Positions 1 to 64,000 of a DNA stretch of 64,000 nt are shown one piece after another. The stretch lies in the sequence record NC_041936.1; one strand, written 5' to 3'. Under the pieces are notes generated by a model, which was not told where the DNA came from, did not search any database, and saw only the letters and a program-made list of their open reading frames with translations. Position numbers and translations under genes: made by a program. Positions within the stretch are counted from its first letter, which is position 1. Each line of letters opens with the position of its first letter. Source of the stretch: Escherichia phage ECD7.

Positions 1-92
1 TGACAGTTTAAAGTAAAGCCTTTTGTTAGTTGACCATCTGGAATATTGATCTGCCAGTTGCTAGGGTTAGCATAGTTAAAGAGATTAGACAT
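1..92 (-). CDS. hypothetical protein, 5' end only (first 30 codons; continues beyond window start); possibly tail completion protein gp3 by position
   Basis: ATG at 92..90 with GAGGA Shine-Dalgarno 8 nt upstream; frame open to position 1. Confidence 0.3.
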   Translation of the reverse strand, partial: MSNLFNYANPSNWQINIPDGQLTKGFTLNC

Positions 93-168
93 TACTGATT
101 CCTCAAATGAAAATATTTATTAACAATTGTCGCTTTGCGACGTGCCGGAGGCACTGACTACTTTTTAA

Positions 169-214
169 CCGAAACAAATTTTCTATTATTCTAAAGATCT
201 TTCTTCGTTTTGGT
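169..214. repeat. intergenic repeat copy A (exact 24-mer ttctaaagatctttcttcgttttg at 189..212 shared with copy C)
   Basis: Direct sequence comparison with 37544..37603 and 37703..37752. Confidence 0.7.
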
Positions 215-282
215 TATGTTTTAACCAATAACTATATTTTTATACAGTAATAAATAAAACGGGTACTATACGAGGACTTCTT

Positions 283-537
283 ATGACAGAAGACATTTTG
301 TTAAAACTCTATGATCGTCTGGATAACGAATTGGCAACATTGCGGGGTGAAGTTCTCTATTTGTCTAAATGCAATACAGATCTGCTTAAGCAGATTGCAG
401 AAAGGGATGATCAAATAAAATCCCTTTCAGGTGCATTACGTGATCGCGACAAGGCATTAGAGATTTTACAGCGTGTTACCAATAAGGAAGAATTAAAAGA
501 CTTCTTACATGGTTATGCTCATGCCATCGATCTATAA
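283..537 (+). CDS. hypothetical small protein (84 aa, predicted coiled coil)
   Basis: ORF with heptad-like charged/leucine pattern; followed by hairpin 544..562. Confidence 0.45.
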   Translation: MTEDILLKLYDRLDNELATLRGEVLYLSKCNTDLLKQIAERDDQIKSLSGALRDRDKALEILQRVTNKEELKDFLHGYAHAIDL

Positions 538-543
538 TAAAAA

Positions 544-562
544 AGCCCGTCAATGACGGGCT
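544..562. terminator. bidirectional hairpin terminator (agcccgtca-a-tgacgggct) flanked by A-run and T-rich tract
   Basis: Perfect 9-bp inverted repeat between convergent ORFs 283..537 and 568..1602; similar hairpin at 43141..43159. Confidence 0.5.
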
Positions 563-567
563 TAATT

Positions 568-1602
568 TTAATATGTATCAGCTAATTTAATTATGTTATC
601 AAGTTCCGTGATTGGTAAAGTTTCTGTGTATCCATCTTTCAACATGGATTTATCAACAACGCCACAATGATAAGTTCTCTTTATTTCCTTTTCAAGTTCC
701 CACGGAATCCAGCCATCAACACTTTGTTTGACGTAAACAAGTTTGTGAACAAACTTAGATTTCTGCATATGTTGTTTCATTCTGGTTTCCGGTAATTCAT
801 TGGTTACACCAAACTTTATAAATTTATCATCTAACGTCTGGATATAAAAATATCCCATCTCAGATGGACGATAGCCAGAAGAACTACATTTCGGACACCC
901 TTTAGCATTTCTGTTGAACGTACAATATCTTACAGAAAATTCTGCGTCATGTTTTGTACATTTAAGTTTTATCCATGAATTTGCAGTACCTATCCATTCA
1001 CCATCGACACCTATATATTCATACCCTAACTTTTTACATTTATCTTCTATTCTAGATAGTGCATCTTCCACGGGAACGACATATTCCGTCTTAAATTGTT
1101 CAGCCGCACATTTCTTACAACCACATGTACCATGATTTTTAAAATCAAAGAACTTTGTATTCTTCCAAATGTGGTCATGTTTCTTGCATCTAAGAATCAT
1201 CTTAGTAATTTGTGATTTCCAGCCACCAACAAATCCCAAAAATTCATAATCAAGATCTTTACATTTTTCTTCAATGAATTTGGTTGCTTCCTCTTCTGTC
1301 ATAACTCCCCTACATTGAGGGCAACCAACAATAACCTTTTTAGCATAGAAACTATTACTGGAAACATCATAGACAGTTCCATGCTTATTGCATTGGATAA
1401 CAGATCTAGTCAATTTTCCTTTCCATTCTCCAGAAAATCCTAAGAATGTATGGTCGACAAGTTTACATCTTTCAATAACTTTATCCGCAAATTCTCTAGG
1501 AGATTTTGTTACCTTGTTTACTCTGTATTCTATTTCTTCCGGTTGACGAAGATAATAAACGTGGGGATTGCTCCCCACGGAATTAATATTAATATTAAGC
1601 AT
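568..1602 (-). CDS. protein with three tandem Cys-rich (putative zinc-ribbon) repeats and a C-terminal GIY-YIG-like domain (344 aa from ATG 1602)
   Basis: Three ~60-aa repeats each with conserved W, C-x-KH and GCPxC/CGCxxC motifs; C-terminus GYFYIQ...KFGVT...R..H...E resembles GIY-YIG/T5orf172-type domain; start at 1602 has AGGAAGG SD and overlaps gene 2 stop; longer track ORF to 1704 overlaps gene 2 by 110 nt. Confidence 0.55.
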   Translation of the reverse strand: MLNININSVGSNPHVYYLRQPEEIEYRVNKVTKSPREFADKVIERCKLVDHTFLGFSGEWKGKLTRSVIQCNKHGTVYDVSSNSFYAKKVIVGCPQCRGVMTEEEATKFIEEKCKDLDYEFLGFVGGWKSQITKMILRCKKHDHIWKNTKFFDFKNHGTCGCKKCAAEQFKTEYVVPVEDALSRIEDKCKKLGYEYIGVDGEWIGTANSWIKLKCTKHDAEFSVRYCTFNRNAKGCPKCSSSGYRPSEMGYFYIQTLDDKFIKFGVTNELPETRMKQHMQKSKFVHKLVYVKQSVDGWIPWELEKEIKRTYHCGVVDKSMLKDGYTETLPITELDNIIKLADTY

Positions 1603-2416
1603 CCTTCCACACCTTCCTTGCATCATAGTTTTTACCTTTAGAAACAAATTTATATGTGTTAAGGTAGATAATATTGCTCCAGTCTTTCGGGCTAATCTCA
1701 ACAAGTTTTGTTTTAATGTGTCCAGGTAGATATGCTTTGATCATGTGGTCACTACCACGCATACCTTTTACATCGCTCCATTTGATTTTTAAGCGTGTTT
1801 TATTGCTCAAGGTAGGAGTAGATGCATATTGCTTTAAAAGTGCCTCTAAAAACTGCTGACGGGCTTTAGGCGTTACATAGTGTAAGTTAAGACCCAGCAT
1901 TACAGTATTACCCGCCTTTGTCTTAGAATCACCCAGACAAATGATCAGCGGGAAAACATCCCAATATGGCAAAGTGTCTTTATACTTCGCATCATACATA
2001 AAGGTATAGATTCGCCCTACTTGCGGTTTTACAATCTGGTGTCCCTTTATTCCCGCTTTTATTGTTTTAGTAAACCACTCCTGTGATTTTTCTTTAGGGC
2101 GACTCTTTGATACAGCACGCATAGACGCACGAAAATCATTAATCATCATCATTGCGCGTTGCTGCTTATTGAGACCCTTTGCGCCTTTCCCTTTTAGTTT
2201 TTCAACTTCTATTGCTGTTTTAATTTCGCTGGCATAACGAGACATACTTTTAGTGAAAGTCGCATAGGCTATTCCCTTAGAATCTGCAAATGCTTTAGCT
2301 GTCATTCCTTTGGCTTTTGCTTTCGCAAATTCTACACCCAATTCGACCCACTGTTTAGACTTTCTTTTTTGGGGAGACGGCTTTTCGTCTTCTGTGATTA
2401 TTTCAAATACGCTCAT
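1595..2416 (-). CDS. 2: DNA end protector protein gp2
   Basis: 273 aa, length and position (between 4 and downstream genes) as in T4; basic protein. Confidence 0.7.
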   Translation of the reverse strand: MSVFEIITEDEKPSPQKRKSKQWVELGVEFAKAKAKGMTAKAFADSKGIAYATFTKSMSRYASEIKTAIEVEKLKGKGAKGLNKQQRAMMMINDFRASMRAVSKSRPKEKSQEWFTKTIKAGIKGHQIVKPQVGRIYTFMYDAKYKDTLPYWDVFPLIICLGDSKTKAGNTVMLGLNLHYVTPKARQQFLEALLKQYASTPTLSNKTRLKIKWSDVKGMRGSDHMIKAYLPGHIKTKLVEISPKDWSNIIYLNTYKFVSKGKNYDARKVWKDA

Positions 2417-2427
2417 AATATTATCCT

Positions 2428-2901
2428 CTATTTGTTAAGCCCTTTAAAGCCAAACACTTTCTTTAATGCATGTTCGGTTATGATCTTAAACTCCATGTTA
2501 TGCTTTTGGCATAATTTCACGGCAGCTAACCATTTTTCAGTATTTTTTGTGTACGTCCATACTTCATGCATATATCGTTGCTTTGTCTTCGCGGTCATTC
2601 TTTTTGGCTTTTCCGGTGGCCTTGTCTCTTTAGCTGGTTTAACTTCCCATAAATGCTCCTTGCCATCATCAAACTTAACGTAAAAATCCATAAAGTATCT
2701 GTGTCTTTTCCCGTCTGTTGATGACTCATAAGGAATTACTACGGTCTCAGATCCCCATTTTGCAACTCTAGGATTGCGGTCTAGCCACTGCATGATCCAT
2801 CTTTCCCAGCTTGAACGGTATGTGATCTTACGTATATCCCCTTTATACTTTTCCTTATTCTCAGGAACATACTTGCCCTTATAAGTGTTAGATCCTCCCA
2901 T
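2428..2901 (-). CDS. 4: head completion protein gp4
   Basis: 157 aa, divergent from gene 53 as in T4. Confidence 0.65.
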   Translation of the reverse strand: MGGSNTYKGKYVPENKEKYKGDIRKITYRSSWERWIMQWLDRNPRVAKWGSETVVIPYESSTDGKRHRYFMDFYVKFDDGKEHLWEVKPAKETRPPEKPKRMTAKTKQRYMHEVWTYTKNTEKWLAAVKLCQKHNMEFKIITEHALKKVFGFKGLNK

Positions 2902-2916
2902 TTTAGCACCCTTTAT

Positions 2917-2924
2917 TATAAATA
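2917..2924 (+). promoter_or_regulatory. T4-type late promoter TATAAATA upstream of gene 53
   Basis: Exact TATAAATA 33 nt upstream of ATG 2957. Confidence 0.55.
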
Positions 2925-2956
2925 CATAATACTATTTATCAATTGAGGGTGATAAA

Positions 2957-3511
2957 ATGCTCTTTTCTTTCTTCCCTGCCATTGAATACAACGGCAAGAT
3001 GATTACTGACATTGTGCGCAATTACCGCGCATATTTCAACGCAATAATTTCTGATTATAACATACAAACATATTACATTCAAGGTAGTCCACGACCGGAA
3101 CAAGTTGCATATGAAGTATACGGAAACCAACAACTTTATTGGATCTTGCTGATGCTTAATGACGTATACGATCCGTTCCATGACTGGATCACCGATCAAG
3201 AGACAGCATATGAATCAGCCGAACAACGATATGCAAATGTAGGAGGAAATCAAGTATTATACCACGTTGATATTGACGGAAACAAGTATTGGAATCTTAC
3301 CGAATATCCGAAAGGATCAAGCAATTGGTATGATAAAGGGGATATTCATCACCGTCATTTGCAGTTTCAGGGTGCATTATCGGCAGTAGACACACTGGAA
3401 GATGCGATCCTCCGTAATGAGGAACGACGCAAGATCAAGATCATAGATCCTACACAAATTAAACAATTTATTAACGCATTCATTCGAGAAATGGAAAAGG
3501 CTGATGTGTAA
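2957..3511 (+). CDS. 53: baseplate wedge protein gp53
   Basis: 184 aa, synteny immediately upstream of gene 5. Confidence 0.75.
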   Translation: MLFSFFPAIEYNGKMITDIVRNYRAYFNAIISDYNIQTYYIQGSPRPEQVAYEVYGNQQLYWILLMLNDVYDPFHDWITDQETAYESAEQRYANVGGNQVLYHVDIDGNKYWNLTEYPKGSSNWYDKGDIHHRHLQFQGALSAVDTLEDAILRNEERRKIKIIDPTQIKQFINAFIREMEKADV

Positions 3512-3522
3512 GGTGATTAATT

Positions 3523-5322
3523 ATGCTAATGTTTAATAACTCCGTTAAATGGTTTACCGGAATTGTAGAAAACAGGGAAGACCCATTAATGCTGGGGCGT
3601 GTTCAGGTTAGGATTCATGGTATACATCCCTCGCTATCCGCACACGGTGACATTCAAGGTCTTCCAACCGAAGATCTATTATGGATTACGCCAGTACAAG
3701 ATATTACAAGCGCGGCGATCTCCGGTATAGGTCAAAGCCCTACTGGTATTGTTGAAGGTTCAATGGTATTTGGTTTGGCTTTAGATGAACGCTATTTAAA
3801 CTGCGTTATTCTGGGTACTATTGCCGGACAATATACAGAGAAACCACTCACTACAGAGGGTTTTTGCGACCCTTCTGGTGCATATCCTCGTTATATTGGT
3901 AATGATGTTAATATTCTTGCTCGTGGCGGTATTAACCCAGAAACCGGACAAACAACAAAACCTGATAGTGTCTATATTCGAGATGAAAACACTGGAGTTG
4001 CAGTAAATCCAGACGACGAGCCATTAGACCAAATTCCGGTTGATGATAATCCTGATTTTACAATCGAAAAAATGCTGCGGGGCGATGAGGGATATCGCGA
4101 GAAATGGTATCTTGATTCAGAAGGATATCCGACAATAGGCATCGGGCATTTGATCATTTATAAGAAAACCAGTGATCTGGGTATTATCAATAATGAACTT
4201 TCTAAGCTGGTAGGGCGTGAAGTTACAAACGGAAGACTTACCGCCGAAGAAGTTAGTAAAGTATTTGCCGACGATATAGAAAAGACTCGTCGTGATATGC
4301 GCAAGCATCCACGAATTGCACCTGTCTATAATAAATGTAATGCCTCACGTCGTATGGCATTAGAAAATATGGCGTTTCAAATGGGTGTTGGTGGATTGGG
4401 TAAATTTAAGAATAGTCTTGCTGCGATGTTAGCGGAAGAATGGAAACAAGCCTATGATGGATTACGTCAATCTGTATGGGCTAACCAAACTCCAGGACGA
4501 TCCAGCCGTGTTTCTAAAATTATTCTGACTGGTAACTTAGAATCATATGGCGTAATTGCTCCAAAGAAAGAGGAATCAATTTCGGATGACCCGCGAGCAC
4601 GTTTGAGAAATGCCCGTATTGCTGCCTATAAGACGCAGAGAGCAGAAGAAGACCCAGAAGCACCGTTTACCCCACAAGACACACGAATCATGTTTAAAGA
4701 GCCTAAGAGTTCGTATTCTGCGAGGTATCCTTATAACCATGTTTACGAGTCAGAGAGCGGTCATATTATCGAGATTGATGATACTCCTTCTCATGAGCGT
4801 TATCACCGCAAACATCCTTCTGGTACATTTGAAGAAACCAGACCGGACGGAACGAGGGTAGAAAAGATTGAAGGCGATGATTATCTGATCGTTAAACAAG
4901 GCCGGAAAGTAAACGTTAAGGGTAATTTGCAAGTTGTTGTTGAAGGTGACGCGCAAGTTTATTATATGGGTAATGTGATGCAAACCGTTGATGGTAACGT
5001 CACGGAATTTATTCGTGGCAATGTTAATCAGACCGTTGAAGGCACTGCTAACATGCATGTTGTAGGTGATGTTACCGCTCAGCTTGACGCTAATTTGACG
5101 GCTAATGTCAAGGGTAATGCTGAATTAATGATCGAGGGTAACACTACAGAGACAATTAAAGGTAACTATGATTTAACCGTTGAGGGTAATTTTAATATGA
5201 CCGTCAATGGCACTAAATCAGATCAGGTTAATGGTGATTGGTCCCGTAATTGTGGTGCAAGCGTTAAAGATATTGCATCTGGTACAGTTAAAATTGATGG
5301 TAGCCGTATTGATCTTGGGTGA
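3523..5322 (+). CDS. 5: baseplate hub/central spike protein gp5 with lysozyme domain
   Basis: 599 aa; N-terminal OB-like region, T4-lysozyme-like segment (DEGYREKWYLDSEGYPTIGIGH), C-terminal VxGxxxxxx beta-helix repeats. Confidence 0.9.
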   Translation: MLMFNNSVKWFTGIVENREDPLMLGRVQVRIHGIHPSLSAHGDIQGLPTEDLLWITPVQDITSAAISGIGQSPTGIVEGSMVFGLALDERYLNCVILGTIAGQYTEKPLTTEGFCDPSGAYPRYIGNDVNILARGGINPETGQTTKPDSVYIRDENTGVAVNPDDEPLDQIPVDDNPDFTIEKMLRGDEGYREKWYLDSEGYPTIGIGHLIIYKKTSDLGIINNELSKLVGREVTNGRLTAEEVSKVFADDIEKTRRDMRKHPRIAPVYNKCNASRRMALENMAFQMGVGGLGKFKNSLAAMLAEEWKQAYDGLRQSVWANQTPGRSSRVSKIILTGNLESYGVIAPKKEESISDDPRARLRNARIAAYKTQRAEEDPEAPFTPQDTRIMFKEPKSSYSARYPYNHVYESESGHIIEIDDTPSHERYHRKHPSGTFEETRPDGTRVEKIEGDDYLIVKQGRKVNVKGNLQVVVEGDAQVYYMGNVMQTVDGNVTEFIRGNVNQTVEGTANMHVVGDVTAQLDANLTANVKGNAELMIEGNTTETIKGNYDLTVEGNFNMTVNGTKSDQVNGDWSRNCGASVKDIASGTVKIDGSRIDLG

Positions 5323-5330
5323 GGTAACTA

Positions 5331-5897
5331 ATGGTTGAAATTCTTCCGATGAGTTCAAAATTGGAGGATATCAGCGAGCGAGAAATCTTTGAGGTGGTGT
5401 TCTCTTATAAAGCAACGCCACCGGATGCAAATACCACATACACGATTAAAGAGTTTAAGATCAGCGAGTATCGCCCTAATAAGGGCGTTACCGTTGAAGA
5501 AACTAAAATATCTGGTGAGTATCTGGATAGTTTTTCGCTTGGCGCGGATTCTCTTAAATATATAACGAAAGATCGAATTAAAAAATCTGCCGGAAGTTTT
5601 GATGATTTACCAGATCCAACTACCGCAGATCTATATTATTTTAACGCTCCTACACATCTACAGGAGGTTTATACTTATAAAGTAACCCTAACCTATATCC
5701 AATCTGTTTCAGAGTCTTCTGGGGGGTCTGGTGAAGGAAATAGTGGTGGTTCCAATAGCCGAGAGGGTGCTGGTGAAACTAATCCGCCTCCGGTAGTAAC
5801 CGAGCACACAATAGAGAAAGTTTATACTCAAACCGTTTTTGGAAATTGGGATGTGTGGAGTAAACAGTTAAGAGATTATGTACATAGGGGTGTTTAA
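5331..5897 (+). CDS. hypothetical protein gp5.1-like
   Basis: 188-aa ORF between genes 5 and 5.4; position only. Confidence 0.5.
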
Positions 5898-6190
5898 TGG
5901 CTGGATTATCCTACGATAAAGCTAAAACTACAGGGCACGGAAACTACCCACCTACGGTAATTAATGCAACTCAATCTAAGGTATTTGTTGAGGGTATCCC
6001 TGTATTAGTCGAAGGAGACCCAATTACACCACACACAAAAACAACAAAGCCTTATGATACACACGGGGGAACTACGGTCGCCAGTACCCCGAAAGTATTT
6101 GTTACCGGAAAGAAAGCAATTCAAATGGCAGATCGTATTAGCTGTGGCGATACCGTCGCTATGGCATCACCGAAGGTATTCATAAAATGA
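5897..6190 (+). CDS. 5.4: PAAR-repeat spike tip protein gp5.4
   Basis: 97 aa, PAAR-like composition, coupled to flanking genes (TAATG/ATGA overlaps). Confidence 0.75.
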
Positions 6191-8091
6191 CAAAGCAAAA
6201 GATTACACAAATTCCTGATATTTTTAATGCTGCTACATTCGATGAAATTAAAAGCGCATTAACAGACTGGATGAGAAACCAGGAAGAATTTAAAGATTTT
6301 GATTTTAATGGTGCTGGTATTAACGTATTGATGGACTTGCTCGCATATAATACCCTTTATATTCAGCAATTCGCCAACGCCGCGCTATATGAATCTTTTA
6401 TCAGAACGGCAATTAAGCGTAGTTCAGTTGTTCAAGCCGCGCAAGATTTAGGATATTTGCCAGCGAGCAAAACGAGTGCATCGACTACAATTATGTTGCA
6501 TGTATCACATCCGCGAAATCCGGCAAGTATTCGAATCCCACGAGGAACTAAATTTATTGCAAGTGTGGATCGCCAGACGTCTTATCCGTTTGTGACTACA
6601 GAAGACGTTGTGAGCGTTTTAGGTTCAAATGGTTTATATACGCCTATGCTTAAAGTCGCACAAGGTCGTATTGTTCGTACAGAAATGTTATTTGATCCGA
6701 AGAAACAAATTCTGATCCGTGATCCTGATATTGACCGCGCTCAGGTTAAGTTGTGGGTAGACGGTGCTGAATGGAAAGACTGGACGCGAGAAAGTATTGT
6801 TAATGCAACTGGCGCTAGTAATATTTTCTATCTGCGTGAAACCGTAGACGGACATACTGAAATTTTCTTTGGTGAGGGTGAATCAACTTTATCTGCTGCT
6901 GGCGGTGCACTGGAAGCAAATTATATTGGTGGACTTAAGCCGTCAACTGGCGCTAATATTGTTATTGAATATATCAGCACTAAGGGCGCGGAAGCAAACG
7001 GTTCAGTTAATTTCACATACGCGGATACCCTTGCATCTATCTCTATTGTTAAAATTATTGAGAATCCGACAAATGATCGTGATTATGTCGGTGCAGATGG
7101 TGGTGGTGATCCTGAATCAATCGAACGTATTCGTGAACTTGCTCCGGTAATGCGTGAATCTCAGCGTCGTTGTGTAACTGCGTCCGACTATGAGGCTTTT
7201 GTATCTAGCCGTTTTGGTAGTATTGTTCAGGCGGTACAATGTTTCACCGACCGAGAAAAACCGGGTTATGCTTTTGTTGCTGTTAAGCCTAAATCTGGCT
7301 TGCGCTTGACAACTGTTCAAAAAGAAGATATGCGGGATTATCTGGCAAAATATAATCTTGCCCCTATCACTCCGAGCATCATTGACCCTAACTATCTGTA
7401 TATTAAACAGAATATTAAAGTTTCCTATTCAATCAATGACTTGTCAGAATCAGAGCAGTGGTTGCGCGGTGCGGTTATTGATCAGATTGATGCATATTAT
7501 ACCGACGAAGTGGAAATTTTTAACCAGACCTTTAGTAAGTCTAAAATGCTTGCGCGTATTGACAAAGCTGATGTATCTGTGATAGGTTCTAGTGCAGAAA
7601 TAGAGATGGTGCGAGAGATCGACAACTTCTATAAAGCACCGATGGCTGGAATCAAGTTTTTAAACCAGTATAAGAGCGGAATCAAGTCTAGTTCATTCAA
7701 CTTCGAAAAGGACGACAAGCAATATCCAATCCATTATGTAAGTACAGAAATGAACAAAGAATCCGGTTTAGCTAAATTGCTGGTTGGACCTTTCCCTGTT
7801 GATTCTACAATCGCTTTACCGCACTATTCCGGCACTGATTTTGATAAAGAGGTTATCGACGGTGCGGACCTATACTTTGAGGTTGGAGAGGTTCAGCATT
7901 ATGACGACCTTATTTCATGGGATCTGGGTAAACTGAATATCAATAGCGATCGCTTTACTGGTTCATATATTGAGTTGACAGCTAAACCGATTGCTGATAA
8001 CATCTTTACTAAAGACGGTTCTTTGATCGTGTTTGAAAACGATCTCCGTCCTCAGTACACAACTATTAGTCTGGAGGCAATTGCTCAATGA
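6187..8091 (+). CDS. 6: baseplate wedge protein gp6
   Basis: 634 aa, synteny 5-6-7-8. Confidence 0.85.
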
Positions 8092-11000
8092 TTAAAGCGC
8101 CTAGTGTAACTAGCTTGACAATAGAAAAATTGTCTGCTAATCAGGCGTATATCACATGGGATGACGTAGGCGAAAACTTCTTTTATTTTGTGGAGTTAGC
8201 CGAAACCAGAACGCGAGACGGGGAGATCATCCCCGTCGATGAGTTAAGCTGGGTAAACCTGGGATATACTGCCGATCAAAACTGGTTTGAGGATAAAAAC
8301 CTTTTTCCAGAATATTATTACAAGTTTCGTGTAGCAGTAGCCGCAGAAGGATTTGAACAAAGTAAATGGGTTGAGACAGAAGAGTTTCAGACATTTAAAA
8401 CAAACGCATATAATTTTTCTATGATGCGAGAGTTCAACCTTGCAAACGAGTTTATAAAGGAAAAATTTACATACGATAATCGAGAGTATGTCAAGTTTAA
8501 TACTGACCTGATTCAAGCATCATTGATGAAGGAAGATTTTGTCTTTAGTCCTGAATATGCAAACATGACAAATATCTCAAACTACATTGTAGTTGATGAG
8601 AACTTTCATGAAATACAGGATCACATAGAAAAAGTTTGTACTGATATAAACCGCACAATGTTAGCGGAAATGAACGGTGTTTTGTACCTTTTCGAACGGT
8701 TCCAGCCGATCGTGAAAGTGTCAAATGATAAAGGTCAATCATGGAAAGCATACAAGGCTTTTAATGATCGTGTAGGCAATCCGGTTTCCCGCACATGCGT
8801 TTATCAGTCTAAAACCACTACTTACGTTTTAGGATATGACCGAATCTTTTACGGACGACAAGCTAGCGATACTCGATGGAGCGCGGACGATGTTCGATTT
8901 AGTGATGATACGATCACTTTTGCAAAGGTTGGTGACGAGAACGATTTAGGCTTTGATGTTGAGGTCTTTGGTGTATTTTCCAGATTAACAGGTGATACCA
9001 CAAAATACGCCGAAGCTATGGCGTGCAGTGATGACTATTTGTGGGTTGGTGCTAAAGATGTTATTCGCCGGATTCGTCTTAAGAATACTCCTGTTGATAC
9101 CGTACAGGGTTCGCCTACGTTTGGAGAAAAAATATTCGATCCTGATGTTATACGAGTAACAGGAAATGATAAAGCTGTCATTCAGAAAATGGATGTGATC
9201 GACGGTAAATTGCTTGTATTTGTTACGGGTGAAGTTAAACAGCGTTATCAAGATCCAACTAAACCAGAAAACGTTGTTCCGTCAGATGATGCGGGTGTAT
9301 ACTTAATAGGGAGTGATGGTCTGTCTTTTCAGAGAGTATTTGGCAACACTCCGCAGGAAAGGGAATATATTCAGCACGGGTTCAGTAATATGTCAACCAA
9401 TGGTGATGAGGTGTTCATAAGCCATTATAATCATCACTTCGAAAGCATTTTACCTGATCCAGAAACTGCCGCAAAATATGAATTAGGCGAAGCTGTAAAA
9501 TATTCTCAGGAGCCAACTTATCTAACTGATAAGAAAATACATCAAACTACTTTCAGAGCAAGTTATGATGATTTGCGTATTTGGGAGTTAGGACCGCAAG
9601 CGTATTATAACGAGGCTGATTATACATGGATGCGTCGAAACGGTGTCCGTGTGTGGATCACAAATGATAATCGCCCGTTGGTTGTTTATCCAGAGGTTGT
9701 CTATACTCAAGAAGTTGATACATCTGGCATTCTTGACCAAAATAGGGTTAACCGAGAAGTTTATGATAAAGGGACCGTGACCTGTTATCTTAACAATGTT
9801 AAATTTGAAGGATTCAAACAATATGCATCCGGTGTAATGTTCCATAAAAACACAGGAGAGATCATTGGATTCTATCAATTTAATTATCGTGTTCGTGATC
9901 AGGTTGGTGTATATTGGAAACCTACAAATGTAGCATTTGTTGCTGAATTGCAAAATCAGGTTAGAGAGGTTCCCTGGGTTCCGGTTCACTACGATCGAGA
10001 GCAAGATCCAGATTTGCGGCCTTTACTGAATAAGATGACCCCTGATAGCTTTTTACTTGAGAACGAAAATTTCAGAAAATTCTCTGAATATTATCTGCAA
10101 TTCTTAAGCGATGGTTCAGGAACATATTATAATAAACTAAAAAATCTGATTAAAAACAAATATCCACGCGAGAAAGATGCATATGAGTATCTTTGGTCAG
10201 AGATGAACAAACGAAACATCTATGCAGATAAAAACAAGCGAGATGCGGTAGTAAGATTCTTTGAATCCCGCAAATCAGATTTTTATTCCACTAAGGGCGT
10301 GGAGGCTTCTTATAAGTTCTTGTTTAAGTTACTTTATAATGAAGATGTGGAAATTGAGGTTGAATCACAAGCCGGACTAGAGTATGATATTGTTGTTAGT
10401 TCAACGAACATTGACGAGGATATCGTAGGTCGCACGATTTATACTCCAACCGGACGGGCTAACGTGACGTATCTTGAAAGGGAATATGAAGGTGGTCGCC
10501 TACGCTGGCGAGTAACCATTCATAACCTGATCGGGCGGTTCGAAGAAGGTCAAGTGATCAAATCAGAGAAAACAGCGTTTGAAGGGATGATCCTTGTTGG
10601 TGTACGTGGTAAAGAGTTGTTGAGTAGTTCAATCGACTATATCAACCGCTCACGAAGCCAATACACCATGAAGATTAAAAGTGCATTGCCAGTTTCGCGC
10701 TATGCAAATGATGTAATGCGATTCGTTCATCCTGTCGGCTTTGGGTTTATCGGTGTTACCCTGCTTACAATGTTCATTAACAGCGGGTTAAGCATGAAGC
10801 ACACCGAGACTATAATTCAATCTCTGAAAAATTATAAGTTTGACAGCGGATTGCCTAGCGTGTATCCTGATCGGGTGGCAGACCTTGACGTTGACGGAAA
10901 CATTAAGAAAGACCCGCTTACCGGAAAAGCATTATATTTGACTTCACCTTTAATTGGTGAAGAATTTCCGGTTCCTCCTGAATATGATCAGGAGAACAGC

Positions 11001-11174
11001 GAATTGTTCCACGGACTTAAAGCAAGCGAACGAAGATTTGCAATGAGTCCACTGTTTGACCAGTCGGCGGTAACATTCTCTATGTTCCGTGAACTTGTAG
11101 ATAAACGGTTGAAGGATAATATAGGGAATCCACGCGATCCGAAGAATCCGACACAGAGGAAAATTAATGGCTAA
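8088..11174 (+). CDS. 7: baseplate wedge protein gp7
   Basis: 1028 aa (T4 gp7 ~1032 aa), synteny. Confidence 0.85.
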   Translation: MIKAPSVTSLTIEKLSANQAYITWDDVGENFFYFVELAETRTRDGEIIPVDELSWVNLGYTADQNWFEDKNLFPEYYYKFRVAVAAEGFEQSKWVETEEFQTFKTNAYNFSMMREFNLANEFIKEKFTYDNREYVKFNTDLIQASLMKEDFVFSPEYANMTNISNYIVVDENFHEIQDHIEKVCTDINRTMLAEMNGVLYLFERFQPIVKVSNDKGQSWKAYKAFNDRVGNPVSRTCVYQSKTTTYVLGYDRIFYGRQASDTRWSADDVRFSDDTITFAKVGDENDLGFDVEVFGVFSRLTGDTTKYAEAMACSDDYLWVGAKDVIRRIRLKNTPVDTVQGSPTFGEKIFDPDVIRVTGNDKAVIQKMDVIDGKLLVFVTGEVKQRYQDPTKPENVVPSDDAGVYLIGSDGLSFQRVFGNTPQEREYIQHGFSNMSTNGDEVFISHYNHHFESILPDPETAAKYELGEAVKYSQEPTYLTDKKIHQTTFRASYDDLRIWELGPQAYYNEADYTWMRRNGVRVWITNDNRPLVVYPEVVYTQEVDTSGILDQNRVNREVYDKGTVTCYLNNVKFEGFKQYASGVMFHKNTGEIIGFYQFNYRVRDQVGVYWKPTNVAFVAELQNQVREVPWVPVHYDREQDPDLRPLLNKMTPDSFLLENENFRKFSEYYLQFLSDGSGTYYNKLKNLIKNKYPREKDAYEYLWSEMNKRNIYADKNKRDAVVRFFESRKSDFYSTKGVEASYKFLFKLLYNEDVEIEVESQAGLEYDIVVSSTNIDEDIVGRTIYTPTGRANVTYLEREYEGGRLRWRVTIHNLIGRFEEGQVIKSEKTAFEGMILVGVRGKELLSSSIDYINRSRSQYTMKIKSALPVSRYANDVMRFVHPVGFGFIGVTLLTMFINSGLSMKHTETIIQSLKNYKFDSGLPSVYPDRVADLDVDGNIKKDPLTGKALYLTSPLIGEEFPVPPEYDQENSELFHGLKASERRFAMSPLFDQSAVTFSMFRELVDKRLKDNIGNPRDPKNPTQRKING

Positions 11175-12162
11175 TGAAAATAGTGTGATCTATCGCTCAA
11201 TCATTACTAGTAAATTCAGAACGGAAAAACTTCTGAATTTCTATAATTCTGTAGGCGATGAGGCAAATCAAATTACAATTTATGGAACGTTTGGACGTTC
11301 GGAGCCGTGGTCAGAAAACGAAAAAGAGGTGGGCTTTGCCCCACCTTATCCGACCGATTCAACGGCTGGTGTTGTTGACATGTGGACCCATATGATGGGG
11401 GCGGTTAAGATTAACAAATCACTTCTTGATGCGGTTATCCCTCGTAAAGATTGGGGTGATACCGGACAGGATAACCCGCGCACATTCTTTATCAATGACA
11501 TTGTTGTTGTCAACTCAGCACCATATAACAGAACTGATGTTGGTAGCGGCTGGATGGTGTATCGCGTAACCGATGTTCCTGATCGCGGTTACTGCTCGAT
11601 TTCAAGCATTGACGCTAAAGTGGAGTGTTTGAAGTTGGGCGGAAAGTGGACCCCCACTCATGAATCAATTGCGCCACCTGTAGGAAAGGGCGATTCTATT
11701 GATATGGGTGATGGGTATCGTTGGGAATATCTGTACACAATTCCACCTGATGCGGCGATCAACCGTTGCACCAATGAACATATTGTTGTACCGTTCCCCG
11801 ATGAACTGCGACAAGATCCGGCGCGTTGGGGTTATGACAATGTGATCACCTGGTATAATGACTATAATCTGCTTTATCGGCTGAAAGTAGTAACTTTGCG
11901 TTTTCAGGCTTATATGGACTCTGCGCAATTCCCAACTACCGCGTTAGTGGGTAATACTGGTTTCCGTCAGTTAAGCATTATCCTTAACCCATTGGAAAAG
12001 AAAGCACGCCCTAGCGATCCAGACGTTAAAGCGGTCAAAGATAAGTACCGACCGCAAGACTTAGAGCCACACTCAGGCGAAATGATCTACATGGAAAACC
12101 GACAACCTATCGTTCGGTCATTAGATCAAACAGAACTTGTTTCTGTATTGTTTGAGTTCTAA
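11167..12162 (+). CDS. 8: baseplate wedge protein gp8
   Basis: 331 aa, synteny. Confidence 0.85.
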   Translation: MANENSVIYRSIITSKFRTEKLLNFYNSVGDEANQITIYGTFGRSEPWSENEKEVGFAPPYPTDSTAGVVDMWTHMMGAVKINKSLLDAVIPRKDWGDTGQDNPRTFFINDIVVVNSAPYNRTDVGSGWMVYRVTDVPDRGYCSISSIDAKVECLKLGGKWTPTHESIAPPVGKGDSIDMGDGYRWEYLYTIPPDAAINRCTNEHIVVPFPDELRQDPARWGYDNVITWYNDYNLLYRLKVVTLRFQAYMDSAQFPTTALVGNTGFRQLSIILNPLEKKARPSDPDVKAVKDKYRPQDLEPHSGEMIYMENRQPIVRSLDQTELVSVLFEF

Positions 12163-12173
12163 GTGTATGATTT

Positions 12174-12202
12174 AAAAGCCAATTCGAGAGAGTTGGCTTT
12201 TT
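12174..12202 (+). terminator. rho-independent terminator after gene 8
   Basis: Stem aaaagccaa/ttggctttt with 10-nt loop followed by T-run. Confidence 0.6.
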
Positions 12203-12214
12203 CTATTTTGGGTG

Positions 12215-12242
12215 TTGACAATCTTGTCTGATAAGGTATAAT
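12215..12242 (+). promoter_or_regulatory. sigma70-type promoter (TTGACA, 16-nt spacer, TATAAT) for the three-gene insert
   Basis: -35 TTGACA 12215..12220, -10 TATAAT 12237..12242, GAGGA SD 12261..12265, ATG 12272. Confidence 0.65.
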
Positions 12243-12271
12243 GATCACATCTAAACAACGGAGGATAAATT

Positions 12272-12529
12272 ATGGCACGTCGTAAATTTACAGATAATTG
12301 TGAAGCAATTCAGGTATCCCCTTGCGGTTGGGATGTGATCGCGAACGGTGAAAAGATCGGAGAGATCATCGATCATACTCATTCATCACTAGCCGATTAC
12401 ACCGATGAACTATTGGAGGGTATCAACTTCATGAATGACACTAAACGATTCAAGACTATCGACGAAGCTATCTATTTTGTGTATAATCCAACTTTCGGTA
12501 TGTGGGGTAATAGAAAATGGCACGCGTAA
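12272..12529 (+). CDS. hypothetical protein (85 aa), first gene of insert
   Basis: ORF with SD; overlaps next gene by 13 nt. Confidence 0.55.
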   Translation: MARRKFTDNCEAIQVSPCGWDVIANGEKIGEIIDHTHSSLADYTDELLEGINFMNDTKRFKTIDEAIYFVYNPTFGMWGNRKWHA

Positions 12530-12849
12530 ATATTAAATTGCATTACACAATGAATAAAGCTAAGTTCCCAATGCAAAAGCATTACTATGGTCTACGTGCA
12601 CAAGATCCTAAACTCTATGGTACTCATTGGTTTTGTAAACATGATAACCAATGGCACACATACGAAGAAATGCACGAGATGATGAAACAGGGTATTGAAT
12701 TTAGTTATTCTAATTATGACCATCGTATAACTTGCATTCGAAAATTGAAACGATGGATTCGTAAGAATCCGCAATTTAAAAACTTTGTGTTCTTTATGTC
12801 TCATGTTTATTTGGGACATAGCGTTACCGTCACAGCAAAGGTTAAATAA
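12517..12849 (+). CDS. hypothetical His/Trp-rich protein (110 aa), second gene of insert
   Basis: ORF; stop overlaps next start (TAATG). Confidence 0.55.
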   Translation: MARVNIKLHYTMNKAKFPMQKHYYGLRAQDPKLYGTHWFCKHDNQWHTYEEMHEMMKQGIEFSYSNYDHRITCIRKLKRWIRKNPQFKNFVFFMSHVYLGHSVTVTAKVK

Positions 12850-13688
12850 TGGCACGACTTTCTAAACAAGAACAAAAATTACACGATCGGGTGATGGAGT
12901 TGATTAATTCAGATCGCCCATTGACATATGAAGAAAAAGAATTTTGCTATAATAACTATCATGGCGATGGTCTAGGCGGTTCAGGTGCATTCTTTACCCC
13001 AGAAGGGCTTGCATGGGATTTTACCATCGATGCACATTGCACAGGAAAAGTATTAGATCTTTGTGCTGGGATCGGTCGCTTATCTTTTTGTATGTTACAT
13101 CGTTGTAAGCCAGAAAAGATCGTATGCGTCGAACTCAATCCAGAATTTGCGCGGATTGGCAAGAGACTATTACCGGAGGCAGAATGGATCACCAGCGATG
13201 TATTCGAATTTGAGTCAAACGAAAAATTCGATGTGGTGATCAGCAATCCACCTTTCGGGAAAATCAATACAACCAACACAAAGGATGTATTTGAGTACAC
13301 TGGCGGCGAATTTGAATTTAAGGTTATGACATTAGGCCAGAAGTTTGCCGATGTTGGCTATTTTATTGTTCCTGTGGGTTCCGCTGGTTTTGCTTATTCC
13401 GGCAGACCTTATTATGACGGGACCATGAAGTCTAATAAATATCTAAAATGGAGCAAACAAACTGGTTTGGTGACTTATGCCGGATGTGGTATCGATACAT
13501 CAATCTATCGCGATGAATGGCACAGTACCAACGTTTTAACAGAAGTGGTTGAGGTTCGGTATTACGAGAAAGAAGCCGTAGAAGCGCCTAAATCACGCCC
13601 TAACGAACAAATAGAAGAAAGTAAGGAGATTACCTTACCGAAACAGGAAAGCGAGTCTGGGACGCTCTCAGATTTGTTTGACATTTAA
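12849..13688 (+). CDS. SAM-dependent N6-adenine DNA methyltransferase, gamma-class motif order
   Basis: Motif X-like GAFFTPEG, motif I DLCAGIG, motif IV NPPF in that order; 279 aa. Confidence 0.7.
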   Translation: MARLSKQEQKLHDRVMELINSDRPLTYEEKEFCYNNYHGDGLGGSGAFFTPEGLAWDFTIDAHCTGKVLDLCAGIGRLSFCMLHRCKPEKIVCVELNPEFARIGKRLLPEAEWITSDVFEFESNEKFDVVISNPPFGKINTTNTKDVFEYTGGEFEFKVMTLGQKFADVGYFIVPVGSAGFAYSGRPYYDGTMKSNKYLKWSKQTGLVTYAGCGIDTSIYRDEWHSTNVLTEVVEVRYYEKEAVEAPKSRPNEQIEESKEITLPKQESESGTLSDLFDI

Positions 13689-13693
13689 TTATA

Positions 13694-13718
13694 AGCCGTC
13701 CTCGTGGGCGGCTTTTTT
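13694..13718 (+). terminator. rho-independent terminator after methyltransferase gene
   Basis: Stem agccgtcc/gggcggct (one G.U) with tcgt loop and T6 run. Confidence 0.6.
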
Positions 13719-13728
13719 GTATGTATTT

Positions 13729-13736
13729 TATAAATA
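13729..13736 (+). promoter_or_regulatory. T4-type late promoter TATAAATA upstream of gene 9
   Basis: Exact TATAAATA 28 nt upstream of ATG 13764. Confidence 0.55.
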
Positions 13737-13763
13737 ATACATCATAACATGAGGAATTAAACA

Positions 13764-14618
13764 ATGGCACAAGTTCCAAAGAAAAGAATAGACACAGGTA
13801 CTGTCGGCAATCCATCGACTGGCGATATCTTATATGATGGCGGTAATAAAATTAACGATAACTTTGATTCAATATATGACGCATTTGCTGATCAGCGGTT
13901 TAAAGACGTAGACCACGGCGTGGGAAGAATGGTTATTCATGCAACCGGATACTATCAGAAGCATCCACGTCAAAGCTACGCTGGTTCCGCTGTTGAGATT
14001 GGGAGTCTACACGATATCGATACAACTCAAGGCGCACTTATTGCTATTCTACCTAAAGCGAAGGTTGGTGAGGGTGTTGTATTCATAAATAGTAACGGTA
14101 GCCTTTCAACGACGACACCGCTCAATATTCGAACTCAAGCAGGTGATTCTATTAGCGGGTATTCCGGTGATGCTACAATAACACAACCATTTTCAAAAGT
14201 CACTGTTTGGTGTACTGCCGTTGAAGGTAGTCGCGTAACATGGCGATTGGGTATCGAAAGTATGTTTACCGATACAACAACGCCATTAGATAAAACAGTT
14301 AACGTAACTGGAGTAGCAACAAACGTTGCTATTGCCGCAAAAACAGAATACGTTTCCATCAAATTATTAACTACCGCTAGCAATACATCCGGTTCAAAAA
14401 TGCGTTCAAGTGAAACGCTACTAATGATTGATTCTAAAGCCGGAAAAGTTTATGCGACGGAATATGCAGTTTTGCAGAAGACAGAAGATGAACTATACAC
14501 GGTTCGTTATTTCATCGGTTCCGGCGATAAAGTATATGCAGAGTATAAGGCTACTGGCGAAAATATTCGTTTAGCAGTTAAAGCCGTAGACACTATTAAA
14601 ATCGGGGTTGCTACATGA
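13764..14618 (+). CDS. 9: baseplate wedge / long tail fiber socket protein gp9
   Basis: 284 aa; N-terminus similar to gp10 N-terminus; synteny. Confidence 0.85.
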   Translation: MAQVPKKRIDTGTVGNPSTGDILYDGGNKINDNFDSIYDAFADQRFKDVDHGVGRMVIHATGYYQKHPRQSYAGSAVEIGSLHDIDTTQGALIAILPKAKVGEGVVFINSNGSLSTTTPLNIRTQAGDSISGYSGDATITQPFSKVTVWCTAVEGSRVTWRLGIESMFTDTTTPLDKTVNVTGVATNVAIAAKTEYVSIKLLTTASNTSGSKMRSSETLLMIDSKAGKVYATEYAVLQKTEDELYTVRYFIGSGDKVYAEYKATGENIRLAVKAVDTIKIGVAT

Positions 14619-16417
14619 AACAATTAATTAATATCGGTAACGTTGTTGATGACGGTACAGGTGATTATCTAAGAAAAGGTGGTCAAAAGATTAATGACAA
14701 CTTTTCTGAACTTTACACTAAGCTGGGGGATGGTGATATCCCTCATGCATCCGGCGCGTGGAAAACTCACACACAACCAGTATTAAAACCAAATTTTGGT
14801 GATGCATGGGCGATTAATACAACGAACAACGCTGTTTCTGTTGAATTGCCTAAAGGAAGCGCGAGTGATTATAATAAAACAATTAAACTTCGTGATGTTT
14901 GGCGCTCATGGGCTGCACATAACGTAACGTTGAAGCCAGCACAAGGTGATACCATTAAGGGATCTCCAATCGACCGTGAGTTGTATAAAGATTTCATGGA
15001 TGTTGAATTGGTTTATTGTGCGCCTGGACGTTGGGAATATGTCGAAAATAAACGAGTAGATACTATCACCACTTCCGATTTAAGCACAGTCGCTAAGGAA
15101 GTTTATATTGCAACCGAAGGACAAACAGACTTCCCCAATGTGTTTGGTTCCAATACTTACAACATTCGAAATGTTGAAGTGTATTATCGCGGTAACTTGC
15201 TTTATTATGGCAAGGATTTAACCGATGATTCTAACTATGGTTCAATCGGTGAAAATGGTGATATTGTTCCGCTGGACGGTAAAAGCATTAAATTACGCTT
15301 CCCTTGTTCGGCGGGTGATACCATTCAAATCATCACTTATATGGACGGTATCGCATCCTTCCGGTCAAGCTATATTACTCATACAATCCGCGTTTATGAA
15401 ACAGGAATGACCACTTTGGAATCCATCCCAGGTGAAGTTTGGGTTGGTGAACTAGCTAATAAGAAAGAATTTACTAATGCTGAATTAGGCGTAAGTAAGC
15501 GAGATCTTATTAATCCAAATTCATTTGAATTGCTGATCAACGGCACACAAATGATTAAAGCGGGCGATGCGGATTTACCTTTCTTTATTTGTGAAGGTGC
15601 TGACGGTGAAACAGAAGAAACCTGCGTACTTGCTGGCGGTCAATGGGTGGAATCTGGCGAAGATTATTCATTGATGTTCGACGAAAACAGCGTGGTGACT
15701 GGTATTAAATTATCTAAAGCACTAGATAACCGAGACACTATCACAATTCGCTGGTTTAATAATGATATCGGAACATTAATGGAATGGGACGGTGTAGGTG
15801 GTATTAAAGAAAAAGCAGATAAAATCTATCTTAATAACGAAGATGAAGTTACTCTGACAAATCGAATTGAATATACCGATTTCCAGAATCCAAGCCAAGC
15901 GACTAAACGCCCAATGGAAGATTATACAGGTCGTGTGATGGATATCTATTCCATATTCGATATTTTCTATCCTATAGGCACAATTTATGAAAATGCGCAT
16001 AACCCAGCTAACCCAGCGACCTATATGGGATTTGGTACATGGGTACGTTATGCAGAAAAAGAATTTTTAGTTGGTTGGTCCTCTGACGCAAGCGATCAAA
16101 ACTTCGCACTAAACAACAACGATCTTGATACACATGGTCAACCTACACACACCGCAGGTGGTAACGGTGGTGATGTTGCATACCAGATCAAGAAAAATAT
16201 GATTCCTGAATTACAGAGCGACGATCGAGTTCTTGTAAAAGATGATAACGGAAATATTATTATCGGTGGTTGTCAGGTAGACCCTGATGCAGTAGGTCCA
16301 GCGTTTACCAAATATCGCGAAGATAATGTTAAAGTTAATCAGGGAAATACCGATCCATCAATGATTGGTATTCTTCCTCCATACAGAACTGTCTATCGTT
16401 GGCTAAGGGTAGGTTAA
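14615..16417 (+). CDS. 10: baseplate wedge protein gp10
   Basis: 600 aa, synteny. Confidence 0.85.
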   Translation: MKQLINIGNVVDDGTGDYLRKGGQKINDNFSELYTKLGDGDIPHASGAWKTHTQPVLKPNFGDAWAINTTNNAVSVELPKGSASDYNKTIKLRDVWRSWAAHNVTLKPAQGDTIKGSPIDRELYKDFMDVELVYCAPGRWEYVENKRVDTITTSDLSTVAKEVYIATEGQTDFPNVFGSNTYNIRNVEVYYRGNLLYYGKDLTDDSNYGSIGENGDIVPLDGKSIKLRFPCSAGDTIQIITYMDGIASFRSSYITHTIRVYETGMTTLESIPGEVWVGELANKKEFTNAELGVSKRDLINPNSFELLINGTQMIKAGDADLPFFICEGADGETEETCVLAGGQWVESGEDYSLMFDENSVVTGIKLSKALDNRDTITIRWFNNDIGTLMEWDGVGGIKEKADKIYLNNEDEVTLTNRIEYTDFQNPSQATKRPMEDYTGRVMDIYSIFDIFYPIGTIYENAHNPANPATYMGFGTWVRYAEKEFLVGWSSDASDQNFALNNNDLDTHGQPTHTAGGNGGDVAYQIKKNMIPELQSDDRVLVKDDNGNIIIGGCQVDPDAVGPAFTKYREDNVKVNQGNTDPSMIGILPPYRTVYRWLRVG

Positions 16418-16418
16418 T

Positions 16419-17063
16419 ATGATTTCGAAAACACGTTCAAAAGCTAGTGTATTTTCCAGCGATGCGGCGTTTATTTCATACGATCCAGGATCGAAAGATC
16501 CTGTTATCGGTGGTTCTCGTCCAATTGGTGGCGTTAATGTCGATCAATCAAGAAAAGGTTCCTATGTAAACAACGTTCAATCTGCAATTGATGACCTTTA
16601 TTCGTTGTCAATGATCCGAATTGGTGACGTTTTAGTAACAACAAATTCAACTGCACCACAATCGGCAGGGCAAATTGAAACATTAACATTTGCAGGAAGC
16701 GTTAATAATCAACATAACCCAGAAGCAAAGAAAGTATTAATTGATGTTTTGGGTTATCCATTTATTGTTGATGTTGGGTCTTCCGGCGTTTCTCTATGTG
16801 AGAAAGTAACGGAAAAATTTACCGAACTAATGAATAAAAACATTATGTTCAAAGAAGTAAAAAGAAAAGGAAGTAGCAACGACCAATTAGAAATTCATTA
16901 TATCGATTCTCTTGAACATCAACCAACCGATATTAACAAGTACGGAATTACAATCACAGGAAATGTTGATTCTCCTGCTCGTGTTGGTTATGGTTCATGG
17001 TCTCGCATGGGTACAGAAGAGAAATTTGGAACTACCCTATATTATTTCAAACGTATTGCATAA
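16419..17063 (+). CDS. 11: baseplate wedge protein gp11 (short tail fiber connector)
   Basis: 214 aa, synteny. Confidence 0.85.
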   Translation: MISKTRSKASVFSSDAAFISYDPGSKDPVIGGSRPIGGVNVDQSRKGSYVNNVQSAIDDLYSLSMIRIGDVLVTTNSTAPQSAGQIETLTFAGSVNNQHNPEAKKVLIDVLGYPFIVDVGSSGVSLCEKVTEKFTELMNKNIMFKEVKRKGSSNDQLEIHYIDSLEHQPTDINKYGITITGNVDSPARVGYGSWSRMGTEEKFGTTLYYFKRIA

Positions 17064-17074
17064 GGTGATGTATA

Positions 17075-18475
17075 ATGGCAAACAATACTATTAACCACGT
17101 AAAAGACGATGCTCAATACGTCAAGTTTAACCCTGTAAATGATTGGCCTCAAAACATTACCAACGTACAAGCGGCTTTAGCCGCTATTAACGGCTTTGCT
17201 GTAAATGGATTGCCGGACGCTACGGAAGATACAGCCGGGATCGCTGCAATCGCAACTCAGGAAGAAGTAAACGACGGTACTGTAGATAATAAGATCGTGA
17301 CTCCAAAAACACTGGCTGTTAAAATGTCACGTCCAGATGCTACAAAAGAAGTAAAGGGTATCACCCGATTTGCCACGATGGAAGAATCGCTGCAAGAGAG
17401 CAACGAGAACATGGCAATCGGTCCAGACACACTAAACCATTACTTCACCACTAAAAAGGCGTCAGAGAGCGTTCAGGGGACTATTAAGATATGTTCTCTT
17501 GAGGCAGCAAAGATTGGCAGTGATGACACAATGGCAGTAACACCGAAAAAGATGCACACTGCCATTGCACAGATTGTGCCGGGATTAATTCCAGATCAAA
17601 ACACAGCAACCGAAAGCGCACAGGGTTTAGTTCAGTTAGCAACTAATGCGCAGGTTTTACAAGGCCAGATTCGAGAAGGTTTTGCAATTAGCCCTTATGC
17701 ATTTGCAAATGCTCGCGCCAATGAGAATCAGGCGGGTACTGTTAAGATCGCCAGCCAGTCACAGATGAATGCTGGTTCAGATGATACTGTAGTTGTTTCT
17801 GCTAAGAAGTTTGCAAGCACTAAGGCAACAACGTCTCAATACGGCATTGTTAAACTACGAGACACCGTAGGAAGTGAGGCTAACGCTGCACTATCAGCAA
17901 ATGCTAAGGTTCTTCCTAGCACTGGCGGTACGGTAAGCGGAAACGTCTATAAAGGTTCAAACTCAGACGGCAACCAGTTTGTTACTAAAAATGAATTAGC
18001 GAATCACGCAATGCCAATTGGTGGTATTATCCTTTCTGGATTCAATGCCGATCGAGGTGACTTTCTGATCTGTAATGGTCGTTCACTGAATAAAAATCAA
18101 TATCCGCAATTATTTTCTGCGATTGGTTATACCTTTGGTGGTTCAGGTGACAATTTTAATATTCCTGATATGCGCGGTTTAGTTGCTCGTGGTTGCGATC
18201 ATGGAAGAAACCTTGATCCAGGTCGTCGATTTGGTTCTTATCAAGAAGATGCAATGCAGAGAATTACTGGTAAATTCCCTGTAGCTGACCGCTGGCGCGG
18301 TTGGTATGGTGGCGCATTTACTGCACAGCGCGGTCAATGGAGCACGAACTATAAAAACGGTGGTGGTGATGATTGGGGTTCTACTGTTAACTTTGATTCA
18401 GGAAGATCCGTAAGAACGGCTAACGAGACTCGCGTCAAGAGTCTGGCATTAAACTATATCATAAGGGTGCGCTAA
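17075..18475 (+). CDS. 12: short tail fiber protein gp12
   Basis: 466 aa, repetitive Gly/Ala/Thr-rich fibre with C-terminal globular region; synteny. Confidence 0.8.
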   Translation: MANNTINHVKDDAQYVKFNPVNDWPQNITNVQAALAAINGFAVNGLPDATEDTAGIAAIATQEEVNDGTVDNKIVTPKTLAVKMSRPDATKEVKGITRFATMEESLQESNENMAIGPDTLNHYFTTKKASESVQGTIKICSLEAAKIGSDDTMAVTPKKMHTAIAQIVPGLIPDQNTATESAQGLVQLATNAQVLQGQIREGFAISPYAFANARANENQAGTVKIASQSQMNAGSDDTVVVSAKKFASTKATTSQYGIVKLRDTVGSEANAALSANAKVLPSTGGTVSGNVYKGSNSDGNQFVTKNELANHAMPIGGIILSGFNADRGDFLICNGRSLNKNQYPQLFSAIGYTFGGSGDNFNIPDMRGLVARGCDHGRNLDPGRRFGSYQEDAMQRITGKFPVADRWRGWYGGAFTAQRGQWSTNYKNGGGDDWGSTVNFDSGRSVRTANETRVKSLALNYIIRVR

Positions 18476-20244
18476 TGATTGAACAATTAAACATCCACGA
18501 GATCCCACATGTTGACGGTGTACCAAGCGAAGGACAGCACCGTATTAACTGGATCAAGAATGGCGAATGTTTAAGCGCAGCAACGACACAGACGGGCAAT
18601 GACGGGACGCTTAACCGCGCCCCGGTTGCAATTCAAGAAAACGTTGCACGCGTAAACGAAAACGCAAAATCAACCGTCGCTAAAGTTAACGAGGTTGTAA
18701 CGGCGGTTAACGATATTAAAACAACTTTAGGGGTAATTTCTGACGGAAGTATCATTGATGTGGTTAACCAGACTGTCGCAAAAGTTGAATCCGTCGAAGA
18801 GAACTTAGGAGAAACAGCAAGAACTCTGCAAACAACGGTAGACGCTGTATCAGAACTTAACATCAAGATTGGTGATCGCCCCGCTGCCGATCCGAGCACA
18901 AGAACAATCTATGATGACATTTCTTTCATCAAACAAGAAATGGGTTCTTATCCTAACTTTAATATCAATGGTTCCCCTGATGCTGGCAGTTCCGGTTCTG
19001 GCATCAAATACCGAGTTATTCAGAATACCGCAGCATTAAATGACCACGGTCGCCGAATCATTCAGCTTGAAAACGACTGGCAAGATTCTGACGTAGGCGA
19101 GTTAACAAGACAAGTTAACAAAATGCGCAGTGAGATCGGCGACACGTCTCTTGCAACACAAGAAAATGTGTATGTTCGTCTCCGCACCAACGCAAGAAAC
19201 ATTGCTAACTTATCAAACGAAGTTCTAGAAGTCAAGAAAGCAATTTTGTTTGATTCAATCCCTGATATCGGGACTAAAGTCACTACGCTGGGAACTAATT
19301 ATGAACGTCTAAACAATGATGTTAATGGTGTAGATTCCGGTATTCGTCCTCGTCTTCTGGCTGTCGAGAATAAGATCGGAACGCCTCAATCGGCTGGAAG
19401 CATTGACTATCGATTAACCAACACAGAGCGAGAATTTTTAGATCTTAAACAGGTTGTTGGTGTAAGCGGTGCTGACGGTTTGCGCGGTGAAGTTGTTCGA
19501 CTTTCCAATGAGATTGGCACTGACAGCGATCGACATACTCTAGCCGGACGTATTAAAGTTGTAGAAAACACTCAGGGTCGGTTAGAAGCAAGCGTACAGG
19601 ACATGGAACAGATTGTAGGTGATCGCGAATCAGGTTTGACCGCTGGCGTTATTAAACTATCAAGTGATATCTATGGCGATGATGGTTCAGAAGATCCATT
19701 TACTCAGAAAGGCGTGATTAAAATCGTCAAAGAGCTACAAACATCTAACGGAAACAAAGTAGATGATGTACCTGATGACGGTTTCCATTATCTGCGTAAG
19801 CGCGGAGAATGGGTGCAAGTTGCATATGCTGCTGGAGCATTTAAAAATACCGCAGATATTACGGTTGAACTTGACGAACAGGATGTTTATAAACCGATTC
19901 CGCTAAACGATATGACCGAAGAAGTTCCTGCGCGTGGAATGGTTAAGAGCGAATCTCTTGTTACGGTTAACGACAAAGGATTATTCCGTTGTGATTTCCG
20001 TTGTTCTGTAAATGCGGCACATAACGCTACTTTCGTAGTCGGTATTGCTAAAAATGGTCTGATTGTACATGAGGTACGAAATGGTCATTATGGAGCTGAT
20101 GATTTAATTAGCTATTCTACCAGTGCTTTCCTAAATATTGAAAAGGGCGACCGGATCGATATTCGCATTAAGGGCGTATCCGAAGAAGCATTAGCGCAAC
20201 AGCTACAAATTAAAGAGTTCCTCTTTGGGATTTCTCCGGTATAA
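18475..20244 (+). CDS. wac: fibritin (neck whiskers) with foldon-like segment and extra C-terminal C1q-like domain
   Basis: N-terminus IPHVDGVPSEGQHRINWIKNGE, long coiled coil, foldon-like DDGFHYLRKRGEWVQV at aa ~431-450, then ~139 extra residues. Confidence 0.85.
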   Translation: MIEQLNIHEIPHVDGVPSEGQHRINWIKNGECLSAATTQTGNDGTLNRAPVAIQENVARVNENAKSTVAKVNEVVTAVNDIKTTLGVISDGSIIDVVNQTVAKVESVEENLGETARTLQTTVDAVSELNIKIGDRPAADPSTRTIYDDISFIKQEMGSYPNFNINGSPDAGSSGSGIKYRVIQNTAALNDHGRRIIQLENDWQDSDVGELTRQVNKMRSEIGDTSLATQENVYVRLRTNARNIANLSNEVLEVKKAILFDSIPDIGTKVTTLGTNYERLNNDVNGVDSGIRPRLLAVENKIGTPQSAGSIDYRLTNTEREFLDLKQVVGVSGADGLRGEVVRLSNEIGTDSDRHTLAGRIKVVENTQGRLEASVQDMEQIVGDRESGLTAGVIKLSSDIYGDDGSEDPFTQKGVIKIVKELQTSNGNKVDDVPDDGFHYLRKRGEWVQVAYAAGAFKNTADITVELDEQDVYKPIPLNDMTEEVPARGMVKSESLVTVNDKGLFRCDFRCSVNAAHNATFVVGIAKNGLIVHEVRNGHYGADDLISYSTSAFLNIEKGDRIDIRIKGVSEEALAQQLQIKEFLFGISPV

Positions 20245-20253
20245 GAAATTAAA

Positions 20254-20273
20254 GGGGCGTTAAGCCCCTTTTT
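20254..20273 (+). terminator. rho-independent terminator after wac
   Basis: ggggc-gttaa-gcccc hairpin followed by TTTTT. Confidence 0.6.
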
Positions 20274-20290
20274 CGTTTATAGGTGATATT

Positions 20291-21223
20291 ATGTCAGGAT
20301 ATGTAACAAATAACCCAAGAGAATTAAAAGACGCTATTCTGCGTCGTTTAGGCGCACCAGTAATTAACGTAGAAGTAACAGAAGACCAGATTTACGATTG
20401 TATTCAGAGAGCATTAGAACTCTATGGGGAATATCATTTCGATGGTGTGAATAAAGGATATAAAGTATTTCGTGTTAGTGCAGAGCAAGCTCAACACGGG
20501 GTATTTGATTTGAGCGATTCTGGAGTATTCGCAGTAACTAAAATAATTCGAACAAACGTAGGTAGCGCGGCTACGATGGATGGCACTGCCGTTTATCCGT
20601 GGTTTACTGACTTTCTGTTGGGTTTAGCTGGTGTAAATGGCGGTTTAGGATCTGGCTGTAGTAAATTTTATGGTCCAAATGCAATGGGCGGTGATCTAGG
20701 ATATTTCGAACAGCTTATGAGCTATCGAGCCACTATGCAAAATATGCTCAATCCGCTTCCAGACTATTGGTATAATAGCGCAAACGGACAACTTAAGATA
20801 ACAGGAAACTTCCGAGAAGGTGATCTCATTGTTGTTGAATTATATGTTAAAAGCTATGTAGACGTTCCTGATATGATCGGCGCGGTTGCTGGTTATGCTC
20901 ATGCTGGAGGATGTTCTACCGCTGGCGGGATTAGCGCCGTTTATGATAATCCAACTGCTGGTTTAAGCGGGATTGTTGCTGGCATGGGACCGATCAGTGA
21001 GAACAAGCAGGGCGCATATAATAACCGTTGGGTTAAAGACATGGCAACCGCTTTCACTAAGGAGGTGTGGGGGTCCATCATGGCTAAACATCAAGGTCTG
21101 CAATTACCCGGCGGTGTCACTGTTGATGGTATCCGAATCATTGAAGAAGCACGCGCCGACATTGAGAAATTGCGACAAGAACTAGAATTATTAGATCCTC
21201 CGTTCGGCATCCTCATGATTTGA
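20291..21223 (+). CDS. 13: neck protein gp13
   Basis: 310 aa, synteny. Confidence 0.85.
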
Positions 21224-21232
21224 TTAAATGTG

Positions 21233-21262
21233 TTGACTAATATGTTCTCGTTAGTGTATGAT
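21233..21262 (+). promoter_or_regulatory. sigma70-like promoter (TTGACT, 18-nt spacer, TATGAT) upstream of homing endonuclease gene
   Basis: -35 21233..21238, -10 21257..21262; overlaps a 9-bp inverted repeat 21242..21250 / 21267..21275. Confidence 0.45.
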
Positions 21263-21289
21263 CTGACGAGAACATAAAAGGAGAATCAT

Positions 21290-21874
21290 ATGGCATATTA
21301 TTATCTATATCAAATAACAAATAATTTAAATGGGATGGTCTATGTTGGTATGAGAACGTCCAAAAAACCAATAGAAAAGGATTCTTATTGGGGGAGCGGA
21401 AAACGAATTAAAAGAGCAATAAAAAAGTATGGAATAGAGAACTTCACAAAAACTATTCTTTCCACACACAACACGTTAGAAGAACTAGCTTTAGCAGAAA
21501 AAAAGATAGTGACTAAGGAATTTGTAGAAAGAGAAGATACATATAATATTGCTCTGGGTGGAGTGAATAGAGGTTCTTTGTGGGATGACATGGACGAAGA
21601 AACAAAAAATGAAGCAAGAAGAAAAATATCTGAAAAAGCATCCAGTCGAAAAAGAGAATCTCACTCAGACGAGACTAAAAATAAAATGAGTCAATCGGCA
21701 AAAAATAGAAAGAGAGATTGGGAAAATTTTAAAGGCGCAAGAAAAATTATGGCAGAAGGTGTTCTATACCTAACCACTCAAGAATGTTGTAGAAAGTATG
21801 GGATATCAGCCGCTTCTATGAGGAAACGAGTAAAGTCAACCGCAGAAAAATGGAAGGAGTTTTATTATGTTTGA
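21290..21874 (+). CDS. GIY-YIG homing endonuclease (Seg-like)
   Basis: N-terminal [17 protein letters not shown] (GIY...YIG), NUMOD3-like [12 protein letters not shown], basic C-terminus; inserted between genes 13 and 14; AT-rich. Confidence 0.8.
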
Positions 21875-22619
21875 CTCTACATTATTTGCCAGATTGGAGT
21901 CACAGAAGGATTATGAGAACACTAGACAAACAGAAATTCTCAATCCTTATGTGAATTTCAATTCACATACAAATACACAAACTCTAGCCGATATTATGGT
22001 TGCCGAGTCTATACAAATGCGCGGCGTCGAGATGTACTACATACCGAGAGAATTTGTTAAACCTGATATGATATTTGGGGAGGACGTACAAAGCAAATTC
22101 ACTAAGGCGTGGAAGTTTGCAGCGTACATAAATTCTTTCGATGGGTATGAGGGTGCTGGCAATTTCTTTCAATCTTTCGGTTATACCGCTAATGATGAAT
22201 TAACCATAACCATAAATCCAAATTTATTCAAACATCAAGTAGACAACCAAGAGCCTAAATCCGGCGATTTGTTTTACATTCCTATGAGCAACGATTTATT
22301 CGAAATCTCATACGTCGAGCCATATCAGCCGTTTTTTCAGGCTGGCAAAAATGCCATGCGTAAAATTATTGCAGAGAAATTCGTGTATAGCGGCGAGGAA
22401 TTGCGACCAGAATTACAACGCAATGATGGAATTAATGTTGATGAGTTTGCGGATCTGGATCTTGCACCGATCACTAATCTGGACGGGTTAACAGATATCA
22501 ACTTAGATCAGTACAAAGAAGATAAGCAATTCAGAAGCGAAGGACAAGATTTTATTGATCCGTTTGATCCTATTAATGCAAGGGTTCACCTTTCGCCGAT
22601 TTTTGATAAATACTCATAA
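21867..22619 (+). CDS. 14: neck protein gp14
   Basis: 250 aa, synteny. Confidence 0.85.
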
Positions 22620-22632
22620 ACAAGGGGGTCAA

Positions 22633-23466
22633 ATGTTCGGTTGGCACTATAATTCGTCAATTAGACGGTATATTGTATTGCTGGGTAATTTATTCTCCGG
22701 CGTACAAATTAAAAGGGTGCGTAGCGACGGTGAGCGTTTTATTAAAGTTCCTATCACCTACGCAAAGAAAGAAAAATTCATGATGAGTCTGGACAAATAT
22801 AACAACATCTCAAGTGAGGAAGACGTAGCAAAGGTAGAAACTATTTTACCGCGTATGTGTCTTTCTTTGATTGATATGACATACGCCCAGAACTTTAAAA
22901 CAAATATTGCAAATAAGACAGTACCAAAATATACGGCTGATGGAATCAGGAGCATAACACAATATAACCCTGTACCATATAAGTTTACTTTCGAGTTAGG
23001 GATTTATACGCGTAACGAAGATGATATGTTTCAGATAATTGAACAGATTCTTCCTTACTTCCAGCCTCATTTTAACTGTAAGATTAAAGAACTACACGGT
23101 AATGATGTATGGATTGATCGAGATATTCAGGTCACAATTAGTTCTATTACTCCAGATGAACAGGTAGGCGAAGATAAGTTTTCTCGTCGTCGTCTTGAGT
23201 GGACCATTATGTTCGAATTTATCGGGTTTATATATCCTCCAGCTACCGACGTTAAGGGGGAAATCAGAACGATTTATCTTGATTTTCATGCCAATTCTCG
23301 TGAATTGAATCCTAGCGGTAATTTTGAATCAGTGGATCACGAGGTCGTTAAACGTGACGTCGAGCAAGAAGAATGGGATGGAACAATCAAAGAATCATAT
23401 TCTAGTGATATTCCAATACCAGTTGCACCGACCCCACCGGGTCCACGTATTGTAAGAGAATTTTAA
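22633..23466 (+). CDS. 15: tail sheath stabilizer / tail completion protein gp15
   Basis: Start at ATG 22633 (AAGGGGGT SD) rather than track start 22555, which overlaps gene 14. Confidence 0.8.
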   Translation: MFGWHYNSSIRRYIVLLGNLFSGVQIKRVRSDGERFIKVPITYAKKEKFMMSLDKYNNISSEEDVAKVETILPRMCLSLIDMTYAQNFKTNIANKTVPKYTADGIRSITQYNPVPYKFTFELGIYTRNEDDMFQIIEQILPYFQPHFNCKIKELHGNDVWIDRDIQVTISSITPDEQVGEDKFSRRRLEWTIMFEFIGFIYPPATDVKGEIRTIYLDFHANSRELNPSGNFESVDHEVVKRDVEQEEWDGTIKESYSSDIPIPVAPTPPGPRIVREF

Positions 23467-23479
23467 GAGGTAATTTATT

Positions 23480-26790
<3,311 letters not shown>

Positions 26791-26824
26791 ATACGATAAT
26801 GCATAAAAAGATGAGGAAATTCTA

Positions 26825-28825
26825 ATGACTCTATTATCACCGGGTTTCGAAACGAAAGAAACTACTCTCTCCACTACCATTGTGCAATCTGCGACTGGTC
26901 GCGCGGCACTGGTAGGTAAATTCCAATGGGGTCCAGCTTTCCAGATTATTCAAGTAACTAATGAAGTTGAATTAGTTAATAAATTTGGTCAGCCGGATAA
27001 TAACACCGCAGACTATTTCATGAGCGGGGCTAACTTCCTCCAGTACGGTAATGATCTGCGTGTTGTTCGTGTATTGAATAAAGAAAAAGCGAAAAACGCA
27101 ACTGCCCTAGCTGGTAACGTCGAGTTTGAAATCACAAACGAAGGTTCAAACTATGAAGTAGGCGATACCATCAAGATTAAACATAACCGTCAAGATATTG
27201 AAACGGCAGGTAAAGTAACTAAAGTTGATGGTGATGGTAAAGTTAAGGGTGTATTTATCCCAACTGGTAAAATTATCGCTCACGCTAAAGCAATCGGTGT
27301 ATATCCAGAACTTGATGGCGATTGGACGGCAGAGTTCACTTCTTCGTCGGGTAACGGTAGTGCGGCGCTGTCAGTAACGAAAATTGTTACTGATTCCGGT
27401 CTTCTGTTAACGGATCTGGAAACTTCCCGCGCCAATATCACAAATCAAACTTTCTTGACTAAACTCAAGAAGTATGATATGCCAGCGGTAAGCGCGATCT
27501 ATGCTGGTGAGATTGGCAACTCGCTGGAAGTTGAAATTCTGGCGCGTAGTGCGTTTAAGAACACAGCACCGGAACTGACCATGTATCCTTATGGTGGCGA
27601 GCGCACCGCAGCACGCAACCTGATTCCATATGCACCGCAGAATGATAATCAATATGCATTTATTGTTCGTCGCGATGGTGTTGTGGTAGAATCCTATGTA
27701 CTGTCTACTCTGAAAGGGGATAAAGACGTATATGGCAATTCTATCTACATGGACGACTTCTTTGGTCGTGGTTCTAGCCAGTACATCTATGCAACCGCTC
27801 AAGGGTGGGTAGATGGTTTCAGTGGTATTATCTCTCTTGCCGGTGGTGTTTCTGCTAACGAAGCAACGACTGGTGGAGTTGGTGCTGATCCGTTCATCGG
27901 TGCGATGATGCAAGGTTGGGATCTGTTTGCTGAACGAGAATCTATTCACGTAAACCTGTTGATCGCTGGTGCATGTGCTGGCGAAGGCGATGCGTTCTCT
28001 ACCGTACAGAAACATGCTGTTTCCATCGGTGATGAGCGTCAGGATTGCTTAGTAATGGTTTCTCCGCCACGTAGCACTGTTGTTAATATTCCGGTGACTA
28101 CTGCAATTGATAACCTGATTGCATGGCGCGAAGGTTCAGGAAACTATAATGAAAACAACATGAACATTAATACCACTTACGCGGTTATTGATGGTAACTA
28201 CAAATATCAGTATGACAAATACAACGACGTAAACCGTTGGGTTCCGTTGGCTGCTGATATTGCTGGTTTGTGCGCTCGTACTGATGCTGTATCCCAGCCG
28301 TGGATGAGTCCGGCAGGTTATAACCGTGGTCAGATCATGAACGTGGTTAAACTGGCAATTGAGCCTCGCAAGGCGCACCGCGATCGTCTGTATCAGGCTG
28401 CAATTAACCCGGTGATCGGTGCTGGTGGTGAAGGGTTTATCCTGATGGGTGATAAAACCGCTACGACTGTTCCTAGCCCGTTTGACCGCATTAACGTTCG
28501 TCGTCTGTTTAACATGCTGAAAAAGAATATCGGTGATTCAAGCAAATACAAACTGTTTGAAAACAACGATAACTTTACTCGCGCTTCCTTCCGTATGGAG
28601 GTTTCGCAATATCTCAGCACGATTCGCTCTCTGGGTGGCATTTATGACTTCCGAGTACAATGCGACACCACGAATAACACGCCGGATGTAATTGATCGTA
28701 ACGAATTTGTTGCTAGTATGTTCATCAAACCAGCAAAATCGATCAACTATATCATGCTCAATTTCACTGCTGTTGCAACTGGTTCTGATTTTGACGAAAT
28801 TATCGGTCCAGTTAACCAGGCATAA
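26825..28825 (+). CDS. 18: tail sheath protein gp18
   Basis: 666 aa, synteny. Confidence 0.9.
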   Translation: MTLLSPGFETKETTLSTTIVQSATGRAALVGKFQWGPAFQIIQVTNEVELVNKFGQPDNNTADYFMSGANFLQYGNDLRVVRVLNKEKAKNATALAGNVEFEITNEGSNYEVGDTIKIKHNRQDIETAGKVTKVDGDGKVKGVFIPTGKIIAHAKAIGVYPELDGDWTAEFTSSSGNGSAALSVTKIVTDSGLLLTDLETSRANITNQTFLTKLKKYDMPAVSAIYAGEIGNSLEVEILARSAFKNTAPELTMYPYGGERTAARNLIPYAPQNDNQYAFIVRRDGVVVESYVLSTLKGDKDVYGNSIYMDDFFGRGSSQYIYATAQGWVDGFSGIISLAGGVSANEATTGGVGADPFIGAMMQGWDLFAERESIHVNLLIAGACAGEGDAFSTVQKHAVSIGDERQDCLVMVSPPRSTVVNIPVTTAIDNLIAWREGSGNYNENNMNINTTYAVIDGNYKYQYDKYNDVNRWVPLAADIAGLCARTDAVSQPWMSPAGYNRGQIMNVVKLAIEPRKAHRDRLYQAAINPVIGAGGEGFILMGDKTATTVPSPFDRINVRRLFNMLKKNIGDSSKYKLFENNDNFTRASFRMEVSQYLSTIRSLGGIYDFRVQCDTTNNTPDVIDRNEFVASMFIKPAKSINYIMLNFTAVATGSDFDEIIGPVNQA

Positions 28826-28858
28826 TCAGTAAATTAGCATAGATTAAAAGTTAAATCA

Positions 28859-28879
28859 AGCGGGGAGAAAATCCCCGCT
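28859..28879 (+). promoter_or_regulatory. conserved hairpin GCGGGGA-gaaaa-TCCCCGC between genes 18 and 19
   Basis: 7-bp stem, 5-nt loop, no strong T-run; paralogous hairpins at 29406..29424 and 51044..51070. Confidence 0.5.
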
Positions 28880-28898
28880 CTATTAAGGAATATCAATT

Positions 28899-29393
28899 AT
28901 GGCACTCGATTTGAATGATATTACACGCGGTTTCGAGTCTGGCGATTTTGCTCGTCCCAACCTGTTTGAAGTTGAGATCCCGTATCTGGGGCAAAACTTT
29001 AAGCTGATGTGTAAGGCTGCGACTGTCCCGGCTGCTACCGTAGAAAAAATTGCTATAGGCTATCAAAACCGTAAAATTAACATCGCTGGCGACCGTGTAT
29101 ACGACGACTGGACCATCACTGTATTCAACGATGACGCACACAAGATCCGTGATGCTATCGTTGCATGGAGCGATCAGACACACGGCACTGGTTCGGCGAT
29201 CACGGGTGCAACTCCTGCACAATATAAGAAACAAGCTATTGTTCGTCAACTTAACCGTAACACCGAATCAACTAGCGAAAAAACATTGTACGGTATTTTC
29301 CCGACCAACGTTGGTGAAGTAACCCTCGATTGGGAACAAAACAACGAAGTTGAAACGTTTGAAGTTACTTTTGCTATCGATTGGGTAGAATAA
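28899..29393 (+). CDS. 19: tail tube protein gp19
   Basis: 164 aa, synteny. Confidence 0.9.
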   Translation: MALDLNDITRGFESGDFARPNLFEVEIPYLGQNFKLMCKAATVPAATVEKIAIGYQNRKINIAGDRVYDDWTITVFNDDAHKIRDAIVAWSDQTHGTGSAITGATPAQYKKQAIVRQLNRNTESTSEKTLYGIFPTNVGEVTLDWEQNNEVETFEVTFAIDWVE

Positions 29394-29405
29394 ATATATT
29401 ATCAT

Positions 29406-29424
29406 GCGGGGAGAAGTTCCCCGC
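29406..29424 (+). promoter_or_regulatory. conserved hairpin GCGGGGA-gaagt-TCCCCGC between genes 19 and 20
   Basis: Same stem as 28859..28879. Confidence 0.5.
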
Positions 29425-29451
29425 CTAATTTCTCCCAATTCGAGGTGAATA

Positions 29452-31017
29452 ATGTTTAGTAGATTAAAAATGCTTGCGCGTTGGGCTGATTTTGACAACG
29501 ACAAATACGAAGAACAAATTAAAGATAAAGCAGAGTCTATCGCCGCACCTAAAAACAATGATGGTGCTACGGAAGTAGAAATTAATGATAATTTACCTGC
29601 TAGCGCGTGGAACTCTCTTACCCAGCAATTTTACAGCACCGACCAGAAAATCAGCACAACTAAGCAATTAGTTAACACATATCGCGGTTTGATGAATAAC
29701 CATGAAGTCGAAAACGCTGTACAAAATATCGTTAACGATGCGATTGTATTTGAAGAAGGTCATGAAGTTGTTTCATTAAATCTTGAGGCGACTGGCTTTA
29801 GTGAATCTGTAAAAGAGCGCATTCATGAAGAATTTAAAGATCTTTTAAACACTATCCAGTTTGATAGGCGCGGTCAGGATATGTTCCGTCGCTGGTATGT
29901 CGATTCGCGTATTTTCTTCCATAAAATAATCGGCAAAAATCCAAAAGATGGTATCGTAGAATTACGCCAGCTTGACCCACGTAATCTTGAATATGTTCGC
30001 GAGATCATTACAGAAGACACACCGGAAGGTAAAATTTATAAAGCAACGAAAGAATATTTCATTTACACTGTAGGCAATAGTTCTTATTGCGCGGGTGGTC
30101 AAGTATTCTCTCCTAATAGTCGCGTTAAAATCCCGCGTAGTGCTATTACATACGCTCACAGCGGCTTAATGGATTGCGATGATAAATATATCATTGGTTA
30201 TTTGCATCGGGCTGTTAAGCCAGCAAACCAGCTTAAATTGTTGGAAGACGCAATGGTCGTTTATCGTATCACGCGTGCACCGGAACGCCGAGTGTTCTTT
30301 ATTGATACCGGAAACATGAACAACCGCAAGGCTGCACAGCACATGAACTCAGTGGCACAGTCTTTTAAAAACCGCGTTGTTTATGATGCATCGACTGGTA
30401 AACTTAAAAACCAGCAAGCAAATCTATCAATGACAGAGGACTACTGGTTACAGCGTCGAGATGGTAAAGCAATCACCGACGTTACTACTTTACCAGGTGC
30501 ATCCGGTATGAGTGATATCGATGATATTCGCTACTTTAACCGTAAATTGTATGAAGCGTTACGCGTTCCATTGTCACGCAGCAATCTCTCCGATGCTAAT
30601 ATGGTGATCGGTGGTGATGGTTCAGAAATTACTCGCGATGAGTTGGAATTTTCGAAATTCATTAGAACTCTGCAATCACAGTTTTCGGAAGTATTGCGCG
30701 ATCCTCTGAAATATAATCTGATTCTCAAAAATGTAATTACGGAAGATGATTGGGATCGTGAAATAAATAATATCAAGGTGGTTTTCCATCGGGACTCTTA
30801 CTATACAGAAGTTAAAGACGCGGAAATTTTAGAACGTCGAATCGGTCTAATCGAACGTATTACACCTTACATTGGTAAGTATTTCTCTAACCAGACAGTG
30901 ATGCGTGACATTCTGAAATATACCGATGACCAGATGGACACCGAGAAGAAACAGATCGAAGAAGAAGCGAACGATCCGCGCTTTAAACAAACTCCCGATG
31001 AAATAGAGGATTTTTAA
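29452..31017 (+). CDS. 20: portal vertex protein gp20
   Basis: 521 aa, synteny. Confidence 0.9.
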   Translation: MFSRLKMLARWADFDNDKYEEQIKDKAESIAAPKNNDGATEVEINDNLPASAWNSLTQQFYSTDQKISTTKQLVNTYRGLMNNHEVENAVQNIVNDAIVFEEGHEVVSLNLEATGFSESVKERIHEEFKDLLNTIQFDRRGQDMFRRWYVDSRIFFHKIIGKNPKDGIVELRQLDPRNLEYVREIITEDTPEGKIYKATKEYFIYTVGNSSYCAGGQVFSPNSRVKIPRSAITYAHSGLMDCDDKYIIGYLHRAVKPANQLKLLEDAMVVYRITRAPERRVFFIDTGNMNNRKAAQHMNSVAQSFKNRVVYDASTGKLKNQQANLSMTEDYWLQRRDGKAITDVTTLPGASGMSDIDDIRYFNRKLYEALRVPLSRSNLSDANMVIGGDGSEITRDELEFSKFIRTLQSQFSEVLRDPLKYNLILKNVITEDDWDREINNIKVVFHRDSYYTEVKDAEILERRIGLIERITPYIGKYFSNQTVMRDILKYTDDQMDTEKKQIEEEANDPRFKQTPDEIEDF

Positions 31018-31260
31018 ATGAAACAATTTATCGAAGCAATTAAAACTCGCGATCTAACGCTGATCGAAAAAGAATTTGATAAGATCATGGAGGCTAAAAA
31101 AGCCAGATCATCGAATCCCAGCGTGTCGAAATCGCATCCAGTATCATGATCGAAGGTGAAGAAGAAAAAGACCGCGATGATGAAGAAGATATGGAAGATG
31201 AGGACGACGAAGACGAAGATCGCAAAGAAGATAAAAAAGACAAAGAAGACGACGAATAAT
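31018..31260 (+). CDS. 67: prohead core protein gp67, interrupted by a -1 frameshift at an A6 run (80 aa if corrected)
   Basis: N-terminal frame MKQFIEAIKTRDL...EAKK stops at 31147; acidic C-terminal frame ...IMIEGEEEKDRDDEED... runs 31098..31260; frames join at AAAAAA 31096..31101. Confidence 0.6.
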
Positions 31261-31271
31261 AGGAAGCCAAC

Positions 31272-31679
31272 ATGATTAAAGATTTTACTCCTAAAGCTGA
31301 CTTAGAAACTTTTCTGCCGGAAGCACAGGAAAAATTGGACATGTTGGCTATGTTTGAGTCAGAAGAACTATTGAAAATCGTTGAAGGTATCTCCGAGGAT
31401 GAGCCGGAACTGGCGGTAGCAATGCTGTCTATCATCGACGGAATTACTGTAAATGAAGCAATGGTTAAACATGTAAACGCACGCGGGGAAGTTGCACGTA
31501 AGAAAGATCGCAAAACCCGTGAGCGTAATGCTTACATGACTACTGGCCTAAGCAAAGCTAAACGCCGTCAAATTGCCCGTCGTGCTGCAAAAACCAAACG
31601 TGCAAATCCATCTATCGAACGTCATGCGGAACGTAAGCGCAAAAAAGCAATGCGTAAACGTAAGGCGTTAGGATTATAA
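31272..31679 (+). CDS. 68: prohead core protein gp68
   Basis: 135 aa, synteny. Confidence 0.8.
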   Translation: MIKDFTPKADLETFLPEAQEKLDMLAMFESEELLKIVEGISEDEPELAVAMLSIIDGITVNEAMVKHVNARGEVARKKDRKTRERNAYMTTGLSKAKRRQIARRAAKTKRANPSIERHAERKRKKAMRKRKALGL

Positions 31680-31690
31680 CAGGAAACAAC

Positions 31691-32386
31691 ATGGAAAAGA
31701 ACGAATTACTGATCGAACAATGGGGCGTTCCTTGTGCTCGCGGTAGTTCGTCATTGCTTGAATCATTTGATGATAAGGCTACAGGAAATCTCTATATTCA
31801 AGGGATTTTCCTGCAAGCCGAAACGGTAAACCGCAATAAACGCTGGTATCCTCGCAGTGTTCTAGAAAATGCGGTTACTAAATACATACATGAACAAGTT
31901 GAGACACATCAAGCTCTAGGCGAACTTAATCACCCAGCAAGAGCAATGCCAGATCCATCTAATGCTTGCATCATAATTGAAAAATTATGGTGGGAAGGTA
32001 ATAACGTGATGGGTAAAGCCCGTGTTATTGAAGGGGATAAAGGCGCAGGTGATAAACTTGCTGCACTGATTCGCGCTGGCTGGATTCCTGGCGTTTCATC
32101 CCGTGGATTGGGTCGTTTGAAAGACTCAGGTCGCGGATACAATATTGTACAGGAAGGTTTTGTGTTGACGGTTGGTGTTGATGTTGTATGGGGTCCGAGC
32201 GCACCAGATGCGTGGGTAACTCCGGTGGTTGAGTCAACGGATAGCGATTCTAGCGCGTCAGACGCACCAGAAAGCGATAAAACCGAAAAAGTGACTAACC
32301 CTACAGCCTCACAACAAAACATCGTAGAATCGAATAATAGCGCGTTTATGGCGCTCGCAGAAGCGTTATCTAAACGCTATAAATAA
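31691..32386 (+). CDS. 21: prohead core scaffold protein and protease gp21
   Basis: 231 aa, N-terminus LLIEQWGVP, synteny. Confidence 0.85.
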   Translation: MEKNELLIEQWGVPCARGSSSLLESFDDKATGNLYIQGIFLQAETVNRNKRWYPRSVLENAVTKYIHEQVETHQALGELNHPARAMPDPSNACIIIEKLWWEGNNVMGKARVIEGDKGAGDKLAALIRAGWIPGVSSRGLGRLKDSGRGYNIVQEGFVLTVGVDVVWGPSAPDAWVTPVVESTDSDSSASDAPESDKTEKVTNPTASQQNIVESNNSAFMALAEALSKRYK

Positions 32387-32417
32387 TAACGTCGTTATCA
32401 ACAAGAAGGTTATAACC

Positions 32418-33212
32418 ATGCTTAAAGAAATGCTGCTCGAAGAAGCAAAACAGATCACCGTAGACGTTGCTCTCGATGACCTGTTTGAATCCGTCGAACT
32501 GTCGCCGGAAGTAAAAGAAAATTTTGGTACTATCTACGCTCAGGCGGTAAAAGCTAATGCTGTTGCACTGGCAGAAAGCCACATTGAAAAAATCGCCGCT
32601 AAAGCCGATGAACTGGTAGAATCAAAGGTCGAAGAAGCACGCACCGAGATTGAAACCAAACTGTACGAAGATGCAGATAAATTCCTGAATCACTTAGGCG
32701 CTAAATGGCTGGCGGAAAATAAAGAAGCCGTTACCCGTAATATTAAAGCGGATCTGTGCGAATCCCTGATTGGTTCTCTGAAAGATGTTTTCGTTACTCA
32801 CAATGTTGTAGTACCGGAAGAATCTGTAGACGTTGTTTCTGAACTTGACGAAGCACTCAAAGAAGAAAAAGAAAAAACCTCCGAACTCTTTGATGCCAAA
32901 CTGCAACTTGAAAGCGAAATTCGTGGCATGAAGCGCGAACAAGCGATCAATGAAAGCACTCGTGATCTTTCCGATACTCAGAAAGAAAAAGTAACCGCGC
33001 TGATTGAAGGTCTGGAATATAGCGAAACTTTCGATAAGAAATTAACTGCAATTGTCGAAATGGTTGCTAAGAAAGAAGACAAACCAGCGAAGATTGAAGA
33101 ATCACTAAATACTGATGCCGACAAGCTGAATGTTATTGCAGAAGCTGTCGAAGAATCAGAGAAAAAGGCAACTGTAGATTCCGGCGTATCCCGCTACCTG
33201 AATTTCATCTAA
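32418..33212 (+). CDS. 22: prohead core scaffold protein gp22
   Basis: 264 aa, acidic coiled-coil protein, synteny. Confidence 0.85.
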   Translation: MLKEMLLEEAKQITVDVALDDLFESVELSPEVKENFGTIYAQAVKANAVALAESHIEKIAAKADELVESKVEEARTEIETKLYEDADKFLNHLGAKWLAENKEAVTRNIKADLCESLIGSLKDVFVTHNVVVPEESVDVVSELDEALKEEKEKTSELFDAKLQLESEIRGMKREQAINESTRDLSDTQKEKVTALIEGLEYSETFDKKLTAIVEMVAKKEDKPAKIEESLNTDADKLNVIAEAVEESEKKATVDSGVSRYLNFI

Positions 33213-33230
33213 TGTAATTCAAATCTACTT

Positions 33231-33238
33231 TATAAATA
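33231..33238 (+). promoter_or_regulatory. T4-type late promoter TATAAATA upstream of gene 23
   Basis: Exact TATAAATA 34 nt upstream of ATG 33272. Confidence 0.6.
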
Positions 33239-33271
33239 CTTTAGGTTAACAACAAACAAGGTTTAAAGAAC

Positions 33272-34858
33272 ATGAAAACTACCAAAGAACTGATGGAAAA
33301 ATGGTCCCCGCTGCTGGAGAACGAAAAACTGCCGGAAATCGCAACTGCGTCTAAGCAGAAACTGGTTGCTAAAATTCTGGAATCTCAGGAAGCGGATTTT
33401 GCTGTAGACCCGATCTATAAGGATGAAAAAGTTGTTGAAGCATTTGGTGGCTTTATCACCGAAGCAGAAGTTGCTGGCGACCACGGTTATGACGCATCTC
33501 AGATCGCGGCTGGTCAGACTACTGGTGCAATCACCAACGTAGGTCCGGCTGTTATCGGTATGGTTCGCCGTGCTATCCCTAACCTGATCGCATTTGATAT
33601 TTGTGGTGTTCAGCCGATGAGCACTCCGACTAGCCAGATCTTTGCAATCCGTTCTGTATACGGTCCTAACCCGCTGGCATCTCAGGCGAAAGAAGCATTC
33701 CATCCGATGTATGCGCCTGATGTGTTCCATAGCTCTCTGGCTGCTAAAGGTGCAACCACTGGTTCCCCGACTGGTACTCCGTTTGCTAAACTGGAAATCG
33801 GTACTCAGATTGCATCTGGTGATATTGTTCACCACACCTTCGCAGAAACTGGTATTGCATATCTGCAAAACGTTACCGCAGACGCAGTAACCCCTACCAA
33901 AGCAGGTCAAGAAACCGCAGACGAAACTGTTATGAAGCTGATGGAAGAAGGTAAATTGGCTGAAATCGCTTATGGTATGGCTACTTCCATTGCCGAAATT
34001 CAGGAAGGCTTTAACGGTTCCAGCAATAACCCGTGGGCTGAAATGTCAATGCGTATTGACAAACAGGTTGTTGAAGCGAAATCTCGCCAACTGAAAGCCC
34101 GTTACTCTATCGAAGTTGCGCAGGATCTGCGTGCTGTACACGGTATGGATGCTGACGCTGAACTGAATGCTATCCTGGCTAACGAAGTTCTGCTTGAAAT
34201 CAACCGTGAAATCGTTGACGTCATCAACTTTACCGCTCAGGTTGGTAAGACTGGTATGACTCAGACCGTTGGTTCTAAAGCTGGTGTATTTGACCTGCAA
34301 GACCCGATCGATACTCGCGGTGCTCGTTGGGCTGGTGAATCCTTCAAATCTCTGATCTACCAGATCGACAAAGAAGCTGCTGAAATCGCTCGTCAGACTG
34401 GTCGCGGTGCGGGTAACTTTGTTATCGCTTCCCGTAACGTTGTAAACATTCTGGCTTCTGCTGATCAGGGTATCAGTCTTGCTATGCAGGGTGCTGCAAA
34501 AGGTCTGAATACCGACACCACTAAAGCTGTTTTCGCTGGTGTTCTGGCTGGTAAGTACAAAGTGTTCATCGACCAGTATGCTCGTCAAGACTACTTCACC
34601 GTAGGTTACAAAGGCGACAACGAAATGGATGCTGGTATCTACTATGCTCCGTATGTTGCTCTGACTCCGCTGCGTGCAACTGACCCGCAGTCTTTCCACC
34701 CGGTTCTGGGCTTCAAGACTCGCTATGGCATCGGCATTAACCCGTTTGCAGACAGCAAATCCCAGGCACCGTCCGCTCGCATCACCTCCGGTATGTTGAG
34801 CAAAGACAGCGTAGGTAAAAACGCATACTTCCGTCGTGTATGGGTTAAAGGTTGCTAA
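33272..34858 (+). CDS. 23: major capsid protein gp23
   Basis: 528 aa; extended identity to remembered T4 gp23 (e.g. GPAVIGMVRRAIPNLIAFDICGVQPM, DAGIYYAPYVALTPLR). Confidence 0.95.
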   Translation: MKTTKELMEKWSPLLENEKLPEIATASKQKLVAKILESQEADFAVDPIYKDEKVVEAFGGFITEAEVAGDHGYDASQIAAGQTTGAITNVGPAVIGMVRRAIPNLIAFDICGVQPMSTPTSQIFAIRSVYGPNPLASQAKEAFHPMYAPDVFHSSLAAKGATTGSPTGTPFAKLEIGTQIASGDIVHHTFAETGIAYLQNVTADAVTPTKAGQETADETVMKLMEEGKLAEIAYGMATSIAEIQEGFNGSSNNPWAEMSMRIDKQVVEAKSRQLKARYSIEVAQDLRAVHGMDADAELNAILANEVLLEINREIVDVINFTAQVGKTGMTQTVGSKAGVFDLQDPIDTRGARWAGESFKSLIYQIDKEAAEIARQTGRGAGNFVIASRNVVNILASADQGISLAMQGAAKGLNTDTTKAVFAGVLAGKYKVFIDQYARQDYFTVGYKGDNEMDAGIYYAPYVALTPLRATDPQSFHPVLGFKTRYGIGINPFADSKSQAPSARITSGMLSKDSVGKNAYFRRVWVKGC

Positions 34859-34943
34859 TATAAGCCATTCCTGAAAAACTCCGGTCGGGTGCAATACCCG
34901 ACTTATCATAAACCTTATGACAGTGTAAAGTGTTAATTCCAAA

Positions 34944-34972
34944 GGGAAGACTCGAAAGGGTCTTCCCTTTTT
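34944..34972 (+). terminator. rho-independent terminator after gene 23 (GAAA tetraloop)
   Basis: gggaagactc/gggtcttccc stem, GAAA loop, TTTTT. Confidence 0.7.
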
Positions 34973-34988
34973 GCGTATTATATCCCGT

Positions 34989-34996
34989 TATAAATA
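34989..34996 (+). promoter_or_regulatory. T4-type late promoter TATAAATA in 23-24 intergenic region
   Basis: Exact TATAAATA immediately after the gene 23 terminator. Confidence 0.5.
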
Positions 34997-35186
34997 GGGT
35001 TGCAAGCTATATTCTATTGGGAGCGAAAATAGATACACACAACAAAGACAGGAAGATGCAGAACATCGGGGGTCGCGAGCCTAAATCCGGTGGCTATGAT
35101 ATGTGTAATTGCTTTTGATGCTGGATTTATTAAAACACAACAAACAATTCCACCAATTTTCGTAGTAACTGCATGGCAAAGGACCA

Positions 35187-35324
35187 ATGAATGAAATGAG
35201 CGTTCATGTTGATATTGGGTCGGATAGATTTGGTAGATATACAGATCTGGTGTATGTCGACCTTGTTATGGCATTCCAGCGTGACGCTAGCGGTAATTTT
35301 TGGTTTTGGTACGCTGTTCCCTGA
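35187..35324 (+). CDS. hypothetical small protein (45 aa)
   Basis: ORF with AAAGGA SD-like sequence; below ORF-track size cutoff. Confidence 0.3.
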   Translation: MNEMSVHVDIGSDRFGRYTDLVYVDLVMAFQRDASGNFWFWYAVP

Positions 35325-35356
35325 ATTAACCCAAAATTCTCCATAAGGAGGAATGC

Positions 35357-35509
35357 ATGAGTAAGAAAGAAAACAGCTATGTTATGACTCGTAAGGAATA
35401 CAACGAATTGATGTTAGCATTAGCTTATGCAATTATTCGTTCTGATCATGCAATTAATCTGGTAAACAAAGTTAACCGTAGCGTTGATAATGTTTCTAGG
35501 AAGAAGTAA
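35357..35509 (+). CDS. hypothetical small protein (50 aa)
   Basis: ORF with strong AAGGAGG SD; below ORF-track size cutoff. Confidence 0.45.
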   Translation: MSKKENSYVMTRKEYNELMLALAYAIIRSDHAINLVNKVNRSVDNVSRKK

Positions 35510-35594
35510 GTTTATTTTGGAATCCTTCGGATTCCTTTTTCTTTTTTTGTATAAATATGATATATCCATTAAGGCAAATACAGGATTCATAAAC

Positions 35595-36836
35595 ATGACT
35601 CATATTTTTACTGAACTGTTGCGGGAATCTACTTCCTCAGTAGCTAACCAGACAGCGCGACCGCAACTATTATCATTAACTCGCGCGGTAAACAACCTGA
35701 TTTTCTCTGATCTGGTAGCAATCCAGCCAACGGATCAACCAGTATCTGCATTGTACGGCCTACGTTATCTTAATCGTGATGGTCAGATGACTTTCCGAAC
35801 TGCTGCGACCTACGGTGGCGCGGCTGGTGATCGCACAGAGATTGAAGAGTTTTCAAAAGAAAAATCTTATGACGAAGGCGCACTGTTCAAATCAGGCGAT
35901 GTTGTATACGAAGTTGTGACCGCTGGTACAGTCGGTGAAGATGCCGAAACTCCAGAATCTGCAATCTTTAAAGGCGTAATGACAAACAAAATTCGTTTCT
36001 ATAGCGATTGTGCATCGGTAGAATACTTTGAAGATAAAAACACCGAAATTTCGTCTACCTCTATGCAGTTTGATAAATGGCAGGTTAATGTAGGTTCCCG
36101 TAAACTGAAAACCTCGTTCACCACTGAATTAATGCAGGATCTTGAGGCAAGCCAAATCAACTCTGAAAACTCTGTAATTGATCTTCTGGCTACTGTTGCT
36201 TCCGAAGAGATCAACAAAGATATTATTCAGAAGTTGATCACTGTATCATCTCGCTATAAAATTAAAGGGATCACCCCTGATGGCGTACTTTCTCTCGTTA
36301 GCGTTCAGGATGCACCAACACAAGCGCGTGAACTTTACCGCTATGCTTGCGAGATGAGCAATCAAATGTTGCGGACTTCCTCCTTTGCTGGTACATACGT
36401 TTTGGCGTCTTCTCGCGTGGTTGGCCTCCTGCAATCTACCGGATGGATGGAAGAAACCGACAATGCTCTAAGCGAAGGTCGTCTACGTTGCGGTCTGGAA
36501 GTGTACGCAGACACGACAACACCTTTCGATTATATGCTCGTTGGTTGTAAGCACATGATCGGTGATATGGAGAGTGTAGGTTCTTTGTTCTACTCCCCAT
36601 ATACAGAAGCCGACGGCGCTGGCGCGTATAAGAGTGTAATTGACCCTAATAGCTTCCAGCATCATGTAGCTATTATGAATCGTTATTCACTCTCTGTCAA
36701 CCCATACACATCAAAAGTTGATCAGGAAGAACACCAGGTCATCAAGGGTGACGATTGGGGTAAAATGGCTGGACGTTCAGAAATGTCCTACATTTTAGGA
36801 ATCGAACTGCCACCGCTTGAGATTGACAACGCTTAA
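35595..36836 (+). CDS. 24: head vertex protein gp24
   Basis: Start at ATG 35595 (N-terminus ELLRESTSS... aligns with T4 gp24); gp23-like fold motifs; track start 35484 gives an unsupported N-terminal extension. Confidence 0.85.
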   Translation: MTHIFTELLRESTSSVANQTARPQLLSLTRAVNNLIFSDLVAIQPTDQPVSALYGLRYLNRDGQMTFRTAATYGGAAGDRTEIEEFSKEKSYDEGALFKSGDVVYEVVTAGTVGEDAETPESAIFKGVMTNKIRFYSDCASVEYFEDKNTEISSTSMQFDKWQVNVGSRKLKTSFTTELMQDLEASQINSENSVIDLLATVASEEINKDIIQKLITVSSRYKIKGITPDGVLSLVSVQDAPTQARELYRYACEMSNQMLRTSSFAGTYVLASSRVVGLLQSTGWMEETDNALSEGRLRCGLEVYADTTTPFDYMLVGCKHMIGDMESVGSLFYSPYTEADGAGAYKSVIDPNSFQHHVAIMNRYSLSVNPYTSKVDQEEHQVIKGDDWGKMAGRSEMSYILGIELPPLEIDNA

Positions 36837-37424
36837 CTAAATATCTAACCAAGACAAGTCAGATCCGCCCAAGATTTTTTCGACGGCGGATCTATTTTCT
36901 TGATGATATAAGTTAAAACATGGTATCCCATGTCTACGGGCAACATAAACAGCAATTCGAGTTCCTCCCGAAACGATTCCATTAACTTCTTTCGCCCAAA
37001 ATATCACACAATCTACAGGGTCATCAAGTGTCTCACCTAAGACTTGAGCAACATTTCTAGAAAACAGATTTTGCATGTATAACGGTATAGAACGAGGATT
37101 ATCATAAACGTGTTCTAATTCATCCATCGCCAGATTTTTTTGTTCTAAGGTTTGCCATGCAATCACATCATGACCGTTATGCTTGTGGTCATAAAACTTC
37201 CAATTTGGAATGAAAATTTTTCTATAATCTGGATCGTAATACTTCATGAAAGCATTGTCCATACCGTAAGCCCCTCCAGAATGCGCTACAACGCGATTTT
37301 CTGACAATACCCTCCCAATGGTACTAGCCATTATCAAAATGTCGCTAGGCGCTTTTCTAGAGCCGATTAAAGCACATCTACGAAGTGGTTTTACTCCAAA
37401 TAGATCTTGTAACTGGTCAAACAT
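36837..37424 (-). CDS. DprA/Smf-like (SLOG-type Rossmann fold) protein
   Basis: ALIGSRKAPSDIL...VVAHSGGAYGMDNAF and later GGTRIAVYVARRHGIP resemble the DprA GSR / SGxAxGxD signature; 195 aa. Confidence 0.5.
   Translation of the reverse strand: MFDQLQDLFGVKPLRRCALIGSRKAPSDILIMASTIGRVLSENRVVAHSGGAYGMDNAFMKYYDPDYRKIFIPNWKFYDHKHNGHDVIAWQTLEQKNLAMDELEHVYDNPRSIPLYMQNLFSRNVAQVLGETLDDPVDCVIFWAKEVNGIVSGGTRIAVYVARRHGIPCFNLYHQENRSAVEKILGGSDLSWLDI
36861..36899 (+). terminator. terminator-like hairpin after gene 24
   Basis: 9-bp stem agatccgcc/ggcggatct with 15-nt loop then ATTTTCTT; overlaps 3' end of convergent gene. Confidence 0.4.
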
Positions 37425-37543
37425 AATATTTCCTCCATAGAAAGCAATATCATACTACAAGTTAATAACAAATACAAGTATCCGCGTAGCGGAAGCGAGC
37501 ACAGCGAGCAATAAAACACTTCCAGTAATTGATTAATAAATGT

Positions 37544-37603
37544 TCGAAACAAATTTTTATTATTCTATAAGATAAGTCTTCGTTTTGATCATAATTTAAT
37601 CAT
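37544..37603. repeat. intergenic repeat copy B
   Basis: cgaaacaaattttt-tattattcta-aaga...tcttcgttttgatcataatttaatca shared with copies A and C. Confidence 0.7.
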
Positions 37604-37702
37604 ACATGTAAAAACTACACAAAAGGATATCGCTTCGCGAACTCCTACGGAGTATAACATTTGTGTTACAATATGTAGTGATTAATAATTAACCAAAGAT
37701 AC

Positions 37703-37752
37703 ATTTTCTATGTTCTAAAGATCTTTCTTCGTTTTGATCATAATTTAATCAA
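37703..37752. repeat. intergenic repeat copy C (24-mer at 37713..37736 identical to copy A)
   Basis: Direct sequence comparison. Confidence 0.7.
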
Positions 37753-37804
37753 ACAGTATTAATATTGTGCACATGTAAACTAAAATTATGTTAATAACAG
37801 ATAC

Positions 37805-37829
37805 AAAAAAGCCGCCCCAAAGGACGGCT
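37805..37829 (-). terminator. rho-independent terminator (minus strand)
   Basis: On minus strand GCCGUCC-UUUG-GGGCGGC followed by T6. Confidence 0.6.
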
Positions 37830-37837
37830 AATGTTAA

Positions 37838-38275
37838 TTATTTGTTGATAACGATCTGATTTCGGCGAATGGTAACATTACTCTTAGAGATGATCAGATC
37901 ATCCGGCACTACGTTAGTTTTGTATGGTTGGAAGCGAACAAGCATCTGATTGCGTTTAGACCCTTCCTTAATCTTGATTTCCATCTGGATATTGTTGCCT
38001 ACGTGAGCAACCGCAATTTCACCTTTATTCTCATAGACCCACTTGCTGGTAACGTCTCCAGCAAAAGCCTTAATAACTTGCAATGCTTCGTCGTATGCGG
38101 TAGAGCTGTGAACTTTCAGAAGGCCAGCCGTAGCAAGACGTGAGCAGGTGATCGCCGGAGATTGCCAAACATCAACATTAATTTGCTCAATCAGAGTAAC
38201 ACCGCCCTGATCAACTGCTTTGAATGCTTCGAACATTGCCTTTTTCATTGCTACGTGGTTTTTACGGAATTTCAT
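37838..38275 (-). CDS. hypothetical protein (145 aa)
   Basis: ORF followed by terminator. Confidence 0.55.
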   Translation of the reverse strand: MKFRKNHVAMKKAMFEAFKAVDQGGVTLIEQINVDVWQSPAITCSRLATAGLLKVHSSTAYDEALQVIKAFAGDVTSKWVYENKGEIAVAHVGNNIQMEIKIKEGSKRNQMLVRFQPYKTNVVPDDLIISKSNVTIRRNQIVINK

Positions 38276-38321
38276 AATTAGTCACCTCTATTGATTAGTT
38301 ATTCAGAATATTAATTACAAA

Positions 38322-38597
38322 TCAGGACATTGCCCGTTTGAATGCGTCCATTATAACAGTGTTATTTGGCATGTCAACACGTTTTTGAACTTTATTTTTA
38401 AATTTTTTGTTGATGTGGTGTTTACGATAAACAACCTTTTCACGGTTGGCGTAAGCCTCGCGTGCGTCTTTTACCATCAACCATGCCTTAGCCGCATCTT
38501 GTCCGCTGATCCCGCCAATCTTCTTAGCAATATCAACAAAATTAAGACCGTGGTCTTCGCGTAGCATGTAAACCATTAACGCTGTTTTCTTGTCCAT
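38322..38597 (-). CDS. hypothetical protein, possible helix-turn-helix DNA-binding (91 aa from ATG 38597)
   Basis: Segment LNFVDIAKKIGGISGQDAAKAWLMV resembles an HTH; start overlaps stop of upstream gene (TGATG). Confidence 0.45.
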   Translation of the reverse strand: MDKKTALMVYMLREDHGLNFVDIAKKIGGISGQDAAKAWLMVKDAREAYANREKVVYRKHHINKKFKNKVQKRVDMPNNTVIMDAFKRAMS

Positions 38598-38794
38598 CAC
38601 TTCGCCCCATTGACGATTAACAGGATAGTGATTAGCACCGGAAACTGGATCATGATAGTGCCAATAAACCGGATAAATGCATTTTCTGACTTCCACACAT
38701 GACATGCGACTAGCTGATAGACCATTGTTGAAACCAGAACTAGGATATAAACCGAAAGCGGTGTAACTTCGATTAGTCGGGAAATCTCATTCAT
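38597..38794 (-). CDS. small hydrophobic protein, predicted membrane (65 aa)
   Basis: Two hydrophobic stretches; GAGGTGA SD before ATG 38794. Confidence 0.45.
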   Translation of the reverse strand: MNEISRLIEVTPLSVYILVLVSTMVYQLVACHVWKSENAFIRFIGTIMIQFPVLITILLIVNGAK

Positions 38795-38959
38795 ACTTCA
38801 CCTCATACATTCATAAACACAACAACGAATAATACAGTAACAGTTATCAACGCCATTTTCAACCCCATATTCATAATATGTTCTTCGCCTCACTATGGAC
38901 AGTAGCATGTCGATGCGTGCCATTATAGACATCTAAATCGCTCTGTCAAGCACAAAAAC

Positions 38960-38984
38960 AAAAAAGCCACCCCGAAGGATGGCT
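38960..38984 (-). terminator. rho-independent terminator after hoc (UUCG tetraloop)
   Basis: On minus strand GCCAUCC-UUCG-GGGUGGC followed by T6. Confidence 0.65.
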
Positions 38985-38995
38985 GATAGATTTCA

Positions 38996-40210
38996 TTAAG
39001 CAGGATGCGTTTCACGAATGCGTAGAACTCGCTCTAACGTATCTCGGTCCAGTTTATGTAACTCTTTGGAATGATACATGAAACCATTGCGAGATTCCAT
39101 GCAAGTGCAATCACTATATTTTTCTTCCGCTGCCGCGATTGTCTCCAGATCTTTGGCGTACTTGCTGGTTGAATAAACTTCTCGATCACGCCACTCTAAC
39201 CCAGACTCATTGAATTTAACAATCTCGTCAAATACCCACCATCCAATGTAGATAAATGAAGTTTTGCGCCACGGGATCGGGTGTACGTAACGAAACATTT
39301 TAACAACTTCCATTGAACATTTTCGGCTTGTACTTGCTGCAACTTCTACTGTTTCATCTTCGATCTGTTGATATAGTTTAGCAACACACCAGAATTTGGC
39401 TGTGTCATCGTAAGTAGCACTCTCTTTGAACAGATGACCGTCTGGAGTGATAGAAAATCCTTCCAGTGCTTCGCCGACCTCACTACCGATCAGAGTCGGT
39501 GACATTTGCCCTTCGCGCTGCAAATACCAGTTATATTTGATCGTCAAATTAGGCATACCGCTAGAATCGCCTACAATGTCCTCTGACACAACATAATTAA
39601 GTGATATCTCATTACCTAGTGCCACGGTCTTTGATTCCACCACATCCTGATCTACGTTCATTGTTGCCAGCATTATTTTAGTCGATGCGCTAGCGGCTGA
39701 ATCTTCCGACTCGCCCCACACTTTTACAGTATACACGCCGTTTTTATCTGCTGTAAATTCTTGGATCGTAATATCCTTTTTTGTGTCTATAACGTCATCG
39801 CCCTTACTCCAACTATAATGTAGTTCATAGTTGTCTGCTGGAGTCTTCCCACCAGAAAAATTTACTGTTGCATGTAATTCTACGTCTTTTTGTGATGATA
39901 CGTAGAAATGCTGCGGTTCGGTGATATTTACGATTAATTCAGCTTCTTCCATGAGGAAAACTTCAGATTCTACTGATGTCATCGTATCGGTATCTTGTAC
40001 CGTTACTTTATAGCTACCCGCATTTTCACTTGTTGCGTCTGCTACAGTTAGCGTAGCTGTGCTATTTTCATGCGGTTGGTCGTCTTTTGTCCATGTATAT
40101 GTCAAATTGCTGGGTAATGGTTCGTCACCCGCTACAGTCGCCGTTAAGGTGAAACCATCTCCAGCAAGAAAACATCTTTTGTTAGATTGTATTGATACTG
40201 TGAAAGCCAT
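38996..40210 (-). CDS. hoc: Hoc-like outer capsid decoration protein with Ig-like domains
   Basis: Repeated Ig-like modules (YTWTKDDQ...GSYKVTV; YSWSKGDD...GVYTVKV), ~404 aa; position between 24 and uvsW. Confidence 0.75.
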   Translation of the reverse strand: MAFTVSIQSNKRCFLAGDGFTLTATVAGDEPLPSNLTYTWTKDDQPHENSTATLTVADATSENAGSYKVTVQDTDTMTSVESEVFLMEEAELIVNITEPQHFYVSSQKDVELHATVNFSGGKTPADNYELHYSWSKGDDVIDTKKDITIQEFTADKNGVYTVKVWGESEDSAASASTKIMLATMNVDQDVVESKTVALGNEISLNYVVSEDIVGDSSGMPNLTIKYNWYLQREGQMSPTLIGSEVGEALEGFSITPDGHLFKESATYDDTAKFWCVAKLYQQIEDETVEVAASTSRKCSMEVVKMFRYVHPIPWRKTSFIYIGWWVFDEIVKFNESGLEWRDREVYSTSKYAKDLETIAAAEEKYSDCTCMESRNGFMYHSKELHKLDRDTLERVLRIRETHPA

Positions 40211-40305
40211 ATAAAGCCACTCCCATCGAAAATCCGAATTTAATTAATTGAAATAGTTGATTGTCATCAACCAGATAACCATTGCGAGATTCCAATACAT
40301 GAGTA

Positions 40306-40470
40306 TTAGAATAGTGATGCAACGAGGCCGAAATAATATCGATCTCGTCTGGGTATTTGTTCTGCTATAAAGTCTGCTGTACTAACAACAATCTTTAACA
40401 GAAGTGGATGACCAACGGAGCCATAAACCGGACCTTCTGTTTGATGTAATACATTGATTTTGTTAGACAT
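40306..40470 (-). CDS. hypothetical small protein (54 aa)
   Basis: ORF with AAAGGGAG SD; below ORF-track size cutoff. Confidence 0.35.
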   Translation of the reverse strand: MSNKINVLHQTEGPVYGSVGHPLLLKIVVSTADFIAEQIPRRDRYYFGLVASLF

Positions 40471-40549
40471 GTAGTCTCCCTTTTTAATTGCATAACGGAA
40501 CTACAATTAAAATTATAACAAATATTTCACAACTTTTATCACCCAAAAA

Positions 40550-41275
40550 TTACTTGAGTGTGTGGAATTGGCTATGTTTAGTCTCTCGCACCTTGACAGA
40601 CCCATCGCGTTTGATATAATAGATCAGTGACTTGAGGGTGTCGTGTACATACGCGTGCGGGAAACGCTCTGGATACTTCTTCCAATCTGGAGTATTAACG
40701 ATCCAGTCGAAAATCCACCACGGGCAGGAGTAGTAACCACGACCGCCACCGATCAAGCAAATGGTCGGACGGAAGCCAGTAAGATCGCAAAATGAATCAG
40801 TGTCATTTGCTGGGGAACGATGTTCTGCTTCGTCAGAGAAAATGTTTGCTACCGGAGATTCCACTTTAACTTCCGGTGCTTCTTCAACATCTGACTTAAC
40901 TTCTTCGACCACTGGTTCAACTGCTGGAGATTCTTCTTTTGTTTCTTCAATGACGATCTCAGGTTCTTTCATTGCTTCAACCAGAGACGGGTCAACTTCG
41001 TCGAATACCACTTTATCATCTGCGGTGTCTGCTGCCAGAATAAGATCGTTAATACTGGTTCCTTCTGCCGGAGTTTCTTCTTCCATTTCGGAAGCCAGTT
41101 TAGTTAATTCGGTTTCTACGAACTCGATCATGTTCTCTAGTGATAAAGTCTTTTTGACCTTAATATCAAATTGTTTTGCGTAGTCAGCTAATTCTGTTTT
41201 AGCTGTTTTCTGTGCTTCTTTGTCGTCGGACGCCGCAATAGCGCGGAGTTCTTCGAAATATTCTTTATCAAACAT
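40550..41275 (-). CDS. acidic hypothetical protein, Inh-like by position
   Basis: 241 aa, acidic central region; adjacent to hoc as T4 inh is; no motif support. Confidence 0.4.
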   Translation of the reverse strand: MFDKEYFEELRAIAASDDKEAQKTAKTELADYAKQFDIKVKKTLSLENMIEFVETELTKLASEMEEETPAEGTSINDLILAADTADDKVVFDEVDPSLVEAMKEPEIVIEETKEESPAVEPVVEEVKSDVEEAPEVKVESPVANIFSDEAEHRSPANDTDSFCDLTGFRPTICLIGGGRGYYSCPWWIFDWIVNTPDWKKYPERFPHAYVHDTLKSLIYYIKRDGSVKVRETKHSQFHTLK

Positions 41276-41301
41276 GTTATTCTCCTGATTGGGGGTGTTT
41301 G

Positions 41302-41309
41302 TATAAATA
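41302..41309 (+). promoter_or_regulatory. T4-type late promoter TATAAATA upstream of uvsW
   Basis: Exact TATAAATA 36 nt upstream of ATG 41346. Confidence 0.55.
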
Positions 41310-41345
41310 TTTGTATACTGTATTTATTGAGTGAGGCTATTCGCT

Positions 41346-42848
41346 ATGCAAGATATTAAAATTCACTTTCTGAACTATTCCCATGTTCAAATTGAATGTA
41401 GCGATTCAATTTTATTAGAAATGCGAGATTATTTTAGTTTTGAAGTCGAGGGAGCGCGGTTTCAAAAAAGATTTAAGTATGGTGGATGGGATGGGCGTAT
41501 TCGTCTTTTAGATTACAACGGAAAGCTGCCAATCGGCCTAACTAAAACCGTGGGAATCTTCGCTAAAAATATGGGCTATAGCGTATGGGTAGATCCTCGC
41601 TTATTCGAAAAAGAACAAGTTACAGAAGAAGAAATTACAAAATGGTGTAATGACTTAGAATTATATTCCGGTGCTAACAGGATCACCCCGCATTGGTATC
41701 AATCAAAGGCTGTCTTTGAAGGTATTCATCATAAACGCCGTATGTTAGTTTTGCCTACGTCCGCTGGTAAATCTGCGATTGCTTGTATGTTGTCTCGCTG
41801 GTACTTAGAGAACTACGAAGGGAAAGTGTTGATCATCGTTCCTACCACGTCGCTAGTGCTGCAAATGCGTGATGATTTTGTTGATTATCGCCAGTTTCCT
41901 TATGAAGCAATTCATACTATCATGAGCGGTACTAGTAAACACGTAGGTGATCGCCTGATCGTTGTTAGTACGTGGCAATCTGCATGTAAACAACCTCGTG
42001 AGTGGTTCCAGCAATTTGGGATGGTTATTGTTGACGAATGTCACAAAGCCACTGCTAAAAACCTGCTAAACATCGTTACTGATATGGATCATTGCCAATT
42101 TAAGATCGGCATGACTGGTTCCCCTCGTGACGGGAAAGCTAACATGATGCAGTATGTCGGGCTTTTCGGTGACATTTCCAAGATCGTGAGTATTGACCGC
42201 CTGATGGAAGAAGGCCAGGTGACAAAACTGAAAATTAACTGTCTTTTCCTTCGTTATACCGATGAGGAATGTAGCGCGGTTAAGGGTAGAGAATATGCGG
42301 AAGAGATCAAGTATATTACGTCTAACCCACGACGTAATAAGTTTGCTTGTAATTTGGCGCTAAAACTCGCTAAGAAGGGCGAAAACGTATTCCTGATGTT
42401 CCGCAATACTAAGCACGGAAAACTTATGTATGACGCGTTACAGAAGGTACACGACAAGGTTTATTATATTGACGGTGGAGTTAAGACAGAAGAACGTGAT
42501 GAATTTAAGAAATTAGCGGAAGGGGAAACCGGGATCATTTGTGTTGCGTCTTATGGTGTGTTCTCTACTGGTGTTTCAATTAAGAATTTGCACCATGTTA
42601 TTTTCGGTCATCCAGTGAAGGAATCAACTATCGTTCGTCAGAGTATCGGTCGTGCATTGCGTAAACATGGTTCGAAAGACATTGCAACGGTCTGGGATCT
42701 TATAGATCATCTGGCGGTGAAGACAAAGAGCAAGAATGCTAAGAAACAGTTTAGTCACCTTAATTATGCTCTTAAACATGCCCTTGAAAGAATAAAAATT
42801 TACAACACCGACCGATTCGAATATGTCACGAAAACCATCGAGATTTAA
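41346..42848 (+). CDS. uvsW: UvsW SF2 DNA/RNA helicase
   Basis: Start at ATG 41346 (MQDIKIHF...); Walker A PTSAGKS, DECH box VIVDECHKA; ~500 aa. Confidence 0.9.
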   Translation: MQDIKIHFLNYSHVQIECSDSILLEMRDYFSFEVEGARFQKRFKYGGWDGRIRLLDYNGKLPIGLTKTVGIFAKNMGYSVWVDPRLFEKEQVTEEEITKWCNDLELYSGANRITPHWYQSKAVFEGIHHKRRMLVLPTSAGKSAIACMLSRWYLENYEGKVLIIVPTTSLVLQMRDDFVDYRQFPYEAIHTIMSGTSKHVGDRLIVVSTWQSACKQPREWFQQFGMVIVDECHKATAKNLLNIVTDMDHCQFKIGMTGSPRDGKANMMQYVGLFGDISKIVSIDRLMEEGQVTKLKINCLFLRYTDEECSAVKGREYAEEIKYITSNPRRNKFACNLALKLAKKGENVFLMFRNTKHGKLMYDALQKVHDKVYYIDGGVKTEERDEFKKLAEGETGIICVASYGVFSTGVSIKNLHHVIFGHPVKESTIVRQSIGRALRKHGSKDIATVWDLIDHLAVKTKSKNAKKQFSHLNYALKHALERIKIYNTDRFEYVTKTIEI

Positions 42849-42854
42849 TAAATA

Positions 42855-42877
42855 GGGGCTTTAATGCCCCTTTATTT
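42855..42877 (+). terminator. rho-independent terminator after uvsW
   Basis: ggggc-tttaat-gcccc followed by TTTATTT. Confidence 0.55.
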
Positions 42878-42892
42878 CTACGGAGATTAAAA

Positions 42893-43129
42893 ATGATTAG
42901 CTTTAAACGTTTTTTGGTTGAGGCCGCTATTGACGGTTTCATGCGTAAGATTTATTCTTGTAATACTATCGAGGGATTAAATGAACTTGAGGAATATTAT
43001 GAGAAGCGCAAGAAAGAAACAGAATTGAAACCTGCTGATGATATTTCGATCCGTGATGCCATCGCTGGACGCCGTAAGCAATTGGAAGCGGACAACGAGC
43101 CAGAAGAGGAGCCGGAAGAGGATTTTTAA
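42893..43129 (+). CDS. uvsW.1: UvsW.1-like small protein
   Basis: 78 aa, directly after uvsW. Confidence 0.65.
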   Translation: MISFKRFLVEAAIDGFMRKIYSCNTIEGLNELEEYYEKRKKETELKPADDISIRDAIAGRRKQLEADNEPEEEPEEDF

Positions 43130-43140
43130 GATATAAAAAA

Positions 43141-43159
43141 GCCCCATCAATGATGGGGC
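43141..43159. terminator. bidirectional hairpin terminator (gccccatca-a-tgatggggc)
   Basis: Perfect 9-bp inverted repeat flanked by A-runs; nearly the same hairpin as 544..562. Confidence 0.5.
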
Positions 43160-43192
43160 AAAATAAACCAATTAAAATCGGTTATCAACAAA

Positions 43193-43369
43193 TTACATTA
43201 ACAGCATTGTTTGCTCTACGAGTTGTTCTTGTTCTTCGCCGTTCGCATCTTCACTAATCGAACGTTCTGTTACTAGCTGTAAGCAGTAGCCAGTGTGAAC
43301 AACGCCGTTTTCTGTCTGGACTGCTAACGCATCCTCGACAGGTTGTTTACAACAAATACAGATTTTCAT
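43193..43369 (-). CDS. small Cys-rich protein (58 aa), uvsY.-2-like by position
   Basis: GGAGG SD 7 nt before ATG 43369; CICCK motif; below ORF-track size cutoff. Confidence 0.5.
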   Translation of the reverse strand: MKICICCKQPVEDALAVQTENGVVHTGYCLQLVTERSISEDANGEEQEQLVEQTMLLM

Positions 43370-43390
43370 AAAAATTCCTCCTGCATGTAT

Positions 43391-43798
43391 TTAGCGACCA
43401 GATTCCAGCATACGCAATTCTATAGCATTCTTGATCGCAAATCCACGAGATTTAACGATATCAAGTGCGCGACCAGCAAAATCCATTACCATCTGGTAAT
43501 ATGCAATTTTCGTATCAAGCGGTAAGATCTCGTCGTCTGCTGCCATGACAACTTTCAATTCTGATTTCTCATATTCAGCACGACACCAGTCATCACTACG
43601 GTTAGTGTAAAAGTCAAGACGATTTTTCATAGCCTTTTTCTTTTTAGCCTCAAGAGCAATCGTCTCTCTTTTCGCCTCGCTGTAAATCCTTAACCACTTT
43701 GAGTATACTACCGGATTATTCAGCGCCTCCCATTGCAACTTAGTCGCATCGATCTTCATGTCAGCTTCTAATTGTTCTTTCAAATCGTTTAGGTCCAT
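43391..43798 (-). CDS. uvsY: UvsY recombination mediator
   Basis: 135 aa; resembles T4 UvsY (KLQWEA.NN...YSKWL, KSRGFAIK). Confidence 0.9.
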   Translation of the reverse strand: MDLNDLKEQLEADMKIDATKLQWEALNNPVVYSKWLRIYSEAKRETIALEAKKKKAMKNRLDFYTNRSDDWCRAEYEKSELKVVMAADDEILPLDTKIAYYQMVMDFAGRALDIVKSRGFAIKNAIELRMLESGR

Positions 43799-43845
43799 AA
43801 TATCCCCTTATTCACACTAAGACCTATATCATATCACACACAAAA

Positions 43846-44244
43846 TCACTTTGCAAGTCTTATGCGTAGTTGTTCAAGATCATCTGGGTTATCTATTACT
43901 GAAAAGTAGATTGATACTATGATTGAGTTATCGTCGTACTGCGGAGTTACTTCTACTGTCAGGTTTCGGACCCGTGGTTCATAGTTTCGGATCGCCTCAT
44001 TGATGTTTTTTGATAAGGTATCCACTGTCAGTGGGTTCATGTTCTCAAACAGTGATTTATTGAGATCGCATCCAAACAGTGGATCAAATGGACGAGATCC
44101 CTTGCGAGTAGTCACGATCAGTAGAATAGAATCCTTAACCGCTTTAATCCCTATGTTCTTTTTAACGTCGTTATTCCACGATCTGGATATATTGAGATCC
44201 AAATCAGTATACATCTGATTAATAGTTGCCATGTTATACCTCAA
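43846..44244 (-). CDS. 25: baseplate wedge protein gp25
   Basis: 132 aa, same length as T4 gp25, synteny. Confidence 0.85.
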   Translation of the reverse strand: MRYNMATINQMYTDLDLNISRSWNNDVKKNIGIKAVKDSILLIVTTRKGSRPFDPLFGCDLNKSLFENMNPLTVDTLSKNINEAIRNYEPRVRNLTVEVTPQYDDNSIIVSIYFSVIDNPDDLEQLRIRLAK

Positions 44245-44870
44245 AGAATTTTAAGGAAACTGGATAGACCTGATAATGAATATACACCAGATTCCCCGCA
44301 TTCGCACTTGATCGGTACTGCCAGCGTGATTTGATTTCTTGTTAGCTCGTCGATCACTTCTTCCACTTTATCCGTGGTAAGCATATCCAGCACGCGGTCA
44401 AAGTCCTGTGCGTTCAGGTCGTCTATATTGAATTGCTGATCGCCGATCACGATATATTCGATACATGCAATTACCATCTGCATAATATCAACATCTTCTG
44501 TAAACTTAGGTTGACGAAATTTTATTTTTACTTGCCCTAAGTCCAGAATATACGGTTCAACTTCTGGTATCTGTGTGCGTGAAACATCAAGAGAGTATAC
44601 TTTCTCTTTATTGCATACACCACACACCCAAGTAGCATCAATTTTCATCTTATTGAGGCTGTGACACCATAAGAGAAGAAAAATATATTCTGCTTCGCAT
44701 TTCTCTAGCTCTAATGCATTGATCCCCGTACATTCATGTATGATCTCTATAACAACCTCTGACAGCTTGCCAGTCTCTTTTGCTGCTACCAGTTTTTGAA
44801 ATTCGCCGAAGGTGAAAGCACGGGCGTGTATCAACTTTTCGCCTAATTGGATCTTGAAAAAGTATTGCAT
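44241..44870 (-). CDS. 26: baseplate hub protein gp26
   Basis: 209 aa, synteny. Confidence 0.8.
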   Translation of the reverse strand: MQYFFKIQLGEKLIHARAFTFGEFQKLVAAKETGKLSEVVIEIIHECTGINALELEKCEAEYIFLLLWCHSLNKMKIDATWVCGVCNKEKVYSLDVSRTQIPEVEPYILDLGQVKIKFRQPKFTEDVDIMQMVIACIEYIVIGDQQFNIDDLNAQDFDRVLDMLTTDKVEEVIDELTRNQITLAVPIKCECGESGVYSLSGLSSFLKIL

Positions 44871-44912
44871 AATAAAACACCCTTTATAAACACATAGAAT
44901 TATTTAGTATTT

Positions 44913-44920
44913 TATAAATA
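44913..44920 (+). promoter_or_regulatory. T4-type late promoter TATAAATA upstream of gene 51
   Basis: Exact TATAAATA 20 nt upstream of ATG 44941. Confidence 0.55.
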
Positions 44921-44940
44921 CCCGAAAGGGGGATTATACC

Positions 44941-45711
44941 ATGAATATTATCAGAATAAAACTACCGGAAGGTGTGCAGAGATTTAAACCATTCACGGTA
45001 AAAGATTATAGAGATTTCCTTCTGGTGTCAACTGAAATTAAGATGAATCCAGAAGAAGAACAAACGATTCTTGATGAGCTATTAGAAGAAATATATCCAG
45101 AAGTAGATCCGGCATTTCGTGAATATATTTTCCTGAATGTCTTTACTAGTTCAATTGGTAAAACTAAAATACCGCTTTGTTTTACTTGCCCGACTTGCAA
45201 CAAAGAAAGAAAAATGTTGCTTAACTTACAGGTTGAAGCACTAAAACCAATCGTTCTAGAGGCCGCAGGGCTTAAAATAACTTTCCGGTATGTTAAACCA
45301 TCAACCGACTATGCAAAAACGTTTCTGGATGCGATAGAGCGTGTATCTGATGGTATTAATGATTATCTATGGACTGAATTACCGGAAGAAGTTAGAGAAC
45401 AGGTTATCGATTCAATCTCATTTGCTGAATTTGAAGAAGTTGTTAAGCAGATGCACACAATCAAGATCGAACAAAAGATATCTTGTTGTGAAAGTCATGA
45501 CCTGAAATACATAGGTCTTCTTCCATTATTCAAATTGTTGTTGAATCCAGATGAGTTATTCATCTTTTATCGAATAAACCATCTATTGGCAAAATCAAAT
45601 TATTCTATCAGTGATCTTATGGATATGTTACCGGTCGAGAGAAACATTGCACTGACACTGGTCGAGAAAGACGTAAAAGAGGCAAATAATGCAAAGAACG
45701 GGGTTTCCTAA
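44941..45711 (+). CDS. 51: baseplate hub assembly protein gp51
   Basis: 256 aa, synteny. Confidence 0.75.
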   Translation: MNIIRIKLPEGVQRFKPFTVKDYRDFLLVSTEIKMNPEEEQTILDELLEEIYPEVDPAFREYIFLNVFTSSIGKTKIPLCFTCPTCNKERKMLLNLQVEALKPIVLEAAGLKITFRYVKPSTDYAKTFLDAIERVSDGINDYLWTELPEEVREQVIDSISFAEFEEVVKQMHTIKIEQKISCCESHDLKYIGLLPLFKLLLNPDELFIFYRINHLLAKSNYSISDLMDMLPVERNIALTLVEKDVKEANNAKNGVS

Positions 45712-46798
45712 TGTCTCAATAAAACTTTATCAGGATTATGAGGCATTTCTAAATCATCGCTTTATAGAATTGGGTGCTACCTTTGTTACAATGACTCTGC
45801 GTGATTCTATTCGTGGGGTGAACGAAGGATTGTTGCAATTCTATGATAATAAGGCGATGCATACAAAATTAAACGGGAGAGAGATCATTCAGATTTCGCT
45901 ATCAACTGCTAATACAGATGAAGTGTTTAACCGAATCTATGGGATCTCTCATAGTAATGTAACAATTGACCAAAAATCCGACAACATTTTAACATTCCAG
46001 TTAAAGAGCTATCACGAAACACTAAACCTTAAATTTTCCCGCTCATTGACAAATAACGCTGTTAATAACGTAACTAGCATGATTGATGCCATCTATAAGG
46101 AAGTTCCTTTATGGAAACCTACTATAAAGGGTGATAACGTTGTTATTCCTCGTTGTCCGTGGGTTAGTACCATAAATGACTATATGGATTTTGTGAGGGC
46201 ATACGGGCAAAGCGTAGAAACCGAGTCTTTCGTGTATTGCTGGGAAGATTTTGATGGTATAACGATCGCTGGACACGATACAATATTAAAAAATGAGCCA
46301 ATACCAGCTATAATCTGTGAGCCTAGACTCATGGGGCAATTTATTGATATGTCGCCTAATCTGATGGTTTTTAATTTCGAGTGGCAGACTAAGAGCAATG
46401 CTAAAGTTAAAAATTCATTTAGCAATGTGACATACACAACTATTGATTTTGTTACTAAGCAGTATAATAAAATTATTGTTGGTAATGGGGATAATATTGC
46501 ACACTTTGCTCATGGTGGAGCTTATGGTGATTTAACTTATAAGAATGCGTTTTTGGAAGGGTCTAAACTCGCCACAATAGAACAATATGATTCATATGCT
46601 ACCGCCGTGTGTCACGGTAATTTTTCGTTGCGCCCCGGTATGGTTATTCGATTCTTTGATGAGAAGCAACAAGCACGCAATGATTTTATTGTTGACGAAG
46701 TGGTGCATGAAATTAGCCGAGAGCAATCATTAACTCACCTGTATATGATCGGTAACAGCGAAGAATTACAGGAAGTCAAATTTGAAGGTAAGATATAA
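45689..46798 (+). CDS. 27: baseplate hub protein gp27
   Basis: 369 aa; N-terminus MQRTGFPNVSIKL similar to T4 gp27. Confidence 0.85.
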   Translation: MQRTGFPNVSIKLYQDYEAFLNHRFIELGATFVTMTLRDSIRGVNEGLLQFYDNKAMHTKLNGREIIQISLSTANTDEVFNRIYGISHSNVTIDQKSDNILTFQLKSYHETLNLKFSRSLTNNAVNNVTSMIDAIYKEVPLWKPTIKGDNVVIPRCPWVSTINDYMDFVRAYGQSVETESFVYCWEDFDGITIAGHDTILKNEPIPAIICEPRLMGQFIDMSPNLMVFNFEWQTKSNAKVKNSFSNVTYTTIDFVTKQYNKIIVGNGDNIAHFAHGGAYGDLTYKNAFLEGSKLATIEQYDSYATAVCHGNFSLRPGMVIRFFDEKQQARNDFIVDEVVHEISREQSLTHLYMIGNSEELQEVKFEGKI

Positions 46799-47316
46799 TG
46801 ACAGAAACTAAACCTATGTTAAAATTTGTTGTTCCTGTAAAAAAATTAGAGATAAACGGGAAACATATCAAGATCCCAAAAATGGGGATTAAGCAACATC
46901 GATTATTAAAAGATGTTCGTAGCTGTGATGAAACATTAAAGATTCTTCTTGATTCAATCTGTCCTGGGTTAAACGCTGCCGAGTCTGAATTGGTTATGCT
47001 TAACCTTTGTGCGTTTAATGGTAAGTGTCTGGAAGAAAAAGACGGTCTTAAGCTGTCTGATGTGTATATTTGTACAGAGACTGAATTTACTTTAAATGGT
47101 AAAGTCTTTAAATTTAAAAATCCAATGTATACTTCTGACCCCATTATCGATGACGCTGATTTCTTGAGTCATCATTATCACGATCCTAGTGTAGACTTCC
47201 ATGATTTCCCAGCTTTTATTATGGATTGGGCTACAGGATTAAGAAAAACTATTGCACTGGATACACCGGAAGGTACTATCTATGGTGGAATTAACATATT
47301 GGATCGCCTATCATGA
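46798..47316 (+). CDS. 28: baseplate hub distal subunit gp28
   Basis: 172 aa, synteny. Confidence 0.8.
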   Translation: MTETKPMLKFVVPVKKLEINGKHIKIPKMGIKQHRLLKDVRSCDETLKILLDSICPGLNAAESELVMLNLCAFNGKCLEEKDGLKLSDVYICTETEFTLNGKVFKFKNPMYTSDPIIDDADFLSHHYHDPSVDFHDFPAFIMDWATGLRKTIALDTPEGTIYGGINILDRLS

Positions 47317-49046
47317 ATGACGCATTAACATCATTTCGCGGGATGCGCAAGGAAGCGGAAGAAAACCCGATTGATAAACTTAACAAATTAGATAAACTTG
47401 ATTCTATTGATAATTTGCAAGCCGCTACCGAATTGGTGGCGGAGACAGTAGAACAAAAATCTAATGAAGTTGTTGGTGCGGTAGAGGATAACACCGCAGC
47501 CAATGAATTGACGGCAGAAAATACACAATCTACCGCTGGCAATACCAAAAAAACTTATGAAGAATTGCAAAAACTCAATAATTTCTCTTCTCAGATGAAT
47601 GAGAAATTACGTGGTTTTGGTGTTATGATGGAACGTAGATTTGGTGTTGTCAGTAAAATGGCTAGCGGTATTGGTGCGATTGAAGAAGCACTGAAAAAAC
47701 CGGAACAACCGCAAACAATGCCATCACCTCAGCCAGTTTTGCCTACTGTACCGGAACAGCCTAATAATGACAACTATCAAGGTCTTCCAAAGAAAAAACC
47801 AGATGTTGAGGAACGGAAGAAAAAGAACGCCACAGATAAGCGTAATGCCGATTCTATGGAAAATCTTCTTAAAGTTGTTCGTGGAGGATTTAAAGAAACC
47901 ATAGGTATCTCTAATAAGGTCTTAGGGATGTTATTTAAGATCACCTTGACCGCTATGGCAGAAGCCGCAAAATGGGGTGCTATTTTGATGGGTATTGTTT
48001 TTGTCATTGATACCCTGATGGTTCATTTCAGATATTGGAGCGATTTATTCGAGACAAAATTCAGTGAATTTATGGATAAAGCCGGAGAATGGGCTGGACC
48101 AATTAGTGATATTCTAACAACTATTCGTCAAGTTCGAGATTATTGGTCTAAAGGCGAATATGGAGAGTTAATTAAATCTCTTGTTATGGGTATTGGTGAT
48201 GCATTCTATAAAACCTTTATCCAACTTGATCGAATTATCACTACTGGTATTGCTAAAATTCTTCGCATGATCCCTGGTATGGGTGATTATGCCGATAAGT
48301 TAGAATACGGTGCTTTAAAGTCTGCTGTCGCTCAAGGCTATACGCCAAATGAAAGAGAACTCGAATTAATGGATAAGGTCGAGTCTGAACATGAAGAAGA
48401 CAAATATGGAGAGCGTACTGGTTGGACCGGAAAAGCCCGTGATATTGGCGAAGCTATTGGGGATTCTATTAAGGATAAAGTTAACGAAGGTCTTGTTAGT
48501 CTGGGCTGGCGAGATCAAAAGGATGTTGACGCAGAGAAACGACAAGAAGAATTAAAACGCGGGGAATATAAGTCTGTTTCTGCTGAACAACGATCTGCTA
48601 GTCGTAAACTTAGAATTAAAAGCGAGGGCGCGATCAATAATATTAATGAAGTTATGGAGAATTTGAGCGGTGACTATGACAAAGAAAGAATGGGAGAGTT
48701 GAAAAAGGATATTGATGTTTACCGTGAGCAAGTTCAAGATCCTACATTAGTTGAAAGTGATCGTTCTCAGTTAGAGCGTCTTATTGAAAAATTTGATGAG
48801 ATGTATGCTGATAAAACTAAGGGTGCGGTTCCAGCTAATCCTGTTCCTGCAACTGAAACGGAAACAGCAAAACAAGCGGAACGTACTGAACAAATGCAGA
48901 AACAAGCTGCAATCCAGCAACAAACGACAAATCAGACCTCAAACGTAAATAATACACAAATTGTAACAAACAATAGAACTGTTAAACAGGGTGCACCAAC
49001 AACTAGAATTGATGCCCCCGGTACAATTAATATGGGGAACTTTTAA
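47313..49046 (+). CDS. 29: tail tape measure / baseplate hub protein gp29
   Basis: 577 aa, synteny. Confidence 0.85.
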   Translation: MNDALTSFRGMRKEAEENPIDKLNKLDKLDSIDNLQAATELVAETVEQKSNEVVGAVEDNTAANELTAENTQSTAGNTKKTYEELQKLNNFSSQMNEKLRGFGVMMERRFGVVSKMASGIGAIEEALKKPEQPQTMPSPQPVLPTVPEQPNNDNYQGLPKKKPDVEERKKKNATDKRNADSMENLLKVVRGGFKETIGISNKVLGMLFKITLTAMAEAAKWGAILMGIVFVIDTLMVHFRYWSDLFETKFSEFMDKAGEWAGPISDILTTIRQVRDYWSKGEYGELIKSLVMGIGDAFYKTFIQLDRIITTGIAKILRMIPGMGDYADKLEYGALKSAVAQGYTPNERELELMDKVESEHEEDKYGERTGWTGKARDIGEAIGDSIKDKVNEGLVSLGWRDQKDVDAEKRQEELKRGEYKSVSAEQRSASRKLRIKSEGAINNINEVMENLSGDYDKERMGELKKDIDVYREQVQDPTLVESDRSQLERLIEKFDEMYADKTKGAVPANPVPATETETAKQAERTEQMQKQAAIQQQTTNQTSNVNNTQIVTNNRTVKQGAPTTRIDAPGTINMGNF

Positions 49047-50104
49047 TGAAAATTAGTGTTATCAATGATGCCGTTGATAGCTTTAAAGCGGGGGTTAAAA
49101 CCTCCGCTGGTTTTACCTCAAAAAATAAAGGGAAAACATTAACCGCTCAATTCCCCGCTGAACGTGCTAGCGGTAATGATGCTAGCGGTTATTATATCAA
49201 CGACTTATATAATAATGGTCTGTTATTCACTGCATACGATTATACATCTCGTACTACTGGATCGTTGCGTGATTTCAGGAAAAAGAAAAATGTTGCTAGC
49301 GGTTTTGGCGGTAGCGTTAATATCGCTGGTTTTGATTTAAATTTGGGAGGGAGAAATGCTGCATTTGACCGCGAGGCAATTGCTAATATTCTTCTTCCTC
49401 GTAGTCAATCTGACGTTGACGCTGCTAGCCATAAGTTTAATGATGTTGGTGAATCTGTCATTTCTCGCGGCGGTGGTACTTTAGGCGGTGCTCTTTCTAA
49501 TATGGCATCTACTGCCGTTTTTGGTGGTATCGAAAGTATTACTGGTGGATACCTTGCCGATCACGGTGAACAGATTTATAATACTGCGCGAAGCATGTAT
49601 GCTGGTGCTGACGCACGAACTAAAAACTACGTATGGCATTTAACCCCACGTAGTATTGAAGACCTTCGCAATATTCTGATCATATACGAAACGTTTTTAG
49701 AATTGTCTTATGGATCTAGTGGTATTTCCAGCACCGCAAAAGAATTAAAAGCGGAAGTTGATGCGTGGTATAAAAATACACTATTGAGAAAATCCACCCC
49801 AGAGGAAGCGAAGAGAAATGATACTCTGTTTGAAGGGATCACCGATTTTCTATCAAACGCAATTACTGTATCTAACCCGACAATATGGATGATCTCTAAC
49901 TTCGGTAAGCGTACATCGTTTGAAGGGCGTAGCGATGCATTTGGTCCCGCTCAGATCTCAAGTGTACGTCTGGACAAGTCGCCGGATGGTAAGTTTAATG
50001 GCCTTGCTATTTCTCCTAACTTGCCGAGTACCTTTGTTCTGGAAGTATCATTTAGAGAGATCTTGACACTTTCCCGTGGTACTATATTTGGGAGTGCGGT
50101 ATAA
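49046..50104 (+). CDS. 48: baseplate tail tube cap protein gp48
   Basis: 352 aa, synteny. Confidence 0.85.
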   Translation: MKISVINDAVDSFKAGVKTSAGFTSKNKGKTLTAQFPAERASGNDASGYYINDLYNNGLLFTAYDYTSRTTGSLRDFRKKKNVASGFGGSVNIAGFDLNLGGRNAAFDREAIANILLPRSQSDVDAASHKFNDVGESVISRGGGTLGGALSNMASTAVFGGIESITGGYLADHGEQIYNTARSMYAGADARTKNYVWHLTPRSIEDLRNILIIYETFLELSYGSSGISSTAKELKAEVDAWYKNTLLRKSTPEEAKRNDTLFEGITDFLSNAITVSNPTIWMISNFGKRTSFEGRSDAFGPAQISSVRLDKSPDGKFNGLAISPNLPSTFVLEVSFREILTLSRGTIFGSAV

Positions 50105-51036
50105 TGTTTGATTTAAATGATTTTAACGAACAAGCCGCTAACCTTGACTTTCAGCGATCCAACTTATTCAGCGTGGCATTTGCCACCACTCCAAGTAATA
50201 AGACACAAGCGATCCTAGAAAGTATGGGCGGTGCGGTATATGATATTATACCAAATGCATTAAATGACTATTTCGGGATTACTCGTGGTGATTATACTGA
50301 CGCATTAACAAATCTTGCTGTACAGGGTGTTAGGCGTGCTGTTGATTCATCCGGTGTCAAAAAGTATCTTTTAGGTGCAATGTCATCCCGCGTAGTTCAA
50401 TCTCTTCTGGGGCAATTTGATGTTGGTACATATGCGCTTGACTGGTTCAATATGGCATATAAGACAAGCGGTCTTCTGGTGTATGCTGTTAAGGTTCCAG
50501 AAAACAGATTGAATTATGAAATGGACCGTAACCACAATGCACCAAACATTCGAATTACCGGACGTGATTTTGATCCGCTTGTGTTGAGCTTTAGAATGGA
50601 CTCTAGCGCATCAAACTATAGAGCAATGCAAGATTGGGTTAACTCAGTAGAAGACCCCGTCACAGGGCTTCGTGCGCTTCCTGTTGACGTTGAAGCGGAT
50701 ATTCAGGTCAACTTACATAACCGAATGGGAGTCCCTCACACGATCATGATGTTTAATGGTTGTGTTCCTGTTGGTGTGAGTGCACCGGAATTAACCTATG
50801 AAAACAACAACGAAATTACAACATTCGATGTTACTTTTGCGTATAGGACTATGCAAACTGGTGCTGTAGGAGAGCAAGCCGCGCGAGAATGGATTGAGGA
50901 TAAGGCAATAAACGCAATAACAAACACTTTCGGCAATAATTTACTTGATAGTGGGTTATCTGCTGCTGGTAATGCTTTATCGCGTCTAAATGGCGTTGGT
51001 GGGCGTGTGGTGAATACTGTCACCAACTGGTTCTAA
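50104..51036 (+). CDS. 54: baseplate tail tube initiator gp54
   Basis: 310 aa, synteny. Confidence 0.85.
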   Translation: MFDLNDFNEQAANLDFQRSNLFSVAFATTPSNKTQAILESMGGAVYDIIPNALNDYFGITRGDYTDALTNLAVQGVRRAVDSSGVKKYLLGAMSSRVVQSLLGQFDVGTYALDWFNMAYKTSGLLVYAVKVPENRLNYEMDRNHNAPNIRITGRDFDPLVLSFRMDSSASNYRAMQDWVNSVEDPVTGLRALPVDVEADIQVNLHNRMGVPHTIMMFNGCVPVGVSAPELTYENNNEITTFDVTFAYRTMQTGAVGEQAAREWIEDKAINAITNTFGNNLLDSGLSAAGNALSRLNGVGGRVVNTVTNWF

Positions 51037-51043
51037 TAAGCGA

Positions 51044-51070
51044 AAGGCGGGGATAATCCCCGCCTTTTTA
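51044..51070 (+). terminator. rho-independent terminator after gene 54 (core GCGGGGA...TCCCCGC)
   Basis: 10-bp stem aaggcgggga/tccccgcctt, 3-nt loop, TTTTTA. Confidence 0.65.
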
Positions 51071-51553
51071 TTTTGCTAAATCATTGCAATATTTTAGTGC
51101 CTTAGTTTGAAATTCTGCGCTGTTAAGTTCTTCATAACGGTCATAATCACCGTTTAATGCTGCCTTTCTTGCTTCTTGCTCTATCTGCATGTCAGACATG
51201 ATAATACAGCGATCCCGCGCTTTCATCTTCTCAAGTTGTATAGACTCTTCTTTCTGCTTGCGCAATTCTTCTTGACGCTTCTTTTCTTCTTGTGCTTTCT
51301 CTTCCCGCGCTTCTTTGATTGCATCCTTGAACATCTGCGTTTGTGGTGCTAAACCAACTTTAACGCGATCCACGTCTCGACGTTCCATTTTAGAAATAAA
51401 GCATGATTCGATCTGATCATCACTTGCATATGCTGCTTTACATTCACGAAGCAAGAAAACCGGATCTGATTTAGCATTCATCATAGCTTCCATGTTGGCA
51501 CAACCAGTAAGCATGAATGCAGCCGCAAGACCAATCAGTTTAATCATTTTCAT
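51068..51553 (-). CDS. lipoprotein (signal peptide with lipobox LTGC), coiled-coil body
   Basis: N-terminus MKMIKLIGLAAAFMLTGC; start overlaps stop of upstream ADP-ribosyltransferase gene (ATGA). Confidence 0.65.
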   Translation of the reverse strand: MKMIKLIGLAAAFMLTGCANMEAMMNAKSDPVFLLRECKAAYASDDQIESCFISKMERRDVDRVKVGLAPQTQMFKDAIKEAREEKAQEEKKRQEELRKQKEESIQLEKMKARDRCIIMSDMQIEQEARKAALNGDYDRYEELNSAEFQTKALKYCNDLAK

Positions 51554-52374
51554 TTAGTCACCTCACCGAAAATTGTAAATTGTCTACGATTCTCATCGCC
51601 GAAAGATTCTACTACGTCGTTTACCTTGACGCAAGTCCCGCGCGGTAAAATTACTTCACATTCGCAAGGGTTCCATGCAATTGACCCAACAACAAAACCT
51701 TTATGATCTTTTACGTCAATTACCCATGATACATTACAAGAATGTTGCATCTTTCCGGTCATTGATTCATATCGATTCTCGCAATAAAGGCTAGTGCTGT
51801 TTGATAGCCATCCTCCAAAGATGATTGGTGTCATGCTGGTTGACACAAAGTTTTTAAAGGTAAATTCCTTATCTTCAATAATACGCTCTATTGTCTGAAT
51901 GTCAAGATGTTGACCGCGATAAAGAGTACCGTTTAACTTTTCGGTTTTATCCATGACACAATCCATCAAATCAACAATCTCTGATATCTCATCGGTCATG
52001 TCTTCTTCCCCTAAGAGAGCACCATTTACCCATTCGTATTGTTCGGACACATAATCACAGATTGCATTATATTCTGCTGGGGTTATGTTGTTATGTTTGT
52101 AATGTTTGAATACATTATCTCCAAAGTCTTCGGAGTGTACTTCATACATCACATTAATGATTTTCTTGACAAATCCATAATCTTGTGTCTCACGCTCAAG
52201 GAAGCGGATAACCTTCACATAATCATCAAAGTTAATCTGATCGCTGATCATCTCAGTGATCATGTAACCATTAATCCCCTCAATGTCATATGTTTCGATG
52301 TAATTATCCATACGTTCCATCATTGATTCGCGTGATTCTTCTGAAAGACGAAAATCCTGTAATTTCTTGAACAT
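51550..52374 (-). CDS. ADP-ribosyltransferase, Alt/Mod-like paralogue (274 aa)
   Basis: R-S-E triad: LYRGQ, FVSTS, CECEVILPRG; closely resembles the C-terminal domain of the adjacent Alt. Confidence 0.7.
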   Translation of the reverse strand: MFKKLQDFRLSEESRESMMERMDNYIETYDIEGINGYMITEMISDQINFDDYVKVIRFLERETQDYGFVKKIINVMYEVHSEDFGDNVFKHYKHNNITPAEYNAICDYVSEQYEWVNGALLGEEDMTDEISEIVDLMDCVMDKTEKLNGTLYRGQHLDIQTIERIIEDKEFTFKNFVSTSMTPIIFGGWLSNSTSLYCENRYESMTGKMQHSCNVSWVIDVKDHKGFVVGSIAWNPCECEVILPRGTCVKVNDVVESFGDENRRQFTIFGEVTK

Positions 52375-52452
52375 TTTAAACCTCCCATATAACAGAAAAC
52401 GGGGCTAGTATAAAACTAGTCCCCGTTTGAGTCAACCATTATTTCTTAAAAA

Positions 52453-54504
52453 TTACATTTTAAATTTATCTGGCATTGCGTCTACAGATACCAGATCAGC
52501 GATAAGCTGACGTAGAGTTGCCTTATCTGCTTTCTTACGTTCGGTTTTAGCTTCGCTAATGAAGCTGGAGAAAGACAGGTCAGAAGCAGGTTTAACAACA
52601 CCCTCACGGATGAATGCATCACCGTCCGCGATCATCTCACCAGATTCTTGTAATGCTGCCAGTTCACTTTTGTTCATAATATGTGCCTCAATGTAATAAG
52701 TTTCTTGTGAATCCGTCGATGCCGTAGCACGAGTTACCGTATCAAAGGATAACACAACACCGCGAGGAAGTAAAATCTCGCATTCTTTGTAAGCAAATGC
52801 TTTGTTACCTACTGGCAATACAGGGATGTTTTCCGCGCCAGCGATAGAGAAAGCAACATTAGCGCCACCTTCACCGCGAGAGCCAGCCATAGAATCAACA
52901 CCAGCAACGGCACTAGCCACGTTTGCATTCCAGCCACCAAAAATATTAGGCGCAAGGGAAGTGCTCACATAGTTTTTAAAGTAAAACGCTTTTTGCTTAC
53001 GTGCAGTTTCCCACATTTGCGACCGGAAGTCCATACCACGATACAGAATAGTACCCGGATCAAGTTTAACACCATAGTTAGAGAAGGCATTATCCAGTGC
53101 ATCGCACATCTTGACCAATTCTTCTGGATCTGCGATTCCCTCAAACTCTTCCAGCTTGCGATCAGTTAGGAAGTTGTTCATATTGATGTATGCTGCATCG
53201 GCATATTCGCTCAACACAAAACCTTCCGCGCCCGGCAGATCAAGATCAATATCTGCCATCATTTCACCCATGTTGCTAGCAATTGCTTCAAACATACCGG
53301 ACGCAACATTACGAAGGGCATCGGTTTTAATCTGGGTGATATGACTACGCAGCATTTCAGCTTTTACATCTGCTGGCATAGACTGGTCTACTCGATCCAT
53401 TGCCAGGGCGGTGATCTTGTTTTCGAATACTTCCTCGCTCATGATTTCTTTTAAGCGTTTGATTGAGGCTGCGATAACTTCCGCAGACAACGGATCATAT
53501 TGATCCTGAACTTTTACCAGTTCGCTTACTGCGTATTTTGCATCGGCTTCGCTTTCAAAAATAGTACGCATGAAACCATAGCGAGTGATAATATCACTTG
53601 TCCAGTCATTCAGAGAACGGGCGGTTGAACGTTCTAAGGCTTGACGGTCAATCAGAGTATTAAACTGTTTCTTAGGTTCGGCTTCGGTGATATCTTCTTC
53701 CGGTTTAAGATTAATTTTTTCTGGATGATTCACGTAGTCGCTGTTATAGGTCGCTTGAGTTTTCAGCATTTCTTCTTTAGTCAAACGAGATTTAGCCGCT
53801 ACGCGTTGTTCTGCTTCCGCGTTTCGTTCTTCTTCTGACACAAGACTAGCCGCATACGCCTCATCTTTAGTCAGAGATTCACCAGTAGCCTTAGATACCC
53901 AGCGATCACCTAAATCACTTTCTACTTTAGTGAACAAGGATTCATCAAGTTTAATCCCTTTAATCTTATCAATCGCCATCCCGCGACGTTTGACAACAAC
54001 TAAAGCGATCTTTTTGCTGGTCATTACTTCCTGCTGGAATACTTCAAACTTCGGTGTACGACGCACCAAACGCTCTATAACGCGCTTAACCAGTTCGGTC
54101 TTACCTTTCATGCGGGATACGTTAAAACGGAACATAACAGCGTCTAATTGCGCTTTACGGGCTGTTTCCATAACCACATCAAAAGCACTTGCCATAACTG
54201 CAATCGGGTTATCACCTAGACCATTTTTAAGCTGTACAATACGACCGCTTTTGTTCATTTCACACAGTACAACGTGTGCGGTCTTGTCACCCATACGAAT
54301 AATTTTAGGTGTTTTGTTGGTGAAGTTGCAAAGACGGACAATCACATCTTTATCGCGTGTCTGTACTGCAAAAAGCTGTTTAGGATTCTGCTTAGGCTTT
54401 AAGCATTGTACCGGAGCAATACTGCCAAAGTTTTCTTCCTCTTCCGTCAACAGCCATTTCTCGAAAGATTCAATCATTAGATCGTCGATTTCTAAGTTAA
54501 ACAT
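52453..54504 (-). CDS. alt: Alt ADP-ribosyltransferase (head-packaged)
   Basis: 683 aa (T4 Alt ~682); C-terminal ILYRGMDF...YVSTSLAP...ECEILLPRG. Confidence 0.85.
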   Translation of the reverse strand: MFNLEIDDLMIESFEKWLLTEEEENFGSIAPVQCLKPKQNPKQLFAVQTRDKDVIVRLCNFTNKTPKIIRMGDKTAHVVLCEMNKSGRIVQLKNGLGDNPIAVMASAFDVVMETARKAQLDAVMFRFNVSRMKGKTELVKRVIERLVRRTPKFEVFQQEVMTSKKIALVVVKRRGMAIDKIKGIKLDESLFTKVESDLGDRWVSKATGESLTKDEAYAASLVSEEERNAEAEQRVAAKSRLTKEEMLKTQATYNSDYVNHPEKINLKPEEDITEAEPKKQFNTLIDRQALERSTARSLNDWTSDIITRYGFMRTIFESEADAKYAVSELVKVQDQYDPLSAEVIAASIKRLKEIMSEEVFENKITALAMDRVDQSMPADVKAEMLRSHITQIKTDALRNVASGMFEAIASNMGEMMADIDLDLPGAEGFVLSEYADAAYINMNNFLTDRKLEEFEGIADPEELVKMCDALDNAFSNYGVKLDPGTILYRGMDFRSQMWETARKQKAFYFKNYVSTSLAPNIFGGWNANVASAVAGVDSMAGSRGEGGANVAFSIAGAENIPVLPVGNKAFAYKECEILLPRGVVLSFDTVTRATASTDSQETYYIEAHIMNKSELAALQESGEMIADGDAFIREGVVKPASDLSFSSFISEAKTERKKADKATLRQLIADLVSVDAMPDKFKM

Positions 54505-54537
54505 TTTATATCCTCTAGTTGATAACCTATAAACCTA

Positions 54538-54545
54538 TATTTATG
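54538..54545 (-). promoter_or_regulatory. late-promoter-like CATAAATA upstream of alt
   Basis: 7/8 match to TATAAATA on minus strand, 34 nt upstream of alt ATG. Confidence 0.3.
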
Positions 54546-54570
54546 AAAAAGGGGCTTAACGCCCCCTTTT
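54546..54570 (-). terminator. hairpin terminator (aaaaaggggc-ttaac-gcccccttttt)
   Basis: GC stem flanked by A5 and T5; follows gene 54572..54784. Confidence 0.55.
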
Positions 54571-54571
54571 A

Positions 54572-54784
54572 TTATAATGCACCATCAAGCAATTGCTCTA
54601 AGGTGTATCCTGAATAGTCTTTTTCAATCAGGATATATTTTCCTACTCGTTTAATCCAACCGCGCATTTCAACGTATTCTGCGTAGTTGATGGTGCGAGT
54701 TGTTCCATCTTCCAGTAATGCAGTACCGATTTCGTTGATGCGGTCATAAGTTACGTCGGTAATGATGATTTCGATGTTAGCCAT
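54572..54784 (-). CDS. hypothetical small protein (70 aa from ATG 54784)
   Basis: Begins MANIE like the product of 56662..56913; track ORF has 17-codon extension from a GTG. Confidence 0.5.
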   Translation of the reverse strand: MANIEIIITDVTYDRINEIGTALLEDGTTRTINYAEYVEMRGWIKRVGKYILIEKDYSGYTLEQLLDGAL

Positions 54785-54820
54785 TTGATACTCATTAGTA
54801 GTTCGTTTCGGTATGTGTGC

Positions 54821-54849
54821 ATTATAGGGGATCACCGATCCCTTGTCAA
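54821..54849 (-). promoter_or_regulatory. promoter-leader cassette copy a (TTGACA, 17-nt spacer ggggatcggtgatcccc-like, TATAAT)
   Basis: Minus-strand -35 at 54844..54849, -10 at 54821..54826. Confidence 0.6.
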
Positions 54850-54857
54850 CAACTTTT

Positions 54858-55376
54858 TTAGTTATTTTTTAATTGCTCATCTTGCAATAGGGCAATCACA
54901 TGCTGGCGATGTTCTTCCGATTGAGGCACACCGAAAAAGTTTGTTTTGTAGAAATACTCTAATCGGTCTTCTCGTGTGCTCTCTTCCATCATGATCGCGG
55001 GTAGTCCGAGATTTCGGAAACGTCGCTTTTCTGCTGGCGTAAAATCACTGTAATACAGCATATAATCATCATTACCAGCAATGCTAAACTCATCCTTCAT
55101 GAAAGAGAATATTGCGTTTAAACGCTGTTTACCGTCCACGATTTCGATTTCATAGCGAGAGCCATCATCAATCTTAGCCATTGCGATAGCACCAACCGGA
55201 AAATCATTAATCAGGTTTTCGATAAACATACGTTTGTTTTCTGTGTCCCATACCAAAGGACGCTGATAATCTGGGTTCATGTTGATATAGCCATCTTCTA
55301 ACCATGCTTCGTAAACAGAGATGACAAAGTTTTTAGTATTGGTATAGTAACGGCGTTTAGGCGTTAAACGGTTCAT
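54858..55376 (-). CDS. DUF262/ParB-like nuclease-superfamily protein (172 aa from ATG 55376)
   Basis: Motifs DYQRPLVW and IVDGKQRLNAI; start has GGAG SD and abuts upstream stop. Confidence 0.55.
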   Translation of the reverse strand: MNRLTPKRRYYTNTKNFVISVYEAWLEDGYINMNPDYQRPLVWDTENKRMFIENLINDFPVGAIAMAKIDDGSRYEIEIVDGKQRLNAIFSFMKDEFSIAGNDDYMLYYSDFTPAEKRRFRNLGLPAIMMEESTREDRLEYFYKTNFFGVPQSEEHRQHVIALLQDEQLKNN

Positions 55377-55377
55377 A

Positions 55378-55707
55378 TTATAGTCTCCTGAATGGATCAT
55401 CACGTAAATCAATATCTTTTAAGAACTCATCCCATGAATGGCGGATATTGTTCTTAATTCTCCAGATAAGCGCAGGGATTGAACGCTCTCCCATCTGGAA
55501 GTAAGGATCATATGATCCGTATGCCCAATATGCTACTACAATTCCACAATCAGCGCAATAGTATTCTATTTCACTTGCTGGCGACCAAAGTCCATCAATA
55601 TGATCAGTGATCTTGCTTTCGATGTTATGGCTATGACAATCAGGGCAACGGATGCAATGACCTTGTTTATCGTAATTTGACGTTAGAGAATACTTAAACA
55701 ATCTCAT
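55378..55707 (-). CDS. small zinc-ribbon protein (109 aa)
   Basis: CIRCPDCH ... CADCG Cys pairs. Confidence 0.55.
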   Translation of the reverse strand: MRLFKYSLTSNYDKQGHCIRCPDCHSHNIESKITDHIDGLWSPASEIEYYCADCGIVVAYWAYGSYDPYFQMGERSIPALIWRIKNNIRHSWDEFLKDIDLRDDPFRRL

Positions 55708-56423
55708 TATAGATCCTTATTGGCTTCAAATACTGCCTTTGCGAATCCTCGCGGCGTAAGTGACCTGATAGTCTTTGTTCTGGTTCCTTTCCCGCCTAGC
55801 TTAGAATGCTGTTTGCTGTACCCTTTATTAATCTGCAACGGTTTCTTTTCTGGCATTATAAAGCCTTGTCCGGTCCATAAGCAAGTCTTTTTCGGGTACA
55901 TATCACGGGCGGCAATATACTCAGGAAACGTAGGATGCTTATCATCTTCCGGCAAATAACCGCCATATTCCCACGGATGGAACATGTAATCAGGCTTACG
56001 CCACATACTAGAGATAACGCTTACAGGATTCTCTATCATATAGGGAACTCCTAGCCATTCACCCAAATAAGCGGTTATTTTAGCTGCCCGTACATCATGA
56101 ACTTGAATCAATGGTCCTTGTTCTCGTTTCTTTCGTTCAAAGTGTGCAGCGCCACTAACAGCTAAATTGGTGCACGGTGGGAATGCAAATATAATATCCG
56201 GTTTCCCCCATTCAAGGTCCATTGCTCTTTCCAGCCAGTTCAAATCAATCCAGGTGTTTACATAGGTAATGTTTGGATGTTCAAATCTGGTATTATACTT
56301 TTTGTATGTACCGTGGTCGGCGTCATCCGCATTAAAGCAGACTACCTTATGACCTGCTTTAGCCCATTCTAGCCCCATTATCCCCGATCCGTCAAAGTTG
56401 CAGAATATTAATTTTTGTTTCAT
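55707..56423 (-). CDS. C5-cytosine methyltransferase-like protein (238 aa)
   Basis: FDGSGIMG (motif I-like), FAFPPCTNLAVSG (PC motif IV-like), MIENPVS (ENV motif VI-like); shorter than typical C5-MTases. Confidence 0.5.
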   Translation of the reverse strand: MKQKLIFCNFDGSGIMGLEWAKAGHKVVCFNADDADHGTYKKYNTRFEHPNITYVNTWIDLNWLERAMDLEWGKPDIIFAFPPCTNLAVSGAAHFERKKREQGPLIQVHDVRAAKITAYLGEWLGVPYMIENPVSVISSMWRKPDYMFHPWEYGGYLPEDDKHPTFPEYIAARDMYPKKTCLWTGQGFIMPEKKPLQINKGYSKQHSKLGGKGTRTKTIRSLTPRGFAKAVFEANKDL

Positions 56424-56665
56424 ATACGACCCTTTAACCCAGCACAGATTTTAGTCGGTTCTTTACCGTGCCACATTAAGTAAAGTCCGTTAGTGCGGCC
56501 TTGTTTTGTATATGATTCTTTTCTGATCTTCTTATAGTATCGTGCTTCCTCAGCCGATTGTTTAGAATGCCGATCATAAAGGAAGAGGAACAAAGGCCAA
56601 CCATTAGCGGCCTTAATGCAGTTATTAAGAAATTCCTTATTGCGTTTAATTAATTTTCTTTTCAC
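56420..56665 (-). CDS. hypothetical basic protein (81 aa)
   Basis: ORF coupled to flanking genes by 4-nt overlaps. Confidence 0.5.
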   Translation of the reverse strand: MKRKLIKRNKEFLNNCIKAANGWPLFLFLYDRHSKQSAEEARYYKKIRKESYTKQGRTNGLYLMWHGKEPTKICAGLKGRI

Positions 56666-56913
56666 GCTGCCCCCATTGGTTTGATAGTAACAGAATCTAA
56701 AAGACCTTTGTTAGCCAGTTCGCGGCAAGTTTTCAGATCCGTAACTTCCCAGCCAGCCGCAATCAGGTTATCAATGAGGCTGTTAGCAACTTCCTCGCTC
56801 ATGAAAGAGCACTGTTTGCCGATGGTGTAGCGCACACGCTGTAATTTCAGTTTACGGAAGCCTTTAACGTTCAGGTCTTTAGCGATTTTCTTTGCGGTTT
56901 CGATGTTAGCCAT
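56662..56913 (-). CDS. hypothetical protein (83 aa)
   Basis: ORF with GGAGAATC SD, downstream of promoter copy b. Confidence 0.55.
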   Translation of the reverse strand: MANIETAKKIAKDLNVKGFRKLKLQRVRYTIGKQCSFMSEEVANSLIDNLIAAGWEVTDLKTCRELANKGLLDSVTIKPMGAA

Positions 56914-56953
56914 TGTTTGATTCTCCTAAGTGGTATCTCGTCTTGATGGTTGT

Positions 56954-56982
56954 ATTGTAGGGGAGTTATCCTCCCCTGTCAA
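56954..56982 (-). promoter_or_regulatory. promoter-leader cassette copy b (TTGACA, palindromic spacer ggggaggataactcccc, TACAAT)
   Basis: -35 at 56977..56982, -10 at 56954..56959. Confidence 0.6.
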
Positions 56983-56996
56983 CACTTTTTATAAAA

Positions 56997-57164
56997 TTAT
57001 TTGTTAATTTCTGGTGCGTTGCTCGGATAGTAACCTTCTTTAACGCCCAGGTATTTCGCAACCATCCCTACAATCTTCTGTGCTACTACAATGTCAAATT
57101 TCAGATAATCTTCGCCGTGGGTTTCAATGATATATGCTTCACATGCTGCTTTAGTCTCGAACAT
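56997..57164 (-). CDS. hypothetical small protein (55 aa), paralogue of 60255..60422
   Basis: MFETKAACEAYIIETHGEDYLKFDIVVAQKIVGMVAKYLGVKEGYYPSNAPEINK; below ORF-track size cutoff. Confidence 0.6.
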   Translation of the reverse strand: MFETKAACEAYIIETHGEDYLKFDIVVAQKIVGMVAKYLGVKEGYYPSNAPEINK

Positions 57165-57197
57165 TTTGATTCTCCTATTTCGTTTCGGTATGGGTGT

Positions 57198-57226
57198 ATT
57201 ATAGGGGATCTCCCGATCCCCGTCAA
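57198..57226 (-). promoter_or_regulatory. promoter-leader cassette copy c (TTGACG, spacer ggggatcgggagatccc, TATAAT)
   Basis: -35 at 57221..57226, -10 at 57198..57203. Confidence 0.6.
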
Positions 57227-57240
57227 CAACTTTTTTAAAA

Positions 57241-57522
57241 TTATTCGTGATTAGTTTCGATGTTGTGCATTTTGCACCAGTTCAGCCAATCGCCCAGATC
57301 TTGATAGTTGATGCTTTTATCTGCTGCCATCGTTTTTGTCTTGATACCCATATGTGCGTTATGAGTAAGCATTTTTACAGTGAACTCAATTTTATCGCCT
57401 TTAGCTTTAACATCAACCAGTTTGGTCCACTGGCTACCAGCGCCGCGAATGTTCATGCCAACGATGTTTCCGATGTATGCTTCTTTGTTTTTCAGGATTT
57501 CGGTTGCTTTGATGAATTTCAT
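57241..57522 (-). CDS. hypothetical protein (93 aa)
   Basis: ORF downstream of cassette copy d. Confidence 0.55.
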   Translation of the reverse strand: MKFIKATEILKNKEAYIGNIVGMNIRGAGSQWTKLVDVKAKGDKIEFTVKMLTHNAHMGIKTKTMAADKSINYQDLGDWLNWCKMHNIETNHE

Positions 57523-57565
57523 TTTTGATTCTCCAGTTCGTTTCGGTATGGGTGTATTATGCTAT

Positions 57566-57594
57566 GTTCTTACTTTGGTGTCAACAACTTTTTA
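57566..57594 (-). promoter_or_regulatory. promoter-leader cassette copy d (TTGACA, 17 nt, CATAAT; non-palindromic spacer)
   Basis: -35 at 57589..57594, -10 at 57566..57571. Confidence 0.55.
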
Positions 57595-57861
57595 GATATT
57601 TTCAGAAATAAATTTTAAAACTTGACGTAAATGTTTCTCATCTTTGATAGTCGCCGGAAGTTCTTCTTTTACTTCCTGTGCAAGATAGATATTTCCGTTC
57701 CAAGTGAAAGATCCGTCTTCGTTTACGCGATAGCTGAACATCCACTCGCAATCATTTTCGATTTCATATACACACAGAAGGGTGTAATCGTTAAAGCTAT
57801 TGATTTCAAGGTCGAAGCCGTGACGTTTTGCAAAGTTGGTAGTGGTTTTAGTCAGTGCCAT
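57592..57861 (-). CDS. hypothetical protein (89 aa)
   Basis: ORF downstream of cassette copy e. Confidence 0.55.
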   Translation of the reverse strand: MALTKTTTNFAKRHGFDLEINSFNDYTLLCVYEIENDCEWMFSYRVNEDGSFTWNGNIYLAQEVKEELPATIKDEKHLRQVLKFISENI

Positions 57862-57901
57862 TGTTTGATTCTCCTAAGTGGTATCTAGTTTCGATGGGTG
57901 T

Positions 57902-57930
57902 ATTATGCTATACACAGGATCTGGTGTCAA
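57902..57930 (-). promoter_or_regulatory. promoter-leader cassette copy e (TTGACA, 17 nt, CATAAT)
   Basis: -35 at 57925..57930, -10 at 57902..57907. Confidence 0.55.
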
Positions 57931-57954
57931 TGCCTTTTTTAAAATTTTATGCAA

Positions 57955-57980
57955 TAAAAAAGCCGACGCTATGGTCGGCT
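57955..57980 (-). terminator. rho-independent terminator (agccgac-gctatg-gtcggct, T6 on minus strand)
   Basis: Follows gene 57988..58296. Confidence 0.6.
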
Positions 57981-57987
57981 AATAAAA

Positions 57988-58296
57988 TCATTTAGACAAA
58001 TAATCATTCTGTGCAATCCGGTCGGCGTATGCTGGTGTTATGTCAATCGCCAGCACTTTAACGCGTGCTTTCTTGCGACCTGGGTTTTCTCGTAACCAGT
58101 GCTCATGACCGTGAATATTTTTATACTGCGATGCTTCTTCGAAGGTACGGATCGGACCTGGGTAATCAGCGTAAAGGATCTCTAGATCTTCGGTGATGTA
58201 AAAATATACATCGTAATTGCTGTTCTCTAGCTTAAGCAGAGACTTTCGGAACATTGGGAGATTTTCGCGGGTAAATTCAAAGATATTATCTTTCAT
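57988..58296 (-). CDS. HxHW-family small protein, member 1 (102 aa)
   Basis: HGHEHWLRENPGRKKARVKVLAIDI. Confidence 0.6.
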   Translation of the reverse strand: MKDNIFEFTRENLPMFRKSLLKLENSNYDVYFYITEDLEILYADYPGPIRTFEEASQYKNIHGHEHWLRENPGRKKARVKVLAIDITPAYADRIAQNDYLSK

Positions 58297-58320
58297 AGTA
58301 TTATCCTCAATAGTTGGATG

Positions 58321-58340
58321 AAAAGGGGCGTTAACGCCCC
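58321..58340 (-). terminator. rho-independent terminator (ggggcg-ttaa-cgcccc, TTTT on minus strand)
   Basis: Follows gene 58347..58634. Confidence 0.6.
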
Positions 58341-58346
58341 CATATA

Positions 58347-58634
58347 TTAAAACAGTCCTTCCTGTACACCGTAGTAGAGTTCGTCGCTGATAATTTCATT
58401 AATGCGACGGTGTGCATATTCCTGATTTGCGAAGTTGTCAGCAAGTTCTACTTTAGTTTCGCCGTCATGAGTCCATTTAGTGATAACTTTACCATCTGCA
58501 AATTTGAAGTTGAACTCTTTAGCTACTGCATCGCGTACCAGACGTGCAAACTTATTGTTGCGGATTGCATTGTCGGTTTCGTGTGCAGCGTGAGCAAATT
58601 TGTTAACTTTCAGAGTGATAGTGATGTATGCCAT
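58347..58634 (-). CDS. hypothetical protein (95 aa), AKEFN-family with 61640..61951
   Basis: RLVRDAVAKEFNFKF vs LIREVRKALAKEFNTKI. Confidence 0.55.
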   Translation of the reverse strand: MAYITITLKVNKFAHAAHETDNAIRNNKFARLVRDAVAKEFNFKFADGKVITKWTHDGETKVELADNFANQEYAHRRINEIISDELYYGVQEGLF

Positions 58635-58680
58635 AATTTGATTCTCCTAGTTAGAAAGTGTATCTCGTTTCGATGGGGAT

Positions 58681-58709
58681 ATTATGCTATACCCCCGATC
58701 TGGTGTCAA
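58681..58709 (-). promoter_or_regulatory. promoter-leader cassette copy f (TTGACA, 17 nt, CATAAT)
   Basis: -35 at 58704..58709, -10 at 58681..58686. Confidence 0.55.
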
Positions 58710-58715
58710 CACTTT

Positions 58716-59009
58716 TTATAAAATAATTTTTTGATATTTTTCTATGATGTTCGTGTAAGTCACATCAACCGCTAGCACCGTTGCTTCGAATCCACCGTTT
58801 AGCCAATGGCTATGATCATGGTCGTGAAAGAAACCTAGTCCAGTACGAAGACCTTCTTTATATTCTGCGCGTACATTCAGTTTGTCGTCGATAAACAGAT
58901 AAAACCATGAATTTTTACTAGGATTGATGATACAACCTTTCAGATTAGGGAGAATATCACGACTAAGAATAAATTTATCACCTACTTTGAACATAATATT
59001 AGTCCTCAC
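58716..59009 (-). CDS. HxHW-family small protein, member 2 (97 aa)
   Basis: HDHDHSHWLNGGFEATVLAVDV. Confidence 0.6.
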   Translation of the reverse strand: MRTNIMFKVGDKFILSRDILPNLKGCIINPSKNSWFYLFIDDKLNVRAEYKEGLRTGLGFFHDHDHSHWLNGGFEATVLAVDVTYTNIIEKYQKIIL

Positions 59010-59319
59010 TTATAAGGTCAAACCAATTGTTTTTCGCATAATGCTTAATGCGTGCTTGATCTGCTTCCGCTGGTGATAGATTCCATGCAACCACTACAAC
59101 TTCTGACGCATCGTCATCAGTTTCTGATACCCAATGATTGTGATTCATACAGTTATTTGCTATCGAGTGAGCAAATGATTTCATCACTGGAGACGTATAA
59201 TCATAGTAACGGATTTTCAGATTTTCATCAACATACAAATAGATCGTATAAGGTTTATATTCAGTAACCAGTAACAGACAGTTACGCAATTCTGGGAAAA
59301 TCTTTTTAGTTAATTTCAT
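58999..59319 (-). CDS. HxHW-family small protein, member 3 (106 aa)
   Basis: MNHNHWVSETDDDASEVVVVAWNL. Confidence 0.6.
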   Translation of the reverse strand: MKLTKKIFPELRNCLLLVTEYKPYTIYLYVDENLKIRYYDYTSPVMKSFAHSIANNCMNHNHWVSETDDDASEVVVVAWNLSPAEADQARIKHYAKNNWFDLISED

Positions 59320-59521
59320 ATTCTAGTTCTCCGTAATACACAGTAATCCATTTTTCTTCATACTTTGTATCTTTCCAGCACACAACCCCGTTTACTGTGC
59401 AATCTTTGGAATTGACGAATGATTCATATTGTTCTGCATCTTCCATCATTTCATGAGCGGTCTTTTCATCGAATATATCGCAGATCGCTTTATATGCTCG
59501 ATAATCTTTAAATTTGCTCAT
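59306..59521 (-). CDS. hypothetical small protein (71 aa from MSKFKDYRAY), tandem paralogue 1
   Basis: N-terminus and MMEDA motif shared with 59524..59733. Confidence 0.55.
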   Translation of the reverse strand: MSKFKDYRAYKAICDIFDEKTAHEMMEDAEQYESFVNSKDCTVNGVVCWKDTKYEEKWITVYYGELEYEIN

Positions 59522-59523
59522 AA

Positions 59524-59733
59524 TTAACACCACTCAAGAGTTTTTGAAAACACATCTATCCATTGTTGAGTATATGCGGTTTCTTTCCATGATACAATAC
59601 CAGTCGAATAATGGTTTTTGTTTCCAGAAAAGGACGGGCATTTTGATGCATCTTCCATCATCTTTTCGGCGAACTCTGGTGCGTATACTCGCAAGATCTG
59701 TTGATATGCTTTGTAGTCTTTAAATTTGCTCAT
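59524..59733 (-). CDS. hypothetical small protein (69 aa), tandem paralogue 2
   Basis: MSKFKDYKAY...EKMMEDASK. Confidence 0.55.
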   Translation of the reverse strand: MSKFKDYKAYQQILRVYAPEFAEKMMEDASKCPSFSGNKNHYSTGIVSWKETAYTQQWIDVFSKTLEWC

Positions 59734-59998
59734 AATCGTTAACTACCTTATCAGCTTCTTTTATTGTTTTTACATCAACTGCGATAATACGTAAAGGTTC
59801 GTCGAAGGTCCACCAATGATCGTGAATATCAGCTTGTGATTTATCACCAAAGGAATCACGAATATCATTTTTACATTTATAGCTAATGTGACCGTTATAG
59901 TCAACATAAAGGTAATTATCGAAAATCGGCGTTTTTAAGATCATACCGAAAAATCTTTCTTTGTGTGTCTTATCCAGCGTTGCAGTAATTCGCATCAT
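59720..59998 (-). CDS. HxHW-family small protein, member 4 (92 aa)
   Basis: ADIHDHWWTFDEPLRIIAVDV. Confidence 0.6.
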   Translation of the reverse strand: MMRITATLDKTHKERFFGMILKTPIFDNYLYVDYNGHISYKCKNDIRDSFGDKSQADIHDHWWTFDEPLRIIAVDVKTIKEADKVVNDYEQI

Positions 59999-60010
59999 AA
60001 TATATTCCTC

Positions 60011-60190
60011 TTAGAAAGGGATGGTCATTTCTTGAGCTTGTACATTCTCGTTAGGATTAAACTTCATCCAACCGATATTGTCTACCAGCATATACACATT
60101 TTTATCATATCCTACGTGAGTAGTCAACACTAAATGTGCTTTACCTTCAACGATGATTTCCATGTACTTCTGAACTTCGATAGCTTTCAT
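60011..60190 (-). CDS. hypothetical small protein (59 aa)
   Basis: ORF with GGAGAATC SD; below ORF-track size cutoff. Confidence 0.5.
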   Translation of the reverse strand: MKAIEVQKYMEIIVEGKAHLVLTTHVGYDKNVYMLVDNIGWMKFNPNENVQAQEMTIPF

Positions 60191-60222
60191 TTTGATTCTC
60201 CGTTTGTTGTCTTGATGGGAGT

Positions 60223-60251
60223 ATCTTACTACTCCCTTTAATCATTGTCAA
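60223..60251 (-). promoter_or_regulatory. promoter-leader cassette copy g (TTGACA, spacer with palindrome gggagta-n6-tactccc, TAAGAT)
   Basis: -35 at 60246..60251, -10 at 60223..60228. Confidence 0.5.
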
Positions 60252-60254
60252 CGA

Positions 60255-60422
60255 TTATTTGTTAATTTCCGGTGCGTTGCTTGGATAGTAACCTTCTTTA
60301 ACACCCAGATATTTTGCAACCATTCCGGTGATCTTCTGTGCCACTACGATATCGAATTTCAGGTAGTCTTCACCGTGGGTTGCTACAATGTATGCTTCGC
60401 ATTCTGCTTTAGTCTGGAACAT
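60255..60422 (-). CDS. hypothetical small protein (55 aa), paralogue of 56997..57164
   Basis: MFQTKAECEAYIVATHGEDYLKFDIVVAQKITGMVAKYLGVKEGYYPSNAPEINK. Confidence 0.6.
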   Translation of the reverse strand: MFQTKAECEAYIVATHGEDYLKFDIVVAQKITGMVAKYLGVKEGYYPSNAPEINK

Positions 60423-60455
60423 TTTGATTCTCCTTTATCTCGTTGGTATGTGTGC

Positions 60456-60484
60456 ATTATAGGGGATCACCGATCCCCTGTCAA
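60456..60484 (-). promoter_or_regulatory. promoter-leader cassette copy h (consensus TTGACA, 17-nt perfect palindrome ggggatcggtgatcccc, TATAAT)
   Basis: -35 at 60479..60484, -10 at 60456..60461; two GATC sites in spacer. Confidence 0.65.
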
Positions 60485-60489
60485 CAACT

Positions 60490-60783
60490 TTATAATGCTT
60501 TATATGCGTATTTCATAAATTTGTCTGCCACTTCATTGGCATGTTCAGATTCTACGCCTGATTCGAGAACAATAGCTAGGTCGGTTTCGTCATTCCCGCC
60601 GTACCAATGATTTGATGTTCGATTTTTTTCAATTGGAAATTGGTCACTTTTATCTGTGCGACAAAATACATCTAAATGCTCGTCGATGTAAAAGATCCAA
60701 TCTTCATAAAGAATAACGGTATTAGCCAGATTTTTATTGCCTTCAACGAAAGGTTCGGCTACAAACAAATTAGTATGTTCCAT
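60490..60783 (-). CDS. HxHW-family small protein, member 5 (start likely ATG 60783)
   Basis: TSNHWYGGNDETDLAIVLESG; track ORF extends to 60840, overlapping upstream ORF. Confidence 0.5.
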   Translation of the reverse strand: MEHTNLFVAEPFVEGNKNLANTVILYEDWIFYIDEHLDVFCRTDKSDQFPIEKNRTSNHWYGGNDETDLAIVLESGVESEHANEVADKFMKYAYKAL

Positions 60784-60799
60784 AGTAATTTCCTCAAAA

Positions 60800-60991
60800 T
60801 TATACAGCTTCGTAAACTTCCCAATGTCCAACACCAGCACGCTTAACGAAAAGGTTTTCTTTGATGTTATTCATAAACGTCTGGATGGATTTAATGCGGT
60901 TTGAAGGTTTCCATTCTTCGTTGGCATTGCGTCGATACATCATAACATTACCAGTTCGCTTATATTCAGCAACCATTTTAAGACCACACAT
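60800..60991 (-). CDS. hypothetical small protein (63 aa), ends with GHW motif
   Basis: GAGGA SD before ATG 60991; C-terminal GVGHWEVYEAV may be a truncated family member. Confidence 0.4.
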   Translation of the reverse strand: MCGLKMVAEYKRTGNVMMYRRNANEEWKPSNRIKSIQTFMNNIKENLFVKRAGVGHWEVYEAV

Positions 60992-61048
60992 AATATTATC
61001 CTCAATTTGCGGGAGAGTATTACCCCTCCCAATGATTGTTATGTTATA

Positions 61049-61369
61049 TCACACAAAATGGCGTGTCAATGCTTCTTTTGCGGTTCCGCTAAGACTTTCG
61101 ATCTCGCCTGGCATAACATCAACCGCCAGAACTTCTACAACATCCTCGGACCCTAACCAGTGAGTATGGCCTTTGTAGAACTTGATAACCAGACTACCTT
61201 CCTCGTCCCATTTAACGCTATCGCTAGCCCACCACACATCACCGTCGATAAAGTTGATGTAAAGCACACTACGCAACATTGAATTAATTACTTTCAATAC
61301 TGCGCCTTTCATCTCTTCCACGGTATGGTCTTCCATTTTGAAGACCATACCTACCTGAACTTTTGCCAT
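61049..61369 (-). CDS. HxHW-family small protein, member 6 (106 aa)
   Basis: KGHTHWLGSEDVVEVLAVDV. Confidence 0.6.
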   Translation of the reverse strand: MAKVQVGMVFKMEDHTVEEMKGAVLKVINSMLRSVLYINFIDGDVWWASDSVKWDEEGSLVIKFYKGHTHWLGSEDVVEVLAVDVMPGEIESLSGTAKEALTRHFV

Positions 61370-61386
61370 TTAGTCACCTCTCTTTA

Positions 61387-61566
61387 TTACATAACAATCA
61401 CGCCAGCCGTTGAAAGTTGATGTTTCAACTGAGCATTTTCTGCTACCGTCAAATCAATGATTTCTTGTGACGCTGCAATCATATATCCATTGGTGATATT
61501 GTTTTGCATCAGTTCAATGGTTTCTTCGTTGTAGCGGATTTTAGCGATGATTTCGTTGAAGTTCAT
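61387..61566 (-). CDS. hypothetical small protein (59 aa)
   Basis: ORF directly downstream of cassette copy i; below ORF-track size cutoff. Confidence 0.5.
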   Translation of the reverse strand: MNFNEIIAKIRYNEETIELMQNNITNGYMIAASQEIIDLTVAENAQLKHQLSTAGVIVM

Positions 61567-61600
61567 GATTGATTCTCCTAGTTCGTTTCGGTATGTGTGT

Positions 61601-61630
61601 AGTATAGGGGATCTCCCGATCCCCTGTCAA
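61601..61630 (-). promoter_or_regulatory. promoter-leader cassette copy i (TTGACA, 18-nt palindromic spacer ggggatcgggagatcccc, TATACT)
   Basis: -35 at 61625..61630, -10 at 61601..61606. Confidence 0.6.
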
Positions 61631-61639
61631 CAACTTTTT

Positions 61640-61951
61640 TTAAAGTTTTTCCATGATAACGGTCATAATTACATCTTCTGCGCGAGCGGTCAGATTATCA
61701 GCGTCAGCATGTGGGCGGTTGGTTGTTACAGAGATAACACCGTTGCGCACTGGTTTGATATTGATATCAAGATGATCCGCGAAACGTTCGCCAGTTACAG
61801 AATGAATTTTGGTGTTAAATTCTTTTGCCAGTGCCTTGCGAACTTCACGAATCAGGGTAGCGTTTTTCAGTTGGTTCTCCGCGCTCATGGTCTTCTGGGT
61901 GTTCATGGTTCCGTCGAAGTCAATCATTGGCAGCGTTACGATGTATTTCAT
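61640..61951 (-). CDS. hypothetical protein (103 aa), AKEFN-family with 58347..58634
   Basis: Shared AKEFN motif. Confidence 0.55.
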   Translation of the reverse strand: MKYIVTLPMIDFDGTMNTQKTMSAENQLKNATLIREVRKALAKEFNTKIHSVTGERFADHLDINIKPVRNGVISVTTNRPHADADNLTARAEDVIMTVIMEKL

Positions 61952-61996
61952 TTTTGATTCTCCGTTTAAGAAAGTGTGTTTCGTTTTGATGTGTGT

Positions 61997-62025
61997 AGTA
62001 TAGGGGATACGTGATCCCCTGTCAA
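61997..62025 (-). promoter_or_regulatory. promoter-leader cassette copy j (TTGACA, spacer ggggatcacgtatcccc, TATACT)
   Basis: -35 at 62020..62025, -10 at 61997..62002. Confidence 0.6.
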
Positions 62026-62038
62026 CAACTTTTTTGAA

Positions 62039-62515
62039 TTATTTTTCTTGATGCTCGCGCTCGTACTTTTCGAAATAAAATTCTACTGGCTGGTCATGAA
62101 TTGACAGCAAGCCAAAGCGTTTAGCCGCTCGCAATCCCATATTGCGCTGAATGTACTTCTGGAAGTTCTCGCGTATACACTTACGCCAGTATTCTAAGCC
62201 CATACAGCTTTTATAAAGATTGCATTGTACACACGCCGGATTCATGTTATCAAGTATATCATGTTCCGGTTTATGCATTCCTACAACCTTATACTTCCAC
62301 GACCCATCATCATTACGGGCAATTCGTCCATTTTCATCATAGACTACCTTTGAGCGTCGCAATACTGGTTTGATATGGTCTGCGTGCCAGCGATCCCCTA
62401 GTTCCTCGCCACAATAGGCACAACGCCCACCGTATTTCATTTTCAGGATCTGGCGTTGCTCTTTCTTTGACAATTTTTTAGGTTTAGGGGCTTTCGCCCC
62501 TTCATTATCACACAT
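62039..62515 (-). CDS. HNH endonuclease
   Basis: CAYCGEEL...WHADHIKP...NMNPACVQCN; 158 aa; start overlaps ligase stop by 8 nt. Confidence 0.7.
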   Translation of the reverse strand: MCDNEGAKAPKPKKLSKKEQRQILKMKYGGRCAYCGEELGDRWHADHIKPVLRRSKVVYDENGRIARNDDGSWKYKVVGMHKPEHDILDNMNPACVQCNLYKSCMGLEYWRKCIRENFQKYIQRNMGLRAAKRFGLLSIHDQPVEFYFEKYEREHQEK

Positions 62516-64000
62516 CGAATACCTCTTTTACTGTATTTGCAGTGGTCTTGTCGTAGCGAATACGTTTGATGATTGGGAGAAATAAAGAGAACTCCGGTTC
62601 ATCTTCTTTACGTGATTTGCTGCGGATATACCCGTTGCATGTCATCTCAATGACTTTTCCAATCAGGTTATGACGGTCAGTCCATAACATTTCTCGGTCG
62701 AGTTCATTTCGACGATCGAACGGAATTACACGTTCAGTACCATCATCACCTTTTTCGGTTGTAGTGTCGGTTAATCCCGATCCGGTGTTAGTCATCATTC
62801 GTCCGCACGCACTACGGACAGTAAAACCGCCTACCTTATTGGGGTCTTTACTATGCGGATATACATCAACAATTTCCGCGTCGAAGTCAATCACTTCTTT
62901 AAATTTAACCTGATCTTTACTACGGCGATCTTCAAATACACCATGTAAATTTTTAAGGATAATACCTTCTAAGCCCATGTTTACATAGCGATGATATACT
63001 TCGCGAGCTTCATCGATATTGTTAACTACAGTGTTTTCGATTATCTGAACACGAGGATCGTTAAGTTCTTCAACAATCTGTTTTAGCTCTTCGAATCGAT
63101 CTTTATATTGCTTCGTTGCTTTCTCGTTTCCGTAATACACATCACGGTCGATAACATCCCAGACAGTGTAAACAATACATTGGGCTTCTTCTTTTGGAAT
63201 AGTTCCTTTCAGTGATTTGTTGAGGATACCATTTCCGGTCTGACGATCTGCAACAACGGATTCTTTCACCGCTTCCGCTACTGGCGTTAATGGCATTTCC
63301 TCTTCTTCAAATATCCATGACAGAGTACCATCATAAACGCTCTCAACGAAGTTCTGCGCTGGTGTTTGCGAAAGGGTAGGCATATATACCAATTCGCCAT
63401 CTAGAACAATTCCACGGCCTCGTAGACTCTCTAAAACCGCAAACAAATCATCAAGCCCTTGATAGGTATTACCTGAACGGGTATAGATTGCTAATGTTTC
63501 CCCGTCAATATCAGCCATACCACGAGCGCCATCGCTTTTAAGTTGTGCATACGCCGGATATTTGATATTGGCAATGGTCTTATCAGAACATGACGATGCA
63601 AGGTGGCACGGCTGCTGGGGGATCAGTTTCTTCCATACCTTGTTTGCAGTGGTAGCGGAACAACCGCATTCCAGGTCACGATTCAGGACCATCATTGCAA
63701 CTTTAGCATCATCTTCTGACAAGCAAGTCAGAGTATCGGTAACTAGCTGTAATGCTGCATTACCAGTTACTTGACGTGTGGCAAGTTTATTTTTAAAGAC
63801 TTGTAATGCACCGGATAAAGACAATACAGACGAATAGCGCGATGGTTTATCGTATTTCTTTACGCCAAACGTAACCTGTTTGCAATATGCCAGATAAAAG
63901 CATTCTTTCAGTGTTTCATTGCTTGCAGATTCTTTCAGGATCTTTTCTTTCAGCGATGTTTTGTCTGTTGCTGCAAGCTGATTAATGATATTAAGAATTG
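62508..64000 (-). CDS. 30: ATP-dependent DNA ligase gp30, 5'-truncated by window end
   Basis: KxDGxR adenylation motif in QLKSDGARG; resembles T4 ligase (TGNAA, RDLECG, ASS); minus-strand frame open from 63825 to 64000 with no stop. Confidence 0.85.
   Translation of the reverse strand, partial: ILNIINQLAATDKTSLKEKILKESASNETLKECFYLAYCKQVTFGVKKYDKPSRYSSVLSLSGALQVFKNKLATRQVTGNAALQLVTDTLTCLSEDDAKVAMMVLNRDLECGCSATTANKVWKKLIPQQPCHLASSCSDKTIANIKYPAYAQLKSDGARGMADIDGETLAIYTRSGNTYQGLDDLFAVLESLRGRGIVLDGELVYMPTLSQTPAQNFVESVYDGTLSWIFEEEEMPLTPVAEAVKESVVADRQTGNGILNKSLKGTIPKEEAQCIVYTVWDVIDRDVYYGNEKATKQYKDRFEELKQIVEELNDPRVQIIENTVVNNIDEAREVYHRYVNMGLEGIILKNLHGVFEDRRSKDQVKFKEVIDFDAEIVDVYPHSKDPNKVGGFTVRSACGRMMTNTGSGLTDTTTEKGDDGTERVIPFDRRNELDREMLWTDRHNLIGKVIEMTCNGYIRSKSRKEDEPEFSLFLPIIKRIRYDKTTANTVKEVFDV

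Follow-up and report, generated by a model that had tools for sequence, protein, structure and literature searches.

The HNH endonuclease gene that overlaps the 3' end of DNA ligase gene 30 in Escherichia phage ECD7 (NC_041936.1) accompanies ligase in every Krischvirus genome surveyed and in deeper uncultured lineages of T4-type phages. On balance, it appears to be a long-fixed, selectively maintained nuclease of homing-type ancestry that is co-expressed with ligase. Its universal presence at the ligase and its ligase-like slow evolution make it look like a long-fixed resident and not an actively homing gene. The gene has been in the literature with a putative-HEG label since 2006, and the PeSL boundary next to it since 2010, so that the finding itself is already known; new here are the occupancy survey, the deep uncultured lineages and the comparison of selection on HNH and ligase.

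The HNH gene and its junction with DNA ligase

The sequence analysed, here called the window, is a stretch of 64,000 nt from a Krischvirus (RB49/Phi1-like T4-type coliphage), and 57 full Krischvirus genomes, RB49, Phi1, JSE and GEC-3S among them, match the region at 96-99% identity. The 158-aa HNH ORF that a preliminary description had reported at the 3' end of ligase was confirmed, with the following features around it:

62508..64000, minus strand: DNA ligase gene 30, complete but for its first ~2 codons, located past the window end
62522..62527, minus strand: Shine-Dalgarno AAGAGG, 6 nt 5' of the HNH ATG, within the last ligase codons
62508..62515, minus strand: 8-nt overlap ATGTGTGA of HNH start codon and ligase stop codon, read from the sequence
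62039..62515, minus strand: HNH nuclease CDS, 158 aa, ATG start, orthologue of RB49 ORF212c / phi1 ORF212

From the window end, the ligase frame continues without a stop to a TGA at 62508-62510, and comparison with the 498-aa Phi1 gene places its start codon just outside the window, at about 64002-64004. The HNH start codon is the ATG at 62515-62513; the two genes therefore have 8 nt in common, and this overlap is the same in all Krischvirus loci read. An RBS is annotated in Makalu_002 at the position matching the HNH Shine-Dalgarno, and a search of ligase upstream of HNH for a promoter-like site able to drive the gene found none. HNH is the last cistron of an ORF215-30.3-30(ligase)-HNH block, in which the repair genes pseT and rnlA are also found. 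With ligase overlapped on one side and a PeSL following on the other, it has the form of an intergenic, promoter-less cassette between conserved genes. Nucleotide identity of the ORF ranges from 95.8 to 100% across the 57 phage genomes, and the differences are almost all synonymous; the ORF is not a chance one. Its GC content and codon usage are unremarkable, and its composition is not foreign.

RNA folding revealed a hairpin inside the ORF:

62486..62501, minus strand: GNRA-tetraloop hairpin AGGGGC-GAAA-GCCCCU, nt +15..+30 of the HNH ORF

The hairpin begins 6 nt past the ligase stop codon and is invariant in Krischvirus. The uncultured lineage L021 retains it as GGGGAC-GAAA-GUCCCC, with both sides of the stem changed, at the cost of Ala to Thr and Ala to Val changes in the protein. 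The N-terminal extension that bears the hairpin is found in Krischvirus and L021; lineages L009, L023 and L024 carry neither extension nor hairpin. It may stabilise the ligase mRNA at its 3' end or attenuate HNH translation.

Protein family, conserved residues and predicted fold

The protein passed the Pfam HNH model (PF01844) with 27 bits against a cutoff of 21.4, over the N-terminal half of the model only, because an insertion of about 37 aa splits the motif. A search of PHROG families gave a match to PHROG 2118 'HNH endonuclease' (7.9e-55), as well as matches to 'endonuclease VII' families. The catalytic and zinc-binding core was located as follows:

62219..62422, minus strand: HNH catalytic/zinc core C32-x2-C35, D46-H47, N90, C95-x2-C98, N99 (H-N-N variant)

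An alignment of 58 family sequences shows no variation at any of these eight residues (C32, C35, D46, H47, N90, C95, C98 and N99) or at a C-terminal F146-x-F148-E149 motif, and the catalytic residues are intact in L009, L021, L023 and L024. H47 and N90 are separated by the insertion of about 37 aa, a beta-hairpin. The AlphaFold model computed on the same alignment was confident (pLDDT 93, pTM 0.81) and has the beta-beta-alpha fold of the HNH superfamily. The C-terminal helical region of about 50 aa is conserved; Pfam recognises HNH only in this protein, and no separate DNA-binding module (NUMOD, IENR1, HTH, AP2 and the like).

By sequence profile, the closest solved relative is Gmet_0936 (4H9D), at E 8.9e-5 and 25.8 bits, a remote similarity, and a single-sequence search of the PDB gave nothing below E 0.19. 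Function was not refined by NCBIfam (sub-threshold retron-HNH and Cas9 matches only), by PADLOC (weak generic PtuB/Cas9 HNH matches only) or by a BFVD fold search, whose matches were all unannotated phage HNH proteins or proteins labelled 'endonuclease VII'. From its sequence, the product is predicted to nick or cut DNA.

Occupancy of the ligase-side site

The HNH gene abuts ligase in 57 of 57 full Krischvirus records; a 58th ligase match, a 1.5-kb RB49 fragment, was left out of this count. Scanning JGI metagenomes and IMG/VR with a 24-mer from the ligase 3' end yielded four contigs, each with HNH after ligase. The next ligases in the phage database are at most 44.5% identical, and intermediates were found by searching 5.8 billion proteins with ligase. 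These intermediate lineages are few (four) and known from metagenome contigs only; HNH directly follows ligase in all four, with four different junction geometries. Identities and junctions are as follows:

L021: ligase 72%, HNH 87.5%; TAATG overlap, then PeSL
L009/L010: ligase ~72%, HNH 70%; TAATG overlap, then terminator and plain promoter
L023: ligase ~60%, HNH 57-59%; 16-nt gap with its own SD
L024 (169-kb contig): ligase 50-55%, HNH 60%; 23-nt overlap
L026: ligase 48-52%; no HNH gene

The search for empty sites covered the phage database, IMG/VR and JGI metagenomes by 24-mer, and ligase homologues at 50-72% identity. None was found in the 57 Krischvirus genomes, the four metagenome and IMG/VR contigs or the four deeper lineages. 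The preliminary description had proposed that the gene 30 downstream junction be compared in relatives; the site proved to be always occupied, and the sporadic presence typical of a homing gene was not seen. Part of what it had named as evidence against homing, conservation of HNH at this site, was found in all 57 genomes, the four contigs and the four deeper lineages.

A neighbour-joining tree placed the ligase-linked HNH proteins in a monophyletic group. Their nearest outgroup, P0006 and P0007, comes from contigs of non-T4 phage type, where it lies among genes such as DUF5131 and DUF551, and none of the 38 non-Krischvirus HNH tblastn matches sampled belonged to a T4-type genome. One further locus, L012 (5226-5724; ENA ERZ16268176 scaffold_8678), was not used: it is Krischvirus up to HNH codon 75 and unrelated GC-rich sequence thereafter, and the scaffold is most likely a chimeric metagenome assembly.

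Other homing-type genes were noticed in these loci. In phage E26 (L016, 6013-6461), a gene annotated 'HNH homing endonuclease' adjoins gene 31 and occupies the place of gene 31.1 and cd in the other Krischvirus loci fetched; this gene 31-side HEG is sporadic in the genus, whereas the ligase-linked HNH is fixed. L021 carries at 498-938 a weak GIY-YIG (seg-like) ORF between the ribonucleotide reductase small-subunit gene and rnlA.

Selection, divergence and disrupted alleles

Within Krischvirus, dN/dS was 0.00-0.12 for HNH and 0.006-0.095 for ligase (Nei-Gojobori NG86, ten alleles). In comparisons of the deep lineages, both genes have reached saturation at synonymous sites, and dN(HNH)/dN(ligase) was 0.48 for L021, 1.06 for L009, 1.26 for L023 and 0.81 for L024. 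HNH has thus co-diverged with an essential replication gene, at the protein rate of ligase, as far back as the clade can be followed. A recent lateral transfer, considered for L021 on account of its HNH identity of 87.5% against 72% for ligase, was rejected, as pS was 0.81 and 0.72 and saturated in both. A homing gene, once fixed, is usually expected to decay; the low dN/dS and the co-divergence do not fit this expectation.

The HNH allele of L011 (5001-5477; Logan ERR14656784) differs at 52 of 477 nt, almost all of them third codon positions. Its dS is about 0.7, against about 0.2 for the adjacent ligase (about 3 times), with a step at the gene junction; these values come from an ungapped comparison, as an internal stop breaks the protein-guided alignment. 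Alleles have thus been exchanged laterally as a module within the genus, and exchange of this type would also be expected from a gene-converting element. The internal stop is W110*, in an uncultured contig of uncertain quality. In L031 (MAVA01000210.1, a 1-kb contig likewise of uncertain quality), HNH has three 1-nt deletions, and ORF208-region sequence takes the place of its last ~35 nt. These were the only two disrupted alleles seen; on their evidence the gene is probably not essential, and probably dispensable in the short term.

The PeSL cassette and the recombination boundary

The promoter cassette noted after HNH in the preliminary description was confirmed as a PeSL with its core at 62025 to 61997, followed by the first gene of a variable block:

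61997..62025, minus strand: PeSL core TTGACA-17 nt-TATACT, 11/12 consensus matches
61640..61951, minus strand: ORF210 homologue, PHROG 7474, first gene of the variable block

The conserved cassette lies ten nt past the HNH stop codon. Its 17-nt spacer is the stem-loop GGGGATCACGTATCCCC, with the stem GGGGAT/ATCCCC, and the flanking 17-mer GTTGTTGACAGGGGATC occurs in four copies in the window against 0.01 expected. TTGACA, a GC-rich stem-loop spacer, a -10 box, regional repeats and breakpoints inside the element are all present, as in the PeSLs described from RB49-type phages by Arbiol et al. 2010 and Comeau et al. 2014 (PMC2839356, PMC4122927). GEC-3S has a promoter annotated at the matching position. 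The element serves the next gene as promoter and probably gives the ligase-HNH transcript its 3' hairpin. The 7 kb leading up to ligase (54821-62025, minus strand) contain at least six strict PeSL cassettes, each in front of a small uncharacterised ORF (PHROGs 7474, 14803, 16486).

Other Krischvirus genomes have ORF211 and ORF210, ORF209 or ORF205 in the place of the ORF210 homologue:

HNH-PeSL-ORF210: window, Phi1, FL38
HNH-ORF211-PeSL-ORF210: RB49, E26
HNH-PeSL-ORF209: SFHK24, Makalu_002, L004, L011
HNH-PeSL-ORF205: G5211

The aligned junctions are identical through the HNH stop codon and the PeSL -35 box and stem, and divergence begins after the stem-loop. The HNH 3' end with its PeSL is the edge between the conserved block and the variable (hyperplastic) region. 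The proposal that the HNH gene marks a recombination boundary holds as far as the position is concerned, but not as regards the nuclease, since the breakpoints lie inside the PeSL and are not HNH-related: published PeSL shuffling explains the boundary, and HNH cleavage need not be invoked.

In RB49 (L001, 3557-3901), JSE and E26 (L016, 2636-2980), the PeSL is separated from the last HNH codons by the 345-bp ORF211, whose insertion turns the HNH C-terminus from ...EHQEK into ...ENKE. Microhomology of the GAAAAATAA type, seen at both ends, bounds the insertion within the last codons of HNH. The literature describes ORF211 as homologous to an ORF of a Vibrio fischeri superintegron.

Members of the family in other phages and in plasmids

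Homologues occur in siphoviruses and prophages (PHROG 2118) and as HNH cassettes in conjugative plasmids, at 35-51% identity over about 85% of the length. Those of siphoviruses are in early or replication modules. The homologue of eiAU lies between DNA polymerase and helicase, that of Solent near primase, C5-methylase and ParB, and that of Bcep176 near a methylase and a recombinase. Coliphage 6947 has a 42%-identical homologue (L020, 3471-3908), and Salmonella phage seszw has a clean 463-bp gap at the same site (L029, ~1007-1015), between flanks that are 92% identical; the ORF that precedes the terminase large subunit gene lies ~170 bp downstream of this empty site. Among 244 records with the flanks of the 6947/seszw group, query coverage reaches 80% or more in only 5.

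Enterobacterial conjugative plasmids very commonly carry homologues: a ~40%-identical one was found in 2683 plasmid records, 2434 of them conjugative. The copy of pSLT (L035, 3986-4405) sits inside the F-type tra operon, in the trbC/traN interval, and overlaps traN by 4 nt; an IncHI2 plasmid has another (L036, 3878-4411). Presence and absence in siphoviruses and the copies in plasmid tra operons indicate, therefore, that the family settles as a promoter-less cassette in conserved operons of mobile elements, and with 6947/seszw and pSLT its members are mobile elsewhere, as those of homing genes are.

Discussion

The history that we favour would begin with a family of small free-standing HNH genes whose promoter-less cassettes enter conserved operons in phages, prophages and conjugative plasmids. 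One copy would have been captured beside ligase in an ancestor of the Krischvirus-like T4-type phages and then inherited vertically with ligase, under purifying selection as strong as that on ligase. The gene would be translated from the Shine-Dalgarno embedded in the ligase 3' end, through overlapping start and stop codons and with no promoter of its own. The present-day HNH would then be a fixed resident nuclease, domesticated or 'ex-homing', which is not caught homing, and the recombination boundary would be the work of the PeSL after its stop codon, not of the nuclease. We infer that its selective value lies at the level of the phage; most likely, the role is either the exclusion of co-infecting genomes without HNH or, coupled to ligase, a step in DNA processing or repair. 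A fixed homing gene still cutting heterologous phages would have the same look in these data.

The gene might instead be an active free-standing homing endonuclease of the T4 Seg/Mob kind, which would cut or nick the ligase region of HNH-less relatives; repair from the HNH+ genome would copy the gene with flanking markers and so also create a recombination boundary. This was in essence the preliminary reading of the arrangement, and several of its parts stand: the catalytic site is intact, a promoter-less cassette lies between an essential gene and a variable region, as do segC/F/G and mobA/C/D/E (PMC2988022), and elsewhere the family is mobile, being polymorphic for presence in siphoviruses and found inside plasmid tra operons. 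The L011 allele, with its dS about 3-fold above that of the adjacent ligase, points the same way, the locus having been exchanged separately, and so do published lists in which the gene is a putative HEG (PMC1524935, PMC2993671). The distribution argues otherwise, as no site was empty in the 57 genomes, the four metagenome and IMG/VR contigs or the four deeper lineages, and the HNH-less ligases, at most 52% identical, are too diverged for homologous repair. Nor does the long co-divergence with ligase at low dN/dS agree with the decay expected of a fixed homing gene. Pfam recognises no sequence-specific DNA-binding module, tblastn at 1e-5 gave no T-even Mob among the matches sampled, and the breakpoints sit in the PeSL. 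We therefore regard ongoing homing as unlikely, though far from negligible.

Less probable still, and in our view quite doubtful, is that HNH is a domesticated nicking or repair nuclease partnering DNA ligase (nick and seal), the ligase-HNH operon being a functional partnership with substrates such as damaged or abasic sites or replication or recombination intermediates. Adjacency and translational coupling kept down to 50% ligase identity would suit such a partner, as would a protein that evolves as slowly as ligase, but synteny alone can explain the adjacency. The weak Mn-dependent nicking and AP-site preference of Gmet_0936 (4H9D, H-N-N variant; PMC3765158) offer a precedent, to which the similarity is remote (25.8 bits). 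Repair genes pseT and rnlA share the gene block, the siphovirus homologues sit in replication modules (DNA polymerase/helicase; near primase and ParB) and PHROG matches include 'endonuclease VII' families; against this, the family is dispensable in siphoviruses, two alleles (L011, L031) are disrupted and other T4-like phages do without HNH. A role as a terminase-associated HNH of the HK97 gp74 / GVE2 type, assisting DNA packaging, was rejected on gene context and is very improbable: ligase and small early ORFs are its neighbours and terminase genes lie far off, and the homologues of eiAU, Solent and Bcep176 are in replication modules. Most relatives of 6947 lack the homologue and thus cannot need it for packaging, and T4-type headful packaging uses the TerL nuclease.

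With the long-fixed resident remaining the preferred explanation, the modest addition made here is that one gene of an HNH family that is otherwise mobile has remained with ligase past synonymous saturation, its protein changing no faster than that of ligase. This makes the gene a clean candidate for asking how a homing-type nuclease is domesticated, or persists over long periods, in a virulent phage. It also suggests caution, in that an HNH gene next to a core gene should not always be labelled 'homing'. A bolder idea, which we hold to be rather unlikely, is that ligase-HNH constitutes a conserved functional module throughout one clade of T4-type phages, in which a domesticated, formerly selfish cassette would serve either as a nicking enzyme with products sealed by the co-translated ligase, in repair or replication, or as a weapon against co-infecting phages, and would be restrained by the GNRA hairpin.

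Comparison with known systems

The gene is the same as RB49 ORF212c, phi1 ORF212 and their JSE orthologue, the proteins being 97-100% identical and both position and 8-nt overlap unchanged, and both RB49p212/ORF212c and phi1 ORF212 are already annotated 'HNH endonuclease'. The RB49 gene was placed under 'putative mobile DNA elements' in 2006 (PMC1524935), and a 2010 count has the gene among the 'other HNH' putative HEGs of RB49, phi1 and JSE (PMC2993671). The preliminary reading thus agrees with this putative label. The label rested on the domain match alone, whereas the distribution and selection described here argue for a fixed and not a mobile gene. As regards the element after its stop codon, we find a canonical PeSL, the very point at which relatives switch downstream genes, with the published mechanism operating at this junction.

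In T4, segC/F/G and mobA/C/D/E are promoter-less cassettes in polycistronic units between conserved genes (PMC2988022). MobA-E have in common with the ligase-side HNH an HNH catalytic domain and insertion as a promoter-less cassette into an existing polycistronic unit. By comparison, the ligase-side HNH is shorter (158 aa), has no identified DNA-binding module and is universal instead of sporadic, and no similarity to T-even Mob proteins was found by tblastn at E<=1e-5 among the matches sampled. Gmet_0936 of Geobacter, whose Mn-dependent nicking is weak and favours AP-site DNA (PMC3765158), likewise has the CxxC...CxxC zinc ribbon and an Asn for the last His. Finally, the PHROG 2118 genes of siphoviruses and prophages and the plasmid cassettes (pSLT; pHCM1 HCM1.27c) have the same catalytic and zinc residues and the C-terminal FxFE, and are likewise inserted in conserved operons with overlapping stop and start codons; those copies are sporadic among close relatives, whereas the ligase-linked copies form a clade of their own and are fixed.
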